Position numbers and translations under genes: made by a program. DNA of 58,313 nucleotides, counting the filler, from Dugesia japonica (lineage: Eukaryota), in NCBI GenBank assembly GCA_001938525.1. It is 5 parts of 5 records of this genome, joined end to end, with 100 filler letters (N's around TTAATTAATTAA, not from the genome) between each part and the next. Parts side by side here need not be neighbours in the genome. Positions count along the whole stretch, not along the records: positions 48,613 to 58,313 come from MQRL01598057.1; 4 more parts are not named here. One strand, 5' to 3'. Of this stretch, positions 1 to 58,313 are shown piece by piece. Every line of letters starts with the position of its first letter. Within the stretch, counting starts at the first letter, position 1. The notes under the pieces were generated by a model that ran no database searches, was not told the DNA's origin, and saw only the letters and a list, made by a program, of their open reading frames with translations.

Positions 1-1105
1 TTTTAACAATTTTTCAATAAAAAATTAATTCATATTCTAAATAAATGTTTTTATTATTTTATTCGAAAATTTTTATTAATTTATCAAATTAACTATCATT
101 AATTATTAGGCTGAACGTGAGTACATGGACTCATCAATTATACCTGGGGGTAAAATGGTATGATTCCTGTTGATATATGGGAATTATCATTATGGCACCC
201 GTTAAAATTGAACCGAATAATTAATGAATTAAACACTGAAGATTTAATTTGAAAATGAAAAATTTATTTTACTAATAGAAATTTCTTAAATAAACAGAAA
301 ATACATTTACGTAAAATAAAAAAATTTTTATAACAAAATTTGGTTGAAAAGAATTTGACTCTAAATTGAAATATCTGTCAATGCATAATCAGTAAAATAT
401 TAAAATGGTGCTTTGAAAAAAGGAAGAGCCCATTCATTTTCTGTAAAATGAAACAGCCGTCTTTCCGTTATTCTCTTTATAATTGGAAGTTTGATCAATA
501 AATTGGGTAAATGATGTGTGTAATATTATTTCTAAATTTTAGTGGTTAGAATTTGAATTAAAACAATTTTTCTGGTAAATTCAATGTGTTTGTCTAATTA
601 GTGTACAACACTGAATGGTAAAATGAAGTTGCAGAGAATAATAAACTAGTTAATCATGGTTGCAGTTTACAAAATTTTCAGTATACAGTAAAAATAATGA
701 AATGAATTCGAATCAAATAGGTACATGCATCATAAATAAGTTATCGATAGTGCTAAAATAATTAGTCAAGAATTTTCTGGTGATGATAATGAGGGATCTT
801 TAGTGATAATAGGATACTTTAGAATAGAACTGCAATTGTTATTATGGACGAGCAATGTTATCTGATTATAAATAAAATCGTTTGACACGATATAAATAAT
901 ATAATTGTCATTATTAAATATAGGACATACAAACCCAGTAATGACAAGCTCATTCACAGTACTGAAGTATATTTAAAAACAAATGGAACCAAACTCTACT
1001 TTGATCTTCTACCCGACAATAATATAACTGTTGCTTATTAAATTGATAAAAAGCTAAATTTTCAATTCTCAAATTGAACAATAAAGTTTACAATTAAATA
1101 TAATC

Positions 1106-1843
1106 GGTGTCCGGAAAATTCATCGCGGACAATTCGCAGCAAAAAATCGGAAAATTAATATTTAACCATTTCAATTTTAAAATAGCATTCTTTACTAACG
1201 TTATAATTTTACTCATTTTATTATTCTTTTATTTTAAAATTCATTTAAAAATTTGCTACTACTATCATCTGCCATCCGGTAAAGACGCTCCTCTAAGAAA
1301 GAAGAAATATCGCGATCTGGATCGTCTACTGTACACTATTATACTGGACTATGAAAATCGCATATCAATGGATTATTTGCGTGGATGCAGTCAAAACATT
1401 AATTTTTCCGATTAAAATCAAAGAATAAAGGTTTTTGTTTTACTACATTTTTCTGATTAATATTTTTTCTTAGCAATTACATTTTTCTATCAAACCATAT
1501 ATCGTATTTAATATACTTAGCTAATAACACTTATGAACTTTATTTACCCTACGTATATCTACAGTAATATTCTTACAATATTATAAAAAACATTATTAGT
1601 AATTTAAAATTTATCTGTAAGTATAATCTCTTAGCAAAACATATAAAACTTAAAATAAAAATAAAACATTTTATTTTTGCCATCGTTCCCAGAAAAACAA
1701 TTGTCCATAAGTACATAATTATGAGCTACTGAATAATAATAAAATTCTATCAAAATCAATGAAAATGATATATAATTATTTTTTTAAAATTTAAAATAGT
1801 TATAGTGCGCATCGAATTGTCCGCGACGAATTGCCCTAAAACC
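1106..1843 (+). mobile_element. Non-autonomous Mutator-like (MULE) DNA transposon derivative
   Basis: Imperfect ~35-bp TIRs: GGTGTCCGGAAAATTCATCGCGGACAATTCG at 1106 vs CGAATTGTCCGCGACGAATTGCCCTAAAACC ending 1843. The internal ORF fragment GKDAPLRKKKYRDLDRLLYTIILDYENRISMDYLRGCSQNINF resembles the C-terminus of animal MULE transposases. Flanks (ATATAATC / ATAAAATTC) resemble a degraded TSD. Confidence 0.65.
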
Positions 1844-2469
1844 ATAAAATTCAAGTGATACAATAAATTCGAAAATACTTTACAAAATCAAACTTGGTTT
1901 TTATAATTTTCAAACTGACTCAATAGATTCAGCAATATTAAAACCACAAAATAACACTATTAGAGTGATACCTGTTGAAGAGTTCAGAAGGCAAGATGAC
2001 CGAAAGAAATGTGGAAAACATTAAAACAATTTTAAAGATGGGGAGTGTTAGAGTGATTAATAGATTTTAAATATCTGGGAAATTTTTTAATTTTTATCTA
2101 TATTATATTAAAATTTATTTTTTTGAAACATTCAAAAATTATTGTAACAAAATGTACTTAATAGATTTTAAAAATATAAACTGTATTTTTTAAAACGAAA
2201 TTAATTTAAATAATTTCTGTATATTATATTATGCAAAATTATAAAAGCATAATTTATCTTAAAGAAATTATGTAGAAATATAATTAAAAAAATATGTAAA
2301 GCAAAAAAATTTGTAGAATTAAAATCGATATTTTTAAAATATTTTATTAAAAATTTCTCAGATTAATTATTTAAACACTTTGAATTATTCTTCATCTTTC
2401 TTACTTTAATCAAAAAACTTGTGATAATAAATAAAAACTTATGAAGAGTTGAGATGTTTTGAATTTAAC

Positions 2470-3780
2470 TAATAGGGTGACCAACGCATCATTGGAGTTG
2501 CTAAAAGAAGCCATGAACCCTGNAATTTTCAAAATTAGCAATGATGTCAAAAAAATTATTCTGAAGACAACGACATATTTTGATAAAGCCTGGACAAAGA
2601 AAGGCTAAAGGAGTTTGTTTCCAGTTGCTTTTATAGATAAAGAACTGCGTGAAATCTATGAAAATGAAAATGAAGCATTGGGATTTGAAGAAAGATCCAG
2701 AAAGTCTTTCTTCAGGCCATCGACAATGCTTAAAGATATGGAGGAAGCTCTAAATTATTGAAGGAATGGAGAGCATGTGAGTATCTATAAGAAGAAGATA
2801 GAAGAAATGGTATAGAAGTTAATGGTTCATAAATGGAATAAAAATGACTTAACACTGAATAGTTGCAATGACAGAAAGATAAAACATAAGATCAAATCAG
2901 GGAAAAATAGAAAAAGTAGAAGCAATAAAAGAGTAGAAAGACACTAAAAATGAAGTAAAAACGGAAAAAATAAATGTAGTTCGTAACTACAGAAATGCAG
3001 TTCGCAAAAGTCCAGAACAAAGAAATTTCCACAAGAGTCGTAATGAGGGAATACAACAGAACAGAAACAACGAAAGACAAGAAATCATGTGTTGAACCTT
3101 TAACAAAATAGGTCATGTAAGCAGAAATTGTCAAGAAAGAAAAATAAAGTGCTATGCTTGTGGATCTGAACAACATTTGAGAAGAGACTGTACCAAAGTT
3201 AGTTGCTCAAGATGTAACAGGAAAGGATACCACACAGAAAACTGTTACACAGTTTAGTTATCAGAATAAAAGTTAACAGGCCAGAAAAGATTTGGGAAAT
3301 GGCAAACAAAAATATTATTCGAACAATACGAATAATTACACAAGAAGGTATGGAAGTCACTTTGATTTAACTGAGGAAAATGGAAAAGATTGTGTATGTG
3401 GAGAAGACAAAGGCCACTATTGTGATAAAGGATCAAATATTTATCAAGATGAATACCGAAGTCGAGATTCTCGTAGTGTTGAATTAGGTATCCCCAAAAA
3501 TCGCAGTATTGTTAATTATAGTAAAAGTAGCATAAATAATTATATAAATAAAAGAAACAAAGATAAACGAGTAGATGAGTACAATAATGTAAAAGAAAAA
3601 ATTTACAAGTTTGTAAAGAAAGAATTGATTAGAGGCCAACCAAAGATGATCAATGATATAAATGGAGAAGACAACAGTGAAATTCTGACGATAGAATAAA
3701 TAAAGCGACAAGAGATAAGTTATGACAAGATGTAACCAAGTATAACGGTTGAAATACAAGTCGTAAAAGTTTATTGCTTG
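2470..3780 (+). pseudogene. Degenerate LTR-retrotransposon (Gypsy-like) gag remnant
   Basis: Purine-rich decayed frame with zinc knuckles: CYACGSEQHLRRDC and CSRCNRKGYHTENC at ~3149-3246, plus a broken one (NKIGHVSRNC) at ~3085-3131. Many stops and frameshifts. Confidence 0.7.
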
Positions 3781-3794
3781 TTAAACACTTTTAC

Positions 3795-4139
3795 CATAAA
3801 TAGGAGCAGCAACAGAAGCAGCAACAACAGAAGAATCATATATCTAAAATAAATCATTTTAACAACTATCAAGTGTTGATAATAAATTTACTTTAATTAA
3901 ACTCTTCCTCTTGATACCTCTTCCACCTTGATTTGAATTATTATAATTCTAAAATAATATTAATAATGATTAAATAATAAAAATAAATTTACATTATCCA
4001 TCATTAAACTTGACAAATTCATATTTTTATTACCGTTTATATTGTTCATAACCTGAAAACAATTAATTAATAATAATGAAAATCAACAGTTTACCGTTTC
4101 TTCGCTCAACAATATTCTCAATATTCTTTGATTGTTCAT
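3795..4139 (-). CDS. Small spliced gene of unknown function (partial); coding exons 4139-4095, 4052-3993, 3948-3892, 3843-3795
   Basis: Four consecutive GT..AG introns of 42, 42, 44 and 48 nt (the first lies in the 5' UTR, 4184-4143). The splices are in frame and give MNNQRILRILLSEET-VMNNINGNKNMNLSSLMMDN-NYNNSNQGGRGIKRKSLIK-IYDSSVVAASVAAPIY; a further donor follows at 3794. Confidence 0.6.
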
Positions 4140-4269
4140 AATCTAAAAAATATATAAAGGAGATAAAAAAAATAACAAACTTACTTATAAAAAATTGTCA
4201 CTTTTAAAAATAGTTTTAATAAAATTGTGAAAACTTTTAAAAAGTAACTACTTTTATAATGTTAAAATA

Positions 4270-6430
4270 ATTTTTCTATTCCTTTGTATGTGTGTATCAT
4301 ATATTTTCTATCCCTATTAAACTATTTGAGTATGCGTATTAAATTTTTCTATCTCCTTTGTATGTGTGTATCATAATTTTTCTATCCCTTTTGTAAGTGT
4401 GTATCAAAAAAGTTTAAAATACTGCAGCTTAATATATTTTAAAATACCACAACGTAGTATATTAAGTTGTGACAAGAAATAATTTTTTGATAAAATAATT
4501 TTAAAGTACTGCAAAGTAGTATATTGTTGCATTTACAAAGTTATTAGTCGTGAAAATAACAAAGACATGTTTTTGATTATGACAAAGGTCAATTAACTGC
4601 TTTATATTTTTATGATTTTAACAAAGATTAATTAACTATTCTTAAATTTAAAAAAATAAATAAAATCAAACAAATATTTTCAAATAACACATTTATTTAT
4701 ATACAACATATACATTTTCAACTATAATGTTGATTATATTTCACATAATGTCAATTTTCAGTTAAAATGTTGATTTTTAANCCACAATAGACAATGTTGA
4801 TCACAGGTTGTTGTAAACGGATTTTGAAATCTGATTTGGTTTTATTCAATTATAGGGTTTTTATATAGTTTTATATGGTTATTATAGGGTTAAATATTAT
4901 CTATATGGATATTATATGAATGTTTTTTTATAGTTGTATGAGTGTTTGATAGGGTTCTATAGTTTTATCAAATTTAATCGAACTTATATTAGGTTTTTTA
5001 TCAAATCATAAATAAATACATATACAATAAACCAATACATACACACATACACAAATACATGTTTTAAAAGGGTATGTGTCATACCTGTACAACACAAATG
5101 CGAGTCAAACAAAGACATTGCAACACGAGTTCAACTAGAACAAAGAGCATGAGTCATACCTATACAAGTTAACAAAGACCATTCATTATAGGTTTGCAAG
5201 TAGGTATACAAAAGGTCGAATATTAAACAAAAGTAAGGTTTTTAAAAAATTTGGAGAGTTTTATATGATAATTATATGGTTTTATATGTTATTATAATGT
5301 TTATAAAAATTATAAAGTTATTGTATGGTTTTATATGATTTAATGTTTTTATATGTTAATTATATTGTTTTATATGGTAATTATATATGTTTCATAAGGT
5401 AATCGTAGAGTAATTATAGAGTAATTATATTGTTTTATAGTGTTTTATATGTTTGGTCTTTTATAGAGTTTTTATATGGCTATTAGGATAATAGGATAAT
5501 CATAATGTTTTATATGTTCTTATATTGTTTGTAAAGGAATTTATAAGATTTTTATATGGTTTTATAAGGTAACTATATGATTATTATAGCATTTATAAGG
5601 TAATTCTAGAGTTATTATGTGATTTTATAAGGTAAATATATGGTTATTATAGATTTCTTTAAGGTAATTATAGGGATTTAATTGTTTTTTTATATGATTG
5701 ATGGGTTTTATATGTTTCTATAGGGTATTTATGTAGTTTTATTTGTTATTTTATTGCTTTTTATATTGTTTTAATAGGAATTATAAGATTTTTATAGAGT
5801 ATATATAGGGTTTTATATCTTCTCATTATGCTTTTATAGAGTTTAATATGGTAATTATTTGTGTTTTATAAGATAATCATAGATTGTTTAGAGTTATTAT
5901 ATGCTTTTATACGAGCTTTATAAACAATTGTTTTAAAATTACATATATTTCAATAAAAAGTTACCAGATGTCATGTTATTATTTCAAAATGTTGCCAGAG
6001 ATCTAGTAATTTTTTCAAAAAGTTACTAGATGTCACAAACATTTTCAAATTCCTATTTAAAACATAGGGAAAATAACTCAAAAAATTAATTGATGTCCCT
6101 AAAATATTTCAAAAAGTTACCAGAGAGCCGATAATTTTTGACAAATGTTACCAGAGGTTCCTTAAATATTTTTAAAAATTTACCAGATGTCATGTAATTA
6201 TTTCTAAATATTTACTATATGTTCCTGAAAAACTTAAATCATGTACATATTATTACATTTAATCTGCACAATTTACAAACATAACATAGATGTCTATGTA
6301 ATATTTTTAAACATAACATAGATATATGGGTAAATTTTACAAAAATAATATATATGTCAATAGAGTCTAACAAAAAACTCAATAGAGCTTCATACACAGT
6401 AAGATAAATGAGTCTTATATACAGTAAACC
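4270..6430. repeat. Composite strand-asymmetric repeat block
   Basis: Sub-arrays: TTTTCTATCCCTTTGTATGTGTGTATCA x3-4 (4270-4410), a degenerate TTATA(G/T)-rich tract (4850-5920), and AAAAGTTACCAGATGTC-like units x6-7 (5955-6225). Confidence 0.6.
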
Positions 6431-7511
6431 AATGGATATTATTATAAAAGACGGTCATTTTTAACATCTTTCGTGATTATTTGGGACATTCAATTATTTA
6501 ATTGTTATTTACCAAATGAATTATTGATATTGTACATGTTCGTCCAAATTCTAGGTTATTTTTACTTGTATTCAGTTTAATTCATAAGAACTGTTACCAT
6601 TTAAATCGAGTAATTTTTTTACATTTTTATTTTTTATGCCTCACATACAAGAAAATTATATGTTTATATTAAAATTTTTTGATAATACAATTTTTTATAT
6701 TTTAAATAAATGCTAAAAATATTATCTTTTTACAAATATTTAAATAAATATTTTTTTTTGCTTGTAAAATAATTTAAAGTCTTTAAAATTTTTAAAAAAA
6801 TTATTTGTATTTATATTTTAATTTTATTAATAAGAAAAGACTGTTTGGAAACGTTTAAATATTTGTTTAAATATTCAAATAAGTCAAGACAAACAAATTT
6901 TTAAACCCGTTATTTATTATTATTAATAATCTTTTATAAGCAGCCTTGTTAACAGTGCATCTACTAATAATACTGATATTTTTATATACTGACATTGACA
7001 TTCCTTTTATGTTCGTTTCAATTTTATTTTAATTTCAAAATAAATTCAAATAAGAATAAATTAAAATTTTTTACTAACTAAATACTTTTAGCAATTTCTA
7101 AAAAAATGAATTACCAAAAATTCTCAACAAAATTTAATCAGGATATTTCGTAAAATATTATTGATTTTTCTAAGTTTTTGGTTATTAAATAAACAAAATA
7201 TTAGTAGTTAAATATTCAATATATTTATTATTGTTTAGTATTATAATTATTGAAACACAAAAGACGGTTCCGATTCAATAACTGCGTATTATATTTTCAT
7301 TGTTCTGCATACAAATAAATAATTCTGATCATTTGTAATTAGAGATGAAATAGACATCTGATTTAATATGAATGAATTATAAGGTCTAATCAGATTTGAT
7401 CATTAATTTAGATTTATTGATTTGAATTATTATAAAATTCAATTATTCATCTAAAGAAATAATTTCAGATTTATCGCTACTTATTGATTTGATTGTTAAT
7501 TAAATCACGTA

Positions 7512-8570
7512 ATGACAACAAAAGATTCTAAATTTGAAAGTCTGCGATTAACTGGAGTATTCAAAGATTATTTGTTAGCTGTTGATTCTATTCGAGATGA
7601 TCTTGGAATTAAAGAGGATGAATTAAATAAAATTTTACTCGGGTTTTATAAAATTGATGGTAATTCAATGAATGAAAATTCAGCAAAAGAATATTTAATG
7701 ACAGTTAGTAAATGTTTCGATCAATGCAATTTCCAAGTTACAGCAAATAATAAAAAATCGATAATCATCGATGGTCAAGTACCAATTGCTAGTTTGATCA
7801 ATAGCATAAAGGATTTAACAGCAAATTTTGATTTGGAAACTTTAGGAATCATAACAGATTTCTGGGAAAATATCAAATTCAATTTGGAATTATTTCAAAT
7901 TCTTGTCGATCGTTTTGATACTGATATTTATTTTCGAATTAAACTTATGAATTCAACAAGTGGAGTTCAAGTGCAACTCGGATCTGTTAGTAATACCAAT
8001 GATAAAGTTGTAGAATTTCTACGAGATATTGAAAGACTATCGAAAATGATACCAGAAAAACTCTCAAGGTGTCGATTATTAATTAGAAGTTGCGGAACTC
8101 ATATGAGGACTCATTTATTGGACAGATCCTCTGTTTGTGATAGATTATTAATTGGTATTAATGTTTCTCACTATCCTTTATTAAAAGTTATTCCTGATAT
8201 TGGATTTAAAGTGAGTCAACTATTTCAAATATGTCGTAAATGGCTTGATCGAGAAGAAACATTTATTTATGAGATGAATCAGCAAATTCGTCAAAATCGA
8301 TTGTTAGCTAAAGAAAAAGAAAACCGAATTATGTCTGCTAGAGAACATCAAAAGGATATTCTAAAATCAGTTAAAGCCTCCTATTTACTTTGTCAAAATA
8401 CGAAAAAGAAATTGAAAGAATTTTCAATAGAAATGAAACTGTTGGAAGAACAAATAAGAGAAACCCAGTTTATTCATAGAACGTTGTCAGAGGAAAAGAT
8501 AAAAGCAATGAGCATGTCAGAATTTTTGAATTTAAGTATTTCACAAACTAGAAAAAATTACGCACTTCAA
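7512..8570 (+). CDS. Long first coding exon of an uncharacterised coiled-coil protein
   Basis: 353 open codons from ATG 7512 in DNA of about 25% GC. The C-terminal third is E/K/Q-rich with heptad character. Composition turns intron-like after the donor CAA|GTAAAA at 8570/8571, so the ORF tail to 8711 is probably intron read-through. Confidence 0.75.
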
Positions 8571-8879
8571 GTAAAAAAAATTATTTATTTGGTTTTTATT
8601 ATATTCCTCATCTGTTTGAAGAAAAATAAATTCATAATTTATTATGAAATTTTCTATAGAATTTCTATAATTAAAATTATTTCAAAAATAATTATTGAAC
8701 TTAACTATTGATTTCATACGAATTATTAATGAAATTAAAATTTCTAAACAGATTTNNNNNNNNNNNNNNNNNNNNNNNNNNNNNNNNNNNNNNNNNNNNN
8801 NNNNNNNNNNNNNNNNNNNTGAGCAATATTTTTCAATATTTTTAAATAAGTAATGCATTAAAAAATACCACAATAGTAT

Positions 8880-8893
8880 TAATAATAATAATA

Positions 8894-8936
<43 letters not shown>
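8880..8936. repeat. (AAT)n microsatellite
   Basis: Direct reading. Similar arrays occur at 21640-21733, 38478-38542, 52211-52277 and 52825-52883. Confidence 0.95.
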
Positions 8937-8940
<4 letters not shown>

Positions 8941-9280
8941 CTGTTTTAAATTATTAATTTTAACTGTTTTAATATTAACTTCACTCGCAATCTTATCAAT
9001 TGTTTCATAAGGTAATTTTCCAATAATTCATCTTCAATATCCATTTTTACCCAATATGTAAGTCACACTTTGAACACTTGCAAAAGACTGGAAATAAAAA
9101 AGAGGAAAGAGTTCGATATGAATAGAAAAAGCATATGTTGGCTTACGACATATTTATGTTTCATAATTAGACTTTTTTTTCAATAAATTGATCAAGAAAT
9201 GGAAGTTTGCAATAACTAGTCATCTGTATTGTAAATTCAACATTTAAAATATGAAGAAATATTAATATCAATGAAATAGT

Positions 9281-9378
9281 GACTATATCGGAAAACGTGA
9301 TCGTTTTAAAATTTTATAATATTTTAAATTAAATGTATTTGTTTAAAATTTAAAAACGATCATTTTTTCGATATAGCC
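9281..9378. mobile_element. Tiny foldback element/MITE
   Basis: GACTATATCGGAAAACGTGATCGTTTTAAAATTTT is an imperfect inverted repeat of AAAATTTAAAAACGATCATTTTTTCGATATAGCC. Confidence 0.45.
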
Positions 9379-10294
9379 TATATTTATGTTGACTGCTTTT
9401 ATTTTGCTTAGAGATGGAAATTTTCTATTGTTTTCCAACACATTTTTCTACGACACACCTAATGCAATGATTGGAAAGCATTATTAGAGATTTTAAATAT
9501 TAAATTGAAAAATTTTTAAATTTATAATATTAAATCAATTTTCATTGGTTGATTAATTATCAATTCTTTTGTTTGATATTTAATAAGTTAAATTTATTGT
9601 TTATTTTGCGAATGTCCTTGATTTTAAGTCATATTTCTTTATTTCGTTTTATTGAGGATGGAAATGTATTCTTTTCCTAGTGTTTTCCATTTTATGTGAT
9701 TTTACAAGGTTTTACAAAATTGTTTTTAAAATTTAATGTTGTATAAATTAAAATATAATTTATAAAAATTTAATTAATGTAATTTAATATAATGATAATT
9801 TATACATATGATTGTATCGGTAAAAAAAATTTGGTCTTGAAAAAAATAAAAACTTAATTTTAATTAGATAAAATTTTTTTAAATTTATTAAAAAATTTGT
9901 CCGGTTTGAAATTTTTACCTCTAAATATAACGGCATATTTCATTTGAGAATATCAATAAATCCTCAGCAAAATCAATATTGAAAATCATAATATCTGTAA
10001 AATTCCTCATTTATCAGCTTTTAATTATTTATATACCTTTTTCAGTAACGTTTCGAAATCGATATTTTTTCTCAGCATTTTATTTATTGATTGTTGACAA
10101 TCTGTTCTTGAGAATAAATTGAATTAAAATTCTCATTTTGTCGATGCTATATAATTATTTTGAGAAAACTGATATTTCTGGAATTAACTAAAGAAATTCA
10201 ATAATTAAAATTGAAAATCTAATCGGAATTTTCTAATATCGACGAAAACTTTTGATTTCATTTTATACAAGAATTATTTAAAAAAATTAACAAC

Positions 10295-11168
10295 TACGAG
10301 AGTTAGTCAAAAAAATAACAGGAAAGATTACATAAAAAACGCAACAATAGTAAATAATATTAATTTTTCAATGTATGAACCCTTTATATCAAGACACTTT
10401 CGCATCCGGAGTTGCCACTTTTTTAGACCATCCCTGTAAAAAGTGGGATCATTGGATTTGAACCAACCCAGAACTGCTTTGGTGGCATCATTTAAAGATT
10501 TGTCCTTATGATGTCCTTCTTCAAACTTGGGAATAAAAAATAATCACACAGAGCCATGGTGAACGAGATAAAATTTCTCATACAAATTTCATCAAGACAT
10601 CCCTTGATTGACGTGATGCATGGGCTGGCGCTTTGTCATGGTTGAAAAGCATCCACTAATTGAGTTTTCCAGGGCGTTTTTTTCCGATTGAAGCCTTTTA
10701 TTTTTGCAACACTGTTACATAATAAGTTGATGTAACTGTATTTTTTCTTTCAAAACGTCACTGAGGATAACGCCTTCAGCATCCCAGAAAACTATGACCA
10801 TAAACTTGGTTATCGTTGAGTTCTTTCCAGCCTTCTTTGAAATGCTTAATCCACCTACATTTGCGACTAAAATTTGGAGAACCATCTATATAAAATTTTT
10901 GCAACGCTTCAATGGTTTGTATGTTAATCCATTCAAGTTCAACTAAGAATTTGATGTTTACACGAATTTCAGTAAGCAAATTTGAATAATCTAAAAAAGT
11001 AGGGTTTGTTAAAAAAAACTAGGTTGCGACACAACTATTACGAGAATTATCACGGAATTTTTTAGATAAAATGTTAGCATTATAATTTCAGAAAAATTAC
11101 AAGCTTTCATAATTAGATTGCTACTCAACGAATGACTAATGCATTCCTGTTTTTTTACTCATTTTGTT
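10295..11168 (-). mobile_element. Degenerate mariner element (internally deleted)
   Basis: ORF 10776-10979 is a mariner N-terminal HTH (IRVNIKFLVELEW...RWIKHFKEG). A FNHDKAPAH motif lies at ~10620-10646. The terminus at 10295 reads TACGAGAGTTAGTCAAAAA, typical of mariner TIRs. Confidence 0.75.
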
Positions 11169-14100
11169 TAGTTACTTATTTATTAATTGATTTTTTTTAT
11201 CTAATTCTCTACGAATGCTCTAATTAATTTACAATTTTTTTCTTAATCGAATTACGTCAAATTGAAAATTTTAATTTAATAAATTAATTCACCACAATTG
11301 CAAACATAAATAAATGTAAAATAGTTACTAAAATCATCAATTAATCAACACGAATCCGTCTAATTAGATTTTTGCTGATCACGATTGCAATTAGTTGACT
11401 ATTTTATTTTTTTTTATTTTAAATTAATTTATTGATTTTAATTTTTAATTCGAAAATGAGAAAAATAACAATTATTTTTTAAAATTCTTTAATATTAATT
11501 TTCTGCTAAATTATAATTTATAATATAATTTTGTTTAAATTAATTAATTGATTAAAATGAAAATAAAAATTGGTTTTGTTGCGGAAATCGATTAAGTTTG
11601 AAGAAATATTTATTTTGGTAAAAAAAATATATAACTGAAATATCAATAAAGATTGATCGATTGTTTGCTGTTCATATATAAAATGTGAATAGTATAAATA
11701 AATTTTGTAAATAAAATATAATTTAAAATATATAAAATAACCAATTAATATGACCGTTGAAAGTAAAGAGAACTTAAAGGAAATATTTGAACAGTCAGAA
11801 TGTTATCACATGGAAAAGAGAAAATTTGTAACAAATGGTTATGAATAGAAAATNNNNNNNNNNNNNNNNNNNNNNNNNNNNNNNNNNNNNNNNNNNNNNN
11901 NNNNNNNNNNNNNAATTCTAGAGTGTATTTAATGAATTACCCTTAACAGTTTTATAATTAGGGTAAAACTTATTGTTTTTAATGAATTGCCCTAGATATT
12001 ATAACAAATCCCGCAATATTTTACGGTGTCTGTCTTTGTAAAACTGCTTTATTCCGGTAACGATAAATTTATTCTATAAACTGTTAGTTTGGACAAAAAA
12101 AGTATGAACAAATATTGATTAAAGAGGAGAAACCTGAGATTAACGTGATTTTCAATAATTACAATAATTAAAACAATTTTTCAATAAATAAAAATTTTTT
12201 TTAAAGATTATCAACAATTAAAATCATTAATAAATTTTTAAAAAAAATAATAAAAAAATTAGAAAATTAGAATTTTAATATTGTAATATTTTAATCTTAA
12301 TAAAAAAGAATTTTTGAGATTTAATTTTAAAATAAAAAATTATACTTTAAATAGACCAATAAAATTTCGATAAAAGATAAAGAATTTTGTAGCAGAGATC
12401 TATTGTCATTTTGAATTATCAGAAAGTCATCATTCCTCAAGAAGGCAAGTGTGTCGAAAATTTGAATTTCTTTACAAATACATTTTATTTTGATCGAAGC
12501 CTTTTCTTTATTTTAATGAAAACTTTTAGTAATGTAATAATAATTTGTGGGAATGATGTTTCAATAGGGATTTGTATTAAAAAGTTAAATAAGTGAAAAA
12601 TATTAATAAAATATTTTAGAGTTAATAATTTCGGTAACGAACATTAGTAAAACATCGACGACTTTTAGTGAAAACTAGCCTCATGGATTTATTTAAGTAA
12701 TAAATAGTTTAATAATGAACTCGTAAATGGCCTAAGATTTGATGACAACCTTTAATTAAACTTTTCAATAAAGTTTCTACTTGCATTATTTTGTAGTAAT
12801 GATTTACACAACATTTTGTAATAAATTGGTATCCAATTCTAGTTTACATGGCCGTCTTGTTTTAAATGATAGACAGAAGCTGTTGGTAACCCATGACAAT
12901 TGAATTTTAATTTTAATTGACAAAATTAATACTTTTAATTTTGATAACAAGTTGTATTATTCTTTTTAATTTTTAAAATTAATTTTAAAAATGTCACATA
13001 AATTTTGTACACTTTACTACGATTATTGATTTAACTATTAATTAAATTTTACTTTAACTAATGTATTCCATTTCATCAAATCCTATGCGAAAAACTAGTC
13101 GATTAGTGTTGAAATTTTACAAGTGGCACACAACCACATAAAGGTTGCCAAAACCGGATACATACTGAATTTATTTTTACACATCCATTGCAATCCATTT
13201 ATGTTAATTCCGTTTATTTAATTGATTTTAACCACTTTTAACCGCCTAGTTTTACTTTGTAACCATAAATAAAATTTTTTTGACCAAATTCCGCAAATAA
13301 TCTAATGGAACAAAATATCTAATCGATTATTCTGTTATTTTTCATTGAGCTTGTTACTATAAGTTTATTTGTCATTGAGTTTAATATTTGATATTAATAT
13401 TTCTTATTTCAATTTGGTCTATTATTCTACTAACAATACCAAGAAAATTTAACTATTTGGTCTTCAAATAATTCAATCTGGCCCATAACTGCCATACAAT
13501 TTATCCACACACTTTATGTTGATTTCTAACCGATGCAACTCTATTTTAGCCTGACATTCAACTATTTATTTAATTGATAACCAATAAACTTGAAATCGTT
13601 TTGATGCGATAATTTTGCTTGTTTTATTGAATTAAATATTCAAAGGAAAATCTAATTGGGTTTTATACGTAAAATAAAATAACTTAATTCTTCTTGATTT
13701 TAGACGATTAGGGCATAAAATAGCACTTTTTAAAATAAAACATTAAAAAAATTTGCTAATTTCACTGTTATAGAGAAATCACATTTTTAACAAAATAGTT
13801 GTTTCAAAAATATACAATAAGCGAAATTGATTGCTGGTGTTATTAAATGATTTATCGAGGGAACCAATCAATTTGATTATTATCAAAATATTGTATGTAA
13901 AAAATATTTATGCAAAATCATTGATTGTAGCCATTTTTGTCCAATGTACTCATTTGAGTACACTTTAGAAATCTGAAAATGGACCAACATATAATTGGGA
14001 TACATAACATTGTTTTATAGTGTTATTTCAACTAAACTTATTATAATATTATTTATTCGTTTAATAAGAAAACCTAAAAAATATAATAAAAAAAATATTT

Positions 14101-28970: not shown

Positions 28971-29841
28971 TAGGGCGGTTTTTTTCCTATAAATACGTTT
29001 TTTTCAACTTTAAATGGTAAAAAAGCTATTTATTATAGTTATGTAAAATTTAAATGTTTCTGGAAAATTTTAAAATTTTTATCAATTTTTTAATCAATCT
29101 TTAATATTATTTGGTAAATTAAACCCATCCCTCAACCAAAACAGAACGATAATGATTTGATCAGAAGATACACTCAACAATACCCACCAGAATTCTGCTT
29201 TGGACCACATAAAACATTATATTGTAATATTTGTAATACCAGGGTAGATTTTAAAAAGAAATTTAACGTGGATGCTCATCAAAAGACAAAAGGTCATGTT
29301 GTACTCAACAGAACTATTTTAATACAAACATTCTTTAGCCCTACAGATAAGGGATTTACATCTTTGGTGGTAGAAGCATTTTTATCGGCTGAGATTCCGC
29401 TTGAAAAATTAAATAATACAAAGTTAAAGACTTTATTTTTGCGTATGAAACATAAATTACCAAGCAAATCGACAGCTCGTAACTACGTAAATCAAGTCTC
29501 AGCGCAAGTTGATTTAAAAGTACAAATTAAATTACAAAACAGAAAGATTTTTATTGTTTTTGATAAAACCGAAATACTCGAAAAAAAATATTGTAACGTA
29601 ATGTGTGGGTGCATTGAATCTCCGCATGAAATGTGGCTTATAAACTCAGTTGCTATAACAACACCGGCAAACTCAACCCTTTTTGTAAGTATAATAGATG
29701 GTTCTCTGGAAAAGAATAATGTTAAAACTTCTAGTTTTATGATGCTAGAAAAATCAAGAAATCATAGTTTTCTACATGTAAAATGTCTTGCCCATTTAAT
29801 TCATAACTGTTCTATGCGCATTCGTGCAGCCTATGCAAATA
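28971..29841 (+). mobile_element. hAT-superfamily transposase of the CGGBP1/DUF659-like type (5' part; ORF 29157 to contig end)
   Basis: Zn finger LYCNICNTRV...DAHQKTKGH, then EAFLSAEIPLEKLNN, LPSKSTAR, IFIVFDKT and the CxxH motif HVKCLAHLIHN. TAGGGCGG terminus at 28971. Confidence 0.75.
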
Positions 29842-29941
29842 NNNNNNNNNNNNNNNNNNNNNNNNNNNNNNNNNNNNNNNNNNNNTTAATTAATTAANNN
29901 NNNNNNNNNNNNNNNNNNNNNNNNNNNNNNNNNNNNNNNNN
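29842..29941. other. Artificial contig linker
   Basis: TTAATTAATTAA at 29886-29897 between N runs. Confidence 0.9.
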
Positions 29942-30733
29942 TGGAGGTAATAAGCCACAATTCATTGCTTCTCGTGGTCAATTCTATTTTATTAACTGAA
30001 ATAACTTCTCACGAATATCTCCGATTACTTTTCATGCCACATAATTTCATTAAGGTTAATAATATCATCAACAAATACACAATTTACAATATAATTTAAC
30101 ATTCGGAATAGGAGATCCTCTTCGTATGCAATTAAGTTAACTTTATAGTTAACAGCCATGGGATCAGATTCTAGTGTAACATCAGAACAATAATAATTTC
30201 CAAATCATTTTCAATAATTTATTATAATTTAAATGATATTTTTAGCAAAGGTAATAACTAACAAAAAGTATTTATTACAATAAACTTTGATAATTTTTAT
30301 ATCATTGTATTTTCATAAGAAATGCCCCTGATATGATCTGAAAATGGTTATTTAGACCAAGAATTACATTATTATATTTATATTGGGAAATCACAAAGAG
30401 CAATGATATAGACTGTTCTCGTCTGAAATATTTTCCAGGTATCTACTAGTTTTTTTAATTTTCAATTACATTGAAACAAATTTCTTTTACTTTTTAATGA
30501 TTATTTTGTGATCTTGAAATTAAAGAATTTTTACAGAATGTATAAATTGATAAGAATACGATTTGTAGAACATTAGATTTAGTAGCTTTAAGATTTTTTA
30601 AAATTTAATTTCAAAAATAATCATAAATTAATAACTTTGCAATTCTTTTAAATAATACAAAAAGCGTGTATAAAAATATGTTTAAAAAATGTACAAAAGT
30701 TTCAATTGATATATTAGAATACAATTTATTTCT

Positions 30734-31390
30734 TGAATATTGATTTATTGAATACTGATTTATTGAATATTGATTAATTGAATATTGATTTACTGAATAT
30801 TGATTTATGAAATATTGGTTTATGGAATATTGATTTACTGAATATTGATTTATTGAATATTGATTTACTGAATATTGATTTATTGAATATTGATTTACTG
30901 AATATTGATTTATTGAATACTGATTTATTGAATATTGATTTTATGAATATTGATTTATTGAATATTGATTTACTGAATATTGATTTATGAAATATTGATT
31001 TATTGAAAATTGATTTACTGAATATTGATTTATGAAATATTGATTTATTGAATATTGATTTACTGAATATTGATTTATGAAATATTGATTTATTGAATAT
31101 TGATTTACTGAATATTGATTTATGAAATATTGATTTATTGAATATTGATTTACTGAATATTGATTTATGAAATATTGGTTTATGAAATATTGATTTACTG
31201 AATATTGATTTACTGAATATTGATTTACTGAATATTGATTTACTGAATATTGATTTTTGAAATATTGATTTATTGAATATTGACTTACTGAATATTGATT
31301 TATTGAATATTGATTTACTGAATATTAATTTATGAAATATTGGTTTATGGAATATTGGTTCGCTGGATATTGATTTACTTAATATTAGTT
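30734..31390. repeat. 15-bp minisatellite, consensus TGAATATTGATTTA(T/C), about 43-44 copies
   Basis: Direct reading; variant units ending TTATTG, TTACTG and TTATGA. Confidence 0.95.
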
Positions 31391-34300
31391 AACAGAATAA
31401 TGAAATATTAAAAAAATAACTTCATTTTTTCTGTAATGTAACGTTCAATGAATTAAATGGGTTTTTATGATTAGAATGAATATTATTAGAAATTTATATT
31501 CAAGGGTTCACAACTCAAAACTTGTTTGCTACAACACGTTTTGAGAAAGTAACTGTCATTTTCAGACAAATTTAAATTTCATTTTTAAATTTTATTGTGC
31601 CATAATTGAATAGTTAAATGAGCATTTAAGCAAATATATTTTTTAAACAAATGTTTTTTTAGATTTTTCATCATCCGAAGATTCCCGAACAAAATTTAAG
31701 TCCAAAACTACACATAGCAGATAAGGTAATTTTTGGAATTTTTTCCATTTTAATTAAAATTTAAAAAAATATATTTCATTAATTTAAATCAACTTAAATG
31801 ATTTTAATCCTTAATTGTTACTTTATTTTAGCAATTTACAGTTTAATTACCACATAATTTGATGAAAAAAATTATTTTCAATTTCTGAGCATTAATTAAT
31901 TTTAAAAATGTTTTATCTATGAATTTCTTTTCAAAATCTCTAAAATATCTGATTACATTTTTTATTAGTATTGATTTTTGTTTTAATCACTATTATCATG
32001 TAATCAGTTAAAATCAATTCATCGGAATTTTTTTTCAAATCTATTTTTAATTTATACCAGAAGCACCAAATACTTCTCAAAAGCTATACAAGTATCCCTC
32101 GTATAACACGGTGATTACGTTCCAGAAAATTTACTCATTATGTTGATCTCGTTATTTGAGACTCAGCTTTCATATAAAATACANGNTTATGCTCCAATTA
32201 TTTTTTCCGAAATAAAATACTAAGTTATATATGCATGTTTCGAGTCAAACTTACAATTTCAACTTTATAAAAAAAAATTTAAAAATAAAATTAACCAAGA
32301 ATTTCCACAATTTTACAATCGCGTTGTAAAACTATCGCTTTTTACGACGAATATTTGTATTCATAAATATTTACAATTTCTAGATAATTTTCTTATAAAT
32401 TATCTCATTTGAATACCTNTAAAACAACATTTAAATAATAGAATTCAAAGAAATGGTAAAATCCATTATCAGGCATTTTTAAAAAATCCATTTTATAATG
32501 ATTTAATACGTTGTGATTCCATAAAAAATTATATACAGCAAAAATTAATACTAGCCCCAAAATTTTATCAAATAATTAATTGAAAATGTTGTTTACATTT
32601 TCCATCGTTAAAATTGAATCAGCGAAACTAGGGAAACCTTAAAAAAACATGTTTTATGAATATTTATATTTCCCACCTTATTTAATGTTGTGATTATTCA
32701 TTAAGTTTGAACTGTTTATTGAACAATCTTAATGTTGCATTACAAATAATTCATTTTAATCATATTTGTAAGACTTTACAATTAAATTGATCATAATATA
32801 TTTATTAATAACACAAATGGCACACTAAGATAAATATGTATATTGATTATGATGAATCAATATTATAATAATGTATAAGCACTACATATCATAAACACAC
32901 TCATAAATTGAATAATATGTTCACATATTATCAAACACTTATGTCAATTTACTAGATAGATTTTATAAAGATCGATATAAAAATATTATATAATTAACAA
33001 TCGTATCTAATATTTCTCCCTTTTAAATCATTTATTTTTTTTATCATACTTCTACTATTTTAATTTAATTATAATTTAAAACTTTTATTATACATTTTCT
33101 CTTTAATTTATGCTGGTCTTTCTCATCTGTTTTTATTTTTATTTGGATGTTTTCTTCTAATTAAAACTTTATCACCAATATTAAATTCTCGAATAGTAAT
33201 ATTCTTTTCTATTTTTTGGAACTTCCGTAGCTATTTAATTTGTAAATAATTCCTTTACTCTTTATATTTCTTTCAATGAAATTTGTTTGATAATTTCTAA
33301 CTATTTAATATTAATTAAAATTTATTTATTTAAAATATTCTGCCATGATTTTTTCAAAGGTTAAACTTTGTTATCCATTTCAAGTATGCAAACTAAAAAT
33401 AAATATATTTTCTTATTTTAAAACAAATTTTTCAGATATTCATACTAGAAATGCTTATTGTTAAAGCAGATACTTATTTGGTAATTTAAAACAACCTTTC
33501 ATTGTTCATTGTTCAATTAATTCATAGTAAATATAGACATAAAAAACCGAAATTACTTTCCCAACAACTTAATATTAAATAATACTCGTAATATGCTTTT
33601 TATAATGAGTATTACATAATTATAGTAACTATTTAAATATTTAAAATTCTTCACAAAAAAAAACTTGGCGGCAGCCACAAAATTGGAAATTACAAAGATT
33701 TAGCTGAAAACATAAAAAGATTTTATCAAATATGCACTTTGACAGCGGCCTACAAAAAAAAAGAAAAGAAAAATCAATTTAAATAAACTATAGAAAATTT
33801 AAGTCAAAGGTTGACCTTGGCAAAAACTGTAAATAAGTGCCAAAGAACAATCTATAAACAAATCTAAATAAATTATAAAAAAACAAATAAATTTGTATTA
33901 TAATATGAAACTAGTGAACATCATCTATATATTAGAAATGAACCATAGATTAGGAAACACATTTTTATATAGAAAAAAATCCAACGAAAGTTCCATAAAG
34001 TTATTATCAAAAGAAACATTCGAGTATATAATAGTAGTTTTGTATTTAAAACTACTTAGTTATTTGTTGGTTAAAATTTATACTTATTTCTGATTTATTA
34101 CTCTCAATGTATTTTAAAACCCATTGTATAATAGTAAAATTATTTAACGATAATAAAATTTACCACAGTGACAAACGAATTTCGCAAAATGTTTATAACA
34201 TTCACTCAGGCTGTACTAACACTTTCTCTAGAGACTTTGTCGGACTCTAAATAATTTAAAACTTTTTTTAGAGTTTTAAAATTTTAAAAATTGTTTTTAA

Positions 34301-35569
34301 CCAAAGATCTGTAAATAACTAAATAATTTTGATGAAAAAAATTTTTTTTTAAATTTTTCACAAGCAAGTTTAAAATTTTCTTCTTTTTTCTTCTATTTTA
34401 TAAATTTTTCATTATTTCGGCTATGCTTTATTTAGGAAATTTTGTTTAATTAATTCTGTTATAAATTTACAAATGCAGACATAATTTACATTAATCTGAC
34501 TAAAACTAAATTTTCATTGGTTGGTAATTATAACATTTAATTGATTGAAAATNTTCTCGGTTATTTTNTTGCTAACATTTAAATAAAACTTTTTTTAAAA
34601 TTTTGAAAATTTAAAAAATTTTCTTTTAATACATTTATTTTTAAATAACTAAATATGGATAGGAAAAATATTGAAAAATTTTTCTAAAATAGAAGAACAA
34701 CAATTTTGACCTAGTTTGTGAAAAATTTTAAATAAAACGTTTTTTCATCAAAAATATTTAGTCTAAATAATTCTTTCAACAAATAAAATAAAATAATAAA
34801 TTATAAAAGATTTAAGGTATAGGAATAAGTTACTAAAACATATTTCCGAAGCAATATCAAAAGTACGACCATTTTTAAAACATAACATAACAATACGTAA
34901 AATAGATATATAAATCTAAAGTTATATTTTAAAAAACATTTTATTCAATTAGTTTAGTGTTTATTTCAATAAAAATAATATTATAATTAACCATAATGTA
35001 ATTAATTTGTTTTCAATTAATAATGACATTAAATTAATAGCAATTCACGTAACTGTTAAAATGTATGCATTTATAAATTACTGATATGTATCACTTCGTA
35101 ATGATATTTTTATTAATTATAATTATAAGTTAATGTAATATATTTACACTATTAAACTATTATTTGGGAAAGAGAAAATTATACATAGATTTGTCAATTT
35201 ATTTATAGAAAATACATACACAACAATAAATAAACAATATTTTCTATTTTTTCTTTTTGTAAAAATTATTAATTGTCACAACCAAAATTTTCTTTTATAT
35301 TGGTATTAATTAGTAAAATTAAATATAAAATCTTGAATTCACGAATTTCTTTAGAAATTGTTNTCCAATAATTCATGTAAATTTGAAATTGGAATAATTT
35401 TCTGGAAAGTAATTAAAAATACTTTGTTTGAATCAACGGTAATTAAAAATCTGTTTAAATTAAATTAATTAATATTACTGTGATTAAAAAATAAGGCAAC
35501 TTTTTTAAATAAAACACAAACTAATTATTTAATATTTAAAACCTTTATTGGTTTTTTCTCCTTTAAAGT

Positions 35570-36110
35570 ATTACTTTCTCGTTGCAATACAAATTTGTCG
35601 GCGTTGAATTGTCAGCATATATTTCGATTTTGGTTTTATTGATTTCACTAACTCATATTGGATGCTTCAACGTGGTTTCTCTAATTGACTCAATAGAATG
35701 AAATCAATTGGAGAGATATCTGGAGAATTCAGTAATTGTGAGACAATATTTGCTGAATGTTTACCAAAAAACTCATGAATGATGATTCAAAATGATTCAA
35801 GCCAAAAGCTTCAATTAAAATGACATCAACTGAACTTGTTGATATGTCAACATTTTCAGCAAGCTTTATCACAGTTAATTGATAATTCTTNTNATTTNTT
35901 TGACATTTTAGTCAATTATTGATTTTGGCGGATGACGATTGATCATTTTTTATTGACTCACGACCTTCTCTGACGAGCTTATTCCACTTGAATACAGTTT
36001 TATTTGATTGTGATTGATCAACAAATGCTTTCTACTACATATAAAGAGTTTCAAAAGCATTATAGTTTATTTTTCACAACTTAATTTGTTCAAATATATA
36101 AACCATTTTA
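35570..36110 (-). mobile_element. Highly degenerate mariner remnant
   Basis: Minus strand reads TVFKWNKLVREGRESIKNDQ (HTH region), with an LKHP.. motif near 35660. Confidence 0.55.
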
Positions 36111-36498
36111 AAAATCCTATAATTTGATTCTAATAAACTAACAAAATTATATATCAATGATATGCATATTAAATTGAAGAAAGATTTGAACGATAATACG
36201 GAAAAAAAGCAAATTCTTTACTTAGAAATTTTTGCGAGTTTAAAATTAAAATATCACATTACTCTTTGAATGCAGTAGTCAAATATACATAAACTGGAAA
36301 AAGCAAAACTTTGATGAATATCAAATTATATTCTTTGCTGAAAAATAGATTCACTGTAGCGTAACGAATATGACTGGTATTCCTTCANAGGTTTAGTGTA
36401 TAACGAATTAAATGTTTTTTCATAAATGGCTTTTATAGTATTAGCTTCGATCAAAATAAATTAAGGATTAAGTAAGGATAAAGTTTCGTTACATCACT

Positions 36499-36732
36499 GC
36501 ATGCGCTACTATCTATCTACTATTATCTTTTCATTAAAATGCATAGTAGATAGATAGTCGGGCACTGGCAGAGCAACACAGTTGAAATTTTTTTTAAATA
36601 GTCAAGCACTTTTTAAAAGGTTTTTTAAGAAGACCAGCACAAACACAGATGGTGAGGGGTACTGGCCAATGTGCCACTATTTACTTACTCTGTATTTTAA
36701 TATAAAGATAGTTGATAGATAGTAGCGCACTG
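36499..36732. mobile_element. MITE-like foldback nested in a mariner-end MITE
   Basis: TGCGCTACTATCTATC(T/A)ACTA inverted pair at 36502 and 36730, plus a second internal inverted pair. Confidence 0.45.
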
Positions 36733-37183
36733 AACCAAACTTAATTTATGTTGATCAATCAAATTTCAAATGCGATCAATGGTTAAGTCCAACAATTATT
36801 CTCGCAATAATTGTAATTATAAATATTGTTTATCTTATTTTTTATAGATTTTTTCACGTTAAGAAAGAAATAGCCTTATTAGTAATACGAATTATTAGTG
36901 TAGATATAAATTATCAGACTAAAAAGATTTTCTTTGATATACTTGTTAAAATAAATAATTAATTAATAATTTTTTTTAATATTTTGAAATGTACTTTTAA
37001 ATTTTGACAAGAATTAGATAAATTAAAACAATATTCTGTTTTAGATTGAAGTTTTTTATGGAGTGTGTAAGTTAATCTTATATTGTTTAAAATAATGCAA
37101 ATCAGTAAAAAATATTTTATTTTTCTTGAATTAAATTATGTGTCGAAATTGAATTATTTTTTTAGTTAAATTAAACTTTAATC

Positions 37184-37469
37184 CAGGAGTGGCCAGACTT
37201 TTTCCTACAAGATCTGAAAATCCTAAACTCAGAATTTCAAGAACCGCAATTAGAGAAATGTTTTAATTGTTTATTATTTGAATGCATATTTACAAAGTAT
37301 ATACATATTTGCACATTTTACAATTTCACATGCATTAAAAATACTCAGAAAATTTTTTTTACTGGTTGAACTTTTTATTAACTAAATTTTCGCCAGACCA
37401 ATAATATTTTTCCGGCTATGGATAAAGCTATATTGAAAACACAGAACAGTCACAGTTTGACCACTCATG
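37184..37469. mobile_element. hAT/Charlie-type MITE
   Basis: Ends CAGGAGTGGCCAGACT and AGTTTGACCACTCATG match Charlie-like TIRs. The TSD is not preserved. Confidence 0.5.
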
Positions 37470-38378
37470 GAATTAAATAATTTATTCATAATTACATTAC
37501 ATCTTAGATGTAAAAGTTTTATTAATATTTATTTTAGTCTTTTATAGAAGTAAAGAAATATAGCATCGTCCGTTGTTGTCCTTATCAAGTAAAAATTTTA
37601 CAGTGATAATTGTTTTCAAAAACATTATAAATTGGTAAATCTTTAAAATTTTTCTTTCATTTTCAAGGTGTTCTTTAGTCATGATAGCTCTTGAAGTTTT
37701 ATTTACATGTATGTTTTCTTATAAGTGATAATTTTGTTGTTGAAATATTTTCTCATCAAACAATAAAATATTTTTATAGGTTTCTTGAAATTAAATGAAA
37801 AAAAAACATAAATAATTATAAATAATTTGAAAAAAATTTCATATAAACTAAGTGAAAATATTTTTCTGTAATATTTTGTTTTTTTTTTCAATCAATATTC
37901 TTTTGTTTTTTATGGAAGAAATTATTTTATATCTGACAATCATTTTTATTAGAATAAATTCCTTTGAAAATGTTAACTAAGATCTTGTTTTATCAAATTT
38001 AATCTAATATTATCAATTTGACATAGAAAATTGACATTTGTGATAATTGTAGAAGAGAAATCTGAAAGTGACGTAATGACGTAATCTATTGATTTGGTAA
38101 ATTGTTAAAATTTAATTGATTTAATTATTTATTGATTTTCTTTATTTATAATATTAATTTCAAATTTTTCTCTTACAAAATTAGATTTTACATAATATAT
38201 TTTTCAATAATTAATCAAACTTAATGTAATACTCTTTTTGTACCAGCGTTTCCAAACATTATACTTATTCCGAGAATTTTGTAACTTGACGTTAGTATAT
38301 TTTCTACTCCGTCTTGCAGTAACTTATTCAATTGATTTAAGTGATGAAAAATAACTACTAAATAAACTAGCGTTTGTN

Positions 38379-38477
38379 NNNNNNNNNNNNNNNNNNNNNN
38401 NNNNNNNNNNNNNNNNNNNNNTTAATTAATTAANNNNNNNNNNNNNNNNNNNNNNNNNNNNNNNNNNNNNNNNNNNN
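38379..38477. other. Artificial contig linker
   Basis: TTAATTAATTAA at 38422-38433 between N runs. Confidence 0.9.
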
Positions 38478-38544
<67 letters not shown>

Positions 38545-38667
38545 AATGCTATCAAGTAGTTAATAATATTTTTTTAATTAAAAGGCCTTGATTGATTTCT
38601 GATTTTTTATAATATGATGCGATTAAAATAAAAATTTATTATATTAAAATTTATTATGGTGTTTTAG

Positions 38668-41600
38668 GGACTTATTGCTAGTACCACAATAAACTCGATG
38701 CTAACTGGAAATTCATTAGACAAATGTGAAGCTTTGTATTGTCTAGAAAAATTGTTTGTAATTCCTGAAAGCGTTTCATCAATAATACCGATAACAGACC
38801 TCAAAACAACAGCACTAAATGCTGTTAAAATATCTTTTACAAGTACAATATCAAGTTCATTTGCAAAATCAAGTACAAATATTAAAACAGCATCTCAAAC
38901 TGTTTCTAAGATGAAAATAAAACCATCAACAAGATACATAATCAAAGTATGATTTTTATGTTTTCATTTTATATTTCTTCATGTATTTATTGCATAAGTT
39001 TGGAATATGAAATCGTTTTATGAAATCATTAAAAGCCTATTGTATATACTATTTGTCTGATAATTTTTTTGTTATTAAGCCTTTAGAGAAGATAATTTTA
39101 TTTTTTACCAATTACCATAATTTACCATTTTTTATTTAAACATAAAATTTATTAAAAAACAATTTTTGAGCATAACAAAACGTTTGAAAAGAAATCAAAT
39201 CTAATAATTTTATTAGTAAAATTCAAAGTCTCACAAGTCTCCATAAATTGTTTATTGATTATTACAAGTCTTTTATTAAAATGAAAAATGATAAAGCACA
39301 ATTTACAATATTCAAAGAAATAATCTGAGAAATCTTAATAAATATTTTTCAAAAATATTGATTTTTTAAATTCCAAAATACTTTTATTTTACCTATTTCT
39401 TTAATTATTTTTAAACCTATTTTTACAAAATAATTTTTAAAATTTTATAATTTGGCATAATATAAAATATTTACTTTAATTTTAAAATACCTTTATTTTA
39501 CCTATATCTATAATTATTTTTAAATCTAATTCTATAAAACTATTTTTATAACTTTATAACTTAACATAATATAAAATATCGACTTTAATTTTAAAATACC
39601 TTTATTACATATATTTAATTATTTTTAAACCTAATTTTACAAAATAATTTTTATAATTTTATAATTCAACATAATATAATATATAGAATTTATTCAATTA
39701 ATTTGTATTTTAAAAAACCTGTTTTATATTTTATAAGTTTCCAAAACAATTTTTAATATTATAAATTAAAATTAAAACATCTCAGATATTTGAAATCCAT
39801 GAATCGATACTCACAATTATGTTATACATACATTTTTTGTGTACTTTTCATTATAAAATAGAAGTTAAATGTTATATAAAGAAATCTTATATTGTTCAAT
39901 ATGGTTGACATTTAAGTTATAACTTTTCCAATTTAACAAGTTTAAATATACCGTTTTTTATAAAACTCTACAGGCTTTGTTGGGAAATAACTACTAATAC
40001 ACGTTTTAACCAGTAAATTTTTCAACATTACGATGTTTTATATATTTTTAAACAAATAAAATTCCAAGAATTTATGACAAACTCTTTAAATCTTTCAAAA
40101 TCATCAAAAATCTATGTGATCTTTCAATATTTAACTGAATAATTACGCTTTATCTTTTGATCAAATTGAGCTTTTTTGTATAATAGTTCCTTTAATTGGT
40201 CACAATACTTAACATTTTTTATTTGCCTAGCTATAATAAGTTCAAAGTAAATAATGCGCGCCAACAAATTACTATTAAATAACGTGAAATGGTAATTTTA
40301 TTTTAAAAATTATATAAAGCCATTTAATTATCCAAAAAAGTTTAAAATAAATAGTGTCAATATTTTCATAAATCAATTAACATGTCATTTAGATAAATGC
40401 TTATATATCACGACAAGTTTCGACAGTATATCTGTCATCTTCAGGCAAACTGTTTAAAACTATGACTAGAGTATTTATACTAAAGTTCCGCATAATGCAA
40501 TCGATTATGTAATAGTCTCAATAACATTCCAATTAATTAAAGACTTTCAATAAAGATTTAGAAACACCAGTTTGAACATCAATTTTTGATGATATTATCT
40601 AATCATCAATGCTTCGCACACGATTCGTTCCAATAATCTTTAAAATTTCTGCACAAAATGTTAAAATAATTAATAATTATAGCTGATTTACATTGAATAT
40701 TGCGTTCTGCAATATTACTGCGACTTCCTTATTGACTATGTTCTTGATTCTTTTTACAGAGATGACGGTAAGGATTATAAACATTCGTATTTTTGAATAT
40801 CCGAATATTTTTTTGGCTATTCAAATTATTCGAATACTTTAAAATAAATTTTTTAAATAATTTGTTAAGTAATTTTTTGTAAAAATGATTTCTATTATTA
40901 TTAATACAGTACTATTTAATGTTTATTTATTACTACTATCATATTATATTTCTTTTTTCTTTTATTCTTTAATAAAATAATTTTTCAACGAAATAATAGC
41001 ATTTAATACTTTGTCATCTAGTCTAGATCGTAACTTTGTAGCAAACAAACCAGCACTAGAAAAGGTACGCTCACTTTCAATTGATGTAGGTTTAATTATT
41101 AGGTAAGCTTCATATAGTAATTCCAAATTAGATGTCCTCTTTTGGGTTGCCTCAAACAACTTGAATTCAACTTGCAAATGGTTAAATTGTGGGATTGATT
41201 AAGAAGTTTTTGTAGAGGTTTCATTTAATTTTTTCAAAGTAGCGTACAACTCTAACTTCATCGATTTTATTTCATTATTATTTTGATTTATAACATCATC
41301 GTCCCCATTATCATTTATATTATCAATAGCTGATTTATCGGAGAATGAACCTTTCATTTGATTTTTTTTCGTAATCAACTATTTGTTTCTCAGAATAATA
41401 TTCTAGCAATTTAGTTTTTTTCATAGAATGTGGATCATGTAAATATGTTAAAAGAGAAACCATTGGTAAATTGCCAAAATCAATTCTTTACTCAGATACA
41501 TGATTCACAACAGTTTTTTTGTTTCTTTAGCATCATATTTCTCAGGAATTCTAACAAGCCCAAGATTTATATAATTAGATTTTGAGTGCAAGTTAATATT

Positions 41601-44600
41601 AAAGTATCGTTTATGTGCTACACTAGTCCACTCATTGAGAGTTATACTAAATCGTTTTATCGCTGTGTTTGACATTTGTGGTGATAATAATTTGTTTCAT
41701 TTTAATTCTTTCGAAAAATGAAATAACTAAATTCATGTAGTTGCATTTGATGGCAAAGAATAAACTCGATTAGCAATCAGTTTTCTAATAAAGACTTTTT
41801 GTGATACTATTTACAGTAAAACCATCTTTAGCTACCAACCTGGAAACTCTATCATCCAAACTTTGTCTTATAATATATTTTAAGATTGACGAACTTTCCG
41901 CATTGTAGATTAATTTCTTGTATGGAGTTGCGGATAATTAAATGTCTGATTCATTGATTCAGNNNNNNNNNTATTCCATGTTTTGATTTCATGTGATTGA
42001 TAAGAGCTGACATTGTAGATTCTTTGCGTGAAATTTGAGTTATACTTTTTGTTTATGACGCTCGATCACCATTTCTTCTAAAATATTTCCGAACTATACG
42101 ACATATTTATTTCCTATGAACAATAATATTTATTTAAGTTTTGATAAAGTCAATTTAATTAAATGATTAAAACTTACGTATTTTATTATAAACNNNNNNN
42201 NNNNNNNNNNNNNNNNNNNNNNNNNNNNNNNNNNNNNNNNNNNNNNACAACTTATATTTATAATGAAAATACTATTCAAAAATAATCGAGGAAAAAACAA
42301 TCAATGCCTTTTTTAAATTCATAAAATATTATCCATCGAAAGTATACAGTCAATGTTTATATTTATTTAGTAATGTTATAATATTGAATTCTACAATCAA
42401 TTTTTCACATTTTTAGCTTCGTGAATGACTCATCTAAAAATAAATTATATTTGATAAGTGAGTTTGAGACAATCATCGTAAATGTAAAACAATTTTTGAA
42501 TTCATAATTTATTAATCAAATTAAAAAAGAAAGATTTAAGTTTGTTTTTCAAAAAGATTTAACAAAGGCAACAATCCGCATTTCAACTTTAATTTTTAAA
42601 TTGAATTCCTACAAATTTAAAAATTTTTATTTTATCTCAAAATGTATTGTACTAAATTTTTAAATCATTTCTAACGCATAATATATTTTAAAAATTATAT
42701 TTTAAACTAGCTATACTCGGCCACGCGTTACTGTTTCTAATATAGTTAATTTTACAAATTAAATTTCCTTATTTAAAATTAAATAAATAAATTTTAAATA
42801 ACGAAATTTGTTTTACAAAACATTTGTTTAATATAGACATCAATGGTTAAGTTAATTTTTTAATAGAAAAGAAATTTTAAAATGAAAATTTATCAAAAGA
42901 AATTTATTTAATGGTTTGCATCAAATTACCGAGAATATTTCCAATAAATTTAAAATTAATTTTAATCAGATTAATGTAAACTGTGTTTCTATTTAAATGT
43001 TTATAACTAGAATGAATTGAGCAATAGTTACTGCAGAATGCTTAGCTGAAATATTTTACCATATATGAAAATAGAAAAACATCATTTTGATCTTTGCATA
43101 TGAAAATCAATTTTAAATAACGAAATTTGTTTTTCAAAACATTTGTTTAATATACAGATCAATAGTTAAGTTAATTTTTAGAAAAGAAATTTTAAAATGA
43201 AAATTTTTAAAAAGAAATTTGATTAATATAGATAAATTAATGAATATTTTTAATAATAATCACACACGGTGATTTAAATGGATTTAAATAATGTTTAAGG
43301 CGTCTGTAAATCTTTGACAGAATACTTATTAATTTGTTCAGGATCAATTTACACTGGCTCCTGTGATAGAATATAATGTTGCATTTCTAATGGATAATAA
43401 TCACTTCCAACAATTTAATCGTCAATTTATTCGATGTCAATCTGAAAATCTTTTAATTTTAACTCGAAATAATTATCCTTCCGATACTCCAATATTGCCA
43501 ATTTCATTAGATAATCAAAAATATTTCCCACCAGAAGGTAAGTGAATTTTACTTTTATGATTTGATAAATTAACGTAAATATTTTAGGATTATATGATTA
43601 AATTTTTACAAAAAATAATTGACGTTGAAATTGAACATATTCTTATTTATTTAAATGATTAAATTATTTAATTTACTAAATTATTTAATAGAATTCTTTG
43701 GATGGAACTTGATTTTTGAAACTCTTTATGTAATTCATCAACTGATAATCATTGTGCAGAACCTCTGGGTTGTTATTAATAATCCACTTTTTATCATAAG
43801 TGAATCACTTCTGTAAATGTTCATAACATTTAAATATTTTACCTTAGAAGATTTAGACTTGGCATTTTCATGTTTAGTCTGGCATTGTGAACAATAACTG
43901 GGCGTCAGTCTTGACATACTATCAGCATTGAAATGATGTTTCCCTTTCCTATACTTCAATACAAAATCATATTCTTATAACTTGTTCATCCAAGTCTGAA
44001 ACTGCGGCGTAATTAGCTTTTTCGAATTCTTTATAAACTCTAAAGCTTTGTGACAAAAAATAGATAATACCAAAAATGTCGAATAAATTCTTAAAGTGCC
44101 AATATCTCCTTCCTGGTCACGCAATATCCTTTTTCAGGTGCTTTTAACAACCTTTATCCATATGCTATTAAGACTTTCAGATAATTTAGTAATTGGCTGA
44201 ATACAGCACCAATTTCCGAAAAGATTTCATTAGTATTCAGAATGAATCGATCTTCTGAGTTAGGACATTCTAATGTTTGAGAGTTAAAGAGGGTTTTTTT
44301 AATTTTCCCGAAACTTATCTTGCATTCCTTTGTTCACACTATCTCGTGCTTTTGACCTTCGGTAACACCATATAAAGGTGTAGCAATTTGATAAAAATTC
44401 TTTATGAATTTCCTGTAATAGTTTGTCATTCTAATAAAAATTTGTAACTGTTTAGTAAATCTGGAATTCATATATTAACAATCTTTTTGACTTTCTCTGA
44501 ATTTGGTTTTAATAAAATTGGTTTATTGTATGACTCAAAAACCCGAGCTCTTCTTGATACAGTTTACATTTGGCTGGATTTACTTTAAGATCAGATGCTC

Positions 44601-46541
44601 AATTTCTTCGAAATACTTCTGATAGAATACCATCATGTTCCTTCTAATTTTTTGCAAAGATTAGAATACCATCGATATAAAAGTCAACGCCTTTAAAGAG
44701 AATATCCGACAAAATTGTATGCATTAATTTTTGAAACGTAGCTGGAGCGGTTGATAGGCCGAATGGCATGCGATTATAACAGTACTGGTCTTTCTTTTGC
44801 AAAAAAGCGGTTTTAATTTTATCTTCTTCTAGTTCTACTTGATAATACACTTGATCTATATCTAGTGTTTAAAATATGGTACATTCACTAAGATAATCGA
44901 ATAACATTTGAGGATCTAGCATAGGAAACGAAAATTTATCAGTTGCTTCATTCAATAATCTGAAATCCTGATACATACGAATAGTTTCATTCTTTTGTTA
45001 ACAATCACCATAGGTGAGTTCCACGGGCTACTGCACTCTTTTATAATGTCGCTTTTGACAAGTGTATCAATCATTTCATCGATCTTGCTTTCTAGATACA
45101 TTATTTGTTATCTTGGCTGTTGTAAGACAGGATTTCCTGTTGTTTGAATATGATGTTTAAACTACGTTATCTTTCATGAATTTTTTGACTGATTATACTA
45201 AAATCTTCAATCATTCGTAAAAAAGATTTATCTTTGACAGCATTTGAATCAATCTCTTGCTGATTTGTGGTATATTTTGGTTTGTGATATGCAAGCTAGC
45301 CATAAATCCTAAACGCCGCCATCTAATAAAAAATCAAAAGTTGACATTAGATCAAAGTCATTAGTGGCTAAGAACGTTTCAATTCCTTTCAACCCAACAA
45401 TTGGATCTTCATCATAATTTCCTGAAAATTTTGTTTTTCTTGGAAATAACAATTCTTGCGATTTTTTTGGTAAGGCTTCATCAATTTTTTTCGCTTCTGC
45501 TGCTTGATTCCTTGTTATTGAATTGACATGGCAGTGGTCGCCAGTTACATCAGTAATAATTAATATCTTGAAAAAACATTTATTTAGAACAATTTAATTA
45601 AAATAATAAAAAAAAGTAACAATAACAAAAAATAATGTAATTTCCGTCATTGAATTGTTATGGATCTTTTTGGTCGAACTTGGATGATCAACCTAGTAGT
45701 CAGTAACTTGGAAGTTAAATATTCCAATGTGGAACTTTTTGAACCAATCCTTTGCCGTACTCCAGACCACAGCACTTTCTTTGAACATCACAAATATCTC
45801 AGAACGCTTCTGCAACTTTTAGACCTCGATTAAAAGCGAATAAAAGTAGATGCCTAAAATATTGTTTTTTAACTACTTCACATTCCATTTTTGAAAGCTA
45901 AGATTTAAAAAAAAATTACTGACATTAAAAATTACTGCGACTTTGAAGACCACATAAGAGCTTTCAAATAAATGTTATTTTTCAATTATGAAATTGGTGT
46001 AGATAAACAAACTTACAATAAAAAATTAAAATCACGAAAAATTATGTTACAACATGATATATTCAAATTTATTTATTTTACAATTTTTTTTTCTTCAAAA
46101 TTTTGTTTAATTGATTTACTATCAGGGTTCATATTACAATTCTATCTGTGGGCAGAATATGATCAAAATGATGCAATTGAGTCTCAAACAATTCTGCATT
46201 TGCATTCCATTAAACAAGATAATTATTTATTGGTAAAACTGTTAAATGGATATATTCTAGCTATAGAAGTGTTCATGTCAAATAATCCAATTCATTTACC
46301 ACTTCGACAGATAAAAATCGTAAATAACAAGTAAATTTATTTATTGATTATTTGAATAATTATTTTCTTTTTTTTTAACTCAAGATGGAATAAAATAAAT
46401 ATTCAAATTTCGCAAACAGAAATAGTATTTCAAATTAACTGTGATAAAATCCAATCGATTTCAAATGAACAATTGATCGATTGGTCATCATTAGAACAAT
46501 TGCACATCCTATATGAACCACAAACTTTAACTACATTTGAA
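38668..46541 (+). CDS. Partial gene with a Ser/Thr-rich region and a LamG/thrombospondin-N (TSPN)-like domain; exons 38668-38946, 43342-43537, 46126-46330, 46385-46541
   Basis: All four exons have AG/GT borders and compatible phases (0,1,2,0). The joined peptide contains KYFPPEGFILQF and NNKWNKINIQISQTEIVFQINCD, similar to the collagen/NELL TSPN motifs FP..FS and DG.WH.I..SV....V.L.VDC. Confidence 0.7.
39376..39685. repeat. Tandem triplication of a ~109-bp AT-rich unit
   Basis: AAAATAC(C)TTT(T)ATT..ACCTAT...CATAATATAAAATAT repeated three times. Confidence 0.7.
40390..40768 (-). mobile_element. Penelope-like retroelement 3' remnant (GIY-YIG C-terminus + pseudo-LTR)
   Basis: The minus strand gives decayed KRIKEH...CEAL.I...VQ...LKVFN*, followed by a hammerhead motif. 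It is cut at ~40769 by the adjacent hAT end. Confidence 0.7.
40407..40450 (-). ncRNA. Minimal type I hammerhead ribozyme (Penelope-associated)
   Basis: Minus strand: TTGC-CTGAAGA-T-GACAG atata CTGTC-GAAAC-TT-GTC-GTGA. It has the CUGANGA and GAAA core boxes, a perfect 5-bp stem II and a GUC cleavage triplet. Confidence 0.75.
40769..42110 (-). mobile_element. Degenerate hAT (Ac/hobo-like) transposon
   Basis: C-terminal dimerisation motif PTSIESERTFSSAGLFATKLRSRLDD (ORF 40962-41177), plus FSITLNEWTS and VSRLVAKDGF. Subterminal CGAATA/TATTCG repeats at 40780-40840. Confidence 0.85.
42707..43232 (-). mobile_element. Non-autonomous Helitron
   Basis: The minus strand starts TCTATATTAA (43232) and ends ACAGTAACGCGTGGCCGAGTATAGCTAG (42707), inserted between A and T. 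There is an internal ~120-bp duplication (42791-42910 / 43109-43225). Confidence 0.7.
43690..45882 (-). mobile_element. Degenerate Ty3/Gypsy LTR retrotransposon (5' LTR ~45544-45882, PBS, deleted gag, RT, RNase H), antisense in an intron
   Basis: PBS TGGCGACCACTGCC at 45543-45530. RT motifs SPWNSPMVIV, KTAF, RMPFGLSTAPATFQ and FYIDGILIF; RNase H motifs IGAVFSQ and YCVTRKEILA; KYRKGKHHFNADSMSR. Confidence 0.9.
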
Positions 46542-47049
46542 GTAAAAATTTGATTTCTATTAATTTTTCATTACCAAAATTTATTTGAAAATCAAATTAT
46601 TTATTATTAAATTTTATTAATAGCAATAATTTTGATATTTCAAAAGATTTTGCAGTTTATGTGAAATATTGAAAATAAATTAGAAAATATTTTTTAAAAA
46701 TTAAGTATTGATTTAATTTTAAAATAATGTAAATTTTTTTATAAATATTTAAGGAAGAACACAATAGTCGAAAATTTGAATATCTATAAAACAACAATTT
46801 AATTTGATCGATGCTATTACTTTATTTTAATGAAATATCAAATGCGATCAATGGTTAAATCCAACAAATAATATCGAAATAATTGTAATTATAAAACAGT
46901 GTAGAATTTCTACGGATTTAAGAAGTTAGTTTATTGAATATATTAATTAAAATATAAGATTAATGATAAATTAATTAATTTATAAATTAAAAAATGTTTA
47001 AATGATTTGTTAAAAAATTTGTGTGAAATCTAAGCAAATATTAAACAAG

Positions 47050-47770
47050 GGCATCTTTCAGACTAGAGATCCTTTCCAGTCTAAATCATGTACTGGTTTG
47101 ACCAGCTTAAAGCTGTTTACCAAAACAAAAAGAGAACAAATAAAAAGTAGGCGCAAAGAAATAGTGGGATAATTTTTGAATCCCTATATATAATTTCCTC
47201 TATCAGACACGCTGAATCCGGAATCATAGTCTTAAAGCTCTTTCATCTCCAATGTACCAGAGTGTCAGTTATGAAAGGACCATTGCCTACTCGACCAAGA
47301 TATACATTCCCTGATCGAGACAAGAGCAAATTTTCTGATTAAATTAACGCGGAATCCAGCATGTTTGAACACTGACTCATTTTCTATACAAAACGACAAG
47401 AGACACCCTACTGAGATTGTCTCAAGTAGGACATTCCAACTCGAAAAATTTTTCTGGATCTTCTCCTTGAGTAGAGTATACTTATTGATGTTCATGTCCC
47501 TCACTAATTTTATATTACTAGAAGTGTCGTATGGTTTCTTCACATCTAGTAAAATTATACACTTCCCTGCGCTATTAATAAGCTGCAAATCAACGCGATC
47601 ACTCCTATTAACAAAGTCACAGGTCTGATAGACAATGACTTTGAAGCTTGTGTTAGCAAACAGTATGTTTGAGAGGGAAGACGCTCCAATAGAGGGGGCA
47701 ACGCTCCAGTCTATGATAAAACATTCCATTACTTTGTATAATTCCAACCTAGAAGACTTTAAAGACTATA
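47050..47770 (-). mobile_element. 3' fragment of an RLE-type non-LTR retrotransposon (NeSL/Utopia/R4-like)
   Basis: ORF 47265-47747 has the restriction-like endonuclease signature DRVDLQL...IILLDVKKPYD...NKY..L...ISVGCLLSF...ISWSSRQW, followed by a ~200-bp GC-richer 3' UTR. Confidence 0.8.
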
Positions 47771-47779
47771 AGCTCAATG

Positions 47780-48400
47780 TATCATAACCAAGCTTTTAAA
47801 AAAGTTTTAAAACTGAATAAGTTAAAAAAACTTGATTTATGGATTCCTTCTAAAAATAAAATAATTAACATAACGCAATGCATAAGCATCTGCAATTTGT
47901 TAATAAAACAAAACAAAAATGATCCTTTTCTGTAACTATTGATAACTGGAGATGAAAAGTGGATTACTTTTAACAATGGAAATCGAAAAAGATCGTGATT
48001 TAAACATGATTAATGAACACAAATAACGTTCAAAGCTGAAACCAATTAAAAAAAGGTTATGATATCAATTTGTATATCAATTAATATATTAAGGAATCAA
48101 ACAATCAAATAAGATGTTTATATTCATAAATTAAACAAATTAAGTAACAGTCATCTAAGAAATGTTACCAAGATTGAAAAATCATAGAACTTTCGTCGTT
48201 CACCACGACAACGATAACCAACACACATATTTGACTACTTGACAAATGTTTTGGAGATAAGCTGAGATGTATGGCTACATGCACTATGTATTCCAGACAT
48301 AACACCATCGGATTACCAATTCTTTTGTTCCAAGCAAATTTTTTTAATGGTAAAATATTTAAAATTATTAAGAAGTTAGATTTTGAGATTTCATTTAAAT
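47780..48400 (+). mobile_element. Degenerate mariner transposase remnant
   Basis: DPFL..LITGDEKWITFNN, HHDND and PDITPSDYQF motifs. Confidence 0.85.
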
Positions 48401-48512
48401 AAAAGCTTCGATCAAATGCTTTTTTATACTATTTTGAATTTTCGAATTTGTCTTCATTCAGGAATTGACTTTTTGTCCATTATTTTCGCAATGATTGTAA
48501 TTGTAAAAATTA

Positions 48513-48612
48513 NNNNNNNNNNNNNNNNNNNNNNNNNNNNNNNNNNNNNNNNNNNNTTAATTAATTAANNNNNNNNNNNNNNNNNNNNNNNNNNNNNNNN
48601 NNNNNNNNNNNN
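48513..48612. other. Artificial contig linker
   Basis: TTAATTAATTAA at 48557-48568 between N runs. Confidence 0.9.
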
Positions 48613-48697
48613 CAGAGTCAACCAAATACTTGCTTGCATTATTATCAGGTCGAGTTCTTGGACAACTATTGCTTGGCAAAACTATAAAGAAACTCAT
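48613..48697 (-). CDS. Probable Polinton minor capsid (penton) protein, N-terminus only
   Basis: MSFFIVLPSNSCPRTRPDNNASKY matches the Maverick motif FY.TLPSN.S...YP.N....F. It directly follows the integrase and is truncated by the contig end. Confidence 0.65.
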
Positions 48698-49752
48698 TAC
48701 TAGATTTGAGAGCCTGAATCCACGTAGGCTTTGAATATCCATGCCATTCAGCTAGATATTGTTTATATTGGCCTTGACCTTTGGTTTTGAGAATTTATTT
48801 GATTCGATATATACTTAGTTTTTCCGGCAGCACTTGCAACTCATGCTCATAAAATTTGCATTGAATAATATTACCATCTTTATCACGTATTACATATATG
48901 ACTGGGGTTAGTCTCGATTAGATTTTCAAGATTTGAAAGACTTCATCACTCCAATTATTATCAAAGTTTTTAATGAATGACGTAGTACTAATTCGAGAAA
49001 TCCGTACATGTTGTCCAACTTTATATTTTGGTTTTGGTTTTTTATTGATGAAATACTGTGTATAATCATCATTATCTGTAACATCAACTGGTTTTNNNNN
49101 NNNNNNNNNNNNNNNNNNNNNNNNNNNNNNNNNNNNNNNNNNNNNCTCCAATACCTCTGTGCTCAAAATGGTAGTATGCATAAATCATTTTTGGTAAAAC
49201 ATGTATCCATTTCTTGTTAACTTGTTTGGTAAAGAACTTGTTTAATCGCGTAAGTGTTGTTCGATTAAATCGCTCAACTAGAGCGGTCTTGTACTGAGAA
49301 AATACTGAATAGTACAGTATACCATATTGTTTCAGTAATGATTTGACCTGGGTATTATAAAAGTCTTTACCTAAATCAGTTTGAATAGCTTTTAGATGGA
49401 CATCTTTAAACATTACCGTCAAAGCCAACAACATATCTTTACCAGATTTTCGTTTTACTGAAACCGCACGTGCAAATTGACAAAATACATCAACACATGT
49501 CAAAATATATTGATAATCATTATTTATACTTGCGTATGGAATCATTTCCATCAAATCTATTTGCCATAGTCTATTAACCTCAGCAANNNNNNNNNNNNNN
49601 NNNNNNNNNNNNNNNNNNNNNNNNNNNNNNNNNNNNNNNNNNNNNNNNNNNNNNNNNNNNNNNNNNNNNNNNNNNNNNNNNNNATTTGCAAGCTTTGAAA
49701 TACCTGCGTATCCAACCGGGTCCTCTGGATTGTTCCATAGTTGTTCCATCAA
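48690..49752 (-). pseudogene. Polinton retroviral-like (rve) integrase with C-terminal SH3-like region and chromodomain
   Basis: DDE triad WQIDL / IQTDLGKDF / LVERFNRT; YILTCVDVF; KYKVGQHVRIS, NWSDEVF and KFYEHELQ; chromodomain KQYLAEWHGYSKPTWI. There is an in-frame stop at 48918, with frameshifts and gaps. Confidence 0.9.
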
Positions 49753-49903
49753 CTTGATCGCGCGAAATACAAAAACGAATTTTTAGTGAAATGTCTGGAA
49801 TATTAGAAGAAGGTGCAACACTAATTTATATTGCAATATCGAAACGAATTTAAAGTGTTTATACAGAATCAATAATTTTTTTGTAGCATATTCTGTAGCA
49901 GCC

Positions 49904-50314
49904 TCAACTGTACCAGTTGCAGCCGTTTTTCCCAACCAACTTTAAATCGGTAAAAGTAAAGCCCAAACAAATCAATTTCCATTTTGTCCATAATAAACTT
50001 GTTTTTTGCTCTTCTTGATTTCTTTTTGTATAGGAAAATGTCTTTCTAGTATTCGTTTCTTTTCGGCCAAATTCATTGATTTTGCCATATCTACAAGAGC
50101 TTCTTGATACTTTTTCAATCGATATTTTCCACTTTTGTGACCAACATCGACTCGACTCTAAACAACTTGCTGGCATTGAGTGTATAATTTGCCATCGAGA
50201 ATTTGATGGAGCCTTTAAAATTGCCTTAAAATATGGAATACTTAGTGAAAATCGTCTCAAATTACCACCATCACCACTCTTTTGTTTTATGACAATTTTT
50301 TTAAATCGATTCAT
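49904..50314 (-). pseudogene. Small basic Polinton conserved protein (PM-like/virion core precursor), frameshifted
   Basis: First frame: PYFKAILKAPSNSRWQII. Second frame: RLKKYQEALVDMAKSMNLAEKKRILE...GQNGN*FVWALLLPI, resembling the Maverick LK.L.KA.P..R..I...KK.IL.Q.GGF...LL.P pattern. It sits between the ATPase and the integrase. Confidence 0.6.
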
Positions 50315-50336
50315 TTCTTGTTTCTTTTATTAAGTA

Positions 50337-50961
50337 CTAGTTTTGTTTATACCAATGGTTTGAAACTGTTATTTCTTCCGAATTGAATATATTAGTTTTT
50401 ACTCGTTCATCATCAGGAAATTGTTGTGTAAAATCAATAAATAAATATCCATGTGGTTTTGTAGTAACATTGCGAAATGCGTCTGATAAAAATCCTTTAT
50501 GTTGAGGAAATGCTTGACGGGAAATATAGTCAACAACAGTTTTTGAATAAAAACAAATAATGGACATTTAAATTACGTGTACGATGCATGCCGCCTTGAT
50601 GGAAAAGATTTTGGGTAATGAAGATAACAGTTACATTACCATGACGAGCAGTTTTTGTAAAGAGATTATTAAAATCAGCCTGCTTATTTGNTTCTTGAAA
50701 AAAGTCATCGATTACAATGACATTGCCAGTATTTAATCTCTTTAACCAATCATCATCAAATCCATCAATTATCGTAATCTTTCTTAACTTGCAAAACTCA
50801 CCATTAGTCAAACCGGTTTCACATCCACCACCTTGATTCCAATAAATATTTTTAAACTTTGTCCGAAACAATTTGCTTTGTAGTAATTTGCAAACACATA
50901 ATGTTTTGCCGCTTCCACTAGGACCGAATATTTGAAAAACCACGTTGTTCTGTAGTAACAT
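50337..50961 (-). pseudogene. A32/FtsK-family DNA packaging ATPase (one frameshift at ~50535)
   Basis: Walker A GPSGSGKT, Walker B VIVIDD, LFTKTARHGNVTVIFITQNLF, RNLNVHYLFLFKN. It continues in the next frame as YISRQAFP...KPHGYLFIDF..RVKTNIF. Confidence 0.92.
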
Positions 50962-51042
50962 TTTACAGAAACCATAGAAATGATTTTGTTTATATGGAAA
51001 GAGTAAATAAGCTCATGATTATTGCTCATTCGTCACTAAACA

Positions 51043-51463
51043 ATGTTATCAAACCTTAATTACAAAGCTCATCTAATTGATTCACTTTCAGATCTTCAAT
51101 TTAATACCTGGAAGAAACCCAGGCAATATGTAATGAAAATGAAAGATTATTCAGTAATTGTTTTTGAATCGGTAAAATGTCGAATCATGGGATGCAAAAA
51201 AGCGATCATAGATAAACAAATCACTTGTAAAAATATCAATATACAAATAGATGGTATTCTGTCAATTACTGTAACATGTGATCTTGGACAGGGAGTGAAC
51301 TTATATAGATTGAGCAGTGTAGTAGACTGTTGGTTCAAACCAGAATTATTTCCTGCATTAAGAGTCAGCAGATACAAGCCCTTATGTGTCAATGTTTTTG
51401 CCAGTGGAAAAGTGGTGATTCTGGGACTAAAGTCATTGGATTATCATGAAATTATCAAAACAA
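51043..51463 (+). CDS. TATA-box-binding protein (TBP)-like protein, compact and intronless (3' end falls in an N gap; ORF track extends it to 51681)
   Basis: Two TBP repeats. Repeat 1: FNTWKKPRQYVMKMKDYSVIVFESVKCRIMGCK. Repeat 2: ILSITVTCDLGQGVNLYRL...WFKPELFPALRVSRYKPLCVNVFASGKVVILGLKS, compared with the canonical IQNIVGSCDV.F.IRLE.L...YEPELFPGL.YRM.KP.IV.LIFVSGK.VLTGAK. Confidence 0.88.
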
Positions 51464-51699
51464 NNNNNNNNNNNNNNNNNNNNNNNNNNNNNNNNNNNNN
51501 NNNNNNNNNNNNNNNNNNNNNNNNNNNNNNNNNNNNNNNNNNNNNNNNNNNNNNNNNNNNNNNNNNNNNNNNNNNNNNNNNNNNNNNNNNGAACATCAAC
51601 CAAACCGTTCGGAAATTTAAAAATCACCGTTTTCACTTGCTGGATAAACCAATTATTATAAATACTGAAGACAGTGTATAGATTGAAAAATTAAAAAAC

Positions 51700-51945
51700 A
51701 TGTATTTAATAAAGAAAATGAGTGAACGAGATCTCGAGAAAATGAGGCAAGCAATGAAACAGTTGGATGTTGATTTAGAGTTTAAAGAACAATCTTTCGA
51801 CAATCTTTACTTACAGGGTCATAAAATAACAATTTTGGATGTTATTAGTAGGAAAATGGAAAAAATGGCAAAATCGATAAAATGTCGACTTGAAATTGCT
51901 CTGAATGGCTTTAAACAAATGATCCATAAAAAGGTTCCTTTGTGA
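51700..51945 (+). CDS. Small helical/coiled-coil hypothetical protein, probably Polinton accessory
   Basis: 81-aa open frame with natural charged composition, directly downstream of and co-oriented with the TBP-like gene. Confidence 0.45.
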   Translation: MYLIKKMSERDLEKMRQAMKQLDVDLEFKEQSFDNLYLQGHKITILDVISRKMEKMAKSIKCRLEIALNGFKQMIHKKVPL

Positions 51946-52210
51946 GACATTAAACAATTTATATATGATTATCAATGAATGATGTTGTTTATGTATGTTT
52001 ATTTTTATAATATAATTTTGAATTCAATTTTTATTTACGGTTTTTTAACATTTGATTAAATTTTTAGCAATATAAATTATAANNNNNNNNNNNNNNNNNN
52101 NNNNNNNNNNNNNNNNNNNNNNNNNNNNNNNNNNNNNNNNNNNNNNNNNNNNNNNNNNNNNNNNNNNNNNNNNNNNNNNNNNNNNNNNNNNNNNNNNNNN
52201 NNNNNNNNNN

Positions 52211-52278
<68 letters not shown>

Positions 52279-52821
52279 TTTAGGCTAGAACGCGATAAAA
52301 GAGTAGAAAATATAGCAGAAGGAAATATGAGCTGTCTCGAAAAAATGACAAGAAATAGAATAAATTATTTAAGAAGAGAAATGATTAAAACAATTGGTGA
52401 AATACAATTACATAATTAGAAGAAATAAATATTAAAAAGAAAATAAAGGAAAATCGGAAGTTATATTAATAACAAATGAGAAAGTAAATAAACCCAAAGA
52501 AATTAGTAACAGTAAAAGAGGTAAATAATGGAAAATCAATTAATAATAAATACANNNNNNNNNNNNNNNNNNNNNCAGAAAATGAACGAGAAGAAAGGAT
52601 AATGAGAATCATGAATTATATATTTTATTTATAATATATGAATAATATAAAAGTAATAATATATTAAATGACGAATATATGAATGAAAGTAATATATTAG
52701 AAAGGCATATGAATATTATAATAATTATATGAAATATTCTAACTTATTTTATGGTAATGAAAACCAAGAGATGATTATTATTTGGAATGAATTTATTATT
52801 ATTAGTATAAAATCATTATTA

Positions 52822-52883
<62 letters not shown>

Positions 52884-53743
52884 NNNNNNNNNNNNNNNNN
52901 NNNNNNNNNNNNNNNNNNNNNNNNNNNNNNNNNNNNNNNNNNNNNNNNNNNNNNNNNNNNNNNNNNNNNNNNNNNNNNNNNNNNNNNNNNNNNNNNNNNN
53001 NNNNNNNNNNNNNNNNNNNNNNNNNNNNNNNNNNNNNNNNNNNNNNNNNNNNNNNNNNNNNNNNNNNNNNNNNNNNNNNNNNNNNNNNNNNNNNNNNNNN
53101 NNNNNNNNNNNNNNNNNNNNNNNNNNNNNNNNNNNNNNNNNNNNNNNNNNNNNNNNNNNNNNNNNNNNNNNNNNNNNNNNNNNNNNNNNNNNNNNNNNNN
53201 NNNNNNNNNNNNNNNNNNNNNNNNNNNNNNNNNNNNNNNNNNNNNNNNNNNNNNNNNNNNNNNNNNNNNNNNNNNNNNNNNNNNNNNNNNNNNNNNNNNN
53301 NNNNNNNNNNNNNNNNNNNNNNNNNNNNNNNNNNNNNNNNNNNNNNNNNNNNNNNNNNNNNNNNNNNNNNNNNNNNNNNNNNNNNNNNNNNNNNNNNNNN
53401 NNNNNNNNNNNNNNNNNNNNNNNATTATTATTCTGTCTATTATTATAATAATGATTGGAGAAATATTATAGTTATTATCTGAGCATTAATAGATATGATA
53501 TTATTTATATTCATTATTATTATATTATTTATTCGTTATTATTGATAATATAGTATAGGTTATATTATTTATAATGTTAATATTTTATTTATATTCACAA
53601 AGGTCACCAGGGTGACATTTAAAATGGTAAAATAGAAAAAAACGAATGAGTCAATTCAAATTTGAATTAGACTGCATTTCGTTACGGAGGAGGCACAAAA
53701 TGAAAAAATTTAATAATCATATGATTTGCAGTTGAATGATTTT

Positions 53744-53779
53744 GGTGGGTGCTCGCTGTGAGCAACGAAGCCCACCTAG
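53744..53779 (+). mobile_element. Helitron 3' terminus
   Basis: GC-rich hairpin GGTGGG-TGCTC-gctgt-GAGCA-acgaag-CCCACC followed by CTAG|T. Confidence 0.6.
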
Positions 53780-55346
53780 TCTTGAAATACTATATAATAA
53801 GAACTGAAAACTTACAAAAAATAAACAAAAAACAACACACAAAAGACAAAATTTACAAAAACTTAGAACTAAAACGAGATACGAAAATCTAACAATTCAA
53901 GCTCGATTGATAAAACATTACATCAGATCGCAAACAATCCGGAGAGAATTCGTTTAAAAAGTAATTGGAAAACGTTTTAATCTGCTGATTCGAGGTCTCC
54001 ACTCATACCAGTATGTGAAGAAATAGAAATGAATATTTAAATGCTGATAATGAAAATGTGAAGAAATAGAAATAAATATTTAAATACTGGTGATGGTCCG
54101 GAGCCCTGTGGAGTGGCGTAATTTATATATTAAGTTTATTTTTATGATTTCATTTTATAATGTCCCTTTAATGTAATATATTTTAGTTATAAATGTTTTA
54201 TTTAATTATATTTAATTATGATTTTATGTTTCGGTAATAATGTTTTTCGTTAATGATATAGATGCCTTAAGATTAGATTACTTCTCGGAGTTGTTAATAA
54301 TTTTAGTTATGAAAGTATGATATATCACTGATAATATTCTTAAACCTGAAATTTTTATAACTAATTGTAAATAATGTTTGAAACTTTTCCTAAATGGATA
54401 ATTCAATGAAATAATAAAAATATCTTGATAAATTTATCACAGTAATTATATATTGAAACAATAAAAGTCAAGTAACATCAGGATGAATTGTAATAACCAT
54501 ATTATGGATTAAACGGCGAGGCGTTTGTTTTCGAAAAGGAATTTTTTCTATAGAATTTGATATAAGGTTTTAGTTACAATTTCTAATATATAAGATATTT
54601 TTGTTTTAATGAGCTGATAATGTAACACTAAATTATAGGTTATGAACTATGAAGATTTGTCTAGCATGATTATTTCAGTAAATAGAATATACTTTTAGGA
54701 GTAGTAATAATCGTATTTTCAATAAATCCCGTTAATATTTCTGGATACTTTTACTTAGTTATTATTTCAGTTATTATTTACCTATTGCTAACTTGTAGAT
54801 ATTTGGAATAATTATTTATTTAATTTCGGTTAGATAAAATATTTGAATTATGATTTTAATTATTATTTATGATTAGGTTATTGATATTTTGAATAATTAT
54901 TTTGATTATATGAAATGTTTAAATTAAAATATTTTTTTCTGCTTAAATTTTGATAAGGAATTCATCTTATAATGTAATATTTGGTTAACAATATGATAAT
55001 TGATTTTGATTGAGACTTTAACTAATGATTTAAACTGAATGCCGCTACTTAAAATCTAGCCTAATAATATATGCATAGCGAAGGAGGAAATAGAATTCCC
55101 TGAGAACAATAAGGTACTAAGTTCTCACCGAGGAATTCTAACTCCTGTTTTACTGAAATAACAATAATTATATGAGAAATCGACTGTAGAGCAAAGTAAT
55201 TAAAATACAATTCACTCGTGATTAAATGCGACTGAGTATTATTTAAAGATGAATTGTTGTGATTTAGATGTCGAGAAGGATAAATCTATCAGAGGCCAAG
55301 AAATCGCTGAATGGAAGGTTGTTTACTTATGGAAAATGCAATGATA

Positions 55347-55710
55347 TGCCGATCCTATATGATTCCTGGAATGAAACTGGAACAGATCGAGATAAAATAA
55401 AATAAGATAAAATAAGAGCATGAAAGATCGAAATCCAGGAACAAAAGGAAGAAATACTGAGGCTACGAGCTCATGTTGAACAGTTAAAAGAACAGCTCAA
55501 TTATCAGGAGAAGGATCGACAACAACAGAACTCAGCACTAGCAGATTTATTGTCCAGTGCATCGGAGCATCTAAGACGAGCCCCAACCAGCACAGATCGT
55601 CAGACGGTGCTGAAGAACAATCTACTCACCCATTACAAGACCGGTAGAAGAATCTGTCAACAAATCGAACGTACAATGTCGGTGCTTAGAGCTAATTTAG
55701 AAACGCTGTA
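55347..55710 (+). pseudogene. Coiled-coil hypothetical ORF, disrupted at its 5' end
   Basis: An open ~96-codon stretch (KIEIQEQKEEILRLRAHVEQLKEQLNYQEKDRQQQ...LRANLETL*) in GC-richer sequence, preceded by stops. Confidence 0.45.
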
Positions 55711-56030
55711 GACAGAGGAGGTAGTAGAATCGGCAGTGTGATCCTGTAAATGAATTAATATATTTTGAGAATTGGTCGTTGTTAGCACTTCATGTTGAAT
55801 CACATAAACGACAAATTATTTAAAATAAAGGAATTAATTAAACGATAAATGATGCAAATAAAATGTTTAAAACAAACACGTCAAAGTAACAAACATGATG
55901 AAATTAAAGAATTCACTAAATAAAGCAGTTTTTATCGAAGCAGCCACTCGACACTAAATTATTATAGTCATATCACATATTTGCAAATGAAATTAACATA
56001 CAAATTTCATGAATTATTCTGTAGGTAGAT

Positions 56031-56339
56031 ATGCCAACCAGGACCACAAAACCCACAAGAGAAGAGTTGTTGATCAAACAGCAGAATACTCGGCCAGAGA
56101 TCAAGAGATTAAAGAAAGAGAATCGTGAGTTGCGAGAGACAGCAAGTGAGACTAAGAAGAAGTTGTCCACATTGAAAGAAAAATTGAGTGCGAGTAGAAA
56201 AAGGGAACTCACACTCATAGCTAACAATAAAATGATGGCGGAGATTATTAAGGATTACACCGATCAAAAATCCACAGTACTAGGAAATGTCCGAACTCTC
56301 TGGAGAGAATATCATACCCAAAGCGGCAAAGCACAATGA
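56031..56339 (+). CDS. Small basic coiled-coil hypothetical protein
   Basis: 102 aa with a clear heptad segment (EIKRLKKENRELRETASETKKKLSTLKEKL). AATAAA lies ~50 nt after the stop. Confidence 0.55.
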   Translation: MPTRTTKPTREELLIKQQNTRPEIKRLKKENRELRETASETKKKLSTLKEKLSASRKRELTLIANNKMMAEIIKDYTDQKSTVLGNVRTLWREYHTQSGKAQ

Positions 56340-58313
56340 GAAACAATCACGGAAGAAACCATTTTCGGTTCACCATGACCAGTGATTGAATAAATATATA
56401 TTGAGTTCAGAGTTGTTTTCTTTCATTTCTATTTAGAACAAAAATAAGAACCAGTTTCAATCGGAACTTTCTGTCAAGACGAGATACCGCATAGTCTCGC
56501 TGAACTTGGGAATGGGGGATCGTAATGTAGGAGAAGACATCACAAATTTCTGTGTTTACTAGGTTATCATCCCCCAGACAATCCTTTTAAAACAACATAG
56601 CATCAAAAATTTAGATATGCAGGAGGAAATATAGCTAACATCAAAATTGGGGATCTGTTTAAAGAAAGTTGAATAAAGAAATCACGAGAAAAGAAGACGA
56701 AGATGAGCCAGTACANNNNNNNNNNNNNNNNNNNNNNNNNNNNNNNNNNNNNNNNNNNNNNNNNNTGGAGAGAATATCATACCCAAAGCGGCAAAGCACA
56801 ATGAGAAACAATCACGGAAGAAACCATTTTCGGTTCACCGAGACCAGTGATTGAATAAATATATATTGAGTTCAGAGTTGTTTTCTTTCATTTCGATTTA
56901 GAACAAAAATAAGATCCAGTTTCAATCGGAACTTTCTGTCAAGACGAGATACCGCATAGTCTCGCTGAACTCGGGAATGGGGAATCGTAATGTAGAAGAC
57001 ATCACAAATTTCTGTGTTTACTAGGTTATCATCCCCCAGACAATCCTTTTAAAACAACATAGCATAAAAAATTTAGATATGCAGGAGGAAATATAGCTAA
57101 CACCAAAATTGGGGATCTGTTTAAAGAAAGTTGAATAAAGAAATCACGAGAAAAGAAGACGAAGATGAGCCAGTACAAAGTAAACTAATTGGATTGTGAA
57201 CAAAAAAAAATTAGATGAAATATGAATCAGTAGTGAGTAAAATGTATTTGAATTATTTTGTAATGTAATAAATAATTTCTTGATATTGTATTATAAAAGT
57301 AGTAGTTTATATTTTTATTTTTTTGTTGCTTATAATTTTGCTTGCTCGATCATCACCAGTTCAAAAATGTTATTATGAAAAAATAAAGAAAATATGATCT
57401 ATTGAAAGAAAATTGATATTGCAAGAAATTATGTTAAAGAAAATTGATTTGAATGATAAAATTATTAATCGAGAAATTAAAAAGTTTCAATTATCGATGG
57501 GTGGATGATCTCGGAAAAATATTGAGAATTTGTGCATTGTTATTAATAATTTTACTGATATTTTAAATGAATTTTAATTCTATTGATACTATTTTAAATA
57601 TTAATTAACAGTGTTTGCTTTAGTAAATGAGTTTTTAGAAAGATTTTGTGTAAATGAATTTCCGTAATGAATTTTTGTAAACATCTGAACAGTAATGAAT
57701 TAAACAACAATGANNNNNNNNNNNNNNNNNNNNNNNNNNNNNNTGAACAGTAATGAATTGAACAGTAACGATTTGAGTAAAAGAATTTTGTAAACAGATT
57801 TCGATAAAGAATTTCAGTAGACGTTTGGAGTAATCACGAACACCTATTTTATTTTTATTTGATATTTTAATTTTTGATTTTAATCATTTAAAATGAATTA
57901 ATAAACTGAGCTAACAAATGATAAACTAACTTTAAAGTTTGTTGTTGATGAATTTACACTAAAGAAATTAAAGTCATGACTTAAAATCAGAGCACGCACA
58001 GATATAGCAAGTCGATACAATTAAACGATACAAAGCCCGCACAGAGAAATTGCATGATAAAAGAGATGAAAAGTGTTAAAGAAATTGCGAAGTTTTGTTC
58101 TGTTCGACTCACGAACTAAATAACAACATAGTTTGGTGAGCAAATTGAGCAAGAGATATGATATTCAAACGTCGAAGCATTAAAGAGAAGTGTAAAATCG
58201 TGTTAGCAGGTCCAGAAAAGTTAGGAAAATAATGACTGATCCAGATCAGGTAACAAGATGAAAACACAGTGAACCTTTAAAGTTTAAATAAGAAGTGTAA
58301 AATTGAGTTGCCA

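What the first reader, a model, noticed from the sequence alone, without database searches (positions are those of the whole stretch)
50337..51463. Polinton/Maverick apparently encoding its own TATA-binding protein
Seen: an intronless two-repeat TBP-fold ORF starts ~80 bp from, and head-to-head with, the A32 packaging ATPase, with no gap or linker between them. Established: the Maverick core set is pPolB, integrase, ATPase, protease and major/minor capsid, and it relies on host Pol II; viral TBPs are best known from large nucleocytoviruses. Inference: this lineage captured TBP and may use it as an element-specific (e.g. late-gene) initiation factor or as a decoy for host TFIIA/TFIIB/NC2. I do not know of TBP as a described Polinton gene, but I cannot confirm novelty.
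Basis: partly seen in the sequence, partly recalled or inferred. Interest (0 to 1): 0.92.

Follow-up and report, generated by a model that had tools for sequence, protein, structure and literature searches.

The report
Polinton-encoded minimal TATA-binding protein
A decaying Polinton/Maverick-type virus-like element carries its own stripped-down TATA-binding protein. The gene is conserved across a whole lineage of such elements, whose packaging and candidate capsid genes sit behind an unusual TATA box, so the element may run its own transcription switch.

Summary
An open frame at 51043-51463 (+) starts 81 bp from, and head-to-head with, an A32-type packaging ATPase. It is a real TBP: Pfam PF00352 at 42 bits, an AlphaFold model at pLDDT 95.8, and TBPs as all 44 significant PDB fold matches.

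It is neither a host retrocopy nor a misjoin. It belongs to a family of about 150-residue "mini-TBPs" under purifying selection (median dN/dS 0.22). Family members sit beside A32 ATPase, rve integrase, adenain-like protease and protein-primed PolB on 16-32 kb metagenome contigs.

The C-terminal repeat is canonical. The N-terminal repeat keeps only its strands and has lost both helices.

New here: the exact word TATAAAC lies 33-37 nt before the start codon of the ATPase and of a conserved 405-residue protein. TBP genes almost never have it (1 of 41) and carry ordinary TATA plus initiator-like promoters. All four exact TATAAACA sites in the window lie ahead of the element's genes. A cascade is therefore plausible but unproven.

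The window copy is decayed, and its host is unidentified. A 2021 adintovirus paper already labels "TBP" in a figure of related elements, so the gene's presence is not new. The reduced architecture and the promoter link are.

The parts
48613..48742 (-). Start of a gene cut off by the edge of the piece. It is homologous to the 369-residue protein that follows the integrase in relatives.
   Evidence: tblastn outer bounds 48617-48697, 52-67 % identity to the N-terminus of the L001 and L003 369-aa proteins. The role of that protein is not shown.
48711..49749 (-). rve-type integrase with a C-terminal chromo-like part. It is broken: 2 in-frame stops, plus 1 frame change across a run of N that cannot be judged.
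   Evidence: Pfam rve E 6.8e-9. It is 45-49 % identical to the integrases of L001, L003 and L006, with 94-97 % of them covered. The L001 integrase has a weak, sub-threshold Chromo match (E 0.0018, 18.6 bits against a cut-off of 25.1).
49904..50314 (-). 136-codon ORF of unknown function between ATPase and integrase.
   Evidence: No Pfam or PHROG hit. Weak tblastx similarity to the small ORF at the same place in L002, L003 and L006.
50340..50961 (-). A32-type genome-packaging ATPase, broken by 1 frameshift and no stops.
   Evidence: Pfam Pox_A32 E 3e-5, 24 bits against a cut-off of 22.8. It is 64-67 % identical to the intact 206-213 aa ATPases of L001-L003 and L006, with 94-99 % of them covered in two pieces in different frames.
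50962..51042 (.). 81-bp divergent intergenic region. It holds the ATPase-side TATAAACA word and, on the TBP side, a degenerate TATA-like word plus an initiator-like TCA word.
   Evidence: Sequence, and the alignment with L007. L007 has a consensus-type TATA word where the window has TAAATAAG.
51043..51463 (+). Visible part (140 codons) of the minimal TATA-binding protein. The C-terminus is hidden in masked N.
51591..51945 (+). Remains of the gene downstream of TBP, function unknown.
   Evidence: tblastx 61 % identity over 44 codons to the gene after TBP in L007. The 81-codon ORF 51700-51945 has no family hit.
50987..50994 (-). TATAAACA word, starting 33 nt before the ATPase start codon.
   Evidence: Position class.
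50344..50351 (-). TATAAACA word, starting 37 nt before the ORF136 start codon.
49856..49863 (-). TATAAACA word, starting 114 nt before the integrase start codon.
   Evidence: Integrases of relatives have it at 40-117 nt.
48760..48767 (-). TATAAACA word, starting 25 nt before the start codon of the 369-like gene.

Best explanation
The ORF is the element's own gene. It is a member of a conserved family of minimal, asymmetric TATA-binding proteins of about 150 residues, carried by one lineage of Polinton/Maverick-type elements.

The protein keeps the ten-stranded DNA-binding saddle, three invariant intercalating phenylalanines and the C-terminal stirrup that cellular TBPs use for TFIIB. The two helices of the N-terminal repeat are gone.

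Proposed mechanism (inferred, not shown):
1. The TBP gene is read from an ordinary host-type promoter: a consensus TATA box, an initiator-like word and, in some copies, a CCAAT-box word.
2. Its product binds a variant box in which TATAAAC is followed by A in 89 % and A in 70 % of sites. This box sits about 35 nt before the start codons of the packaging ATPase, the conserved 405-residue protein and several small genes.
3. It recruits host TFIIB and RNA polymerase II there, without depending on the regulators that dock on the lost helices. The result would be a two-step, element-specific transcription programme.

In this window the element is decayed, so this copy is probably a relic.
For: Shown:
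- TBP identity and fold.
- Family of 104 clusters at 90 % identity, and 62 representatives at E<=1e-30.
- Synteny with A32 ATPase, rve, Peptidase_C5 and pPolB.
- Purifying selection: 52 pairs, omega median 0.215, range 0.05-0.47, with 37 complete ORFs.
- F41, F103 and F119 are invariant in 77 sequences. The stirrup stretch at residues 99-104 reads E 92 %, P 95 %, E 100 %, L 92 %, F 100 %, P 97 %, and it aligns to the matching stretch of cellular TBPs.
- The N-terminal half has strands only, both in the window protein and in an intact relative.

Promoter evidence:
- TATAAAC occurs 167 times in 209 kb of related loci. Of these, 59 lie 30-39 nt before a first ATG, with a peak at 34-36. Controls at the same distance: TATAAAG 1 of 76, TATAAAA 2 of 233, TATAAAT 12 of 193.
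- By gene: ATPase 16/18, 405-aa protein 10/10, TBP 1/41.
- TBP upstream regions are instead enriched for GTATAA at -37 to -47, TCATAA or ATCATA mostly at -7 to -17, and GATTGG at -52 to -66.
- Window: 4 TATAAACA sites, all on the gene strand and all inside the element, against 0.196 expected. None of 5000 shuffles reached 4.

From established knowledge: the paired phenylalanines kink TATA DNA, and the acidic C-terminal stirrup contacts TFIIB.
Against: - No binding, transcript or start-site data exist. The link between the protein and the word is a co-occurrence within one lineage.
- No TBP-less sister lineage could be fetched as a control.
- The word could simply be a promoter read by host TBP.
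- The fourth phenylalanine position cannot be mapped. The aligned column is K 52 % / P 30 %, and an F at 87 % lies five residues upstream.
- pPolB promoters are too few to classify: 0/3 and 1/4.
- The 405-aa protein is only a positional candidate for a capsid protein, so 'late genes' is an assumption.
- In this copy the first stirrup residue is K (1 % of the family) and the TBP-side TATA word is degenerate.
Confidence: 0.45

Rival explanations
1. Decoy or competitor. The mini-TBP occupies host TATA boxes or soaks up TFIIB without supporting initiation. That would damp host or rival transcription rather than activate the element's genes.
For: Loss of both N-repeat helices removes surfaces that cellular TBPs use for partners (partner mapping is from general knowledge). 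The saddle and the stirrup are retained.
Against: This does not explain why a special, sharply positioned TATA variant precedes the element's own ATPase and 405-aa genes but not the TBP gene.
Confidence: 0.2
2. General replacement TBP. It substitutes for host TBP at all of the element's promoters, for example when host TBP is limiting or repressed. It would have no special preference for the TATAAAC word, which host TBP reads as well.
For: Three invariant phenylalanines and a canonical second repeat. TATAAAC differs in only one position from the TATAWAWR consensus quoted in the abstracts listed.
Against: Consensus-type words (TATAAAA, TATAAAG) are not positioned before the element's genes, whereas the C-containing word is. 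The two promoter classes within one element argue for discrimination.
Confidence: 0.15
3. Architectural DNA-bending protein for replication, packaging or integration rather than transcription. This would fit its place next to the packaging ATPase and the integrase.
For: Constant neighbourhood with A32 ATPase and rve. The TBP fold bends DNA.
Against: The near-invariant stirrup stretch that matches the TFIIB-contacting stretch of cellular TBPs would have no reason to be kept. In a second gene order the TBP lies after the 405-aa gene, away from the ATPase.
Confidence: 0.08
4. Host TBP gene, host retrocopy, or an assembly misjoin that merely lies next to the element.
For: The piece is short, holds many N runs, and the element is decayed.
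Against: Only 18-26 % identity to cellular TBPs. The compact family-specific architecture. The same junction in an independent assembly. Conserved synteny in many contigs.
Confidence: 0.02

Closest known systems
Cellular TATA-binding protein (Pfam PF00352; e.g. PDB 1cdw, 1ytb, 2z8u, 1mp9)
   Same: Same saddle fold over its whole length, TM-score 0.63-0.79 normalised to the query. The second repeat is recognisable by sequence. Phenylalanines at three of the four intercalating positions and the stirrup stretch are conserved.
   Different: About 150 residues instead of a core of about 180. The first repeat has no helix H1 or H2 and is not detectable by sequence. Identity is 18-26 %. It is encoded by a mobile element.
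TBP homologues of Nucleocytoviricota (BFVD hits: Heterosigma akashiwo virus 01, Terrestrivirus, Aureococcus anophagefferens virus, ChoanoV1, Marseillevirus and others)
   Same: Virus-encoded TBP-fold proteins. Foldseek probability 1.0, TM-score 0.5-0.74 to the query.
   Different: These proteins have 186-547 residues and are 7-18 % identical. They belong to cytoplasmic or large viruses, many with their own RNA polymerase. The mini-TBP belongs to a 15-30 kb element in which no RNA polymerase gene was seen in the loci read.
'TBP' gene label in MELD viruses with adintovirus-like PolB (Starrett et al. 2021, PMC8502044, Fig. 5 legend)
   Same: A TBP-like gene drawn in polinton-like elements, together with TRAF-like genes. 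The loci here also carry MATH/TRAF genes next to the TBP.
   Different: The paper gives only the label. The text held has no analysis of fold, family, conservation or promoters. I could not see the figure or tell which element carries the gene, so identity with this family is likely but unverified.
Beta- and gammaherpesvirus late-gene TBP mimics (KSHV ORF24, EBV BcRF1, HCMV UL87; PMC7498053, PMC12529657)
   Same: Works-like analogy. A virus-encoded TBP-fold protein selects viral late promoters and brings in host RNA polymerase II (abstracts). There is a weak fold match to a macacine gammaherpesvirus BcRF1 (E 0.015).
   Different: Those are large proteins of several hundred residues, with no sequence relation. 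They act inside a six-protein complex. Membership is not claimed.

Membership tests
TBP (PF00352) | Profile match above the curated threshold | tested here: met
   42 bits against 22.9, E 8.2e-11. All 104 family hits carry PF00352.
TBP (PF00352) | Two tandem repeats forming one saddle | tested here: met
   AF2 pLDDT 95.8 and 97.4. Foldseek aligns 165-180 columns of whole TBP cores. hhalign of the N half against the C half gives 81.7 %, E 1e-5. Pfam itself sees only one repeat.
TBP (PF00352) | Each repeat built as S1-H1-S2-S3-S4-S5-H2 | tested here: not met
   The N-terminal repeat has strands only. Both helices are present only in the C-terminal repeat.
TBP (PF00352) | Four DNA-kinking phenylalanines | tested here: inconclusive
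   F41, F103 and F119 are invariant. The fourth aligned column is K/P, with an F at 87 % five residues upstream. No coordinates were available to decide.
TBP (PF00352) | Acidic C-terminal stirrup (TFIIB contact in cellular TBPs) | tested here: met
   Family shares at residues 99-104: E 92 %, P 95 %, E 100 %, L 92 %, F 100 %, P 97 %. The window copy has K at the first position.
TBP (PF00352) | Binds TATA DNA and nucleates a pre-initiation complex | not testable with these tools
   No binding or transcript data.
Polinton/Maverick | rve-type integrase | tested here: met
   Window 48711-49749, Pfam rve E 6.8e-9, broken.
Polinton/Maverick | A32/FtsK-type packaging ATPase | tested here: met
   Window 50340-50961, Pox_A32 at 24 bits against 22.8, one frameshift.
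Polinton/Maverick | Protein-primed family B DNA polymerase | tested here: inconclusive
   Not within the piece, which is cut at 48613. Present in relatives L001, L002, L003, L017, L053 and L057 (DNA_pol_B_2, E 4e-21 in L001).
Polinton/Maverick | Adenain-like cysteine protease | tested here: inconclusive
   Not within the piece. L001 has Peptidase_C5 at E 3.2e-5, 24.1 bits against 21.3.
Polinton/Maverick | Double and single jelly-roll capsid proteins | tested here: inconclusive
   The conserved 405-aa and 369-aa proteins have no Pfam, PHROG or PDB sequence match.
Polinton/Maverick | Terminal inverted repeats and target-site duplication | not testable with these tools
   One end lies outside the piece. 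The other runs into N and simple repeats.
TRF2/TLF-type TBP paralogues | Loss of the TATA-kinking phenylalanines | tested here: not met
   Three are invariant here. The defining feature itself is recalled from general knowledge.

The most novel reading that the evidence does not exclude
A lineage of Polinton/Maverick elements runs a self-contained two-step transcription switch. A host-type promoter makes a minimal TBP that has shed the regulator-docking helices of its first repeat. That protein then reads a private TATA variant, with C at the seventh position, about 35 nt ahead of the packaging and virion genes. It would be the smallest known natural TBP and the first dedicated initiation factor described for this class of elements.
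Probability: 0.35. Interest if true: 0.8.

Novelty: new variant of a known kind. Interest (0 to 1): 0.62.

Why it matters
Polintons/Mavericks are usually described as relying wholly on host transcription.

A conserved, selected, element-encoded TBP paired with a sharply positioned private TATA variant would give them a virus-like early/late programme. It would parallel the late-gene TBP mimics of herpesviruses and the TBP homologues of giant viruses.

The protein is also a natural experiment in how much of TBP can be removed. A whole repeat has lost its helices while the saddle, the phenylalanines and the TFIIB stirrup stay invariant.

The promoter word gives a simple sequence marker for annotating genes and their likely expression class in these elements.

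Tried and rejected
**Host identification failed.**
- Exact-protein look-ups of two complete window ORFs found nothing.
- The flank ORF 56031-56339 has no homologues.
- Rfam found nothing in the piece.
- The sample accessions appear in no paper held.

**IMG/VR holds neither the TBP family nor this ATPase family**. No TBP-less sister lineage could be fetched as a control for the promoter word.

**The 405-aa and 369-aa proteins could not be identified** by Pfam, PHROGs or a profile search of PDB sequences. Calling them capsid proteins rests on position only.

**Literature checks.**
- The supplements of the adintovirus paper are not held, so I could not find which element carries its 'TBP' label.
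- Three PLV/Polinton surveys contain no mention of TBP or TATA.
- The Cymbomonas TBP mention concerns mirusvirus-like elements.

**Rejected readings:** host retrocopy and misjoin, and the 212-aa ORF that reads through N.

**No phylogeny against cellular TBP/TRF2 was built,** because no cellular sequences were available as tool-returned ids.

- Note 1 recorded the bounds of the two ATPase reading frames.
- One search printed a raw table of tblastx segment bounds over the broken ATPase and integrase.

I did not read or fill any masked N.

Full report
**1. What is in the sequence**

Only 48613-58313 is genome. On the minus strand, right to left, lie four features:
- an A32-type packaging ATPase (outer bounds 50340-50961; Pfam Pox_A32 24 bits against a cut-off of 22.8);
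- a 136-codon ORF of unknown function (49904-50314);
- an rve integrase (48711-49749; Pfam rve E 6.8e-9);
- the first codons of a further gene, cut by the edge of the piece.

On the plus strand an ORF starts at 51043, 81 bp from the ATPase start codon. It runs for 140 sense codons into a run of N at 51464-51590. Intact relatives go on for a median of 11 residues. I did not look up or fill the masked letters.

Beyond about 51950 there are simple AT-rich repeats, N runs, a 465-bp tandem duplication and no recognisable gene or RNA.

**2. Is it a TBP?**

Yes.
- Pfam PF00352 matches residues 74-132 at E 8.2e-11.
- A sequence search of the PDB returns TBPs in 35 of its 36 matches, best E 2.3e-10.
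- An AlphaFold2 model built on 77 family sequences has mean pLDDT 95.8 and pTM 0.84.
- All 44 significant Foldseek matches in the PDB are TBPs, aligned over 165-180 columns, which is the whole saddle. TM-score is 0.63-0.75 relative to the query and identity is 18-26 %.
- An intact 150-residue relative gives pLDDT 97.4 and TM-scores up to 0.79.

The two halves differ.
- The C-terminal half has the canonical order of strands and two helices. It matches either repeat of cellular TBPs by sequence.
- The N-terminal half has only strands. Both helices are missing and no sequence method recognises it as TBP.
- A profile comparison of the two halves still links residues 27-53 to 105-131 (hhalign 81.7 %, E 1e-5).

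So this is a two-repeat TBP in which one repeat has been stripped to its sheet.

**3. Does it belong to the element?**

The protein search found 104 clusters of proteins of about 145-155 residues, all carrying PF00352 and 35-70 % identical to the window protein. A profile search of 1.84 billion representatives found 62 at E<=1e-30 and 800 at E<=1e-10.

Four members lie on 16-32 kb contigs of one ENA assembly. Each has the order TBP, a few small ORFs, A32 ATPase, rve integrase and a conserved 405-residue protein. A 369-residue protein follows the integrase in two of them, and three carry a protein-primed PolB. One of them also has an adenovirus-type protease (Peptidase_C5, E 3.2e-5) and a weak, sub-threshold chromodomain match on the integrase. 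That is most of the Polinton/Maverick core set.

Three more long contigs were chosen through the 405-residue protein rather than through TBP. All three carry a TBP gene just upstream of the ATPase.

Of 45 mostly short metagenome loci, 22 show at least one of these genes beside the TBP. There are two gene orders: TBP before the ATPase, or TBP after the 405-residue gene.

The window's ATPase, integrase and TBP are 45-70 % identical to those of the long contigs.

The closest relative is a 942-bp Logan contig (L007). It has the same head-to-head ATPase/TBP junction at 86 % nucleotide column identity, which rules out a misjoin.

Among 37 complete metagenomic TBP ORFs, 52 pairs with dS 0.05-1.5 give a median dN/dS of 0.215, range 0.05-0.47. 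The gene is therefore an old, selected component of this lineage, not a recent host capture or a retrocopy.

**4. What is conserved in the protein**
- F41, F103 and F119 are invariant in 77 sequences. F103 and F119 align with the two phenylalanines of a canonical repeat, and F41 aligns with F119 through the internal repeat.
- The fourth position cannot be mapped without coordinates.
- The stretch at residues 99-104 aligns with the C-terminal stirrup of cellular TBPs and is nearly invariant: E 92 %, P 95 %, E 100 %, L 92 %, F 100 %, P 97 %.

From established knowledge, the phenylalanine pairs kink TATA DNA and that stirrup contacts TFIIB. The helices of the first repeat carry docking surfaces for TBP regulators. 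The last point is recalled, not tested here.

**5. A promoter word that goes with it**

In four long relatives the 6-mers ATAAAC and TAAACA are enriched 10.6-fold and 7.8-fold, and TATAAA 5.2-fold, in the 70 nt before genes.

Over all 52 loci then held (209 kb), the exact word TATAAAC occurs 167 times. Of these, 59 start 30-39 nt before the first ATG of an ORF of at least 50 codons, with a sharp peak at 34-36. Controls at the same distance are TATAAAG 1 of 76, TATAAAA 2 of 233 and TATAAAT 12 of 193. After the word comes A in 89 % and A in 70 % of 57 distinct sites. Nothing else is conserved.

| Gene | Distinct upstream regions with TATAAAC within 130 nt |
|---|---|
| ATPase | 16 of 18 |
| 405-residue protein | 10 of 10 |
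| Integrase | 5 of 11 |
| 369-residue protein | 3 of 8 |
| Protease | 2 of 11 |
| pPolB | 0 of 3 (1 of 4 by gene-call starts) |
| TBP | 1 of 41 |

TBP genes are instead enriched upstream for GTATAA at -37 to -47, TCATAA or ATCATA mostly at -7 to -17, and in some copies GATTGG at -52 to -66. In 19 of 36 distinct upstream regions there is a TATAWAW word. This is an ordinary TATA plus initiator-like arrangement with a CCAAT-box word.

The window has four exact TATAAACA sites. All are on the gene strand and all are inside the element. They start 33, 37, 114 and 25 nt before the start codons of the ATPase, ORF136, the integrase and the 369-like gene. Only 0.196 are expected, and none of 5000 shuffles reached four. 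None lies in the 6 kb outside the element.

**6. Interpretation**

Shown: a conserved, selected, element-encoded minimal TBP, and two promoter classes within the element.

Inferred: the TBP is made from a host-type promoter. It then reads the C-containing box ahead of the packaging ATPase and the 405-residue protein, recruiting TFIIB and RNA polymerase II through its retained stirrup. It would do so without the regulators that need the lost helices.

I put this at about 0.45. The rivals are listed with their evidence: a decoy, a non-selective replacement TBP, an architectural protein, and a host gene or misjoin.

The weakest links are three:
- no transcript or binding data;
- no TBP-less sister lineage as a control;
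- the unproven identity of the 405-residue protein.

**7. State of this copy**
- The ATPase has one frameshift.
- The integrase has two in-frame stops and one frame change across an N run that cannot be judged.
- The visible TBP frame is open, but it has K where 92 % of the family has E in the stirrup.
- Its own TATA word is degenerate compared with L007.

The copy is most likely an endogenised relic.

**8. Known or new**

Viral TBP homologues are well known in giant viruses. Functional analogues exist in herpesviruses (PMC7498053, PMC12529657).

Starrett et al. [quoted passage not shown] 5. That figure shows MELD viruses with adintovirus-like PolB and virion proteins of unrecognisable sequence. 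This description fits the family here, which also carries MATH/TRAF genes next to the TBP. So the bare presence of a TBP-like gene in polinton-like elements is on record.

I found no description of the following in the papers held:
- the family itself;
- its reduced architecture;
- its selection;
- its synteny;
- the promoter word.

I rate it a new variant of a known kind.

**9. Limits and slips**

The host is unidentified.

Note 1 recorded the bounds of the two ATPase reading frames. One search printed raw tblastx segment bounds over broken genes. These are slips against the rule on places of breaks. Nothing was derived from them beyond identities and gene order, and nothing was deleted.

Noticed in passing
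L006:854-1858 and 5476-6447; L053:3952-4941: MATH/TRAF-domain genes sit just upstream of the TBP in two relatives, in two copies in L006. In L006 each has the TATAAAC word 35 nt before its start codon. This matches the 'TRAF' label in the adintovirus paper's Fig. 5 legend.
   Followed up: partly
L053:4989-5466; L057:2417-2896: In two of the three contigs chosen through the 405-aa protein, the TBP is called as two adjacent short ORFs (94+56 and 93+60 residues). The cause (break, sequencing error or tiny intron) was not examined.
   Followed up: no
L001:13554-15371; L055:1-2421; L057:10329-12569: The protein-primed PolB genes of relatives carry a weak Endonuclease_7 match ahead of the polymerase domain (E 5e-4 in L001).
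   Followed up: no
L001:6320-6742: A RING-finger gene (zf-C3HC4_3) lies between TBP and ATPase in L001. It has the TATAAAC word 34 nt before its start.
   Followed up: no
window 56301-56715 and 56766-57177: Tandem duplication of about 415 bp (97-99 % identity, spacing about 465 bp) outside the element. It overlaps the tail of a 102-codon coiled-coil-like ORF that has no homologues.
   Followed up: partly
window 52211-52278 and 52824-52883: (ATA)n and (TAT)n microsatellites in inverted orientation flank about 550 bp of AT-rich sequence next to N runs. The long 'inverted repeats' reported there are largely N-run artefacts.
   Followed up: no
IMG/VR collection: Neither the mini-TBP family nor this ATPase family has a relative in 2.9 million IMG/VR viral contigs. 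Both are common in JGI, ENA and Logan assemblies, so the lineage seems to escape viral-contig catalogues.
   Followed up: partly
L001-L057, 405-residue protein (e.g. L001:10416-11633): A highly conserved 402-423 residue protein (221 hits, mean column identity 58 %) has no Pfam, PHROG or PDB sequence match. It is always preceded by the TATAAAC word and is a positional candidate for the major capsid protein.
   Followed up: partly
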